Of a stretch of 64,000 nucleotides of DNA, positions 1-64,000 are shown piece after piece. Made by a program: the position numbers and the translations under genes. Within the stretch, counting starts at the first letter, position 1. Each line of letters starts with the position of its first letter. The notes beneath the pieces were generated by a model, which was given only the letters and a program-made list of their open reading frames with translations, had not been told where the DNA came from and did not search any database. This stretch comes from Moniliella sp. 'wahieum' (lineage: Eukaryota), in the NCBI GenBank assembly GCA_003971905.1, contig RSEE01000096.1:124001-188000 (forward strand), read 5' to 3'.

Positions 1-1031
1 CATGCTGGAAGGAGAGCGGTGGTGGTGGTCGGAACCTGAAGCGCGACGCGGCTGAGTCGCTTCAAGCTTGAAGAAAGCCGCCAAAAAAAGCATGGCCGAA
101 AAAATTGGTGCCGATCGGTGCAGAGGGCGTGTGTCACGTGCTAGTAGAGTAGTGCGGTTGAACGTTGAACGTTTAAGCTAAACGTCAAACGTTGTGATTT
201 GAAATGTTTGAAATGTTGGCCAAGCGGCGGCGCGCGTTTCACTTTGTACCGACATCACCGGTTGTGGTGCATCATGCATCCAGAGGCGGCCCTGCTGGTA
301 TTTTTGGTCTCCGAGATGCCACACCATAGGAGAGGGTAACCCATATTGCGACCGACGCCGCCCTCGCCGGCTGGCCCTCTGGCATCCACTGCTGCCCTCT
401 CCTTTGGCGAGAGCAGCCACCAGTCCAGATCCATACTCGGCTTCCCACATTGCCCACCCTTGGTAGTCATACGCGTGCACCACACTCACACTACTCAGAT
501 CTTATACGAAAAGGAAGAGGCGCCGTGTGTGTGTCATGTGTGACCTGTTAAAAACGGTTAGTGCTGCGCTCAGTGGCCAGGCTCGTTCCCAGAGGAGTAC
601 CGTACCAACTCCTACGCCACATGTCATGGTATATCACAAAGAAGGCCGGTGCATTTGCAGCCCTACCACCAAGCTCCATTTAATAATGTGGGACGGCGAG
701 AAGAGGAGACCCATCGACCACGAGTCTCACGCGCCTCGGCGCTTGGGTGGTACTGTGGTTCATGAAGCCCTACCGTGCCCTGTCCAATCAGATGGTGTGA
801 TCCCGACATGGGCGAGAGCTTGGGAATCGGAATCTCACAGCCACACTGCCCCTAAGCAAGTCCTAGGGGCTAAGCGCAGGGTATATGACGTGGCAGAATA
901 TTAGCGGAATGAAGTGGCGCTGCGCCTGGAGCGTGGTAAAAGGGGTTTAAGCTGAGCCTGACCCGACACAGCACGAAGAGGCCAACACAAACGGTGGGGG
1001 GAGGAGTCCGTGGGGTTCCCGCCCCCCCATC

Positions 1032-2164
1032 ATGTTGCTGCTGGCTGTGCTGGTGGTGCGGTATGTGTGTAGCGTCGGTGGGGTGGTGCGCGTACACGCA
1101 AGACGACTACGAAGCGCTTATCTCGCTGAAAGCAGCGTCGCTTCGCCACCCTTATGTGGACGGTGACCTGCAAAGCCAGTTTTGGGACTTGGCGGGTCCA
1201 CCATCATCGAACGGCTCGAGGAGTGCGTTTGACCCAGGACAAAAAGTCCCAGCAGGGCTGGATTTGGACGCGTCATCCCATTCATGCGCGTGACTTTCAG
1301 ATTACGGTGGAGTTTGCCATCGCGGGCCGGTCGCATCATGTCTTTGGCGATGGGATGGCGCTCTGGCTCACCTCGGAACGCGCCCAGAGTGGACCGGCCT
1401 TGGGAAACCAGGCTACGTTCGACGGGTTGGGAGTGGCGTTTGATACGTACGCCAACGGTCCGCATCCCTATGCGTTCCCACGCGTGATGGCCTTGCAGGG
1501 GGGCAAGTATACACCGTACATGCCGAGTCAGGATGGGGTCAACCTAGAGGTGGGAGGCTGCTCGATCCGGTTCCGCGACACGCCGGTATCAGCCCGTGCG
1601 AGGTTGACCTACGTTGATGGCGAGTACATTGAGCTGCAGCTGCAAACCAAAGAGTGGGACCAATGGGAACCTTGTTTGTAAGTGTCATCGTGGTTGCCTG
1701 GTCAGTGTGTGGGGGGGCTGAGTATGTGGCCGTGTGTGGTGGGGTGAAGAGAATAGCAGGGCTGACTTCGCGTGGGGGCACCACGCTGCGTTGCTTGAAG
1801 CGAGATTGGCAAATTCAAGCTGCCCGAAAATCCCTTCCTGGGCTTTACAGCGGCGACGGGCGATGTGTCAGACAACCACGAGCTGGTGTCGGTGGAAACC
1901 CATTCGATTGTGCACAAGCCGCTGGCAAAGGGCGGCACCGGCCAAGGCCGAGCCCTTCCTGGGAAATGGGGAAAGACGGGCCAGGCAGGGGCCAAGGGGG
2001 GTGCGTCGGGCCCAGGCATGATCCACTGGTTGATGGCGGGCGTGGTTGGTTTGGTGTGGCGGGCACTCAAGGTGGTGCTGGCAGTGGCGGGAATTGGTGT
2101 GGTGGGAGGAGTCGTGTGGCACTTTTACCAATCCAAGCGGGTCTACGACGCCAAGCGCTTCTAG
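1032..2164 (+). CDS. Legume-like (L-type) lectin cargo receptor, VIP36/Emp47/LMAN2 family
   Basis: Hydrophobic N-terminus; motifs VRLTQDKKSQQGWIW, FGDGMALW, FDGLGVAFDTYANG. Intron 1678-1800 (GTAAGT...GCTGAC...AAG) joins CF|EIGKFKLPENPFLGFTAATGDVSDNHELVSV. C-terminal TM helix then YDAKRF*. Frameshifts near the 5' end. Confidence 0.9.
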
Positions 2165-2744
2165 CGTGACTCTGCCCCCGTCTTTCCTCTCGTCGCTCGC
2201 GTCGCTCGCTTGCCGATGCCGACGGGCTATGGCCCATCCAGTAGGGCGCTCGCGTCTCGTTCTCCTTAGCCTGATTCGTGCCGAGATACAGGTGTATCGT
2301 GCAGATATAGTGGGTAGTAGAGAGATCCAACGCAGAGGGGAAGTATTAGAGAGAGGAGCTGCAGGCAAGCATGGGTACGACATGCAAAAAAAACACGGTT
2401 TATTACTATATCTACAAAGGAATGCTGCGGGTGCAGTGCTAGCAATTATAAAACAAGCGATCCGTGCGCGGCCGCCGTCGACTGTATCTACCGAGGCGTA
2501 GGATAGGCGAGAGGGATGAGATCAATCTGAGATCGGTGAGGCCAATGCGGTGTGGATGACCGTCATCGCGTCATAGGAGGCTCGGACTGCGGGGATAGGC
2601 TGCGTTTTTTAGCCAGACCGCGCACACAGTCCAGATGTGGCCAGGCCCATTAAATGGCGCACCTTGTTATTTGAGCTTCGGTTATTGGCGTAGCCTCGCT
2701 TCGACGCGGCTCCTCCACGCCCTCTTCCACCCCATCCTCCGCAT

Positions 2745-5700
2745 ATGTCCTGCCCGCCGCCGCCGCCGCCGCCCAACCACGGACGCCGAGCCGGTCTCCA
2801 AGCGTCGCAAGCAACAGCACGTCCTCGGCCGCGCCACCGCTCCCCCAGCCCCGGCTCAAGCAGACGAGCCAGTGTGAGCGCCACCTCCGCCAGTGCCCGC
2901 CCAGCGCCTAACCCCTCTGCCAACGAGGCGGTCCCCGAGGCCGAGCTGGACGAAGCCCGCGGTCACAGGGTAGTGAACACCATTATGACTACCCTCACGG
3001 CAGGCACGTTTCCTGACGGCCCTCCCTTGTCAGACGACAACAACCACCACGACCCACGCCCCATCCGCCCGCGTCGCGGATCGTTCCCGCAGTGCTCGTC
3101 GGTGGGCGCAGTTGCCCCCGACGGTGGTAGAGCGTATTGTCTCCTTGTTACATCCGCGCGACATGGTCCTGGTCCAGCCCAGGGGTTACATGTCCAATGG
3201 CAGCGGCTTCTCCAAGACCCTTTCCACTGCAGTCGGTACCCCGCCTTCCCCCTTGGACTTGCCGAGGCAACGGACGCGCAAGACGCGGTCTTTGCGGCGC
3301 CGCCCCCCCAGGATCCGGATCCGGAAACCCGTGCGATACTCGGCCGTCGTATCCTCCACTATCGACGGGCGAAAAGGATGCGGTGTGGTTGGGCGTTGGA
3401 CGGTGGCGTATGTACGGTGGCGTGAGGTGCTCATCGGTGCTTTGGCGGAGATAGGTCCGGCATGGCGGGCTGCGACGCAAGAGCATCCTTCTTGGGTTAC
3501 ATCTTGGAGCGCGTTGTCAAACCGTTGAACGGTAGACCAGATGGAGCGGACCTGCACCCTGGGGGAACCGTGCCTGCTCGCCCCCAAGTCGAACCGTTTT
3601 CCAGGCAATGTGGCAACTGGACCATCTGTGTCTAGCGTGCCTCATTAGAGCCGGTACACCCCGCATGATCCAAATTGCCATGGATCGGGACGACGAACGG
3701 TGAACAGGGAGGAACCCAGAGAAGAGCAGATGCCTCGTGGACCCGAGTGGTGGGCCCAATCTGTCCAACTCGTCGACCCGGCTCGGTCTTGTGCACTCTG
3801 CCCGTTCCATGCCGCCTCGCCCGTGCCTTGGGGGGCAGGAAGAAGGAAGACCCGCGCCGGAGGAAGCATCCGCCCTTGTCTGCCGGGCTGCTGTCAGGCG
3901 TGCTTCCAGTCGGGGGAGGGGAGGTAGGGCTAGCCGAGTGCGAGACGGGCGAGTCAGTCGAGGTACTCTGCATACTGTGTCGGACGCAACTGGTGGAGGA
4001 GATGGGGGCTTTGCTACTTGAGCAACACGCTTCCCACGATGTTGCCACCCTCTCGACCGAACAGGTACGGTTGGTGTTTGGAGAGAACCGAGCGTGCCGC
4101 GAGTTTGTCAAATGGGGTGTGCCCGCTTTGAAGGACGCCCAGACCTCGTTGATGGAGGATCTGTGGTTGACAGCTCATGCGTCAATGCAGTTGATTCGGG
4201 CGGACCGGGTGCGAAGCAAGCAGATCCAGTTGAGACGCAGGTACCAACAAGCCTATGCCGACCGCCTTGAGGCCGTTCGGAAGGAGGTACGACGAGAGCG
4301 GCTCGCGTTGCGGCACCGAATTCGGCACAAACTGGCACGGCGATGGGACCGCCGAGGGAGGCAGTTGGCTACCACATTCTTAGCCCAGCATAACTTGTCC
4401 CCGCCACTGTCTTATCCCCAAAGCCAGTCCAAAGGCAAGCGCCGTCAAATGCCGCTTCATCCCGATCTGGTGATTGCAGTGGTCGCGCAGCGCAACCGCC
4501 TTGCGATCAGACTCGAATCCGGCAAGGTGCTGGTGCCCGGCTCTGCCCTGGGTCAAGGAAGAGAGCCGGAGGAAAAGAAAGGGAGGAAGAGGGGCAAGTC
4601 GGTTCCTTGCCTCGTCCGGGCGCAGAGGGGTTCCCTACAGCCCGGGAAGGCGATCTGGATCTTCTCCCGCCCCTGCGGGGAAGCGCTGGATCTCCCCATC
4701 ATGTAAATGCGTGTGACCAAGATGAGCGCTTGGCACTGCAACTAAGCCTCGCACTCAACGGTATGCCCGAAGCGGAAGATCCGTGGTCGAATGCCGATCC
4801 GGATTCGGATTCAGATTCGGATTCGGGTTTGATTTCGGATGCGGGGTTAGATTGTGCCTCGCTGAGCCCCGATGAGGAATCGGGGGAGGAAGAAGTGGAA
4901 CTCGGTTCGGAGGAAAAGAAAGCAATCGCCATGGACGAGGCACGGAAGCTGCATGTGGGAGAGGTGCTGGTGCTGACGCGACAAGACGAGCAGTGCATTC
5001 GTGTCCGTTCACTGGACCACTACTGCTTTGAATTGTTCCAAATGGGTACGTCTCTTACTTGCATGTTCTTGATTGTGCGCCTGAAGGTTGTGGTTGGAGA
5101 GGCAGAGGGGAGAGGGGACCCGATGAAGGTACTGACACGGACCGTCCCAATCGGGTCAACGAACGACAAACCCAGGATTTTGGTTCAGTCCGCAAGAACG
5201 GTTGAGGGAGTACGGCCTGGCCCGACAGGTTGCGATCCAAACGGGGGTTGGAACGAACGTTGTGCACCTCCCTCCGTTCCCTACTTCCCGCGCACTGCAG
5301 CACGAACTCGAGACGAGCTGGTGGCGTGTATTTGACGAGCAAGCGACCATGGTCGTGACCAAGCTATCGGACTGGCTGCTGCTGCAACCCCAAGAAGCCA
5401 ACAACGGCGCCTTGCGGAACAACAGTACTCACCTGGGCCTCCACATGCCTGAGCGCGACCCAAGCCAATGGGGGTGGGAAGAATTGGGACCCACGCTACG
5501 TTTTTGGTGCCGTTTGTGGCGGAGCAGTGAAGTGGGCCTGGCACCTGCGGCCAAGGCCACCGCACCACCTCAGGTTCCGCAAGACCAGTACCATCTCAGT
5601 GCAGGATGCACCCGGCGTGTCGTGGAGCTTTGGCGCCAACGGGCCGCGTGCGTGTGCATGTGCCGGATATGTGTGCGTCAGAGGAACCAGAGGAACCAGA

Positions 5701-6155
5701 GGAACCAGAGAATGCAGAGCAACCAGAGGAACCAGAGAATGCAGAGCAACCAGAGGAACCAGAGAAAGCAGAGGGGCTATGGCCTGCGGACCCCCTCGCG
5801 CGCAGCTGTTGTGGAGGACACTGTGTTGGCTCAAAGTCCGCGTGCCACCAGTGCAGGCCCGGCGTCCCGCTCGGCTTCCCCGCCTTCCTGGGTGGCTTCC
5901 CCACGGTCCAAGGGTTCGTCAGGGTCATCAGGCTCATCAGGTTCACTAGGTTCACCAGGTTCATTAGCTTCACCAGCCTCCTCAAGTTCATCAGGTTCAC
6001 CGAGTCCACCAAGTCCAGAAGCGTCTCTGTTGGGTTCCTGTGGAAGAGCTGGACTCGGACCTGGACTCGGACCGGGCGTGTTGGGCTCCCCGGACTTGGA
6101 CTGGGACTTGGACCTGGACTCGGATTTGGACCTGGACCTGCCTGAGGGCCAGTAA
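2745..6155 (+). CDS. Hypothetical protein (possibly two genes) with a possible F-box and low-complexity C-terminus
   Basis: Chain of + strand ORFs in shifting frames; LPPTVVERIVSLLHPRDMVLV (~3112-3174) resembles an F-box; EEP/ENAEQP and GSS/DL repeats before TAA at 6153-6155. Confidence 0.35.
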
Positions 6156-6182
6156 GTCCCCCCCCCCCCCCTCCCCGATTGA

Positions 6183-6272
<90 letters not shown>
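6183..6272. repeat. (CAT)n microsatellite, about 30 perfect units
   Basis: Directly visible; preceded by a long C run. Confidence 0.97.
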
Positions 6273-6273
<1 letters not shown>

Positions 6274-7799
6274 GATATCCTCATCCACCTCATTAACATG
6301 ATTAAGGTACACCTTTTTGGCTGTATACGTTTTCTCCTTGTTGTTCGCCTTTGGCTCCCTCGCACCCGCACCGTTGATACGCATCCCCTGACCAAAAGAG
6401 CTACCCTTCTCCCCCCACTCCTTATTATAGTGTTGGGAGATTCGCACATCGTGTGACTAGCACGCACTACATCCCATACCTGTCCACTAGCTCTTGTACG
6501 AAACCGTCTCCCCGCAACAACCTCATGAGCGCACGCGCGGTTCGACTATACTTCGGATCGGTCTTGGTAGTCACCGAGCACGGAGTTCAGCCTGACAGAT
6601 GAGCGCCGAGCCGTGGGAAGGGTTTTGATACGTGCACATATACTGGTGAGGTCTTTTGTGTGGAGGAATCCGTCCTTGTGTCCGCGACGTGCTGAAAGGT
6701 GTGGCTACTTAGTAGTTTCGGTGCTCATAGTGACCATCACTGTATATTGTGACTGTGCAATGATAGCAGTATGTACCCATAGGCCATACCCGCCCCCCGT
6801 TCCTCCCGCTCCGACCTAGCTTTTACGGTCTATGGCAGTCACCCACCCGGCGCAAGCGGCGAACGCGGTTCAGGCTGAACGAATGTCCTGATCACCCTGC
6901 GGCGTTGCGACGAAACAACTAGAGCGGGAGGAGGAGGTGGGTGGGCTAATACGACGAGCGAAATCAATGAGGCGGGGGTACGAAATCTACCCCACCAACT
7001 CTAATGAACGAAGAAAAATGAAGGTGTGGTCGAACCGAGCCACTTCCCGGACAATAGTCTACGAGACACGAGGACTACGGCTACTACTAGGGACTACGGT
7101 TACTAGTAATACTAGAGAACACTGGTGGCGTGTATTCATGTCTCCGCCAAGTCGATGGTTTCTCGTGTGAATTGGTCTGTGTTGGTTTTCTCGTGTTAAG
7201 AATGATGGTTGAGCCCCGAGATGATATGCTCGTGACATGTGACAGTCCCACCTACCGCCTAACGCCTCATTCTGGTTCCCGTCTCTCTCGGGGGTGCGAT
7301 GCGGAAAGACGTATAGCCTAACCTCTCTCTCTTACTCTCTTCCCACCGTTCGATCAAAAAGAGGGCCGTCGTGCCGACCCCGCTCACTTCGCTTCTACCC
7401 CACAGTCCGAACAGGAAAAAAGGGAGACGCAAGAACAGCAGACCCGAACCGGGACAGGTAGTAGGGACAGTGGCGGCACAGTGGTTGGGAGGGATGTGTA
7501 TACGAGGGCCTTATCGTGCGTCGTCACAGTTCTCTGTTTTGTTTGGATGAAGGGGGTTCACCCCAATCCATTTTTGGAATGGTCCGCATCATGGCGGACG
7601 ATGGATGGTGGTGGCGGGGGAGGTCCCGACATACAGCAGGGTGAGACGATGAAGCGTTGAGGCGTACGTCAGGCGTGACAAAGAGGAAACGTATCCGGTA
7701 CATGACTGTTATTATATGTAGGAAGCGGGAGGGAGGCAAAGGGTATGTGGATAAGAAGACGAAGCAGGTTGAACGGTTACCGTGTAAACGGAAACGTTA

Positions 7800-8674
7800 T
7801 TAGTGTGCCCAAACACCAACATCCGGATCATCATGCGTTCTGCCACATGCGTCACGCGGCTACGGTACGATAGAACCGGGTTTGCTGGGAGCCGCACCTC
7901 CCTTTGGTTCCAACAGCAGCAGCAACAGCATCCGCAGCAGCAGGAGGGGCCCGCGTACCTCCCTGGGCCCTGGGCCGAACCGCGGTGCTGTGGGGTAGAG
8001 GGGAGGTAACGATGGACAGGCCATGGCTGCGTCGCTTGATCGACTGACGCAACGGCACCCTTAGCCAATAGGGGACTGTGACCTCCACCTCAACGTCCAC
8101 CGCCACGGCAACTGCCACGGCGAAAGGGGATGAGGTGCCCCGAGGAGCGAGAAAGACCGAGGGGCAAGTGTGCCTGGGCACGGGGGGCGCCGGGCGGCTG
8201 TCCTCCTTCCCAGACGGAGAGTGACGCCTTTTCCTCCTCGTCATTGTCGGGCTCGTAACGGTTGTCATCGTCGTCGTCGTCATCGTCGTTGTGGTAGAGA
8301 AGGTGGGGCATGGGATGGGGATCGCCCGCGGTGGCAAGGCAGCTGAGTGAGCGGGGGTGCGGCGTGGGAGGACGCGTGGGCGGGTGGAGAGGTGGGAGGG
8401 CAGGATCCGCGGCGGGAGAGGAGGAGGAGGAGGAGGAGGGGTTGGTGATGGGAGCAGACGAATGGGCAGAGGCAGGGCGGAGGAGGAGGGCGGGCGCGTG
8501 TTGGTGGGCGACGTAGGACTCAAAGGCGTGTGGCAGTGAAGCTCGCCGGGCGGGAGCGGGGCGAAGAGGCGGGGGGTGGGGCGGGGGCGGGTGTGGGTGG
8601 AAGGGCGGCAGGCAGCGGGAGAGCCAGCGCGGCTTGGTGGCCGGCGGGGGCGTGTGGGGGTGCGTGGGGGCCAT
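7800..8674 (-). CDS. Hypothetical Pro/Ser/acidic-rich protein
   Basis: ATG at 8674 (MAPTHPHTPP...), acidic tract NDDDDDDDDNRYEPD, protein-like C-terminus EVRLPANPVLSYRSRVTHVAE; frameshifted; no family recognised. Confidence 0.3.
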
Positions 8675-9191
8675 GCCGAGGCGCGTGGCGGGCGGCGAGG
8701 ATGGATGCGGGGAGGATATATGCGGTGGCGGGCGATGGCGGCGTTGGCGGAAGTCCGGGGCGGTGGCAGTGACTAGTGATAGTGATAGTGAGCAGAGGTT
8801 TGTGACTAGGCGGTTGAAATGTAACGTGCGGCTGGGATGCGGGTTGAACTTGAACGTTGCCCTTGAATATTGCATGTTTCGCGTGGCAGGTGGCAAAGGG
8901 GACCCTAACCTGCGCGTTGCGCAGCAGTGCGCAGCACTGCACAGCACCACACAGCACAGCCTCTGTCGGCGCACCCAAACCCAGCCCCCAGGCGAATGAC
9001 GTAACCCCCCTCTGTGCACGTGCGCCTGCCCCCTGGCATGTGGCGTTGCCTTACGCTGCCCTTAGTAATCGCCCCCGCTCCCCCCCCCCACCACCTCCCC
9101 CTGTCCAGCCTCCAGCTCGTCGAGTGGCGCGTGCGTGCGAGGGGACCCCCATCTCCATCTCCCTCTCCATCTGCCTTCACATCCCTCCGCC

Positions 9192-10390
9192 ATGCCCACC
9201 ACCCACGCCGCCCCGGCCGCTTGGACCGGCCTTCGCCGCGCTGCGCTCGCCGCGCTTGCCGCCCGCCGCCTCGTCGCCGCACCCATCTACGCCAAGCTCT
9301 CGCTTGCCCTCCCGGCTGCCAAGGCCTTTGTTGCCGCCCACTCCCACCCGCTCCCGCTCTCGCTCTCTCTTCCCTCTCGCTGCGGCCATCGTCCCTGCGC
9401 GCTGTACCTGTCGCGCGTGCCGTGCCCGCTGCCGTCGCCTCCTCCCTCTGCCCTGTTCGTCCTGCCCTGCCTTTTCGCCTGGCCCTGCGTCCCGCCTCGG
9501 CTGCGGGCCACCGTGCGCTCCGATCTTTTGCCCAGCAAGGTTTCCGCCGCCCTCACCCATCAACCGTCTGGCCGCGACGCTGGCGCCTTCGTACCGTGCG
9601 CTCGCGCTGTGACGCTGGCCTCGCTGGGCCTGCGTCCCGCTGAGCGGTTGCCGACGCTAGCCTGGGCACATACCATGCGCATGGCTGCCGCTGGCCAGAT
9701 CCCTACGGCGGCAGGACAAGCACGTTTTATTTCTCTCTACCCCGGCCTCCCGGGCACGGCCATTGGACAATTGCCCACTACTACGCTCACCGTGCCCTTG
9801 GATCCGGACCTGATGTTTCTCCTTGACGGTCCGTCGGTGTTGCACGCCACGTTGGAGCGGGAAGCTGCAACCGATTCCGCCTCGTCGCACTCTCACTCAA
9901 CCTCACACTCAGGGTCTGGATCCATCCTGTTTGCCCCCTCGAACGCAACGGAGGCCGAGTGGTGGGACGAGGCCAAGGTGCTCCTTCGGGGCTTGCGTCG
10001 GTGCAGAAGGTGAGTGGGGAGCGGTTCGTGTTGGGAGCGCGTCTGGGTGCGTTGGAGGGCCTGTTGCGTGCGTTGTCACCTGCGACAGCAGGGGATGAGT
10101 TGGTGGAACGGTTGCGCGATGCCTACACGCGCGGGGCCGAGACGCTGCATGTGACGTTGCACGGTGCGACGATCGAGGAGGCACGGCAGTTGCTCAGCAT
10201 CATTGGTTGGACCGGCGAACAGTTTTTACATGCTGCACCAGGACATGGAAGAGTGAGGACGATGAGGACGGAGGACAGAGGTAGGATTCCTCCTAGCCTC
10301 CTGGCATCCTGGCTTTTGGGTCGGAGGGCCGGTTTGTCTTTTGTGGAGGGTGGATGGGAGGATGTGCGAGGAGAAAGAACGGTTTTATGA
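9192..10390 (+). CDS. Hypothetical protein
   Basis: Two overlapping protein-like ORFs (9135-10013 and 9959-10390) joined by one frameshift near WWDEAKVLLRGL; no family recognised. Confidence 0.45.
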
Positions 10391-10770
10391 CGCCGGTTAC
10401 CTTTTCTCCTCGTCAGGGGGGATGAGAGTATCGCACGTTCTCTCGCCTCTCGCCTCTCGCTACAGAGTGGGACTGTTTGTTGGTATATGCGTTGTCTGTT
10501 CTCGTTCGTGTCTTGGCCTCGGCTTGTGTGCGCTGCGCTGCGTTTTGTCTCTTTTTTTTTGTATCTTACCTCCTTTTACATTCCTATCGCCGCCCCACAC
10601 GTCTCTCTCTTCAGGGGTGGCGGTAGAAGCAATGAACTCGTACATCAATAAGGACCCGAATGCGTCGGATCGACTACTGGCTACTCATGTGGAGAAAGGG
10701 CGGATGGAGAGCACTCAAGCAATGCTAATGTTGGGACAGGAGCTCATCTGACGGAACAGGGGGCATCATT

Positions 10771-10875
10771 GGTCGATTAGCTCAGTTGGTCAGAGCGTGG
10801 TACTAATACGTCTCTGCTGAAGAGTTGAGAGTGTTGGTAATGCCAAGGTCATGAGTTCAAGCCTCATATTGACCA
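10771..10875 (+). tRNA. tRNA-Ile (anticodon AAT) with 31-nt intron (10809-10839)
   Basis: Acceptor stem GGTCGAT/ATTGACC; D arm TAGCTCAGTTGGTCAGAGC; anticodon stem TGGTA/TGCCA with CT-AAT-A; T arm ATGAG-TTCAAGC-CTCAT; T-run terminator at 10882-10887. Confidence 0.95.
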
Positions 10876-11273
10876 GGATTGTTTTTTGGCCCAGGGCTTC
10901 TCCGATACACCCCCGACGCGTTCCATGGCGTGCGGACTGGACTGCGCTGGAAGGGGGAGCTGGCGAGGCCGCAAAGAGACGCTGGCGGTGGGGGCGACTG
11001 AGATGGGTGTGCTTCCATCTGCTGGGACAGATGCGACGGATGATGCATGATGGCGTGCGATGGGTGAGCGTGTGGCGGCGGCGGAATGGGCGGGGGCAGG
11101 GGGGCAGTGTGCGGCTGCGCCCCAGGGGGCGAGTGTGCTGAACTGCGTTCTGCAAGGGGACGGGGGGGGCCGTGCCCAGGTGCCCCCTGGCCAGCCAGAC
11201 CAGACCTCCTAGGCTCGTCTCCCTTGTGCTGTTGCTCCATCGGCCCCCCCGGCCTGCCCCCACCGCCTGCAAC

Positions 11274-13088
11274 ATGCCGAGCGACCTGCGCCACCGCGTG
11301 CTCCAAGGCTCCGCCGGCGGACACGCTGGCTCCATCCCGCCCACGCCCCCGCCCAGCTCGCACATCGACGCAGCGCTGGCCGAAGCGCAGGCGCAACTGG
11401 ACGCGCTCAGCTCCGCCCCGCTCGCGGCTTTGGTGCCGACCCGAGCTCCGGCACCGACGAAGCGGCGGAAGACGATGCGTTGGCCCCACTTGCGTACCCG
11501 GGCATGCCCTCTGTACGTCCGCGTCTCGCTGGCCACCGCAGACCCGTGGAGCAAGATCCTGCCTGGGCACCTGTCCCGGCCGACGACTGTTTTGCCCAGG
11601 CGCTCGAGGTGGATGTGACGTACCCCGTGCCCCGCCCGGCTGCCTGTCCGCTTCCCCAGCCCGGGTCCGAGAGCAATGTGGTGGAAACGGGCGTGGAGGG
11701 TAAGACAGCGACGTTTCGTGTGTACTACACCCCGCCTACTGGGTCGTCTCCTCCTGCTCCGGCTCCCACTCCCGCACCGGCTCCGACTTCTACAGCCTCT
11801 GCCTCTGCCACTACCATGGGTCCTGGGCCTTCCGATGCGGACCTAGCCGCGCTGACGCCGCCGCACTTATCGGACGAGGAGGAGGAAGAAGCGTCTCGGC
11901 GTGCGGTCCCCGCGGCCCGCGTGACGACCGATACGGTGCACCCGAGTGCTGGGGCGCAGGTAGCCGCGGCGGCCAACCGCAAGGTCCCGGAACGATTTAT
12001 GTGTTGTTTCATGGAGCTGGTACGCCGGGTTATCATTTGGTTGTTGGCGCGTGCAGTGACGCGCTTGACGCAAGGTACGGCCGGGGTGTTGACGTACGAT
12101 TGTCGTGGTCATGGACGTACGCGGCACGCTGGCTGGCCTGAGCCACTCAACATGTCGCTGGATACGTTGACGCTTGATGCGGTAGCGGTATTGGGTCGTG
12201 TGTTGCCCCCGGAAAGGGATGTGCGACTGGTGTTGGTCGGGCACAGTATGGGAGGGGCGGTAGCCACGGCTGTGGCGCATGCCTTGGCCCCAGTGGGGGG
12301 GACCAAAAAGGGTGCGTTACCACATGTACATTTGACCGGGGGGCGGTACTGGATGTGGTGGAAGGTACGGCGATGGAAGCGTTACCTACGATGCGAGCTA
12401 TGGTCGCTTCGTTCCCCATGGGCTTTGCTTCGTGCCCGCTGCGATCCAGTGGCACGTGGCGAGCGGTACGATCCATAATCGTGATTCGGCACGGCGGAGT
12501 GTGCCGCCGCTGGTCCGGCCTAATCCGCATTACATTCCTCCCGTGCGTGGCGGGGCGGAGCAAGAAGAGGAAGAAGAAGAGGAGACGATGGAAGACCTGA
12601 CGATGCGAACCTGAGCTGGAAGGAACACGAGGGTAGGCGAGGCGAGCACCCCGAACCAAACGAGGAGAAAGAGAAGAGAAAGAGGAAGAACATGATCGGC
12701 TTCCGCGCCAGTCCCGCAGATCGACACGACCCACGCATACGTGTGGAGCCACACTTGGCTGCGACCGAACCGTTTTGGCGTTCCTGGTTCCAAGGGTTGA
12801 GCAGGGTTTCTGGGTGTGCGTTGTGCGCGGTTACTCATCTTGGCCGGGGCCGACCGGCTGGACAAGGCGTTACTGCTGGGCCAGATGCAGGGCAAGTTCC
12901 AACTACTTGTCTTTCCTGATGTCGGACACGTGTTGCATGAAGATGCGCCGGAACGCACGGCCAGGGCCTTGGTGGACTTTGCCACGCGCAACCAACAAGC
13001 TGTGATTGCGCGCCAGGTGCCTACGGGCCCGCCTCGCCAAGGCGCCCACGCGCCCATCCCAGGTCGTAGCCTGGGTTACCGCCCGTAA
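11274..13088 (+). CDS. PPE1: Protein phosphatase methylesterase 1 (PP2A demethylase, alpha/beta hydrolase)
   Basis: FRVYYTPP, YDCRGHGRT, LVLVGHSMGGAVA (nucleophile), VEGTAMEAL, AIQWHVASGTIHNRDSARRSVP, LLILAGADRLDKALLLGQMQGKFQLLVFPDVGHVLHEDAP; several frameshifts. Confidence 0.92.
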
Positions 13089-13539
13089 CCCCCCCCCCCC
13101 GAACGGGCAAAGCGTACAGGTACTGGTACTAGCAAGGAAACGACGAATGCGTTTCGTTTTTGGTGTTCTGTAGCAGGGCAACGGCTCCCTCTTGCTATCT
13201 ATACAAGTCAAGGTCAAGGCGGGAGAGGGGGACGAGAGTGTAGAGCCTGGAATCGGGTGTCTAAAGAATTACATGCCCTGCCGACGGGGAGATAAGTTGG
13301 GGCTGGTTGATGAATCAAGTGATTTGAGGGCGAAGACGAAGGGATCTGGGAGAGAAGGAGGAGGAAGAGGAGGAGGGTGGGGGGGGGGCACAGTATGCTT
13401 TTGAGTTCTGGCCGGGGGTGGAGGGGGTGGGTGGGGGGGGCAGGACCGAGGACGAGGGCAACGAAAAGAGCGGGAGCGAAGCGACGACCTATACGTTTTA
13501 CGGTTGACGTCTCAACGTCGTCAACCTACCCAGTTCCCA

Positions 13540-13637
13540 GGTACCTATTACCCTGGTTACCTGTTACTGGCTCCCGGTTACTGGCTCTCGGTTAACTGGC
13601 TCCCGGTTACTGGTTCCTGGTTCCCGGTTCCCGGTTA
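13540..13637. repeat. Degenerate ~14-bp minisatellite (CCCGGTTACTGGCT-like)
   Basis: Repeated GGTTAC/GGTTCC units immediately 3' of the NUP53 stop. Confidence 0.75.
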
Positions 13638-15118
13638 CCAACCAAACACAGCGTCATTGACACGACCCAAGAAGGAAGACCGGTTATCGGCCGGGGGCAA
13701 GTCCTGGGTCTTGTTAGCCGGGCTGGACCATCCAGGCAAGCGGAAAAAGGAGGCAGACGTATCAGCGGCGGGGGGCGCCAAGGCCGAGTCCTTAGTTCCT
13801 ATCACGCTCATTGGTCGGCCCATGGACGCGCGGGGACGCGGTCGGGACTGGGGCGTTGAAGCCGTAGCTGCAGGGTGAGCTGTTGATCCGGACCGATGGT
13901 CAGTGACCAATCCTGAACCTGAAACCGAAGCTGATGCCAAGCCGTCCAGGAGGAGCAGGCGGTTGACCTCGTCGTCCTGAACGCGCACGCCGACCATAGC
14001 CAAGCCCGCGACCAACTCGCCCGACCGACGGAGCGCACGGAACGCGGCGCTGGCATCAGCATAGACCGCTTGGACGTACCCGGGCCCATCTTGAGCGTGG
14101 GAGAGCGGGACCCACTCGGACGAGACGAGACCGGTACCAAAGTGGTCCAGGACCAGTGCCTCCAACGAACGCGGGAAGCCAAACAAGAGTACCGTGCGTA
14201 CCTTGCTATTCCTCCCGTGCCGCGGGGACCAAGGCAGGTGCACCAGGGGGGAAGGCAGAACGTTCGTCGTCCCCCTAGCCGAGAGCGTAGGGGTGGAAGA
14301 AGGTGGCCATCCCGAACCCAATCCGGGTCCCGGTCCCGATCCCGATCCCGGTCCCGATCCCAGTCCCAGCCCCGGAGCAGTGCTCGTTGAAGTTCATCAC
14401 CTCTTCGTCCTCGAGGGATTGGACGGGCGGGGGCGGCTGGTCGTCCTCGACCAACGAGCCAGCGGGATCATGAACGCTAAAGCTAAAGCTAGCGCTAGGA
14501 GTCAAGCCCAAAGGCTCGGGGTTACCGCGTGCGCGTAGACCCGAAGGACCAAACACGCTATCTCTGCCACGTGCGGCTGGGGAGCGAAAGCTACGGAGCG
14601 ACCCGCCCGGTCCGACAGACAAGTTGCCCGTGGCAGCAGGACCAAAGTCGGTGTTGGTGGCAAACGAGTCGTTGAACCGTGCCGAGTGACGTGGCTGGAA
14701 AAAGCTCGAGGAGAAAGCATGCTGCGGCGAGGTGGAGTGGGCGGTAGATTGGCGGTGCGGGGCGAGGAGCACACTGTCGCTTCCGGTCTCATCGGCCTGC
14801 GGCGGGGAGGACGGAAGGGTTGGCTTGGAGAGAGACGAGTAGGGCTGATCGAGCGGGAAGGTTAGTGAGGAAAACGAGGAGGAGGAGGAAGAGGAGGGGG
14901 AGGGGAGATGCGCATGAGCAGCACACCAGCAGAGCTGGTACCCCCAAAAGAGATCAGAAAGAAACGTACCCTGGTATCCTTGATCTTGCTCAGGTAGCCA
15001 GGCAAGTAATTGGCGCTGCGGTCGGCTGGTGAGGCGGGGGGTCTGCGGCGGGGGCCAAGGCAGACGGGGTGGGGGTGTGGGGCATGGCGCCAATGGTGTG
15101 CGGCTGGGAGCTCCACAT
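13635..15118 (-). CDS. NUP53: Nucleoporin Nup53/Nup35 (MPPN-type RRM)
   Basis: YLPGYLS, PPPVQSLED, RRM VLLFGFPRSLEALVLDHF...YADASAAFRALRRSGELVAG, C-terminal amphipathic SSFLGRVNDAVFGW*. Intron 14969-14845 (GTACGT...CACTAAC...CAG). Confidence 0.85.
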
Positions 15119-17920
15119 GGTAACGGAGGGGGTGGGAAACAGAGGAGGGGGGGGGGGGCAGCAGCAGCAGTAGCACGGCAGTAGGTGGTGGTGGTGGTAG
15201 CGGCAGCCGAAGGCCAGAAGAGCAAAAGGAGGAAAAGGAAACGTGGTCGTCGCCAAAGCGTTGCTGGCTGCCCAAAACAAAACCCCAACCACCATCCAAC
15301 CCTAGCGCCCATGCACGTGACCCGGGCGTATTTTTTTGGCACTGGCGTGGCGCTGCGGCGAACAACGTCCACCTTCTGAGGCCGAGTACAACGTCCACCT
15401 TCTGAGGCTGAGTGTGAATACCACTGAGCTTCCCACTGTGGAAGGAGGAAAAGGAGCGGCGGATCGAACGCGAGAACCCCAATCCCATGGCCATCAGAAA
15501 CACCTCCGTCCCCATGGTAGTCGGGTTGAACAGTAATCATATGTTCCAATGAAATTGCCAGTTTTGTTCCCTCCCTGCTCAGGTTCCCCCCAGCCCAGAT
15601 TTCTCTCCCAGTGTCAGTTCTCACAGTTTTCAGACCGTCTGCGGTCCCCTCCGCAAGCGCACTGGGACCCGAGAAAATGGTCTCATGGCACTGTCGACCC
15701 AAAGCGCTGGCGCACGTACAGAGTGGTACAGCCCGTAAAGCAAAACAGGGATCAATCGACGCCATTGAACCTGAATCGAAGCGGCGGAGGTGGGGGGAGG
15801 AGGACGGGTGTGTCTTCAATTGCATGGGCTAACACAGAGGGAGGAAAACCCATCTCATCGGTTACCACCACACAGGAGCACTGCACGCCGGCAGGATTGG
15901 GGCCGAAGTAGGCCAGGGGTTAGGGGAGAGCAGGAAACAGATGAATGAAGAGATGCAACATGCCAAATCGCATTGGCCAAGTGGCGGCGGGGCGAGAAGC
16001 ATACAATAGGTGGAACCATGATGCACTGCACCCAGACATAGCACCTGAAAACGTAGCACACAGAGAGATGGTGTTGAGATCTCGACCGGGAGGACATTGT
16101 TTGCACAGGGAAACAGAGAAGCACGAGGAAGTTTTTACTGGCACTGTTGATACAATCAGTGCACATGAACCCGACGACAAAGATCCCAAGGTCTTGCACA
16201 CAAGAATGTCGAACCATCCAGCGGTGCATCCAAGCCCCGAGGGAGATGGGCGAGGAACGTAGGAACCCCCCCAACGTGGGCACCCAACAACCAAATACAT
16301 GAGCAGCGGACCACGGCCTCCCAGGATCCACTCCTTAGTTGTAATATCCAAACAAGAAATTGGAGTTGGGCCCAAGACTGGACCAAGGACCGTACGCTGG
16401 GGCTGCGTGGCGGCCGGAACGGTGGAAACCAGCACCAAGACCGACGCAGGGCGATAGGATGTTCGACCGAACCCTAGACCCAATCGTGCAAAGGGGTACG
16501 CAATTAGTACGCATCAGGACATAGAGCGTATAGCTAGGGTCTGTGCTACTTTTCAGACCTATACAATTGGAGGGTGGACTGTGCGCGTGTCCACTCGGCC
16601 TGTGATGGGGCGGCCTAAGAGCAAAGGGAGTACACGGGCGAACCCCTTGATTGCCACGGGTAGGAAGAAAAAGGAGAAGGGCGCCAACATCAGGACCAAC
16701 GGGACATTGTGGAACCAATGTAGCACGGCTCGTGGTGTCCGATTCGACGCCATTCACACTGACCATTGCTTGCGTCAGTCGGGAGGGGGGGGGGGGTCGT
16801 ACCCCCGCCGCTGACGACGGATGGATCAAGTCCTGCGGGTGTACGGCCGGACCAAGGGCGGGGGAGGCAACCGATGAGGTGGGGGTTGATGTCGATGGAT
16901 GCGGGAGGAGACAACGTCGGTCACTCAATCGTAGAAGGCGGATGCCGGCGGGGGGGGGGAAAGAAAGGCGAGCAGGGCTGAGCAAAGTCGGAGTTGGGCG
17001 GGACACGGGACAGCAAGGCGGCGCACTGGCAAGGGGAGGATGCTGGGGAGGCATGCTGATCAGGGACTGTGGCGTGCGGGAAGATGGGCTGGCGAGTGGG
17101 TGTGCGATTGGTGAACTAGGAGTGGCCACAGCACCCTCTCTCTCTGGCTGCGGGGAATTCCAAGCTGGGCAAAGCTACGCGTACTCTATGCTACAGAGGG
17201 AATAAACCCTCAAACACGAAGAGTTGGGATTATACCAGACCCAACTCCCCTTGCCACATGGCGGCCCAGGGGCAGAGAGACGAGTGCGCGTGCCGAGAGG
17301 ATAGAGTGACGACGGTGGGCCTTCGGTTGGAGGTTGAAGGTTGAACACACGGGCCAAATGGCATCTGCGTATACTTGAGAGAGCTTTCCTGTTTGGGGTG
17401 TGTGGGCGATGGATCCGTGTGGGGAGTGAGGTGGGATGACGTCATTGCGGCCGTGCGTGTGAGTCGGGGCTGTCTGGGTTGAACGTCTAGGCGGCGGCGG
17501 GAGTGCGTCGGGTGTGTGGGAGCGCGGGGGATGATGGCGATCATCGATGGCCTCAGCACAGTGCCTGCGCCCCCAAGGCGGGCGGAGCAGCGCGCCGTCA
17601 GGGGCCCCTGGCTGGCTGTCCCTGCTGGTGGCTGGCTCGGGCGACCTGTGCGTTCGATCGACGGTCGGAGGCAAGCGCCAGGAAGAGGGAGAAGTGATCT
17701 AGGGATCTAGTTAGTGATCCAGTGACAGTGACGCGCCGGAGAAGCAAGGAGACAGACATACACAGTGGCACCCTAGTACTCTATCCAGCCCAGACACTCG
17801 CCATCCCCCGCCGCGCGCGCCACAAGAGATGGGAGGATCGATCGGCGGGCTGCCTCCGGCCCACAGCACGCCGCCTCTTGCCCCCGCACCATCACCATCA
17901 CCCGCAGGCCCTCCGTGGCC

Positions 17921-20900
17921 ATGCTCAAGTCCCGCCTCGAGCTCATTACCGGCGGCGGCAGCGCCAGCGCCAGCAGCGGCGCCAGCAGCAGCAGCAGCGA
18001 CCTTCCCCTCGCACCTACGCCCCCCATCCCCACCCCCCTCCCCGGTCTCCGCCTCGCGCCCAGGCGCAGTACTACTGCCCGCGCTGCTCCCATCACTTTG
18101 CGTCGCCCACCACCCTCCAGCGCCACGTCTGCTCCCCGCCCCGCCGCCCCGCCCCGCCACGCCGCCCCCCCCCTCCCCCCGCGCCGCCCGCGCCGCCGCG
18201 CCCTCTCCCACCGGCCCTGGCCCACACTGCCCCCGCCCCCCTGCCGCCCCCCAGCCTCCCATCCCTCCCCGCGTCCGCGTCCCCGCGCCCCGGCCCCTGC
18301 CCCTGCCCCGCCCCCACCCGCCCCGCCCATCGCTCCCCACCCGCTGCGCCTGCCGCCCCGCACCACAGCCACCACCACAGCGTCCCCCCTCCACCACGCC
18401 TCCCCGCCCTTCGTCTGCGCGGCCCTTGTCCTACCAGCCGCGCCCTCGTCCCGTGCCTGCCCCGGCTCCTCACCTCGGCTCGCCCCCTCGCCACGCCCGA
18501 CCCACAGCCACAGCCATGGCCACGGCCATCCCAACACGACTGCACCTCTACCCGCAACGAGAATGGCAACGCTCTCCTCCCGCTCGCCCCCCTCTCGGCC
18601 CGAGGTCGAATGCGACTCGGCCTACCTCCCCACCCGGCGCCACGTCCACATCCACGTCCATCCGACCTGCTGCCGCCCCACCTATTCTCAACCCGCCCGA
18701 TACGACCCCCGTGAGCAACCGGCCTCCCAAAGGGTTTCGCGTGTGCGCCGGCCCCACCGCCCTGCCCATTCCCAAAGACGACGTGTTGGCCAACGTACCT
18801 CTCGACCTTGTATCCCAAACGGTGGTAGGCGCCTTTCCACACCAAGCAGCTGCCGTTTCTGCTGCTTCGGCTGCCGAGGCCGTGTCCGCTTCTGGTTCTG
18901 GTTCTGGTTCTGCTTCGGCCCTTGCGTCCGGTCTCCCAACCAAGGACCACTTCAGTTTGCCGCGCTGGCCTTTTCTCATCCGCCACCACCCTCTGCCCTC
19001 CCCCGTGTGCCGGACCACATTGCATCTCGCGCCCTGCTGTCCAGCTCGGCACCAGCGTCGGTGCCTGCACAGGGCATGGGATCACCCCCTTCCCGCTGGC
19101 TCCTGTTCAACCAAGAGTTGGCGCAGTGGTACAGAACGCGTTCCTTGCCCCGCTGGCGCATGGTGTGCCGCGTCCCTTTGCACGGGACGGACTTCCGTGC
19201 CCAATGGCGGGGGGATAGCGGGGGAGGGGGTGGGAGTGGCCTGGGGACTGGGGTGTACTATCCCCGCCAGCCCGATACGTTCGGTCGACCAGAGTGGCAC
19301 GGAGGTATGGTATGGGTGTGGGAGGGGGAGGGGGGGCGACGCCTTAGGGTCCGCGGCCCTTGTTCCCCTTCCGTACGCCACTCTGGTCTCGCACACGGAG
19401 GCGGACCGGTGTGCCTGCGTCGGTGGAGGTCGAGGTCCCGGTGGTGGTGGTTCAGGCGGAGGCGGAGGATTGGGACAAGGAGGAAACGAAAGAGCAATCG
19501 GAGCAGGAGGAGGGGGGGGGAGAAAAGTAGTCTTCACACCAGAAACTAAAGTGGGCAACCAACCTGCTCCTGGACCGGGGGTATGCCCCTCGAACCTTTC
19601 CCCGCCTACGTCCCTCTGAGCGCGACGGGCCAAACCGCGCTCCAAGCCCGCGCGCAACTCGGTCGCTCACGTACACTTTCCTCCGCCCAGGCAGTGGCGG
19701 AGCAGTCCCGACGAGACCCACGAGACCGAGTGGACCGAGTGGATCGAGTGGACCGCGTGGACCGACTGGACCGACTGGACCTGACCGACCGAATCGACGG
19801 ACTGGACCAACGAGACCACCGAGACCACCGAGACCACCGAGACCAACCGGACGACCCACATGGACGCAACAGCACCACCTGAGCCTCCCCATTCCCAGTC
19901 TCGCTCTTGCCGGTGGCGACAATGTACCTGCGTCGCTACGTCCTGCTGGCCCCCCCGCACCTGCGCCTTCGGCGTCCGCGTTAGCGCCGGCTCCCGCTAC
20001 CTCATCATCATCTTCTCGCGTCGTGCGTCGCGCTCGCACCGGTCCGCTGAACCACGCACCGAACCCCCCCACCACCACCTCACCATCCTACCTCCACTGA
20101 CCGAAGCGTGAACGAACCAGTGAACGAACCAGTGAACGGAAGAGTGAACGGAAAGGTAAGAATGAACGAGAACGTCCCTCTCCACGCCACCCTGAACGCC
20201 CACGCCCACGCGCCCGGGACCGGGACCACCGCCGGGACCGCGATCGGGACCGGGACCTGGACCACCACCGCGACCGCGATCGGGAACGTCATCGCGACCG
20301 GGCACACGAAAGGGAACACCAACGAGAACGAGAACACCAACGGGACGGGACAGAGAACGCGAGCGGGGCCGGGACCGGGATAGAGAAGCGAGTAGACTAG
20401 CCAATTCGACGTGTCGCTCCCGCTTACGGTTCCGGTTGCGGGTGCGGTTCGCGCTTCTCCCCCCCTCAGTCCTGGTGCGCGGCGCGCTGGGGATAGGGAT
20501 AGGGATGGTGCGAGTGCGGGTGCGGGTGGAAGTGGGGGTGGAGGTGGGAGGACGGGGTGAGCCGGGGCGCTACCGCCAACGCGTCTGCAACCGCGTCTGC
20601 AACCGGGGCGAGCGTCGGTCGCGCCGCCCAGACCAGTGAGTCGGTCTGCGCGTGGGGTGGGGGCTGAGTCTTCTACGCGGCGTGGGGTGGGGTTGTGTCG
20701 TCTGCGTCTGCGCCTGTGCCGGCTGGAGCGTCGGTGTCCTTGTCCTCGTCTTTGTGGGAGGGCGAGAGCGAGGCGCCGCCGCAGTACACGGAGTTCCCCC
20801 GGTTGGGCGAGACGGCGGCGCTGGCCGGTCGGCCGGTCGTGGCTCGGTCAGGTCGGTTGCGCCCCTGCGGCCTGTGTAGAGACAGAACGAGCGCGCGAGC

Positions 20901-20950
20901 GAGAACGAGAGCAAGAGCAAGACAAGAGTGAGGCAGATGCTACCAGTGCC
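17921..20950 (+). CDS. Hypothetical low-complexity protein (Pro-rich N-terminus, RD/RE dipeptide-rich C-terminus)
   Basis: Long + ORFs in alternating frames (MLKSRLELITGG...; KGFRVCAGPTALPIPKDDVLANVPLDLV; DRVDRV..., RDRDRD...); 3' end uncertain. Confidence 0.35.
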
Positions 20951-21782
20951 GAAACAACACAACACAACACAACACAACACAACGAAATCGAAATCGACTA
21001 CGTCTTACGGTTGCTCTCTCTGCCTCTGTATGCGCGACGGGACCGTGACGTGTGTTGTCGTTGTCGTTTCGTGCCACGGCACGGTGCGGTATACGGTACG
21101 GCACATTACGTTGTTGGGTTCTCACATTACGTTGTTGGGTTCTCTCTTGTCTTGTCTTCTCTTTGGTTTTTTCGTTTTCGTTTTTGGTCTGTGGTTTCTT
21201 TGGTTGGTTGGTTGTGTCCCCGGGCCGGGCCCGGATTCATTCGTTTGGTCTCTCTCTCTCTCTCTTTGTTTCTCTGTGTGTGTGTGGATGTTGTTTCCCA
21301 ACTGGGGCGATCTGATGGAAGTGGCGCGATCAGCCCGGAAACGTACATGGTGGAAACGGGACTTGGGTGTGTGGTTAGGCCTTAGGCGGGGCAGAGCCGC
21401 GGCGGGCCTGTGCGCGAGGTGAGACGTTGGTGAGACCGACGTGGCGGCGGCATCACATGTGACATGTGACATGTGACATGTGATATGGCATGCATCATGT
21501 GAGCGGTCATGTGACCAGCAAGGGGAAGCGACGCTCGATCGGTGCAATGCCCGACGCCGATTCCGCCCGGCGCCCGGGCGGCGGGTATAATTTTTTGCAG
21601 CTTCCTGTGGCTGGCTTACCCACCGTCAGCCGACCCACACCCTCCAATTGCGTCCCACCTCTGCTCCCCTCCCGTTGCTTTTGCTTTTGCTTTTGCTTTT
21701 GCCTTTGCCTTTGCCTTTGTCCCTGGTACCTTCCGCTTCGTCTTCATCTTCGTCTCCCCTCTCCCCTTCTCCTCTCGCCGTC

Positions 21783-23376
21783 ATGGCCGCCCCCCATCCC
21801 CCCGACTGGGACACCCCCCAACTCACCGCCGACCTAACCGACGCACTTGCCATGTCCTCCTCCTCACCCTCACCTCCGACGAGCTCGAGGCCAGCCTGGA
21901 CCTACGCTCGCGCTCGTCCCCTAGCTCTGCTGTACCAGCTCCCGTTTCTGCCTCCGCTCTTTTCCATCTCCATCTGCGTCTCCGTCTGTGCCTCCCTCGC
22001 GTCTGCTACGTCGGCTGCGCCGGTTGCCACCGCTTCGGGAGCTAGCTCGGCGCCGCTGGTGCCCAAGGGCGGCTGGGTGCACTTTGCCGCCGTGGAGTGG
22101 GAGGTATGTGCGGTGCAGTGGTCACGTCGCCGTTGATGTGGTCAAGACGCGTCTGCAGTCTGACATGTACCGTCGACCTCGTCGTGTTGCTGCGCCGAGT
22201 TCGGCACAAGGCACGTTGGCTTCCGTTCGGGCGATGGCTTACTCGTTTGTTGAGACGGGGTACTTGGTTCGGTACGCTCTTCCTCCCCCTTCCCTTTCTT
22301 TGTTTCCTCTCGTTCTGGTTGGTCGGGGTCGGATCGTTCGTTTTGGATTTGGATTTGGATTGGATTTGGATTTGGATTTGGTTTGGTTTTGGTCGGGTTG
22401 GTTCTTGCTCCCGACGAACCCGAACCCGAACCCGAAACCTCAGCCGAACAGAGACGGATGGATGGCTAACTACCTACAACCTTTCTGCTGAGCAGGGACA
22501 TTGCGAGGAAAGAAGGTGTGCGTGCGCTGTTCAAAGGACTGGGTCCTACGTTGGTAGGTGTGGTACCTGCGCGATCGATCAACTTTTACACGTATGGCAA
22601 TGGGAAACAAATTCTAGCTGCGCACTGCAACAATGGGGGGAAACGCCTTTGATCCATCTTTCTTCCGCTGCGTTTGCCGGCATGGTTACGGCAACAGTGA
22701 CGAATCCGATTTGGGTGGTGAAACGCGTTGCAACTGGAACGTGCGCGGCATTCCCAAGCGATCGCTGCGGCGGTGGCGGCGGTAGGACCTGGTAGGCCCC
22801 CCGGTTCCGCCGCCTGTCCACCACCGCAGGAGGAGTGGTACAATCTCCCCGCCCGTTGACCACGACCAGTATCAGATGGTCCGCGGCGTATACTTTCTTC
22901 GAAGGGCCCAAGGGCTGTACAAGGGCAACACCGCCTCGTACCTGGTGTGACCGAGGGGACGTTACAGTGGACGTTGTACGAGCAACTGAAAAAGGTGTCG
23001 GCGCGACCAAAGCATCAGGCTGTACTGGGTACCAAAGACGACAGTGCCGTTATCAGTGCCACATCGCGTTTGACGGGCGCAGTGGGCGCAGCTGGGATCG
23101 CCAAGTTGGTTGCGGCGTTAATTACGTATCCGCACGAAGTGTTGCGTACGCGCATGCGCCAGGAACCGCCGTTGGATCCCACCCGCCCAGGTCACCGCTT
23201 GCCCCAGCGTTACACTGGCCTCGCACAAACCTTCCGCCTGGTGGTACGGGAAGAAGGCGCGGCTGCGCTGTACGGTGGCCTGTCAGCTCACTTGCTCCGT
23301 GTCGTACCCAACCACCGTCATGTTTGGCATCTACGAACTGTTCCTCTCCCTCTCGCAAAACGGAACACCCAATTGA
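21783..23376 (+). CDS. RIM2: Mitochondrial carrier, pyrimidine nucleotide transporter Rim2/SLC25A33-36 type
   Basis: [27 protein letters not shown]; intron 22272-22495 then [82 protein letters not shown]...N* at 23376. Confidence 0.92.
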
Positions 23377-24329
23377 ATCTGGGAGGCTCAAGCCCCAAGC
23401 TCAAGCTCGAGGCTCGATGCCCGAAGCTCAACGCTCGATGCCCACTGCTAGATGATGCCACCAGCGCACAACTTGGCCGTGCCGCGCTGGGCTTTGCTTT
23501 GCACGCTTTGCACGCTTTGCACGCGTTGCACGCGTTGCCTCCCTCTTGAACCTGTTCACGCTTCACTACTCATCCGACTCGTTCCATCGTACCCTCCTGC
23601 GCGGCGAGGCGGGGAAGGCGGAGGTACTTACGCCTCGCACTTTGCACTTTGCACTTTGCACCTGCACCTCGCCCATCGCACCTTGACCTTGACCCTTGAC
23701 CTCGCACTCCATCCATCCCCTGAACGTGTCAGTTCTTCTATCTTCGTTCTCGCCTCCCCTCCGCCTCTCGCCTCTCGCCCCTCGCACCTGCCTCTCCCTT
23801 GCCACGCTGGTTCTGGCGCTCCCCTACGCGAGGGCACGATCCAGAGCGTAGCCGCCGGCGCTGGATGACCGGTGGTAGGCAGGGAGGTAGAGGTGGAGGG
23901 AGAGGTGGAGGAGAGGTGGAGGGAGACTCAAAAGCGTATGGTCTATATGCACTCCTCGCCTGTCCACTTTACATTCACGCATTGTTGTACAAAAGAACCA
24001 TGTGTTTGTCAGGCTGCCTATCCACCTCGTGCACCGTGTTCCTCGGGCACCGTGGGCCCGAGCTCGACCGTAGCGCATTCTTCCTCGCGCGTTCCCTCCC
24101 GCGCGCCCATCCGTACCGCCCGGGTGTGGAGAGTTGGGCTGGGTAGTGATGTAGTGCTGTAGTGTTGTAGTGTTGTGGTGTTGATGTGCTGTGGTTTGTG
24201 TGTTGATGTGCTGTGGTATATATACTGGTGTGTGGTGTACGGATGCAAAGGTATAGGGAGAGAGGGGGAAGATGCTTGACCTCAAGCTTGAGCCTCAAGC
24301 CTCATGCGTCATGCGGCTCGCCCAGGGGG

Positions 24330-25427
24330 AAGGAGTAAAACTGACGTCCCAAGCGAAGACACAGTGCGCCGGGCCTATGGGCGGAAGGGAGCGCAATGCC
24401 GCACCAGCTCGTTGTTCGGCACGTGACTTGCGCGGTGAGCCTCGGTCTGGTCTACGCCCGGACGGGGGGCAAGGTACCGTGGTACAAGCCGTGGGAGGTA
24501 TCGAGGCACGCGCCCTGGCGACGCAACAGTTGAGCGTTGGTCAAGCCCATACCAGACGATCGAAGGGCGTGCGAGTCTCTCCCGACACCGCGGACGAGGG
24601 GGGACGCGATCCCCATCCCCCTCGGCTTGCTCCAGCACGGCCGAGAGGAAGCTGAGGTGAAACCGGTTGTCGCTGTAGTAGGCGGCGGGGGGACGGTGAG
24701 GAGGTGGGTGAGGTGGCTGTGCAGGGTGGATGCCAGTGCAGTGAGTTGGGAGCGGGTAGGTGGGTCGACCGAGGCAGCGAGGTAGACGAGCTGGTTAGCG
24801 TCGTCGGTAAAGGAATCAAATGAGGCCAGACGGACCGCTGGACGGGGAGGGAAGGCGCCAAAGCTGCAGCTGACGGGGCAAGTGTACTTCGTCCTGGGCT
24901 GCGACGGAGAAGGGCGAGTGAGGAGATGTGGTGTCGTTGGCGCAGCATCCACTGCACCGGGGGGACCCAAGGCGAGTGAATGCCAGTAGTATGCGTTACG
25001 GTGGATGCGTCACTGAGCACACGGTCGAGCGGGGCAAAGATAGGCATCTCAAGGTAAATGAATGCGCGCTGCATGCGCTGCGAAGAGGGTGTCCAAGCCG
25101 CACTGGGGTCGCGCAGCGTTCCAAACGACGGTAGCGGACGGGCGGAATGCTGAGCAGGCGGGGCGACGACAGAGGGGGCAGCAGGCCCGGGCGGCGCGGC
25201 TGACGGAGTGGAGGGTGTGGTGGCGCAAGGCGGGGGCGCTTGCGTGGTGGGCGGACAGGGCCGGAGGACGCGGCCGATTCGTCGCTCTCCCACTCGGAGT
25301 AGGAGGAGTAGGAGGAGGAGTCCGAGTAGTCTACCAACGGATGAACATCGCGGGGACCAGGCAGGATCCAATCGCTGGCCAGACGCACGCGGGGGGTGGT
25401 GTTGTTCTTTTTTGCGAGCAGCACCAA
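24330..25427 (-). CDS. Hypothetical protein
   Basis: Overlapping protein-like - strand ORFs (DWILPGPRDVHPLVDY, QRAFIYLEMPIFAPLD, FTDDANQLVYLAA); frameshifted; divergent from the DnaJ gene. Confidence 0.35.
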
Positions 25428-25674
25428 TTACTAGTTACTAGTTAGATGAGACGAAGAGCGGCGGAACCAGCGCGGTTTAATGAGATGGCTGTTCCGCCAT
25501 GCTTCTTTTTTACTCTAATCATCAATTTGAATTTGAGCCCCGGCCTTCTCTTTGGCCGCTGCTGCCGGCGAAGCCGTCCGCCATTGGTCCCTCGAGCCAT
25601 CACCATCACCATCACCTCGCCATGCCCCCGCTCGCTGCTTCCCACGCGGCGTTTAGGATAGCGAGCCAGCCCTA

Positions 25675-27180
25675 ATGGCACCCTCGTTGCTCCCCGCCCA
25701 CCCGGGCACTGGCCTGGCGGCGCACTGCCCTCGTCCCGCTCGTTTTCTACCTGTCCCTCGGCCGCAGGAGGTGGGGCGGAACCACTATGCGACGTTAGGT
25801 CTCATGCCCTCTGCTGATTCCAGCGCAATCAAGGGCGCGTACTACAAGCTGGCCAAAACCTACCATCCCGATCTGAACAAGACAAGTGGTGCATCAGATA
25901 AGTTCCTGGCGATCCAAACGGCCTATGCGACTTTGTCAGATGCTTCGAAGCGGAGGGCATACGATCGGACCACCTGTCCTCTTCCTCTCCTTTTGTCTCC
26001 GCTCGTCGTACCTCTACCTCTTCTTCTTCCTCTTCCTTCTCCTCCTCTCGGCCCAAGTACTACGATCCATTTTCGTTTGTCGACCGGCGCGCGACGTACA
26101 CGTACGACGATCTGAAACGCGCGGCGCAGGGCAAGGCTCCCTTTACCTCGAGCGACCAGGCTGCGTGGGAAGAGGCGATGGGAAGCGAGGACGACGACAC
26201 CACCTCTTCGGGGTACGGTCCTTGGGAGGAAACCGGCTTTGCCGACGGGTACGCAGAGTTTATGGCGGATGGGTTTCCGGGCGGGAACCGTTCCGAGGCC
26301 GAAGCGGAGTTTGATGAGTTTTTAGCGCAGGTGGCAATGGATGCTTCGCGCGCCCGGTCTCGCCGGAACCGCAAACAACCTTGGACCTATGCTCCTAACC
26401 CCGACTCGCGCCGCAGCCAGCGTAGGGCCGAGGCACGTAGGTTGCGCAAGTACCAAGACCGTTATGGCGGGTTCGGCTATGGCCAACCGGGCACCCGACA
26501 CCCTCCTCCCCCCTCGTCCTCCTCCTAATAAGCGTTCATCTTCTTCCTCTTCCTCTTCCTCTTCCTCTTCATCCTCTTCTTCCTCGTCCTCTTCTACCTC
26601 CTCGTCGCGGTCGCATATGCACGAGGACCACAAGCGGCCATCGATCGTGTGCGCTGCGGGACGCGCGTACCCGGATGGCCGATACCAATCGTGCGCGACG
26701 CGAGGCTGCGGCGGGGGGGTCAGCGCACCGACCGGGCGGGTACGATGCGAGTGTGACGGTGAGCAAGCAGGCGAGTCGGAAGGGACGTGTTGCACCGTGT
26801 GCCGGTCAAGTGGGTCGGGGGAAAGGGATGGAATGTGCGTTGTGCCACGGTTCAGGCGCGCACCATGGTCCAGCCAAGACGCACAAGTGTGGTCGGTGTC
26901 GTGGTAAGGGGTTTGTCACCGTGCGCAGTTTGCGCGGGCAGAAGCATCGATCGATTGCCAGGTGTGCCAGGCGACCGGGTTCCATGCCAGCTTGCCCCGT
27001 CCCAGTGCGTGTGCGGCGTGCGATGGCACGGGCGTGGCGCAGGGCAAAGCGCGCGGGCAGGATGGGATTACGATCCGGGTGCGCGTGCCGGCCGGGACGC
27101 AGGATCAGGATATCCTCCGCGTGCCGGTCGGCAAGGGCGGCGCGTCAACGGCGCGTGTGCAGGTGCGCGTTGCAGCGTGA
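25675..27180 (+). CDS. Type I DnaJ/Hsp40 with zinc-finger domain, Mdj1-like (probably mitochondrial)
   Basis: J domain NHYATLG...YYKLAKTYHPDLNK...AYATLSDASKRRAYD; four CxxCxGxG-type motifs (CALCHGSG, CGRCRGKG, CQVCQATG, CAACDGTG); ITIRVRVPAGTQD. Arg-rich leader. The 3' end may extend further. Confidence 0.85.
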
Positions 27181-27760
27181 GAAAAAGCAATGGTCATGGA
27201 AGACATCAGTTGCGTGCACAGTTGTGGGGATGGGGATGGGGATGGGGATGTGGTCCGTCCGCGTGGTGTTCCGATATACAGATGGCAGAGACCACCGCCG
27301 TGCCTGGTCTGATCTTGCGCTGGGGCCGATCGGGCCGCTGTTTCGTCGCGCCGGCTGTCGCGGCCGAGGCATCCATCGGGCCAGGGCGCAGGTGGGGTGG
27401 CGATGGGCGTAGCAACCCCAACTGGGATGGGGAAGCGGCAAAACAGGTTTAGCCGTCTGCGCAAGCGCAAGGGAGACAACCCTAGCGGGGTCGGGTGCAG
27501 GTGGGGGACCCCAGTGTGCCCCGCACCCCAGTGGGCGGCGCCAGGCGAGTGTGGCCTGGCGCAAAATGCGGTGCCCCACACTTCGGCTCTGCGGCTGTGG
27601 CCTTAGCCGGGTGTCGGGCGACTGGCGATGGGGCCGCGAGAGCCGCGACAAGGCCCGCTGGCAGAAGCACATGTCCGCAGTCGACACGGCGCCCGGTGGC
27701 ATACCCTAGCCCTTTAACCCCCATCCCGCATCCTTCCTCTCCTGCGCTGCTCCCACCACC

Positions 27761-29429
27761 ATGCCCCGCCTCGCTTCCCGCTCGACAATCAGTACGTTCT
27801 TCCTCCCTCCCTTGCTCACTGTGCGTCTAACGCCGGCTGGCACCAGAGAACCTGCTGCAGCTCACGCACAGCGTCAACTGCCCCTGCCATGGTGTGCCAC
27901 CATGCGCAGTCCCCAGTCCACCGCCAGCATGGTGCGTGCCGGACTGAAGATGGTCACGTCCCATGGCCAGACGGCGCGGACGTTTGCTGCGCCTGTGGAC
28001 CAAGCTGTGCAGCGCGAGTATGCATTTGAGATGGCTGCGTCCAACTGCCGCTTTGGGCCTGGCGTCACGCGCGAGGTGGGACTTGACCTGCAGGCAATGA
28101 AGCCCCGCAAGGTCGGCGTCTGGACCGACAAGAACCTACTCAATTTGACCGCGATGAAGCAAACCATCGAGTCGCTCGAGGCGGCCAACGTGCCGTACGA
28201 AGTGTACGACCGGGTTCGCGTCGAGCCCAATGATGCTAGCTGGGCCGACACGATTGAGTATGCTCGTAAAAACGATTTTTCTCATTGTACGCCCCCCCCC
28301 CCCTCTCCGTGCCATGCCGTTCTTCCTGCTCTCGCTCTCGCTCTTGCCCATTCTGACTGTTTGCCACGATGCGATTGCCTTCCCAGTCTTGGCTGTCGGT
28401 GGTGGCTCGACGATGGACACGTGCAGGTGGCCAATTGTTTACCTGTTACCCAGAGCAGATCTGCTGGACTTTGTCAACGCACCCATTGGTAAAGGCCTGC
28501 CCATTTCCCAGCAACTCCGTCCTCTGATTGCCATTCCCACCACGGCCGGTACGGGTTCCGAGACGACGGGTACGGCGATCTTTGACCATGCTGCGACAGG
28601 GGCCAAGACGGGGATTGCGAACCGTGCGCTGCGCCCCTACTTGGTATTATTGATCCTCTCAACACGGCCGAATGTCCTACTGAGGTGCACGTGAGCTCCG
28701 GGCTGGATGTACTCTCCACTCGCTGGAATCGTAACACTGCCTTGCCGTTTAACGAGCGGACCCCGCGCCCTTCGCACCCCTTTTACGTCCTGCGTACCAA
28801 GGCCGCAATCCAGTCTCGGACCTCTTCTCCTTTTGGGCGCTGCAGCAGACGGTCAGTACCTGCCTCGGGTCAAGGCGAACCGGTTCGACGAGGAGGCACG
28901 GATGCAGATGTGCCTTGCGGCAGGGCTGGCCGGGATCGGGTTCGGGAATGCAGGGGTAACGTTGTGCCATGCGGCGTCGTATCCGATTTCAGGGCTGAAC
29001 AAGTCGCATGGGCAGTACAAGCATCCGGGGTACATGGTGGACCCCCGATCGTGCCGCACGGCATCTCGGTCGCTCTCACGGGCCCGGCGGTATTTGAATT
29101 TTTGGCACCTAGCTCGCCCGACCGGCATAGGCAGATCGCCGAGGTGTTCGCCGAGTATGGCAGTGCGCACGACCCGGACCTGAACCGCGTCTCGGACCCG
29201 GCAGTGCTGGGTCAAATCGTGTACGACCGCATCGCGGCGTTCTTGGCCTCGTTGGACGTGCCGCGTGGACTGAGCCAGATTGGCTACACCTCCTCGGACA
29301 TTCCCGATATTGTCAAGGGCACGTTGCCGCAGCGGCGCGTGCTGGACCTCGCGCGGGCGTGCGGAGATGGCGGTGGAGCAGAGTACCGAGGCGCTGTCGG
29401 GCATCCTGGAGCGCTCCATGGCGTACTAG
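27761..29429 (+). CDS. ADHFE1: Hydroxyacid-oxoacid transhydrogenase (iron-dependent ADH family, mitochondrial)
   Basis: Introns 27792-27846 and 28287-28386 give MPRLASRSTIKNLLQLTHSVNCPCHG...EYAFEMAASNCRFGPGVTREVG...FLAVGGGSTMDT; IPTTAGTGSETTG; GIGFGNAG..LCH; VPHGISVALTGPAVF; GTLPQRRV; GILERSMAY*. Confidence 0.93.
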
Positions 29430-30199
29430 CCTGCGGGTGATATGGGACAAGCCCAGACGTAGGCAAGCGAACGGCATAGCTCCGTTGCAGATCCAAATCA
29501 AGATCCACATCCAGATCCAGATCCAGATCCACCTCCATACACATCGTCGGCGTCAACCGATGGAGGGACATGGGGAGGCAGGACCATTGATCATCGATCA
29601 ACATGTATCATCCAATCATAGACCACCGATCATATACATACCGCAGAAGCTTACCGTTAAGCTTAAATTTCAAAGCGTAGCGCCTAGTGGAGGTTCGGCT
29701 CGAGGCAGGGGGCAGCCAAGCGGCGTGCCGTGGCGATCGGCCGTGTTGGTCTGGAAGGGCAGCAGCGCAGCGCAGGGGGGGCAGGGCTCCGCAGGGGGGC
29801 GCAGGGTCGGGTGGATCGTAAGCGTGCGACCTGGTGCAGCGCATGCGGGTCCCTGCAGTAGGCAGTTGTAGAGGCGACAAGGGGTGGCATGCCCCAGGGC
29901 GGCTCTGCCTGCCAGTGGCGCCGGGGCAGCGGAGGCGCCGCGGCGCGGACAAGCACTGGCCCCGGCCGTGGCATGGCGTAAAGCACACTGCGCCGTGGCT
30001 GCTTCGCGCGCACTGCTCCACGTGCCAGGAACCCTGGTCCGACTCAGAAAGCCGCGAGCCCAAGCCAGAACCCAGAACCACACGCAGAAGCCCAGCCTGG
30101 GCCCCAACATCAGCGCATCCGCAGGGGGCAAGCCTGGGCACACTCAACCAGTCTGCTCCACCACCACCACCACCACCACCTCCTCCTCCTCCCCTGCTC

Positions 30200-33100
30200 A
30201 TGAGTCGCCAACAGCGCTACGCGCCGTCGACGACCAGTACAACACGGAGCTGCCCATGTCGGGTGCGCGCCGGCGCTCCCTCCGCCCGCTGCGCGTACGC
30301 CGCGCCGTCGCAGGCCTACTCGCCGCACAGCGTCCGGGCCGCAGCCCAGGCCGCAGTCCTATCCGCAGTCCTGGTCGTCGCGCTGCGTCGCCATCGCCGT
30401 CGCCCGTGTACGTCAGCCGGCCCACGCCCTCGCTGGCGGGTACGGCTACCAAGATGCCTCCTTCGCTGGCTACGGCGAAGGGTACGACGATGAGACTCAT
30501 ATCCCCCTCTCGGAAAAGGGCCCGCCACTGGAAAAGATGACATCGATGGAAATCAATTACCCGCCCCAGGCTCCCCGCCAGGTTTACTATGGGTACGTGG
30601 ATTGTCCTTGCTGCAACCCCCCCCCCCCCCCCGTTTGCTGCATGCTGACTGACACACTCTCTTTTTGCCCTTGTCCTTCTCTTCTCCTTCTCCTTGCCCG
30701 GATTAGTCTGCACGACGGAGGGTCGACGTTGCTCCCGGCAGGCCCTATGAGCCCGTACGGCTACCCCTCTGGTCCTGGCTCGTCGGTCGTCGGTCCTGGG
30801 GACAGTGCGTCGCAGGTCGAGTCGCAAGTGGCCTGGGCGCAACGGCAAAACCTGCCCAAGCGCGGCATGACACGTCGGGTCAAACTTACCAAGGGGCATT
30901 GGATTGTGGAGCACCGTGTGCCAACGGCGATTCGCAACTCGTTTGAGCCCAAGTGGACACAGGGAAACAAGACGACCGAGTACACTCATATGCGCTATAC
31001 TGCCGCGACGTGTGATCCGGATGATTTTACAAAGGAGAACGGATGGACGTTACGTGCGTCGGATCTGTATGGCCGCGACACAGAGATCCTAATTGCCATC
31101 ACGTACTACAATGAGGACCGGGTGCTGGTGGCGCGTACGTTGCATGGGGTCATGCTGAACATTCGGGACATTTGCAAGTCGAAATCTTCCAAGTTTTGGC
31201 GGCGGTCCGCTGAGGAAGGTCGTCCCGGCTGGCAACGGATCGTTGTCTCGCTCATCTTTGATGGTATTGACCCGTGCGACAAGGAAGTGCTGGACCTGCT
31301 GGCGACAGTGGGGGTGTACCAGGACGGAGTGATGAAACGCCAAGTCGATGGGAAAGAAACGGTCGCTCATATATTCGAGTACACGACCCAACTCTCTGTG
31401 GATCCCAAACCTTCGTTGGTCCAACCGCATGGCTCGGACGAGTCCAACTTGGTGCCTGTCCAGATGATCTTTTGCCTCAAGCAAAAAAACTCGAAAAAAA
31501 TCAACTCGCATCGCTGGCTGTTTAATGCGCTCGGGCGCCATCTCGAACCCGAAACGTGCATCTTGCTCGATGCGGGCACCAAGCCCAGTCCCAAAAGTTT
31601 GTATTACCTATGGGAAGCAATGTACAACAACCGCCACCTGGGTGGATGCTGTGGTGAGATTCACGCCATGATCAAGGGTGGGCGCAAGTTGCTCAACCCG
31701 CTCGTGGCGGCACAAAACTTTGAGTACAAGATGAGCAACATTCTTGACAAGCCGTTGGAAAGTGCATTTGGTTACGTCTCCGTCTTGCCCGGTGCGTTTA
31801 GTGCGTATCGTTTCCGCGCCATTCAGGGCCGTCCGTTGCAGCAGTACTTTCATGGCGACCATACGTTGGCCGACCGGTTGGGCAAAAAGGGGTTGCACGG
31901 TATGGGCATTTTCACGAAGAACATGTTCCTGGCTGAAGACCGGATCTTGTGCTTTGAATTGGTGTTTAAGCGCGGAGACCGTTGGACGCTCGGGTACGTA
32001 AAGAACGCCAAGGGCGAAACGGATGTGCCTGAGGGGGCTGCCGAGCTGATCAGTCAGCGGCGGCGCTGGCTCAACGGCTCGTTTGCAGCGTCGATTTACT
32101 CGTTGATCCATTTTGGAAGGTGTACCAATCGGGCCACAACATCATTCGGATTTTCTTCCTCCACGTTCAAGCGCTGTACAACTTGGTCGTCCTGATCGTC
32201 ACGTGGTTTTCGCTGGCCAACTACTGGTTGACGTTTTCCATCATCATTCAGTTTCTTCCCGACAACATTCTGCACTCGGCGAGCGAGACGCTGCTGACGG
32301 TGCTACACTGGGTCAACCTAGGGTGTGAATGGGTCTATGTCTTTTTCCTAATTCTTCAATTTGTGCTTGCGCTCGGTAATCGTCCCAAGGCCGAGACGCG
32401 GCTCTACATTCTTTCCTTTTCGTCTTTGCCGTGATGGGCATGTACCTGATTGTCGTATCGCTTTGGCTGACGGTGGACATGCGCGACCTAGCCAAGCAAA
32501 TCGATGGTGCCCAGTCGTTTTGGTCGGTAATCATGACGAATGCACAATCGACCACAGTGTTGATTGCCAGTTTGATCGCTACGTTCGGGGTGTACCTGAT
32601 TGCTTCGATCATGTACCTTGATCCATGGCACATGATCACCTCTTTCCCGCAGTACATGGCCATCGCACCGAGCTTGATCAACATTCTCAACGTCTACGCC
32701 TTTTGCAACTTGCACGATGTGAGTTGGGGCACAAAAGGGTCGACAAGGCGGATGTACTGCCGTCAGTGGATACCAAGAAGGCCACTGCGCCCGATGGGAC
32801 GGTGGAGGAGGTGGAACAAGAACAAGAGGACATTGATGCCCATTTCCGTGAGGTGGTTCAACGTGCCGTCGCGCCCGTGGTCGTGGTGCAGCATAAGGAA
32901 AAACCAACGATGGACGATAGCAATAAGACGTTCCGCACGCGCCTCGTTATCTTTGGATCTTGTGCAATGGCGCTTTGACGGTGACCATTCAGAACTTGGC
33001 TGGCCTGCACTACAACGAGACGGACAAGCAGATCAAGGCTGAAGAACAAAGAACACAAGGATACTACTTTAAGGTACGTCTCCTCTTCTCTTCTCTCCTC

Positions 33101-33280
33101 TTGTCTCCTCTTTACCTCTCCGCCTCTTATGATCCACGTTACTAACCCAACCCCTACCCTCCTTGCTCCTTTTTGCAGGCCCTGCTGTGGACGACGTTTG
33201 GTCTTTCCTTTTTCAAGTTCTGTGGGTTCTTCGTCTTTTGGTCCACCCGCTTGATCCGCATGCCGTGCCGCAAGTCATGA
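30200..33280 (+). CDS. CHS: Chitin synthase, division 1, class III-like
   Basis: [93 protein letters not shown]; introns ~30593-30705 and 33074-33178; stop TGA at 33278-33280. Confidence 0.96.
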
Positions 33281-33847
33281 TTTCAGATGCGATTGATGAT
33301 TGATGATTGGTGATTTCATCGATGGACTTACTTCCTTCCGTTCCGTTGGTTCTTCCTACCTGGTGTCATCTCGTGCCGTGTCGTGTTCTGTCGTATCTGG
33401 TCGTGTCTGGCCGTGCCGTGTGCTAAGCCATGCTATCTTTAGTCCCCGACGCATTGGAGCCCGCGTGTTGTCAAGCCACGTTGGTCACACCCGAGGCCCC
33501 TCTTCCCCTCCCTCCTCCCCCATATAATCAGCAACAAGGTCGCCTCCCGCGCTCTGTGGGATATACCCCTCCCTCCTCGCCTACGTTCCTCATTTCCTCA
33601 TTTCCTTCCTGCCCGCAACGCTCTTTCCATCTATCCTTCGCTCCTTTGTTCCACTGCCTCCCTCCGTTCCTTTATCTCTTGTCTCGTTGGCTCTTTCTTT
33701 CTCTCTTCTCTCCTCTTTGTGGCTTTTTGTCGTCCTGTGCCAGACCCCCACCGCCAAACTGCTGAGCTCGGCCCATGCGGGTGAGGGGCTGTCCACAAGC
33801 CCGACGTATTGGACGAATTGGTTTTCCTAATAAATGCAAGTGCATTG

Positions 33848-34007
33848 TGTTGACATCCGTCCTAGGACCGCGCGGACCCTGAGTCACGTGAGTCAGCTTT
33901 CATTCCTTCCGAGCTCGCACCAGTCTTCTGGACGAGTCAGTCGCAGAAGCTTCTTAGTCAAATACGACGTTCAGTGCTCACATTCTGTGGTAGTAGCGAG
34001 GCCGACA
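33848..34007 (+). repeat. 5' LTR
   Basis: TGTTGACATCC...GGCCGACA; identical to 38740-38899 except one base (TAGTCAAATAC vs TAGTCCAATAC). Confidence 0.97.
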
Positions 34008-34061
34008 GAGTTACATCCTTATCTGCTCATCCCTGAGCTGGCCAAAACTACACCCACAACC

Positions 34062-35304
34062 ATGGGCGCCAACGCTAACACCGATCTCTCGGTCAGCGAC
34101 ACCACAATGGTGAACAAGCGCGATTACTGGACACCAACCGGTCGCGATCCGCCACCGATTGGCACCGACAACGAGGAACTCATGATGCTTTGCGCCGAAG
34201 CGCACCTGTGGTTCAAGAAGACGAACGACATCGATGTCGTTAAAGAGAAGATCAACAGAGCTATACACGACAGAGCCGAGTGGCTTGGATGGAAGGACGA
34301 ACCTACGTCTATCACGACAAACTGGGTTCGACGGGCTACGAATTTTGTGGTGCAAAACATCCACCAAATGGAAACTCAACCCAACGCAACTTTGGGGGCA
34401 CCTACAGGCGCAGCCTCGCGACCCGAGTACGACCTTTACAGATCACTACGCGAGTCTCCCACCAAGAATATCAAGTGGCCTGATCTGAACAAAGACCCGT
34501 CCGCCTACAGCGCTTGGGAAGACGAATTTCTTCGCGATAACAGATGCCCACCCCCACGCAAGCGACGTCGTCCAGAATGGTCGCAGCTCCCGCTACTTCA
34601 CCGAGGACCTCGACAGACGCTTGCACAACCTTCTTAGGGAAGCCATGCCGTCAACCCTCTTCCGGACGATCCGCACCCACCACGAAATATCATGCACCCA
34701 GGACACGCTGAACATGCTGCGTCAGCGGTATGGATATACGCCTACCGCAAACAGAGGGCCTCTACTCATTCGCTACTTTTCGGCCGACCAAGGAAACCGA
34801 TCGGGTCGAGACTACCTCGACTACATGGAAGAGATCAGTGCAAGCCTGACGCGAGCGGGCATCCCACTTACGGAAGAGCAGGAACGCACTGGGATCCTAC
34901 TCGGCTTACGCGACATGAGCATTCGCCAGCGTGAAGAGCGCTCGAGTCTAGACAAGTTACGGCAGGCCGTGATGGACATACCAGCCGCCACGTATCCCGG
35001 TGGAGAAAGGAAGAGAAACGGAGGCAAGCCGGTCAACGGAGGAACGCCTTGGACTCGACCCGACAGCGGGGGACGACCCACCAGCGGGGGAAAAAACTCC
35101 AGCGGGGGCAAAGCCGGCGACGACAACCTCGCGGACACAAGACCAAGGGGCAAACCGCACAACCAACCCTGGCGCAGCGCGACGTCTAATAAACCTGTTG
35201 TCCCTCCGCGCAACCCAGGCCGAGCCAACGCTCACGTCGCTCAGAGAGCGAGCTCTCCCGAGTCTGAAGTGATTGACGTTGATGCGGGCACAGCTGACTA
35301 CTAG
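34062..35304 (+). CDS. gag: Retrotransposon Gag
   Basis: ATG at 34062; one frame change near 34537; helical capsid-like segment DYLDYMEEISASLTRAGIPLTEEQ..ILLGL; ends at TAG in frame with pol. Confidence 0.75.
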
Positions 35305-38300
35305 GAACTCGGGGGCGAAATGCGAATCATCCGGGCATTATATGACAGTGGGGCATTCCCATCCATTTGGAAAGACAAATCCGTCTTCACATCCATGACC
35401 CCTTGCGACGACGAGATAGAGGTTGCTAACGGGACACATGTAAAGGCGGAAGGACGAGGCACGGCCACAATCCGTATCCGATGCTTAGGAGGACACCAAA
35501 TGGAGATAAAACTCCCCAACAGCCTATACATGCCCCGTTTCAGCCGAAATCTCGTCAGTGTAGCACACCTGTCGAACACCGGAATCGCATCATACTTCGC
35601 CCCACACCAGAAGGGTATCTGGCTTGGTAACCCAGGATCCACCCTACGAAAAGTAACCGGCAGTGACTATCAATTCACGATCTTACACAACCGCGAACGC
35701 CACCCACACCCCGCGGCCATGGCGACCAAAACCGATCAAACCGGCCGACCCCCCTCAACCCCAAACTCCCTCGCAGCATCCCTGGCCCTGGACCACGTCT
35801 CTAAAGCCCACAAACGCTGGAACCACGCAGCCATCGACCTCCTCCCCTGGCTTACACGATCGGAACCGCAGGCCTCCGCGTCACAGCCAAGCATATCTCT
35901 CCTCGGTGTCGTTCAGAGTGGGATTGCCCAACATGCGCGTGGCACTAGCGACAGCATCGCCCATCCGAGCCGGGACCGCCTCCGATCCAAAAGACCTTTC
36001 GAGGTCCTCCACGTCGACGTAGTAGACCTCCCCCGGGTAACCGGCATGGGGCACGGATACGCCCTCGTCGCCGTTGATGACTTCACGCGGTACGTCTTCA
36101 CCACAGCGATCCCGACAAAGGGCGCTGCAACGAAGGAACTGCGGAACCTCATATTGCGGGAGCAACGCTACGGCCCGGACAGACTGCTGCGGACTTTGCG
36201 CACGGACAACGCCCCCGAATTGACAAGCGCACTGCAACCTTTTCTGGACGAGCAAGGCATCACGTCAGAACGGACAATCCCGGGGCAGAGTGCTAGCAAC
36301 GGTGTGGCTGAGCGTGCCATCCGAACCATAACGACTCGTGCAAGGCAGTTGCTCTTGGGTACAGGTCTTCCGACGTCGGACTGGTGGGAACACAGCCTCC
36401 ACGCTGCGTGCTTCACCCAAAACCAAATGCCACTCAAAACATCCGGGGAAGACAACAAATCGCGATTTGAGCGATACAAAGGCCACGCATACTCGTTACC
36501 GATGCAACCCTTTGGCCGCGTTGCATACCTCCATCTGCCCGAGTCACGCCGCGAGCACAAGCTCAGCGCGCGGGCAGAGGAAGGTATGCTGGTAGGATAC
36601 CACCATCAGCGCGGATCAAAGGGATGGCTCTTCGCCACATACCAACCATCCCTGGGTACCTTCACCTACCGCTGGTCGAAACCGTACAAATGGGGCAACG
36701 CCATCTACCCCCATCTCCACCCCGACCACTTCCCACCCGACATCTCCAAATCACCTCAAATTAAAATCGACAGTGAAAAAGACGCTAACCCTACTCCGCC
36801 AGCCGCGGCAGCACCCATGCCCCGAACCGCCGCCACACCCCAGACACCCGCTCCCACCACCACCCCCCCTCCGCGCCGCTACCCCCTCCGCCAGCGCACC
36901 ACCCGCACCTCCCTCGACCTGCACACACTCCCAATCGCTGACGACCCCACCGACACGACCTACCATGCTCGTGCTGCAGCCGCCACGCCCCACTGCGCCG
37001 CACCAGAGATCGGCATCGCCCGCCCCCTACCTGACACATCCGCCCCCCCGTTTGCCGACACAGTTCAACCTCCCGAATACGCCGCCATGACTGCTCTCAG
37101 CGCACCCATCCACCCGGACACGGTTCAGCTCACCAAGGATGGCGTACCCCTCGCTCCCAAGACGCTCAAGGGTCTCGAGACTCACCCCTCCTTTGCCATG
37201 GTCAAGCAGGCTATGGCCGACGAGGTGGCCACACTCGCGCGATACGGCACCTACGAGGCTACGTACCCACCACCGGGTGCACAAATCCTCATAGGACTAT
37301 GGCGCATCACCACAAAGACGGACGCCGAGGGCCGGTTCCTGCGCCACCGCGCGCGCTTTGTCGCGGGCGGACACCAACAATCGGCCGAGACTTGGGGCCA
37401 GACGTTCGCACCATCGGTGCGCACACCTGCCATCCTGACCCTCGTCGTGCTGGCCGAGAAGTATAAGTTTGGCCTCTTCTCGGCGGACGTCAATGCAGCG
37501 TACCTGAACGCCCCCCTCGAAGAAGCAGTCTACATCCGCCCACCCCCCTACTTCCCCGAAGCGGGTGGTCGCGTGTGGCGTCTCAAGAAGAGTCTATACG
37601 GGCTACATCAGAGCGGAGCAAACTGGGCACGATACATCCGGAACCTGCTGCGTGACAAGCTCGGCTTCACGCAAAGCTTGACCGAGCCCTGCTTGTTCGT
37701 GCGCGCTGCACCACCGGGTGAGCAGATCCTCCTGGCGGTCCACACCGACGATCTGCTCCTCGCATGCAAGTCACACCAAAAGTACGAGGAGTTTATGGCC
37801 GAGATAAACACACACATTGATGTTCGTGGTAACGGTCCCCTTCACTACCACCTGGGATGCCAATACGATCGGATCGGTGGGGAGCTGTACCTGAGCCAAC
37901 CAAAGTTCATCGAGGAAGTGGTGGCAAAGCACCACATCAAAGCCCCGTGGATCCGGACTCTCCCACATCCCGTACGGATGATACCGCCCCGTGCCGACCC
38001 TGAACCCCCATCCCTCCCAGCCTTGCGCAAGGCATATCAGGGGAAGATCGGATCGGGACTGTGGGCTGCACGAATGGGCCGGCCTGACTCCCTCTTCGCT
38101 ATCACGGCCCTCAGCAGAGCCGCTGCCGACCCATCGCAGCAGCATCATCAAGCAGTCGATGACTTCCTTCGCTACCTGTACCATACTCGAGGAAAGGGCC
38201 TGAGGTTGACCCCAACATCAGATGCACCGGCCATTGCGCTGTATACAGATTCCGACTTGGCGGGAGATCCCATCCAGGCACGCTCCACATCTGGATGCCT

Positions 38301-38745
38301 ACTGATGGTGTACGGTGTGCCGGTGTCGTGGCGATCCATTCTTCAGCCGAAGAGCGTTACCAGTACCGCCGCCGCCGAATATACGGCAGGATATGATGGA
38401 CTGGTTGACGCCAACTATGTCAAGAACATCATGATCGAGCTTGGGGCCATCGGCGAGGGTACACCCATTCATTGGTATTGCGACAATAAGTCTGTCGTCG
38501 ATCTCGCCCACAAATTTGGCAGCACCGGCAAGCTCCGAGAGCTGAAGATCCGGTACCACAATGTACGGCAACACGTGGACTCGGGCGAGGCCATACTTGT
38601 ACACATCCCCGGCGAAAGGAACCCAGCGGACGTCCTCACCAAGCCTCTCGGCCGTCCCGCCCTGACAAGCCATCTTGCTCAACTCCGCGTCGAGGAGATG
38701 GATCCAGTCCACATGACTGGGCCCTCCGGTCAGCGGGGGTGTTGA
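35305..38745 (+). CDS. pol: Retrotransposon Pol (protease, integrase, reverse transcriptase, RNase H)
   Basis: YDSGA protease; integrase HVDVVD/VDDFTR/RTDNAPE/SNGVAER; RT DVNAAYLNA, LKKSLYGLHQSG, HTDD; RNase H YTDSDLAGD, CDNKS, NPADVLTKPL; the ORF ends inside the 3' LTR. Confidence 0.97.
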   Translation, partial: ELGGEMRIIRALYDSGAFPSIWKDKSVFTSMTPCDDEIEVANGTHVKAEGRGTATIRIRCLGGHQMEIKLPNSLYMPRFSRNLVSVAHLSNTGIASYFAPHQKGIWLGNPGSTLRKVTGSDYQFTILHNRERHPHPAAMATKTDQTGRPPSTPNSLAASLALDHVSKAHKRWNHAAIDLLPWLTRSEPQASASQPSISLLGVVQSGIAQHARGTSDSIAHPSRDRLRSKRPFEVLHVDVVDLPRVTGMGHGYALVAVDDFTRYVFTTAIPTKGAATKELRNLILREQRYGPDRLLRTLRTDNAPELTSALQPFLDEQGITSERTIPGQSASNGVAERAIRTITTRARQLLLGTGLPTSDWWEHSLHAACFTQNQMPLKTSGEDNKSRFERYKGHAYSLPMQPFGRVAYLHLPESRREHKLSARAEEGMLVGYHHQRGSKGWLFATYQPSLGTFTYRWSKPYKWGNAIYPHLHPDHFPPDISKSPQIKIDSEKDANPTPPAAAAPMPRTAATPQTPAPTTTPPPRRYPLRQRTTRTSLDLHTLPIADDPTDTTYHARAAAATPHCAAPEIGIARPLPDTSAPPFADTVQPPEYAAMTALSAPIHPDTVQLTKDGVPLAPKTLKGLETHPSFAMVKQAMADEVATLARYGTYEATYPPPGAQILIGLWRITTKTDAEGRFLRHRARFVAGGHQQSAETWGQTFAPSVRTPAILTLVVLAEKYKFGLFSADVNAAYLNAPLEEAVYIRPPPYFPEAGGRVWRLKKSLYGLHQSGANWARYIRNLLRDKLGFTQSLTEPCLFVRAAPPGEQILLAVHTDDLLLACKSHQKYEEFMAEINTHIDVRGNGPLHYHLGCQYDRIGGELYLSQPKFIEEVVAKHHIKAPWIRTLPHPVRMIPPRADPEPPSLPALRKAYQGKIGSGLWAARMGRPDSLFAITALSRAAADPSQQHHQAVDDFLRYLYHTRGKGLRLTPTSDAPAIALYTDSDLAGDPIQARSTSGCLLMVYGVPVSWRSILQPKSVTSTAAAEYTAGYDGLVDANYVKNIMIELGAIGEGTPIHWYCDNKSVVDLAHKFGSTGKLRELKIRYHNVRQHVDSGEAILVHIPGERNPADVLTKPLGRPALTSHLAQLRVEEMDPVHMTGPSGQRGC

Positions 38746-38899
38746 CATCCGTCCTAGGACCGCGCGGACCCTGAGTCACGTGAGTCAGCTTTCATTCCTT
38801 CCGAGCTCGCACCAGTCTTCTGGACGAGTCAGTCGCAGAAGCTTCTTAGTCCAATACGACGTTCAGTGCTCACATTCTGTGGTAGTAGCGAGGCCGACA
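38740..38899 (+). repeat. 3' LTR
   Basis: Direct repeat of 33848-34007, followed by TSD CATTG. Confidence 0.97.
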
Positions 38900-40894
38900 C
38901 ATTGGTACTAAAAGTCTCTCCGCTGACCCAGCTAATCTCCGTGAGGACTGCGTCTACGGCACAGGTGGACAGAGCCAGGTGGAAGTGGCAACAGGTGGCA
39001 ACTTGACATGTACCCTGCAACCGTTCTGTACTCTACAGCTTGGGGAGGTGGGACGGCGCTGGCGGCCCAGCGCGGTGTGGAGGGAAATATGCAACCAGTT
39101 CGTGTCGAGTGAGCGAAGTACTGAGAGAGGTCGGGTGGGTGTGGTGTGCGACGGCAGGACGGGTGGCTCGTGCGCTTGGATTTGGCCACCGGACGTGGGT
39201 TGGGAGTGTGGTTGTGGGTCCAGATGCGAGCGAGGGGAGCGCAAGATGGGGCGAGTCGAGTGGAGAGTCTAGTCTAGTCAAGGGCCGAGGGAAGAGGGAG
39301 GGGTGAGACAGGCGAGGCCGATGGCCGCCGATGCTCTTTTTTCGATGGGCGATGTGTGCCGCAGAGGGTAAGTGTGGGCCAGGGGTTATGCCCTGTCCTC
39401 TTGTGCTTGTACATACCGCCTCACGCGCTTCAACCCGCGGCGCGGGGCCAGTGCGCCGGCGCCTGCTCGGGCCCAGTCCCCGTCCCCGGCACCGCAGCCC
39501 GCACGAGACTGCACCCTCGACGACGCCGGCAGCGGCCCACCCATCACACACGCCCGATCTGCCAGATCGCAGGTGGCGGTCCCCGCACCAGCGCAGCCAC
39601 CCGCCCACACTGCCCCGGCACCGGCACTTGCCTGGAGCGCAGCCGGCCAGTGGCCTCTCCCTGGGCGGGGGGGAAGGGTCCCCGGCGCTGGCGCCATGCC
39701 ACCGTCCGCCAAATGCGACGCGCTGCTGCGACCAGGTGACACATGTGAACCAGGTGACATGGCACGCGTGACGCATGATGGCGCAGATGCCTGGATGCCG
39801 CACCGGCAAGTGCCCCCGCACACTGCTGCTGCGCGACCCGGCGAGCAGCTGCGATGGCCGCATGGGGGCAGTGCCAGGGCCGCAGTGCTCAGCTCAAGCG
39901 CTTGGTTTCCGCTTTGGGGCAGGCGTGACGCGTGACGCGTGAGCTCTGAGATCGGACAGGGAAAGGCGACAGTGAGTAGTGGTAGTGGGTAGGGTAGTGT
40001 AGTGACTAGTGATAGTGACTAGTGACTAGTGAGAATGCGCAGCGACCGGTGACCGGCGAGGCTCACGCCGCGTGCTTGCTTGCGTTGACGCCACCGCCTT
40101 CGTCGGCCGCCACACCTCCCCACCCGTGCCTTGGTTGCTGTCTGCGCCGCCTGCCTCTGCCGCGCCGCCACCTCCGCCCCGTCCCGCCCTCCTCTGTGGG
40201 CCCCTGGCTGCGTCCCTGCGCACCCACTCCTCCCCTCCCCGCGCGTGACCAGGGAACGTGCTGAACGTTGAACTGGTGCCTCGCGACTAGTCACTACACC
40301 GCCCGCCCCGCGCGCCCCCCGCCACCGCCGCGTCGCCCTTCCGCCGCCGCTGTGCCACCGCGTCCGTCAGCTCTTCCTGACATCTAAGGGGATTCCCTCC
40401 CCCCTTCTCCTCCGTCTCCTCTGCCTCTGCCTCTGCCTCTTCCGTTCCCCCCTCCACCTCCCCCGCCGTCCGATTCGCGTTCTCCGACCCGCCGTCTCGA
40501 ACGCCCGCCCATACTCCCATAGGGCTCTCTTTGTGCCATCCGTACATGGCTCTCTGATCGTCCGCATCCTACACCTTTGTTGACCTTCCGTATGTACTTC
40601 ATTCCCTCCCCCTGCTAGCAGTGGACTGACCGTCGTACTCTTGCGTGCCGCTCTCAACAGGATACGTCAAGGTCTTTCTTTCTGGTGACCACTGCGTTTC
40701 GCCCCCGTCCTCTCCTCAGCGTCTGTATTCTGCTCGCTCATATTGCTCAGAGCCAGCATCTCTTGTTACGCTGCTTGCTACCGACTGATCTTGCGACTTG
40801 GTTTTTCATTGGCGTCTGATACCGCTCCGTCTCGATGTTTGTACCATTTCAACCGTCCCCGCTCCCCCCACTCCCCCTTTTCTGTCTCCTCACC

Positions 40895-43733
40895 ATGACC
40901 GATCACCAGCACACCGAACTGTCACCTTTTTGAACATGAATCCAGGCTCTGCCTCCTTTCGGTCACCCCCACTGGTTTGACCCATCAATGATGCCCTCCC
41001 TCAGTGGCTCAGATCTTGGCTCGACAATGTTCGTGCTCTGTTTGATGTCAACATGCTCAGTTTGATCCCGAACACATTCCTACGGGCACCACGCCCCTCT
41101 TTGGCCTGCCTCCTTCCTCATGGCGACTCTGGCTTTGTCGTTGGCCTGGCACCGACTTTACTGGCTCCATGGCCCCGACCGACCGTATGGGACATATGAC
41201 CCTCGGCCTTCGGCTCCCATGGTTGTGACCGTCCCTCGGCACCTGCCTCTCAACAGGGCCAGCCGTTGGATCTCGCACGCACTGGTCAAGGCACCGTGCC
41301 CATCTCACCCAACACCTTTGCGTCTGCCCCGCCACTGGACCAAGCGATGATGGAACACGCGATGCCCATGTCAATCGACTCGGGCTACCATCAGCGTATC
41401 CTCCAATACCATCGCAGCCTGGCCCACAACCGTCTTGGCTCACAATCGCTTCCCGCGCGCCAATCCCTGGCAAAGGTACCCCTACCAATATGACCGGGGG
41501 GCAACCGCAGCTATCGCTGCAAGAGCGTCGCCGCCAGAAGCGGCTTGAGCAACAAGCCGAGGGGAGCAACAGTGTCCCATCCCGTCTCTTCTCAACAGAA
41601 GCACCCGCGTCCTCCACTGGCTTTACTCCTGATTTCCAACCCCCCGCCTCAGAGCCGCGCGAGGACGATGGACGTGACGCCTACCTTGCCACTGCAGCCG
41701 TCCTTACTCTTCATATTGACACCACTAACCCTCGCCACAGGAGGGCGGGCACCCATCCCCGCCAATTCCGTTCATGCAGGGCATTGCTGACGGTCCCGAT
41801 ACGGAGGCCAAGCAGCCGAGTGACATGTCGCCCCAGTTGCCTCAGCATCCTTACTCTGCGTCTGGGTTCGACATTCTCAAAGCGCTTATCAAGGTTGCCT
41901 CGCGGCCCAACCCGATCGTCAGCATTGGCCGGTGGATCCGTCCTGCTCCTTACCATTGTGGATGTAGAGAGACCGGACACCCGATTGTTATTGCTCGGAC
42001 ACGTTCCTCCGTCTTACGGGCTACCAGAACACGAGGGTCCTTGGACGCAATGCCGTTTCCTCCAAGCCCTGGTGGGCTGTGCAAAAAGGCTCTGCGCGGT
42101 CTTCGACGGATCACCAAGCCGTTGAACACCTGGCCAAGTTTTTGGCTCAGAACAAAGAGTGCCAAGCCAGCTTGATCAACTACCGCAAGGACGGTCAGCC
42201 GTTTATCAACCTTGTCACCATCGTGCCCATCACATGGGACGATCCGGGGCGGACCAAATACATGGTTGGTTTCCAGATTGACTGGTCGAGCAGCCCGGAT
42301 CGATTGTGGAGAAGATGCCCGACGGATCGTACTTTGTCAATTACTCGGCCGTCACACGCAGCACCTGGTGTCGGGGCCCTCACGACTGATTCTCGCACTC
42401 TTTCCCCGCGTGGATCGTGGGCACTGCGATGGTCAACCTCACTCGGAAACGTTGGCGTTGAGCGCAAACTTGACAATGCCGAGAAGGTGACCAAGGCTGT
42501 CAAGGGTAAATTGGAGGAGCCCGCTGGGCCAATTTGGTTCTCGAGAATGCCCACGACCTTACCTTGTCTATATCCTTGAAAGGGACGATGTTTTATGTGT
42601 CTCTTCCGTCGAACACATCTCGGCTTCACACCTTCCGACTGATTGGCTGCTCGATTGCCGACTTTACCATCCGTCGATGTGGTGCCCGTGTTCCGTGAGC
42701 TGAAGGACTCGACTTCAAATGCGTCTATTGCCGCCTCGGTCCGTGCGGCTCCTCACCGTCGTGGGCGGGGAACCAGCGCGACGCGGCATACAGTCAATCT
42801 TCTGTTCCGTATGCGGTGCAAAAACAACTCGTACCGTTGGATCGAGTCATTGGGCAAACTGCACCTCGAGCAAGGCAAGGGCCGGAAGGTGGTCGTGTCT
42901 ACCGGACGCCCGCGCCCTGTTTATCATCTCAATGAGAGCGTAATGACCCGCATGGCTTCGACCCAGCTTGGCTTTTGGGCTCGTGTGTCAACAGATGGAT
43001 TGTTCCTCAATGTACTGTCGCCGGTGGCCAATGTGCTGCGTGTGCCACCCCACGCATTGATGGGCAAGAAGTTTAAGGAGGTGTGCGAGGCCGATGCAGC
43101 TTTGGCGCTGCAGCAAGCTGTCCGCACTGCCCATCCCACATCTGTCTTGCATATCTTGCGCGCGGGCGAAGGACAGAAAATGTGGATTGTGTCCAGCCTG
43201 TATCCCAGTCCGCTGGTGGAACACGAGACGATCCATGCTTCGCCGCACGTGAGCGTTTGGATGCACATGGCCCGTGCAACAACTCAACAGATTGACGAGC
43301 TTCCGCCCAACACCTCCTTTTACCCGACAAGGCCGACATCACCAGTGAAGACGCGGGCCAGACCAACGTGTTCTCCGAGATGGCGCCCCTACGTGGATCG
43401 AGCTGGTACTACGAACTGCACCTGCTCAAGAACATCAACCGTCGACGAAAGAAGATCTTCGTACGGCTCATAAGAACCGTCTTGTTTCTCGTCCGAATTA
43501 TCCTTCGTTGCTCGACCCTTTCCTGCCCGCAGGCAGACGCGGACGCCGCTCTCCCAAAAACGCACCGTTGAGCGATACGCTTATCCGGGAGATGCTGTAT
43601 CATGCTCTGCAGCCGCAACCGGGCGAGCGCGGACCGTTCGCCCCGCTCCAAGGCGCCCCGCTTGTACCCGTTCATCCTCAGGCGATGGTAGTGCCGACAG
43701 TCGCTCTTCCGACTCGGCTTCCCTGTCCAACCT

Positions 43734-43766
<33 letters not shown>

Positions 43767-44061
43767 CTTTGGATCTGGCACTCGCTCTGGCACTCGATCC
43801 ACCCTGTCTTCTGATATGCTCGGACCGCGTGAAAGTACCGAGTTTACCAGTGCCACGTCGTTCCTTGCGCCGGAAGAGAGCGAGAAGGAAGTCAAGTCCG
43901 ACACACACATTCTCTTTTGGCGACACCTTTCGTGCGTACGATATGACATCGGGACAGACCGAGTCGAACAAATCTTCTTCCCTTCTTAGTACGGAGTACC
44001 TTTCGTCTCTCAACCCTTCCTCCGCTTCCACCCTCTCCCGCGACCTGTCCAGCACACTTGC

Positions 44062-44093
<32 letters not shown>

Positions 44094-44170
44094 CTCCGGC
44101 TCTGGATCGGGCAGTGCACTATAACCATGCATCATGGATCACTACATGCATCACTCACATGGATCACTAG
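40895..44170 (+). CDS. wc-1: White Collar-1 blue-light photoreceptor (LOV + 2 PAS, no GATA zinc finger)
   Basis: YSASGFDILKALIKVASRPNP; GRN-CRFLQ (1-nt indel at ~42050); QASLINYRKDGQPFINLVTIVPI; DVVPVFRELKD; WIESLGKLHLEQGKGRK; FSEMAPLRGSSWYYELH. Start and end approximate. Confidence 0.92.
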
Positions 44171-45441
44171 GCACCTACCCGACCGAGCAACGGTACAGCC
44201 CACCCTATTCTTCTTCTCTCCTATCTCTCCTATCCCCCCCATCCCCCCCATCCGCCCACCGGTGCGCGCCCTTAATTGGCGCCCTGAGTCCGGACCGACT
44301 ACGGTCCTCTTATCCCTGCTCGCATCTTGCCCTTGCCCTTGCCCTTACCAACCGTCTTCTTGCCCTGCTCTTGCTCCTGCTCTGTGCACGTGTGCTATCT
44401 GGATTGTGCTATCGGATTGTATCCACGATCCACCGTTCCCTGGACGACGGCTGTTGAAACATGCTCTTTGCCTTTCGTCGCTGCCACTCGTACTCTTTAT
44501 CGTTACTCTACAGGTGCATGTCGTATGTGTAGTGTGTAATGTAGTGTGCCGAAGTAGTATATGCCCGCAATCCACAGTCTGGACCAAACCTCTACTAAAC
44601 TACCTACTAGTCGTAGGGCCGTGCCAACACTCCCAGCATCCACCGCGCAACAGACTGTAGTCCAGGCCCTCCCCTCCATTTATCGGGTGTCCTCTCATAA
44701 TCGTGATCGGGTCAACGTACTACTACCCGTGCGCCCTTCTGCATAGTACAACTGGCCCGAATCCCTAACTTTAACCGGATCGGTTTCCCATGCAACAGAC
44801 GGACATAGAAACGGCATGCATAGTACCATGTGCATGCCACACGTAACATGTACTAACCATGCCAGTACCATGTACCATGTAACACCATACAGAATTATTG
44901 ACACAGAGTGCGAACAAACAACCGGACGCTTGGTTGGCGGGCGATGACTCGGACGGAGCGCGGGGTCCGATACGAGGGGAGAAAGAAACTAAGTGTGCTC
45001 GAATCAGTAGTGCGGCAACTGAGCTTGCTCATGCTCTTGCTGGTGCAAGCGTCCGAGGGCCTTTTGGGTGGCGGTGCGTACGCGGGGCGAAGGTCGCCAG
45101 ACCGGTTGGTGCCCTTCGTCCGTCTCGGACGGATGGGAAGAAAGTGAAGTGCGACTTGCGGCCGTGCGACCCGTCGCGCCTGTCGGTTGACGCGACAAGC
45201 TCATCCCTGCTCCTGGGCCAGTCGCGCTCCCAGTCCCACTCCCAGACCCAGACCCGTTTCCAGCCCCGGACCAGGCCGACCGACCAGCCTGCGACGATCG
45301 CTCCAAAGACCGCTCTTCAATGTCCATCAACGGTTCTCCGTACCGATACGCACCAGCCGTATCCCACTTGCTGCCCTCGAGCAACGCCGTCACCCCACTC
45401 TCCTCCCCGCCGCGTCATCGTACCCGTCCTGATCGTCGTAC

Positions 45442-48400
45442 TCATCTCGTCTCGCCCATCCTTCCCGTCCCATACGGCGAGCCATAACTCTCCGCCGGCG
45501 CAGTGGGCAGAGACTTGTCCACCGGGGCGGTAGGTGCCGCTGACACTGTTGCGGCAAGGACTGGGTCTTGTGTGGATGCGGCTCCGGATATGGGTGCTGG
45601 TGGCGGTGCAGAGAGCAGGGTAGGTGCTGCGGTGCCGCCGAGCGGCGAGATGGACTGGGTGGGCGAGCAGGGCGAGCCAACGGACCGCGGGGGTCCAGAG
45701 GTCGGGGTAATGGGTACCCCAGACAAGTGGGAGCGCTGACTCAGGGTTCCCATCGTGGCCAAGCTCGAGGCTGGGCCGGAGTGCGAACTGTACTCGGACC
45801 CGTACGCCGACGAGAGAAGCGACGGGTCGTAGCCTGAGCCCGAGGAGGTGGCGCCGGAGGAAGTGGGGGTAAGTCGAATCACTTCCATCCCCGGGCCTTG
45901 GCTTTGACTTTGGGACGAGGCTGAAGCCGAAGAGGCATTCCCTCCCTCCCGGAGCGGGACCAAGCCGCAGGCGAGCCCAAAGTGACACCCAGAGAGTTGG
46001 TTGACGCGCTGTCCTGCCCACTTGCCATCGGCGTACGCCCGCCTGCGCTTCGGCCGATTGTCCACTGGTACGCTCCGTCATGACCGCCGGTGAGGGCAAG
46101 GCAGCCTCAGACGAACGGGGGTACGTCGACACGTCCGACCGGCCGGGTCCGTGCCCAGGCTAGACCACGACGTAAGGCTACCGTGAGTGGGAGGGGGGAG
46201 TTGTCCCACGTCGCGCTCGCCCTCGCGCTCGCCCTGGGCCTCGGCCTCGACGCCTCGCACAGGGACCAAGGTGGGTGCCGAAGCACGTTCCAACGCGGCG
46301 CGACGTGCCTCGGGCGAATGACGCTTCCCGTCCCACAACACGTTACCATCCTCCTCATTGCTGCCGTTAGGATCGACGGGGTTTTGGTCTCGTCCAGCGC
46401 GGCACCTGCGCCTCGGGCACACTCAGCAGCTCCAACGGCTCATCCACACCTTGGTAGTTAGGCTGTTTGCCACGCGGCGTCGCCGAGCCATACCGTTCCT
46501 GTTCACCCGCCAATGTCATGGCCATCGCCGCGCCCGCACCGCCCATCGTCGTGCTTCCTGCCCCTAACGTCAACGATGGAGACGACGTGGGCGGAGTTGC
46601 ACTCGCTTCGCTGTGTGGGCTGGCAAGCGCGGCCGACGGCGCAGGCCGCGAACTCAACCGTGCAAACAGCAGTTGCTGCGAAGGACGGTGGGAGCGCGAG
46701 TTTTCCCGGCTGGGTCCGCTCATGAGAGAGGGCGAGGTCAAGGTGGACGGTTCGGTGGTATTGGTCAGGGCGGTCAGGGTGGTATCGGCGCCAGTTGTGT
46801 GCTGGGTACCAGCACGGTGCAAGGGCGACAGACGAGCATCGCGTCGGGCCGGTGCTACGGCCAAATACTCCCTTTGGTCCCGGTCGACGGGCTGGGGCTG
46901 GGGCTCGGCACCGGCACCACCATCCAAAGTGTCCCTAGCAGCGTACCAGGGTTGACCTGGTTCCGACCGATGCTCCTCGGGGTTCGCAGCGATCAACGGT
47001 TCCGCCGACGCCCGGCACATGGGCGGGGGCGTGGTACCACGCCCCGCGATCGGGGTCAGGATCTTGCTCCAACAAACTCGTATCCTCTTCCTGTGCTTCG
47101 GAAGCAAACCTTCGACTGGAAGTGCGTCGGCCAGCTACCGCAGCAACAAACGCACCGATTCCCCGCGACCGGCGCTCCGGCTGGCATAGCGCCCGGGACA
47201 CCTGTGCTGCGCGAAGCCGGCTGGTGAGGGTAGCGAGGGCCCGTGGGAGAAACGAACGAGGAGTGCGAGGTGGGCGTAGCGTAGTCTGCCGCTACTACTG
47301 CCCCGTTGGTCGAGGCGGGCGTGGAGGCCATGGTAAAGTGCGAACCGAGCGAGGTTCCTGGTAGGCATCTTGCCTCTCGTTGCCTACAGCAGCATAGGTT
47401 CCTTTTCCGCCTGAACGAAGACCAAAGAAGCGGGGGTTAGCCGCTGGTGGGACCGGGCACAGGCTCACCGGCTTCCATCTTCTCGGTCGCTGTAAGACCC
47501 GACCGGTGTACCGATCTTCCAGCCCGTACGGGTCGCGCTGCCGCCTGCGCCGACGGTAACACAGCCACGCGAGAAGAGTTAGCAGACCCAACAGGGCCAG
47601 CGCACCGAAAAAGGAGCCGAGCGCGATCCCGACAATCTGCCGGGCGAAAGTTTGGAACTGCTGTTCCCAGAGTGACTTCCAGGGTGGGACACACCATTGT
47701 TGGAAGAAGGGAAAGCGCCTGCCACGCCCGTCGTAGGTGACGGCGTCGTGGATGGAAAAGGGAAAGTCGGTATGGAGACTGGAGGTGAAACTGGAGGGTG
47801 TACCAGCCTGGTTGGGGCTCTGGCTCGAGGCCGAAGCAGAGGAGGCCAACATGCTGGATACAGTATCCGTATCAGAGGGAGCAGCATCGCTGCTACTTTC
47901 GACGGACCAATGGGGGAAGCACTGGCCGATGAAACACCACCCCGAGAAGCGCTACCAGGGGAAGCACTGCCGGACGAGGCACTGGCCGACGAGGCACTAA
48001 ACGAAGAAGAATGAGCTTGGGAGCCCGTCTTGCTCTCTGGACTCGGGGGCACCGAGGAAAAGGGCTGGCTAGCGTGGGTTGAACCAGACGGGCGTGAAGC
48101 GGAAGAAGACGAATCCTGGGCAGAGACCGAGGCAGAGGTAGAGGCGGAAGCAGAGGGATGATGACTAGTCCGGCTCAATCCATGGTCCGGTGACTTGGAC
48201 GCAGCCGAACCGGAGGGAACGACAGCATGAGAATGGGAGAAGGAACCAGTGGATACACTTTCCGAGCTACTTTGGGCAGAAGATGGCGTGTCGAGCGGGG
48301 ACGAGTGCTACGAGAACTTGGATGCGCAGCTGAAGGTGTGGGTTCGGGGGCGGAGTGGGGCCCGCTCTTGTGTTCCGAGTGGGTGCTGTGGGATTCTGTA

Positions 48401-48530
48401 TGCCACAGGTCAGGACAAGAGGTACCAGCGATGGCGAACGCAACAAGAGGAACAAGGACGTACCTCCAGACGGGCGGGGGAGCGTGTGGGTATGCGAGTG
48501 GGATGCCGTGTTGCTGGCACTGGCACTGGG
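45442..48530 (-). CDS. Hypothetical single-pass membrane protein with Ser-rich ectodomain
   Basis: Hydrophobic segment WRYVLVPLVAFAIAG near the 5' end, Ser/Ala-rich tract, TM helix IVGIALGSFFGALALLGLLTLLAWLCY followed by RRRRR, long disordered tail; frameshifted. Confidence 0.45.
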
Positions 48531-49899
48531 ACGGAAGAGCCAGAGTGGGGGCCGCCGTGCTCGGTGGAAGCGGCCGAGGGATGGGGGCGAGGCGGGTCTG
48601 TGGGCTGGCGGAGTGGTGGCTGGCGTGCGTGGCGGCGTGGCTGCTGGCCAGATGTGAGGAGGAGGCGGATGAGGGGCTCCGTTGGTGGAGGTGTGGGGGC
48701 GCGAAGCGGAGTGGGGGGGCATGTGACTGCGGCTTCTGCTGCTGCTTTCGCGGGGGGGGGGAAGAGATGAGGAGGAGGAGGACTGCGAGGCAGGCGTGTG
48801 CTGGCGGCGGGGTGCGGACGGGAGGGGCGGGTGCCGAGGGACGGGCGGGAGGGCTGCGTCGGAGGGGAGGGTTGTATACGATGGTGTACTCGGTGGTGGC
48901 GTAGGTGCGGGTGGCGGTGCGTGTCTTGACCGAGGGTCCACGGGAGGGGTCGGCGGGGAAGACGAGGAGGTGGGTGGTGGTGCGGGTGCGGGTGGTGGTG
49001 GCGGTGGTCCAGGCGCTTGTAGGAGAGCCAGGAGGGGAGCACCATGGCCGTGGGCCCGGGCGGGGCGGTGCGCCGGGCAGGGTGGAGGTGGCGACGGCCG
49101 AGGCGGAGACCTTGCCGTGCGGGGGCATGGAGGTGGGCTGGGCGCGGGCGCGCACGACAGTGACGGCGGTGAGGGTGGTGGGGGGGAGGCGGGCGCGCGG
49201 AGGAGGCGAAGCAGACGAGGCATCACAGGCGTGTTGACCCAGATTCCAGCTCCCAGCACCGCCCCACGGCACCGCAAAGTTTCAAGCACGCCTGCCTGCC
49301 CCCGTGCCTGCTCACACACACCGCCGCCCTGCTGCCTCCGAGAGCAACCCTACCGGCCGCTCTGCAGCCGCGTAGACGCGAATCAATCCATCAGAAAATC
49401 ATCCAATCATCAATCACCTCCGCTCGCTCCGCCCGTGCGAGGGCTGGCTGGCCATCGACGGGGCGTGGATCATCCATCATCCACCTCGTCGGCATCAACA
49501 CAAAGCGTATGCATGCCCCCCCCCCCCGCCAATACCCTATCGTATATCGTTCTGGTCCGGAGCCTTCTGTGCTGACTCACCCTGCTTTGTGGTCGGTCTT
49601 CAGCGCCCACGAGCTCAAAGAGCACAAATGAAAGGGTGGGCGGTTAGAGATCAAAATGCGAAGGCGGTGGCGAATCCAACCTGTCATGGAGTCGGAAACG
49701 CCGCGACAAAAACGTCACACGCGCATCATCGATGCGTGATGGCATGTGACATGTGCATGACCTAGGCCACAAAGGCCATAGGTCAACAAGAGCTGTTTCG
49801 TCTCCTCCCTCTTTCGACGTTATAGATGCTGATGCGCTGATGGCGTTAGGGCAGGGATGGGCCTACCCTCGAAGGGCGAAACCGCTGGCGTGCCATATA

Positions 49900-50003
49900 G
49901 CTTCGTTGGCGCAGTTGGCTAGCGCGCAGGTCTCATACGCCCTGCTTGTGAGTCGTTGAACCACGTCATCCTGAGGTCGCCAGTTCGAGCCTGGCACGAA
50001 GCA
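49900..50003 (+). tRNA. Elongator tRNA-Met (CAT) with 30-nt intron (49938-49967)
   Basis: Acceptor stem GCTTCGT/ACGAAGC; D arm TGGCGCAGTTGGCTAGCGC; anticodon stem CAGGT/TCCTG with the T31:T39 pair typical of eukaryotic elongator Met; T arm GCCAG-TTCGAGC-CTGGC; TTTTT terminator at 50008-50012. Confidence 0.95.
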
Positions 50004-51080
50004 TGACTTTTTGCCCCGGTGCTAGTTCTTGCTCGAGGAAAGGATTGGCGCCGTAATTAGAGCGCCACATATGGACCTTTGGACCTGAGGCGTGATGGTG
50101 GAGGATGAACCAGATATGATCTACTGCTCTATGGTGACCGTATACGATCTGTTGGAAGCGTAGAGCCGACATCAACGGCAAAAATGAGGGGATGTAAAGG
50201 TTATTTCTGAGATCTGACAGTGTCATCAGGAGCAAGTGGCGCAAACGTCGGGTCCAATCCAATCTGCTGCGTTGCCTCCTCGGGCCTCCCGGGTATTTTC
50301 ACAAGATAGAGTCACGACTGCGCCGATGGTCAATTGCGGGTAACAAAAGGTATTATTGCGGTAAGAGCACTATAAACGTCGGGAAAGGCCCGGGCGTGTG
50401 TGTGAGAGAGAGGGGTTTTTAGACGGACGTTGGGTTTTGGGCGTTGGTGTTATACATAGAACGGCAGCGCATGCGCCAGCGTGAAGCGTTGAGCCGGTGG
50501 GCCTGGCGGGCAGCCGCGCAGATTGGGGGCGAGGAGCTGGAGATGCGACTGGGCAGCACAGAAGACACACTCTCTGAGTAGCGCCGACTATTAATAGCCC
50601 TGTGGAAGTGAACGTCGAACGGTGACCGGTGTAGCAGCACATTTTATAGAGTGGTGTCCAGCGGCCGTCGGGGAGTCCCGACGTGGCCGCACATGGGCAG
50701 TGGCTAGTGGGGGTGGGGGGCCTGCGGAGACGGGGCCACGCTCGCTACGCGCGCGCGGCGCCTTCTGAGGGGAGACGATCGACCGTCACGCCACGCGTCA
50801 TCTGATCGGGTACATCAGCCGCAGCAGAGTGGTGGGGTAACGATGGGCGCACACGATATCTCCCGTGGGTTGTGCTTGCGTATACATACTCCCGTGTCCA
50901 GCGTGCGCTGGGCCCAAAAGCGGCTGTCAGACGCCTTTCGGCAAGCGCATCTGCCTCTCCGCCTCCTCCGCCCCCGCTCGGCTGGGCCAATCCGCAGCAC
51001 GTGGAGGCGCCTCTGCCCTGACCACCTCCCCCTGCGCCGCCGCCCCTCGGCCCCTATCTCACCATCCCCTTGCCCCTCCT

Positions 51081-54000
51081 ATGCCCTCCATCCCCTCCTC
51101 CCCGCCCACATCCACCGCCGACCCAGCCGCCCACAAGCCCTCGCTCAGCCGTCTGCGCCCCCCCGTCTCCGCTCGCCACCCTGCTCCGCGCCAGCTCCTT
51201 CGCCCGCGCCCCGACACCGACATCCCCCCCTGCCCCTGCCCAGGCTACTGCCGAGGCTCCTGCCCCTGCCGCCTTGGCCCTTGCGTCCATCACCGCAGCC
51301 CCCGGAACCCCGTGCGCCACTACCTCGCGCCCCCGCCCCCACACGCCCCCCCTGTCCGATTTGTCCATGCACAGCCCCAGCCCTCCCCTCCCCCATCCCT
51401 CGCCCACGCGCCATCCCACCACCACCTCCTCATCGTCCACTCCCGGCATCGAGCCTTCCAGCGAGGCCGCAGAGGAGGAGCAGCGCCTGCGATCGCTCGC
51501 AGCACAAACAGCGCAGACCAACACCCACAGCAGTACGCCGGCGAATCAGCCTCACGTGAGAAGGGGCAGTGCGCCTGCCGCTCGCCTGCTCCAGCAACAC
51601 GACGAGGTCAAATCCGACCCCGAAGGACGGCGTCCCCTCTTGCGGGTCAAGACGGACCCGCTTTCGTTTCTCAACCTGGTAGGCTACTCCTCCGAGCACA
51701 TCCCTAATTCCTCCCGCACTGTTCCGCATCGCAAGCCGGGTCCTCTCAAACGCTCTCCTTTGGCATCTTTCAACGTGGACGAAAGTCAAGCAACGGCCGA
51801 TAATACACCTGCCCCAACTCCCTCTCTACCGGCCCAGCCAAAGAGCGAAAAGCCTGCGCCTGCGCCTGCCAAGACCCTTCGCCCCTGGGCCAGCCGTATA
51901 CGAGCCGTTTCTTCAAGCATATTTCGATCCAGAAAAGGACCAGCCGTTCCGCCCCCCCAGCCGCGTGGGCCCACAGACAATCCAAGCCTGGACCAACCGA
52001 AGAACAAGGTGGTCCCTGACAATGCACCTGGACACCAGTGACCACCGCACCCTCCCGTCGGTCTTCCGCCTCGTTTCGCTCCGTATTGCGCCGGCCCAGG
52101 TTGGGCTCTTTTGGGTCGTCGCATGGTTTCCAGCATCGTGTCAGTGGAGAGCAAGCGGGTGTTTCTCTTGGTGCGTCAGCAAGGTGGGAAGAGGCAATTC
52201 AAGGTACACCCCCTACCGAGGATGGGTCAGACCAACAAGAGTTGCTTGTCAACTCTCCCTCTTCCCCTGCACCCCCAGTGACACCGGGTAGGTTACCTAG
52301 GAGCGCGTCCATCCCCCTCCTCTGGTCCAGATCAAAAGATCCACCGTCGGACCGTACCCGCATGGCTTCCACTTCGCTGCAGTCACTCAATCCGCAAGAA
52401 TTTTCACCCCTCGAGTCACCGTCGCGTAAGCCACTGCGACAAGCGGACCATCCTCCCCCAACATCTCGACCATCCTCGTTTATGCGTCGCATCTTCTCCT
52501 TGGAATCGATAAAGGCAGGAGCGGTTGGACCCAAGCAACAAACGGGAGAACCGAAGAAGCAGGCGCCTTCCCCTTCCGGTGGCTTGCTTGATGTGCCAGA
52601 GAAAACTTCTGGGGCTACACCCTTCCACGCGCCTACGCACCTTGTCCAACCTCACCTTCGGGGGTCGGAAACGGTTCAAAAAGCCAGGCAAGGTAGACAC
52701 CACGAAGGGCAGTGACATGGCCACCATCGGGACCAAGTTTGCCACCGTTTCGGGCCGTCTCACCACCCCATCTTCCGAAGTGAGCGGTATGCAGCCAGGG
52801 TCATTGTCTACGACGTTCATGGACGAAAGGGACCGAATCGACCCATTCCGTTCTTCTGTAGGTCCGTCGAACCAGGAACCCCAGCTCCAGTCCCGACGGA
52901 TGGAAAATGCTACACCACCTCTAACCTCGTCGGTTGTGGGGCGAACGAGGTCCCCCGTGCCCAAGACCTCCTCACCCGATCTTTCACGCCCCTCTTCCGA
53001 CAATCGCAGGGACCATCGGTTCGTGCTGTTCCGAGTGGACGTAATAAGTTGCCTCCGCGGTCCCATAAGTCTACGAGCGGGAGGAGGGGAGGAGGCGCAC
53101 TCTCCCCACCACCTAATATTCCTCTCCCACCTCTGCCAAACGAAGCGTCAAGCATTCACGCTTCCCCTCTTCGGTTGCCTGCCCGTGTTGATGCTGGTGG
53201 GGGCGAAGAAACGCATGCCAATCAAGCCGGACCTTTGGTGGGCAGCCCGTCCAACTCCCCTTCCACACCGCTCTCTTCTCAACACCCCCCTGACGCACCA
53301 AGACTTGGCTCGCCACTGTCGCTTGTCGTCCCTTGTCGCAGATTGGACACCGGTACTGAGGCTCTGCCCCCTTCTCCGATCAGGGCTAGTTTCCAATCTG
53401 ACTCGAGAACATCTACTCCCACCCAAGGCTCCACCACCCCAACCATGCAATCTTTCACACACCGCCAAGCCGGTGGGGCTGGCTCGCCTCCCGGTGGCCG
53501 TAGAGGCGAACGGTTCGGAGATGGGGAGTTTATGAGAGTAAGCCCCTCCTCTCGGCCCCCTTCGCTGGCAAGTCATCCTCCTTCTTCCATGGCGACCGCC
53601 GATCGGGATCGGGCTTCGTCCAAGCGGACCAGCACACCCATAAGCACAGCTCGAACCAGTTTGACCAATACAAGCACCCGGCGGACCAGCGCCGCGACGC
53701 TCAGCTGGACCTCCGGTAGCTTCACTTCTTGCCCCACGCCGAGCACTGCGTCCACCACCCCCGTCTCGTCGGGGGAGTCCCCACCGGCAGCACTACCACC
53801 ACCAGCGGTACCTCCCAGTCGTACCAACATGTGATGAGGAAGCCTACCCTCACCCCTGTGCCGATGAGTTTGCCACCTTCCTCCCCCTAGTAGTGAGCAA
53901 GGTGCAGAGGAGGTCCCGGCGCTACCCATCTCGCCGCCCGTTGCTCAAACCAACCCGACCCAACCTGCTCATTCTAATGCGCAAGAAGAGGAAGCGGCTG

Positions 54001-54653
54001 CAGACTTGCTTCTGGATGATAGTGGGGGATACATGTTCCCGCTTCCGCCCACTTCGTCTCCTAAGCCCCCTTCGACAGCCCGTGTTCCGCCCCCGCGTCC
54101 GCCCCCCGCGCCCCGGCTTGACGTTGACCCTGACACAGGGGAGCAACTGAAAGCGACGCCTTCGTCTCCCATTTTGGTAAGCACTCCTAGCCCGTTCGAG
54201 TCGGGTAAGGAATAGGATCCTGCACCCTGCGCAGCGCCGATCATGGTCCGGCCGGAGACAGGAGATGTGCAACACACCAAAGCGGCACAAGCGAGTTGTG
54301 TGGATGGGCAACCTTCTCCACACTTGGAGCGGGACGAGGTTCCACCTTTTTGTGATCCGCGCGGGGGAGGGGGGATCCCGTTCCCCCTATCTGGGGAAGA
54401 GACTGTGGTTGAGCCAAAAAGTGTTGCATCGGCTACCCAATCGACTACCAGCCCGCGCGGGATCAAGTTCAGCTCGACCAGTACCAGTACGAGCAGTACG
54501 AGTACCAGCACCACGACTACGACTACGACCAGTAGTACGCGTACCATCTTGCCCGGGTCCAATCGGCCGTTCGTGCCGTACCGAACAGCGAGCTTAGTGG
54601 ACGAGGTGCACGAGGGACCACCGTCGCCCCCCCGCTCGACCCAGTATAACTAG
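51081..54653 (+). CDS. Hypothetical Ser/Pro-rich disordered protein
   Basis: Series of long + ORFs in shifting frames (LRVKTDPLSFLNLVGYS; SFMRRIFSLES; LDDSGGYMFPLPP); no domain recognised; end uncertain. Confidence 0.4.
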
Positions 54654-55472
54654 TGACCTTTCTTTTTCGTCGTGCTCTCGTGGCATGTGATATGTGACAA
54701 TGGTGTGGGGGGGAAAAATTGAATCGCAAGGGCGCACCTCCTGGAACCTCGCTCGCTCTTTCTCTCAGCATGGGGGGCTACCATCTTTCTCGGCTGGCGC
54801 TCGTGCTCGTGCCCGTGCTCGTGCTCGTGCCCGTGCCCATGGCCATCGTATACTCTATGCATCATACTTGGGCCTTGGGGCGAGGACACCGCCAACCCCA
54901 CAGCCTCATATCACGTTATATGTTACCAGCCAAACTATGTATTAAGTCTTGCTCCTGGCTCACTAGTCACTCGCCACTCGTCACTCGCACTAGTCGCTAG
55001 TCGCTCCGGCCCTCGTGAATGCTATCAGCGCCATATAGTCTTCGTCCTGTACTGTCTTGCATATCTCACCGCGACGCGCGGCGCACTCGACTTCTCGCTT
55101 CTGCTTGGAACCGATGTGAGTACTGAGTTGTACTAGTAGTCCACATGACACGTGTGGTACGACGTGCTAGGCGATAACGATCGAGAGTGCGACGGACCAA
55201 CGCGGGGGAGAAGGTAGACGCCACCCTAAGTTCCTGGAATGGCCTAAGCGGTATATACTGGCATTGCATTTGCATTCCCAATGGCGCTCAGAGAGCCCAA
55301 AAGTGCACGGTGGGCGTTGATCCTGATTGACTAGATCACCTGTATCTAATGTCAGCTGCCGCGCCTGATCCGTACTCTCCCACGCCGTTGCTGCGTCGCG
55401 GTCACCCCGGGCTGGCTGCCTCGGTCGATGAGGAAATTGCACTATATGTTTCCTAAGATCTCAGATCTCAGC

Positions 55473-55608
55473 CCCTTCCGGAAGCATTTTTGAGCATCTC
55501 CGAAACGTACATTCTCGTCCAGAAGGCTGGGGAAGGGACCCCCCGCGTCTCAGCTGGTTACCACTACTTTGGAAACGCTAAACGCGTCAAGAGCTTGATC
55601 CCCTCCTC
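55473..55608 (+). repeat. ~135-bp repeat unit, inverted relative to the copies at 57379-57836
   Basis: CCCTTCCG..GCATTT..GAGCA...CGTAC..TCT.GTCCA.AAGGCTGGG...TCTCA.CTGG.TAC...CGCGTCAA.AG.TTGA.CCC aligns by eye to the reverse complement of 57379-57514. Confidence 0.75.
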
Positions 55609-57378
55609 GCCTCCCCCGCGATTGGAGGCGTCGCTGTGTTACGTAGCTTCGCTTCTCCCTCGCCCAGCCCGCGTAGCCCCTCGTTGCTCGTCCCTCTCCC
55701 TCACAACTAGCCTGACTCGTCTCGGATCCTCCTCCTATCCAATCCAATCCAGTTCAGTCCAGTCTTGTGCTGTCTGGTCATGCGTGTCAGTTGTACGTAT
55801 ACGTATACATGCAATCCTTGCAACTCTTCTGGACTTTCGGATACACATTGGTGTTGGAAACTCAAGACCAGGAAACGACTGCACTGAAAGCTGAATGAGA
55901 GGGTCGCATAGCACCACGTTTCGCCGATTGAGGAGAACCAAGGGGGTGGGGGATCAAAGCCATTGGAGCCTCAGCAGATAATATGGTCGCCGTTGGTAAA
56001 GCAGTGGCCGCCGACGCGCGGGAGGGGCGCGGCACGCGGCGCTCCAGGCGTGGCGGCTGGCACCGCCATGGCTACGAGACAGACAAAGTAGAAGGCGAGA
56101 ACGAGGTGGGAACCGAGAGGCACAAGGTGAGCGAGAGGATGAGGCTAGGAGGGAGGGAGGAGGGAGGCGAGAACAACGTACCTCGACTGAGCGCCACGGG
56201 CGCGGTGAGCCCGAGCAGGAGCAGCAGGAGCATGGTGGACTTGGCGGAGGGCATCGAAGGTAGGTGGTGGGCGATGGAATGAGAGGAGAGGAAGTGCTGA
56301 TGGCGGTTGGCCCCTCCGTAACCACCTATCTCCGATAATCGATCAGTACTAAGTCTCCTGAGGCCTGGGGCTCCAGCAGGCTGAGGTCTGCGCGCTTGGA
56401 CAGGCCTAGTGGCCCAGGTCTCAAGCCTCACAATAAGCCCTGGAACCCATGACTCAAGCCCCATGTCGCAGAGCTGGTTCATGATTAAGATTGCATCTTG
56501 AACATTGAAGCTGAAGCTGAGGGGTGACCGGTGACCGGTGACCGGTGACGCCACAGCCTTGAAACGAGAAGCCTAAGGCCTAAACAAGGATCTTCGTATC
56601 ACCTCTTCTCTCAATTACGATGCTCCGTCTCCGAGCGGTCGTACTAACCACGAGCGACACCGTCCAGGATAATGGCGAGCAACGCACACCATTGATCATT
56701 AACATTAATCATTGCTGAAGATGGAGGCGGTCGGGGGCGGCTGTCTGAAAACACGCCCGCCATATGTCTCTTCTTTTAACCCCCGCACATTTTTTTGCTC
56801 TCTGGACTCTCCCGGTCGGTTGCCTCTGCACCGTCACGGCACAATCACGACTCTCTGCTCTCCTTCCACCAAGAGGCCTGGGACCCCAGTAGCCAAGGGA
56901 CCCACCCATACCGGATGGGGCAAGGGCTTGATGCCGAGGAGCATAACTTTAGCGGGCTCAGTGAGACAGGCATCTGACACCGGGGGCACTGGCCGAGTAA
57001 GACTGCAGTCGAGCCGGACTGCCGCCAGGTGCCCTCGATCAGACAGTGAGCTGGTCCCTGCCTCGTCCCGGTTAGGTAGTCATTCAAGTCATTCTGGAGG
57101 CGAGCCGTATTGCTGCCTTGTGCCCTCGGGCTAAGAGTCAACTGGTCCCAGCCTGACCCGTTTGGTTACTCAGTACTCACTCTTTACCCGAGCCGCACTG
57201 CCGCCTGGAGCACTGGCCGAGCCAGAGCGGAGCCGAGGTGGACTGCTCTTATGTGCCCTCAATCAGACACTGAACTGGTCCCAAGTTCGCCCGCCTAGGC
57301 AGTGTGTGGATAAGCGCTAAGCCTTGGCTGCCGCCAGGTGCTCTTGATCCGAGACAGAAGTGGACCCTAGTAGCTAAA

Positions 57379-57836
57379 GGGGAAGGGGTCAAACTGTTGA
57401 CGCGGTTCGAAATAGTTGTTGTACCCAGGTGAGATGCGACTGAGGGCTCCTCTCTCCCAGCCTTTTGGACAAGACCGTACGCTTATACGCTGCTCGCAAA
57501 TGCCGACGGAAGGGAATGAACTGCAAAATGAGCCCCGATGGCGGGGAAGGGCGATCAAACTCGTGCCACGTTTCGACATATAGTTGTCGAAATTGGCTTT
57601 GAAGCGGGAGATCGCCTCGCCTAGCCTTCAGAACGCAATCGCACATTTCGGCTGCTCCAAAATGCTTCCGGATGAGTTGGAACCACACACGGGGCACGGG
57701 TAGCGGGGAATGGGGTCAAACTCTCATACACTTGACGCTTTGTGAGTTTTTGTAAGCGGCTGAGTCGCGGGGGATCGCCTCATCTCCTAACCTTTAAGAT
57801 ACGAATGCATTCTTAGGCTGCTCAAAAATGCCGCCG
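57379..57836 (-). repeat. Three diverged tandem copies (period ~163 bp) of the same unit
   Basis: GGGGAA..GG.TCAAAC recurs at 57379, 57543 and 57705; GCTGCTC..AAATGC recurs at ~57489, ~57651 and ~57817. Confidence 0.75.
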
Positions 57837-60421
57837 GCTATGGGCACGGACCTGCATCGGCCTTCGTGGGCCTGCATCGGCCCTCCGATCTGGAACCTCA
57901 GATTCACAGTGGCAATAATGCCGGCGGCATAGGTTGATCTCGAATATATCTCGTACGGGGGCTGCGGCGGACCCGAGATGGTCCGATCCAAGCTATGCCC
58001 CGCCTGCTCCGCACATGCCCTGTAGAGCGTGCTCCGCAGGCCAACCAAGTGTGATGCATGAGGAAGCTTGAAGATGGTTGGCTAAATTAGGTACCGTGGC
58101 CCGAAGAGCCACGCATCCGCGCGAAGACAATAGACCCCCCCGCCCAAGTCCAAGTCGGTTGACCTCAATAAGGCCACCGCGCTTCCACAGTGCCGTTGCG
58201 ACTGTCGCCCCGTCCCCATTTCCTTGTCCTTTCTCTGTCGCCCCGTCCCCGTTTCCTGTTCCTTTCTTGGTCGCGCCTGCGGCGACCAACCACCCTTTTG
58301 ACGTGTCTTCCCTTCTACACCCCCTCTTGTATCCGTTTTCCCTTTCTTTTGATCTTTCCTGTACCCCTGGTTGATGGGGGTACTTTCCCCCACATTCCAA
58401 TCTCGTGATCCTCCGTCTACCCTCTCGCCCACCCTGTCCGACTCATTCCAGCCAATTGATCCAGTACAGGCAGTCTCCTCTTTGTTAGCTCCCGACTCCT
58501 CTTCCGATCTCGGCTTCGAGCGCTCTATCAGTCCAGTCCGCGAGCCCTCGTTCGGCCGCGCCGATTTCCAGCTTCTATCCCGTCGCAGTTAAGGCAATGT
58601 TTGACCGCCGCTGCCTCCTCCCGTCCCTAAGTCCCGGAGGCTTCAGACACGTTACTACGCCCAAGCCGGTGCAGACGCAGTCTTGCCACAAGTACAGGGC
58701 GCCCCACCGAAGGCCCTCCTCGTCCTTAGCTCCGCTCAGATCCACCAACTAGCCCAACTAAGCCCGAAACTACCGTGAGTCAACCTACCGTCTCCTAAGA
58801 GGTCGTACCCCAAAAACCACGGGCGAGCCCCTGGCGGGGCCGGCCCCGTGAAAATATCGATGCTCGGCGATGCGATCATGATCTCATACCAGCATAATAG
58901 AAACGTTGTTCTGAGAAGCACCACCGTGTGGCTCATCCCACCGGATGAGGTCGGTATTGAGACGTTGGGGTGCGTTGGAGCTGGCGTTGGACCTTTTGGA
59001 CGATATTTTACGTTTACTAGTTGACCGCTGTCATCAGTGTGCAATAGCGAAGTCCCAGTCGCATCGAGGAGGCTGATCACATTGTGCTGATCACATCAGT
59101 CACTAGTCTAGTCACAGCAGCCACAGCAACAGAGATCTGAGACCAGAAAGCTGAGACGAGTCGATGAGCGCTCAGCCTGAGCGCTGAGGCTGAGCGCTGT
59201 CCTCATAGTTGCAGCGTTGAGATTAGCTCTGAGGGACTGACATTTGCGGTCTGCGGTCTCTATGTGGTCAATAAGGTCTGAGGCACAATGATCGATGAGC
59301 CACCAGAAGGCGGATGAGTGTGTCTATCAGGGCTGTGAGATCTGAGAGAATACTGGGCAATGCAATGCACGGGATAACAGTAGGGGCATGGGTATCGTGA
59401 CTGTTGTTTGTGTATGAATGGGCTGTGTTCATTTCGATGTCCACCGCAGTAAAGCTACAAATATTTCCAACAGCGGCTGCGGGAGGGTTGAACGTTAAGC
59501 GGCTGAGCGCTGAGCGACTGAGCCTCAACTCTCTGACAACGCTGAGTCACCGATCACCGTTCACGAAGAGGATCCACATGGGACATGTAAGCCGCCTAAG
59601 CAGTAATACGAAAAGCTGTGAGGCTTACTGCCGCCGGTGTGGGACAATCTTCTAATAGTCGGTACCAAAAAAACGCCCCCCCACATTCGCCAGCTGGAGG
59701 ATAATAAGATCGAAATAAGAAGGCTTATGAAACCCTTTCGAAGTATATGTGGACTTAGCACGTAGCTTAGCGTTACCTCCATCACTCGCATCACGCCTCC
59801 CCGACCAACCGCGTGAACAGAACAGCTCGCCAGCGCATCATCTGACCACCCCTTTGTCACCACCACCACCATCACCCCCGCTGCGCCCGCCTATCTGCCA
59901 TCAACTCCGCCGCCATCCCTTTTCTGCCGCTTCTGCAGACTCGCGTCTTCATCCTCCCTCTCCGTGGGCCCTTCTTTCCTTTCCACACCCTTCCCTCGCA
60001 CCATCCCTGTCTCACAGCGCCTTTGAATCCTTTGTCTGTCTGCTGTGTGCGCAAAAGCCCGCATTCTACTTTTTCATGCGGGACTGCCAACCTATATAAC
60101 AAGCGCGTCGGCCCCTGATCAGTGCCTCGGGAACCCTCGGGCCCGAGAGTCATGCCGAACTAAAGAAACACATGAGCGGTTGGACTCTTCCCGTGGGTAT
60201 CTACATCTCGGGACCCAATGGGGAGAGCATCATCTTCAGAGGCTATGTTCTGCCTTGGATCGCCAAATGGCAATCAAGAACGCAGCACATTTTCAACACC
60301 CTTGCTGCGAGCCCTGCGTCCTTGGCATAACAAATCCGCTTCAACCAACACCTCACCCAAGCCACACGAGGACCGGCCCCACACTGGTCTCTCTCGCATA
60401 TCACACCATCGACCTCGAGTC

Positions 60422-63400
60422 ATGATGACAAATGGCAATTCAACGCCCGCCCCCTTCGAACATCATTGTACAATTTCTTCTCATCCAAGAAACGTTCTCA
60501 GTCCAAGGGAAGAACCCATCCCTCGCCTACCAAGATAAGCCCTCCTTCCGAAGGCAAATATTATCCGGGGAATCTTTTGCCCGTATCGGGTGCCAGCACT
60601 GGTTCGCCGGCTACTACCTCTTCGGGCGTCCCTCCTCTTATCCTACCACCGAAGAGTCGACCAGCCTCTTCCTCCCTTGTTCCACGAGTCCCACCGTTTC
60701 CCATGTACGTTCAACCGACTCGGACGGAGAAAGCGCTGAGCGTTACAGCTCCCAAGCCGCGCTACTCTCCACTCCTGTCTGCGACAGCAGACCGGAAGTA
60801 AGGGAGGGCGCGATTCATCCATCTTACCTGTTGCCCCCGATTCTGCCATGGTTGAGTCTTCCCGATCGAACCTCGCCGGACACTGGGTCGCATATCAACC
60901 TGTCTTCCCTCAGTTTGTCATCCTCATTGGAGTCCCTTGCGCAAAACCCCACAGGGTACATGTCGCAACATGATGAGTACTCTGGTGTGCGTGAGGATAG
61001 ACTGTACCCACCACTGTCCATCCCACCTCCACTTGGAATTGTTTCCCCGTCACGGCCAAGGGAGACGATGGATGCGAAACGGAATCCCCTGTGGCTGGTC
61101 CGAGCAGACGCATTGTAAGCAGTTACAGTAAAGCGAAAGCACTCACTTCATCAGCGGAAACGTCTGTTAGTATTCAGCATAACACGTCTACTGCCACCGT
61201 ACCGGCTCATCCGCAAGCGACGGCTAAGAATGTCCCAAGTGGCGCATATAAAGGGCTCCTCTCTTTCTGCGGTGAGACCAGTACTTGATTCTGGCTGCGA
61301 AAATGTTCCGTTACTCTCGTCTGATACTACGACAGAAGTGCGTAAGAGAGAGAAGTACAACGGCGACGTCGTTCCATCTTCCGCGCCGCGCCGACGTGTG
61401 TTGGGTCCACGAGTAAGCCCTGCACCTTTGGGGGGGGTTCCGGCAACGGAGGAAATTGGATCTTCACCTCAACTACCCTCATTGCTAGACAAGTTGCGTT
61501 TCAACAAGATGACCGAAGAAGCGGTGGTCGGAGCTCCTTCATTCTCCACTCCGGAGCGCGCTCAATTGATAAAGAAACCAGCCCTTTCGATCGACCCCCT
61601 CTCTATGCCCAGCCAGAAAAATGCACTTCCAGCCAAGGCGTGGAATACTTTTGAGATGGCCTTGTTCAAATTTCGTACGACTGCAAATCAGCACAATGTG
61701 TTGGATCGTGGCAAGCTTCTGCGTCTGGTGATTCAACCTTTTTTGACGATGGAACAAGTCCACCCCTTGGTTCGCTCTGACGCACCCCTGACACTGGGCA
61801 CGTGCACGTATTGGCCAGACCCAACGTCTGAACGGTTTTCTTCGGCGTCAGCCCGTCGAGCATTGCTGTTTGAATGGATCAAAGAGCTGTTAGGGGCGAT
61901 CAAAACAGCCAAAAACTCCTCTGATCGCCATGCCATCTTAGACACCTTGGCTATGCTACTCGAGACGAGAAATTTGAGCGCCCCCATGTTGGATTCACAC
62001 GCGACGCACGATACGGAAAGGGAAACGTACAATGACATGATCCACAAGTGCCTCTTTTTTGCCATCGGCGATCTCAACAACAAAGGTCTACCAGAACAAT
62101 CTCTCATCTTTGCTGGTCGCCTCTTGGCCCTGTGCTTTTTCCGCATCCTGGTGTGGGAGGAAAGCTGCTAGCAGCTCTGCCGATCAAAAACCTACGCTTG
62201 AGCTCGTTGCCAGGGAGGCCCGATGGAACGAGATGGTTCCCGTCAAAGGGGGTTGGGACTCGTACCTGGCATGTTTTCCTGACCATCTACAAGGGCTATG
62301 TTGCCGTGATCCCAGATCCTACCTCGAAGCGCTGACCTCCTACAAGTGTCCCGATGCTCAATTTTCGACTTCCAACACGTCAACTTACCTAGTCGAACAC
62401 AAAGGCGAACAAATCAAGATGGGCGGATACTGGCTTCGTCGCTGGCAAAGCGACGATTCTGAGGTGGTCTTTTCCTTCTACACTAACTTCCACCGTAATT
62501 TGGACCATCTTATCCATGTCAGTCTTCCACCCCATGCCCACCACCTCTTCTTTGGAGCACCAGGCTACGCCCGTTGCTGGTTTGATCCAGAGCAAGTGTT
62601 TATCTTTGGTGCATCGTTCCCTCAAGTCAATCACAGCCCAGTACCGGTCCGCTCCCTTGTACGTCTCTCACCTTCTCCTTCTCCTCCCGCATCCATCTTG
62701 TTGAAGCACATGTCTATAACTCTGTTTGTCACTGTTACCGTCCAAACAGTTCTCCCGGAGTGGGCGCCAACGTTCTACTGGACAGCCTAACGGACAAACC
62801 CGCCGAGCTCCATACAGCCACGGTGCATTGCACTTCGGCCGTGGTAAACTGTGCTACTTACGGGAGGTGTTTGCCCTACATCGCCCCCCTTATTTGCACT
62901 AGTATCCAGGTGCATCTAGTCTGTCTTATCAAGCGCACCTCTCTCTATGATGTGCAAGGTATCTTCTGCATGTGGGACTGGGTCGATATGTTGTTGGAAC
63001 GGATGGAAGAAGCAGGTCTGGAGATTGCTCAAGTCATTGACCTTGAGTTCCTGGTGGACGTTGTGCATAAGATCTTGTCGGAAGCAGACCACACGATCGC
63101 ATTGATGCGGACGATTGCGTTTTGCTACTCTCACTTTGGTCTTCTCACGTCAAGTGTGGCACTTCGTCGGGCATTGGTAGAGGACACCTTGCTCAACTCG
63201 GAGATCTTTGTCAAACTCTTTCTCTCTTGGTCCTTCAGCCTGCGCATGTACTTTTTCAACACCCTTGTTTTCCGTCTCGGCCACCTCTCCGACTTTTCAG
63301 CCCCACCAGAGGACGAGAACAATGAGTCGGCGCACCGGATTGCCAACCTGTTCAGCAGCGTCTTGGCCGTGTTCGAAGCGAGTACTCCCGCTTCCTGTCC

Positions 63401-64000
63401 GATCCGAACCAGGCTTACCGCAAAGATTCATCTCTGCCTTCTGCATCGCCTTTCTCTGGCATGAACACCACTGCACATCCAACCCAGGCTTCACCAGAGA
63501 GGAAGAGGGAAGCACTGCCGTACATTTCTATCTCGCACAATTCGCTCCTGCATCCATTCTCTCCTTCCTCGTCTTCTTTCTCTCTTCGGTCTCTGTCAAA
63601 GGAGAACATGATTCCCACTTCGCAAGCACCGGTCAAAACTACAGATTTGTCCTCCCCATCTTCCACTTTACCTTTGATTTCTTTGCCCAAACGAAGGCGT
63701 TTCCGGCTGGGGAAAAGGAAGGAAAGAAGTCTGGAGGCCTTCGTTAAAAATGAGAAGTCTCTTCATGACACAATTTTGCATCAATTCGAGTCGAAGGACG
63801 CTTCACCACAGTGGAGTCCTCCTCCCCCACTTCCAAAGGCCAATTCTACGCCTACGCAGCTCCTTGAGCCTGATGCCGCGTTCGATCCGCAATCCACTGT
63901 TCATCTTAAACCCACCGTTGTGGAGGGTGGAGAGGGATCCACTTCTTCTCCGGGCACATCATCAGTGGGTTGGCAATTCCGTACCCCATCTTCTGCAAGC
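60422..64000 (+). CDS. DUF1765/UPF0592 family protein (Ahk1-like), runs off the window end
   Basis: FAGRLLALCFFRI, YWLRRWQSDDSEVVFSFY, LIKRTSLYDVQGIF, ADHTIALMRTIAFCYSHF, FVKLFLSWSFSLRMYFFNTLVFRL; probable intron 62659-62749. Family assigned from recalled motifs. Confidence 0.7.

Follow-up and report, generated by a model that had tools for sequence, protein, structure and literature searches.

How the ratio of Gag to Pol is controlled in LTR elements is a classic recoding question. In Moloney MLV, the UAG stop, in frame and with G as the next base, interrupts the sequence coding for the protease, whose N-terminus is encoded by the end of gag. As set out in the parts of PMC2194720 that deal with this virus, an 8-nt spacer and a pseudoknot are needed there for about 5% readthrough; MLV is a retrovirus, with a domain order different from that of copia elements. 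Among copia elements an in-frame stop is a rarity, and the studied case is Tca2 (pCal) of Candida albicans, a fungal Ty1/copia element in which gag and pol share one frame with one stop between them (PMC2194720, PMC4139406, in the sections on this element). The same sections of PMC2194720 describe a UGA followed by an 8-nt spacer rich in purines and by a potential pseudoknot, and report that 300 nt around the stop gave no readthrough in a reporter, yet Pol was still produced from the gag-pol RNA; local sequence alone fails to explain the bypass, whose mechanism is presented as still unresolved.

In-frame gag-pol stops are also found in the fungal LTR elements Tj1, Tosmo1-3 and Tcry1 of fission yeasts, which belong to the gypsy superfamily and share a conserved GAA-TGA-CT corresponding to known UGA readthrough contexts. 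The parts of PMC10085805 devoted to them describe no pseudoknot requirement, and the stop of Tj1 is reported there to be essential for transposition. Finally, single-ORF copia elements (Drosophila copia, Tca5, fungal GalEa and most plant copia) have the superfamily, the domain order, the short TG..CA LTRs and the 5-bp target duplication in common with the element described below (PMC5445492 and PMC4139406, in their relevant excerpts); the ORF of Tca5 is uninterrupted (PMC4139406, same excerpt). They have no gag/protease stop, and Gag excess is obtained by splicing or other means, according to the pertinent part of PMC2194720.

The window analyzed here is a stretch of 64,000 nucleotides from Moniliella sp. 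'wahieum' (contig RSEE01000096.1, positions 124,001 to 188,000, assembly GCA_003971905.1). Positions 33848-38899 of this window are occupied by a genuine and recently inserted Ty1/copia element of 5,052 bp, whose anatomy, as directly observed unless qualified, is the following:

33843..33847, + strand: target-site duplication, left copy (CATTG, the same 5 bases as at 38900-38904)
33848..34007, + strand: 5' LTR, 160 bp, TGTTGACA...GGCCGACA, direct repeat with 38740-38899
34062..34550, + strand: gag, first part (ORF in the frame of ATG 34062, with codon-usage signal)
34515..34555, + strand: zone of a one-base frame change in gag, adjoining a C5 run (codon-usage log-likelihood)
34530..35301, + strand: gag, second part (open frame 34489-35301)
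35255..35315, + strand: hairpin with the TAG in its 3' arm (CTCCCGAGT/ACTCGGGGG pairing; folding, not significant)
35302..35304, + strand: in-frame TAG, candidate gag terminator and readthrough site (read directly in the sequence)
35305..35319, + strand: GAA CTC GGG GGC GAA, five sense codons from the TAG to the first ATG of the pol frame
35320..35322, + strand: first ATG after the TAG, 8 codons upstream of the catalytic Asp
35269..35631, + strand: retropepsin-type protease, at its apparent extent (Pfam Pol_BBD, AlphaFold, Foldseek, homologs)
35989..36288, + strand: integrase core (Pfam rve, 1.2e-09)
37270..37941, + strand: copia-type reverse transcriptase (Pfam RVT_2, 1.1e-36)
35305..38745, + strand: pol frame (PR-INT-RT-RNase H region), whose final TGA lies 6 bases into the 3' LTR
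38732..38739, + strand: putative polypurine tract AGCGGGGG, within the pol frame and next to the 3' LTR (presumed function)
38740..38899, + strand: 3' LTR, direct repeat with the 5' LTR
38900..38904, + strand: target-site duplication, right copy (CATTG)

The LTRs have ends of the TG..CA type (TGTT..GACA) and are identical at 159 of 160 positions, the sole mismatch being A/C at 33960/38852. The sequence-only reading had called the element very young; this dating depends on a single mismatch over 160 bp and leaves room for about 15 interior substitutions and, by our own arithmetic, about 0.5 expected nonsense changes. Pfam domains follow the copia order (Pol_BBD, rve, SH3_retrovirus, RVT_2) in a pol frame of 1,141 codons that contains neither a stop nor a frameshift, while the RNase H part, which has no Pfam match, was assigned from alignment to copia polyproteins and an ADVLTKP motif. 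The sequence directly after the 5' LTR, GAGTTACATCC..., does not have TGG as its first bases, and the window contains no tRNA gene with which a primer-binding site could be compared.

No second copy of the element was found within the window by blastn and tblastn. A protein search at E<=0.001 returned 58,049 matches, and among the best 150 only the protein P0003 exceeded 34% identity (62%); it is 61-63% identical to pol over the part covered, and begins in integrase. For the gag and junction parts, word-index searches of proteins of 766-2438, 135-431 and 30-765 aa returned no match, and no relative was detected in the prokaryote genome collection scanned. The literature, searched in general terms rather than by sequence or host, returned no description of this copia element; gag-pol recoding in LTR elements has reportedly been surveyed by Gao et al. 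2003 (RNA 9:1422).

The junction reads GAC (35296-35298), TAC (35299-35301) and TAG (35302-35304), followed by GAA CTC GGG GGC GAA ATG with the ATG at 35320-35322, exactly as the sequence-only reading had it. Its placing of the protease Asp also agrees with the letters: the Asp codon of the YDSGA motif (GAC, 35344-35346) is the 14th after the TAG. The frame is open over 34489-35301 and, past the TAG, resumes at 35305 and runs as far as the TGA at 38743-38745, so that no stop other than the TAG interrupts it between 34489 and 38742, a span of about 4.25 kb. The G described at +4 is present at 35305, and a purine at this position usually favours termination.

Our preferred explanation, to which we assign a probability of roughly 45% on the basis of a single copy, is that the TAG is the element's own gag terminator and allows low-level readthrough into a Gag-Pol fusion. 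Several observations speak for it: the lone stop falls directly after the Gly/Arg/Lys-rich tail of Gag, the pol frame and the target duplication are intact and the LTRs nearly identical, and an in-frame stop between gag and pol is an established strategy, as the accounts of Tca2 and Tj1/Tosmo cited above indicate. Under this explanation, most ribosomes would halt at the TAG and release Gag, whereas in a small fraction UAG would be decoded by a normal near-cognate tRNA and the same frame continued, yielding a Gag-PR-INT-RT-RNaseH fusion that the protease would then cut. The stop is probably a known way to make little enzyme and much capsid, although from one copy it is indistinguishable from a chance mutation.

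Such a mutation is the core of the first alternative, a rather doubtful one, in which the family has a continuous gag-pol frame and the TAG is a private nonsense substitution (less likely a base-call error) in a dead or dying copy. Among the distant homologs examined, gag and protease lie in one polypeptide in 37 of 43, so that a single ORF is the rule across the copia superfamily, and the homolog column aligned to the TAG is variable and occupied by ordinary residues. These data favour a private mutation and count against a terminator, as do the frame change inside gag of the same copy and the failure of folding, a pseudoknot scan and Rfam to reveal a readthrough signal; the single copy also weighs against the terminator. 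Moreover, TAG is one step away from CAG, GAG, AAG, TCG, TGG, TTG, TAC and TAT, common codons in this frame of 67% GC3. On the other hand, none of these single-step routes is a CpG transition, the 1,141 codons of pol hold no other stop, and the demonstrable assembly errors are frameshifts and not stops. This last point had been made by the sequence-only reading, and it holds for two host genes, which carry frameshifts but no stops. The position of the TAG is also improbable for a random change. Single-base substitutions across the 1,555 codons of the element create a stop in 3.55% of cases, and only 1.8% of the stop-creating ones land -40 to -5 codons from the Asp (3.6% for -60 to -1), making a chance nonsense change so near the gag/protease boundary unlikely, at about 2-4%.

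The sequence-only reading had likened the junction to that of MLV and had pointed to short pairings nearby. The pairings do exist (CTCCCGAGT at 35255-35263 with ACTCGGGGG at 35307-35315; AATGC at 35319-35323 with GCATT at 35335-35339 and 35353-35357), and local RNA structure beyond background is absent. The hairpin region 35250-35320 has an MFE of -21.6 kcal/mol, which is not significant (z -0.83, 44 of 200 shuffles as good), and folds downstream of the TAG were no better than their shuffles (z +0.46 and +0.23). The segment 35310-35370, taken from 8 nt after the TAG, is in fact unusually unstructured, with less structure than 199/200 of its shuffles (z +2.12). Our own simple stacking scan, which is not a full pseudoknot folder, gave a best H-type pseudoknot of -18.3 kcal/mol beginning 3 nt after the TAG; when other in-frame positions of the element were scanned as controls, 525 of 1,327 did as well or better. 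A search of Rfam returned 0 matches at E<=1. An MLV-like pseudoknot was rejected on the strength of the shuffles, the control positions and Rfam. The spacer after the TAG, GAACUCGG, has 5 purines in 8 and is not purine-rich. GAACUC, the hexamer directly 3' of the stop, does not fit CAR-YYA and matches none of the known readthrough motifs, including UGA-C and UGA-CUA, as these are quoted in the relevant parts of PMC2194720 and PMC10085805. Of the signals of MLV, only the G at +4 is shared, and an MLV-like mechanism for this TAG is not supported.

As the MLV-type spacer and pseudoknot are absent, readthrough of what we infer to be an ancestral stop would take place either at a low level or with the help of signals not recognisable here. 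This explanation can accommodate the absence of a local signal, since the 300 nt of Tca2 also failed in the reporter while Pol was made from its gag-pol RNA. The element can be regarded as a plausible, though unproven, Tca2-like case. The two differ in several respects: the present element has UAG as its stop and GAACUCGG as its spacer, and no pseudoknot rises above background; apart from common membership of the copia superfamily, no sequence relationship between them can be detected; and Tca2 is active with many copies, as against one copy seen within the window. With regard to the fission yeast elements, their conserved UGA context is replaced here by TAC-TAG-GA, which corresponds to no known motif.

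A different line of evidence comes from the protease, which gives a Pfam Pol_BBD match (2.1e-11) and has a confident core at 35314-35631, with the catalytic Asp at 35344-35346. Its AlphaFold model has a mean pLDDT of 74, with core blocks above 90, and the best Foldseek matches of this model are the XMRV and HIV-1 proteases. Upstream of the TAG, a stretch encoding VIDVDA (35269-35286, positions -25 to -20 from the Asp) is modelled by AlphaFold as a strand, at low confidence. Of the distant copia homologs, 34 of 41 have a hydrophobic 6-mer at -28 to -10 from the Asp, compared with 11/39, 15/38 and 13/38 in control windows further upstream. The protease therefore seems, from the homologs and the model, to extend into sequence encoded before the stop. 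In this the junction would resemble that of MLV, with the TAG likewise inside the protease coding region and the XMRV protease among the best structural matches.

These results bear on a further possibility, that the TAG is a genuine terminator and Pol is made separately from ATG 35320, by termination-reinitiation or from a sub-genomic transcript with an internal promoter. The AUG lies 15 nt (5 codons) past the UAG with a purine at -3, the surrounding segment 35310-35370 is unstructured, as expected round a start site, and the confidently modelled core of the protease starts close to this Met. Nevertheless, the possibility is unlikely, for a protein begun there would reach the Asp after only 8 residues and would be without the upstream VIDVDA strand, of a kind that most homologs keep. 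The 140 nt before the stop (35160-35301) contain no TGGGA, which is TURBS motif 1, and the upstream hairpin is not significant; free Pol would also need another route into the particle. A weak internal promoter is described in the Tca2 junction, but it is judged minor in the same part of PMC2194720. A Gag-Pol fusion is favoured over a separate start because the protease apparently depends on residues from the gag side of the TAG.

Expression of this type, by termination-reinitiation, is known from non-LTR elements and from RNA viruses of fungi, and we know of none in LTR retrotransposons. It is quite improbable, though conceivable, that a copia lineage of GC-rich fungi uses a bare UAG with an AUG 15 nt on in an unstructured stretch, and obtains Pol by termination-reinitiation or by context-independent bypass.

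The stop could also be removed from the transcript. Splicing-out of the stop was raised for Tca2 (PMC2194720, in its Discussion), and of 14 GT..AG candidates here that include the TAG and leave the frame unchanged the best is a 36-nt in-frame mini-intron, with GTGATT at 35269, a branch-like CTGAC at 35293 and the TAG at 35302-35304 as acceptor, which would be spliced from some transcripts to give a fused gag-pol mRNA. This has very little to commend it: its 36 nt compare with at most about 126 and 100 nt for two host introns in the window, as estimated from Pfam profile continuity, its donor lacks G at +5, and its splicing would also remove the VIDVDA strand. As a GTRNGT donor is found in 0 of the 14, a stop-removing intron was set aside for want of a candidate with a canonical donor. 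Regarding a suppressor tRNA or a reassigned TAG, no tRNA gene is present within the window, to which this search was confined.

If the TAG is indeed a gag terminator with readthrough, the bypass question could be taken up independently in a second, unrelated lineage of fungal copia elements whose UAG is bare and lacks a local signal. Annotation would be affected as well, as such copies would otherwise be scored dead; in PMC3248453, stop codons are treated only as decay. Should the TAG be only a mutation, the locus is merely one recently inserted, slightly damaged copia copy.

As for gag itself, it is not one open frame. Its start, ATG 34062, is in another frame, which the codon-usage signal backs up to about 34510, and the second part comprises a helical region followed by the Gly/Arg/Lys-rich tail with last residues ...DAGTADY. 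No CCHC knuckle is present in gag, the basic Gly-rich tail standing in its place, and a Pfam search gave no match even at E<=10; look-alikes in Atlas are TYA and Retrotran_gag_2, at scores of only 0.87-0.88, which can be taken as a lead. The codon-usage log-likelihood changes frame at 34515-34555 and not at the frame-0 stop at 34635. A programmed +1 frameshift at that stop was ruled out, because the change takes place about 100 nt earlier (34515-34550). Since the frameshift is present in gag as assembled, the copy may be decaying. The site of the frame-0 stop carries an antizyme-like TCT TAG G (34632-34638), and next to this, in the other frame, is a Ty1-like CTT AGG G. The frameshift in gag is the same kind of indel as those seen in the host genes.

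The in-frame TAG at 35302-35304 that may terminate gag lies in a complete retrotransposon; this element and three host genes of the window are placed as follows:

33848-38899, + strand: complete Ty1/copia LTR retrotransposon, from its LTRs, CATTG flanks and Pfam domains
30537-32195: catalytic part of a chitin synthase gene, just upstream of the element
27710-29440: iron-type alcohol dehydrogenase gene, interrupted near 28281-28379 by an intron of no more than about 100 nt
1130-2161: legume-like lectin (ERGIC-53/Emp47-type) gene, split at 1679-1804 by an intron of no more than about 126 nt, which helps to gauge how long introns are in this genome

Both LTRs are 160 bp long, start with TGTTGACA, finish with GGCCGACA and differ at a single position (A at 33960 versus C at 38852). 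The five bases CATTG border the element on both sides, and its Pfam domains follow the copia order: Pol_BBD, which is the copia protease barrel, rve, SH3_retrovirus and RVT_2. The window is fungal, since the chitin synthase gene lies just 5' of the element and the G+C content is about 60%; within its 64 kb, blastn and tblastn found no second copy of the element. The codons GAC TAC TAG finish at 35304 and are followed in the same frame by GAA CTC GGG GGC GAA ATG, the first ATG after the stop being at 35320, and the 14th codon past the TAG encodes the Asp of YDSGA. These details had led a sequence-only reading to propose UAG readthrough between gag and pol, and all of them were confirmed: the TAG frame is open at 34489-35301 and again from 35305 to a TGA at 38743-38745, with no frame break across the 3.4 kb of pol. 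Programmed readthrough of a genuine stop is our tentative reading, with a probability of roughly 0.45. The arrangement works like that of Tca2, the Candida albicans Ty1/copia element with an in-frame UGA, whereas the likeness to the readthrough retrovirus MLV extends no further than gene layout. If genuine, the stop would mark a copia lineage of fungi in which the UAG stands in frame without any recognisable signal.

The alternative that the TAG is a private nonsense mutation or an error, a chance hit in a young copia copy that is otherwise unremarkable, was weighed against the position of the stop. Among the possible single-base changes in the 1,555 codons of the element, 3.55% yield a stop, and one LTR mismatch per 160 bp allows roughly 15 interior substitutions, or about 0.5 nonsense changes, so that one random stop somewhere in the element would not be surprising. 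A single random stop exactly at the gag/protease boundary would be surprising, as only 1.8% of stop-creating changes fall 40 to 5 codons ahead of the catalytic Asp, and 3.6% fall 60 to 1 codons ahead of it. The case for a private mutation comes from 43 distant homologs among the 150 matches listed, picked for a protease region matching the junction piece (proteins above 1,900 aa, three in all, were excluded). In 37 of the 43, the polypeptide that contains the Asp extends at least 150 residues upstream of it, and one ORF is therefore the norm; the homolog column facing the stop is variable. Taken with the improbable position, we regard a private mutation or error as unlikely and the stop as probably a genuine feature of the element. 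An exhaustive protein search gave, among the matches listed, one close relative (P0003, 62% identity), which starts inside integrase; the gag and junction parts had no match in protein searches, and the prokaryote genome collection gave no match.

The sequence-only reading had also held that assembly errors here are indels, and the host genes fit this. In the chitin synthase gene there are three frame changes in a stretch of about 650 bp (near 32115, 32410 and 32740), each directly spanned by conserved motifs that leave no space for an intron; these breaks point to assembly indel errors or a very recent pseudogene. The alcohol dehydrogenase gene has one frame change, beside a C5 run (GACCCCCGA) near 29042-29046, where ...KHPGYMVDP in one frame resumes as PIVPHGISV in another. 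Neither gene contains an in-frame stop. This agreement is not proof, since these genes may truly be pseudogenes and pol itself is unbroken. The delimited introns bear on a further alternative, in which a 36-nt in-frame mini-intron (35269-35304) would remove the stop by splicing; it was the best of 14 candidates, but its donor is poor and its length falls far below that of the two delimited host introns, which leaves it highly improbable.

The sequence-only reading did not mention that gag fails to run in a single frame: its ATG at 34062 is in another frame, which later shifts into that of the TAG. Codon-usage scoring, with the pol frame as training set, places a one-base change of frame at about 34515-34555, adjoining a C5 run (CCCACCCCCAC) and inside an apparently continuous Gag domain. 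The codon-usage switch occurs at 34515-34550 and not at the first-frame stop, 34635; the change is therefore an indel-type break rather than a recoding site, and reflects either an indel made in assembly or true damage to this copy. The sequence at that stop, TCT TAG G (34632-34639), resembles an antizyme-type +1 site, and a Ty1-like CTT AGG G overlies it in the other frame. This was judged a coincidence because the coding signal had switched frames some 100 nt before the stop. No CCHC zinc knuckle was found in the Gag tail (34900-35240), where the 43 aligned homologs have the consensus CxxCxKxGHxxxxC; the tail is instead Gly/Arg/Lys-rich (GGERKRNGGKPVNGG...SGGKNSSGGKAG), a composition that may take over nucleic-acid binding.

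As regards a stimulatory signal, folding was no better than in shuffles for the 99 nt from the stop (z +0.46) or the 221 nt around it (z +0.23). The stretch 35310-35370, where a stimulatory structure would be expected and which holds the ATG at 35320, folded worse than 199 of 200 dinucleotide shuffles (z +2.12), a single test that may reflect chance. In the hairpin formed by the CTCCCGAGT/ACTCGGGGG pairing noticed earlier, the 3' arm contains the stop; this hairpin lacks significance, 44 of 200 shuffles folding at least as well (z -0.83). A simple in-house scan for H-type pseudoknots, scored by stacking energy, ranked best a CUCGGG/UCCGGG plus AAUGC/GCAUU structure (-18.3 kcal/mol) beginning 3 nt past the stop; it was rejected as a signal, since an equal or better one follows 525 of 1,327 in-frame codons elsewhere in the element. 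Rfam at E<=1 gave no match across 33000-40000. The proposed MLV-like signal was thus not borne out: the spacer and pseudoknot that define it are missing and downstream folds are at background, so the element lies outside the MLV-type signal class. The 3' hexamer GAACUC matches neither the CAR-YYA nor the UGA-C/CUA contexts as given in PMC2194720 and PMC10085805. Such an absence would still be compatible with readthrough, because the stop region of Tca2 is also weak in a reporter: according to PMC2194720, a 300-nt segment spanning the stop supported only 0.3% readthrough in a yeast reporter, and Pol is nonetheless made from the gag-pol RNA.

The protease was modelled from the residues of 35161-35670, with X at the stop and the 43-homolog alignment. 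The model averaged a pLDDT of 74 and exceeded 90 in blocks throughout the core, and the structures that it matched best were the proteases of XMRV and HIV-1 (TM 0.37-0.41 on the query, with a best E of 7e-4 and a probability of 1.0). The confident core starts at about the Met of 35320, and a low-confidence strand appears upstream of the stop, at IDVDA. The homologs lend support to such a strand: a hydrophobic 6-mer occurs 28 to 10 residues ahead of the Asp in 34 of 41, against 11/39, 15/38 and 13/38 in control windows further upstream. The matching stretch of the element, VIDVDA, is encoded 5' of the TAG. Model and alignment favour a Gag-protease fusion, likewise found in MLV, because in a Pol begun at ATG 35320 only 8 residues would precede the Asp and the strand would be missing. 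This argues against the separate initiation that had been offered as an alternative, in which reinitiation or internal initiation at AUG 35320 yields a separate Pol. That AUG is close to the stop and lies in open RNA, as is expected around a start site, but a tethering motif is absent and the Pol would lack its upstream strand, and we consider this route quite improbable. The strand fits readthrough and an ancestral single ORF alike.

At the 5' end of the element, no TGG-type tRNA primer-binding site was found 3' of the LTR (34008-34030); the first 11 bases after this LTR (GAGTTACATCC) match the LTR's own first 11 (TGTTGACATCC) at 9 of 11 positions. At the other end (38728-38745), the pol frame crosses the putative polypurine tract and stops at a TGA six bases into the 3' LTR (TGT TGA). 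This arrangement, in which coding sequence, tract and LTR end overlap, seems to have been kept within the lineage, because the C-terminal residues SGQRGC are common to the pol of the element and to P0003.
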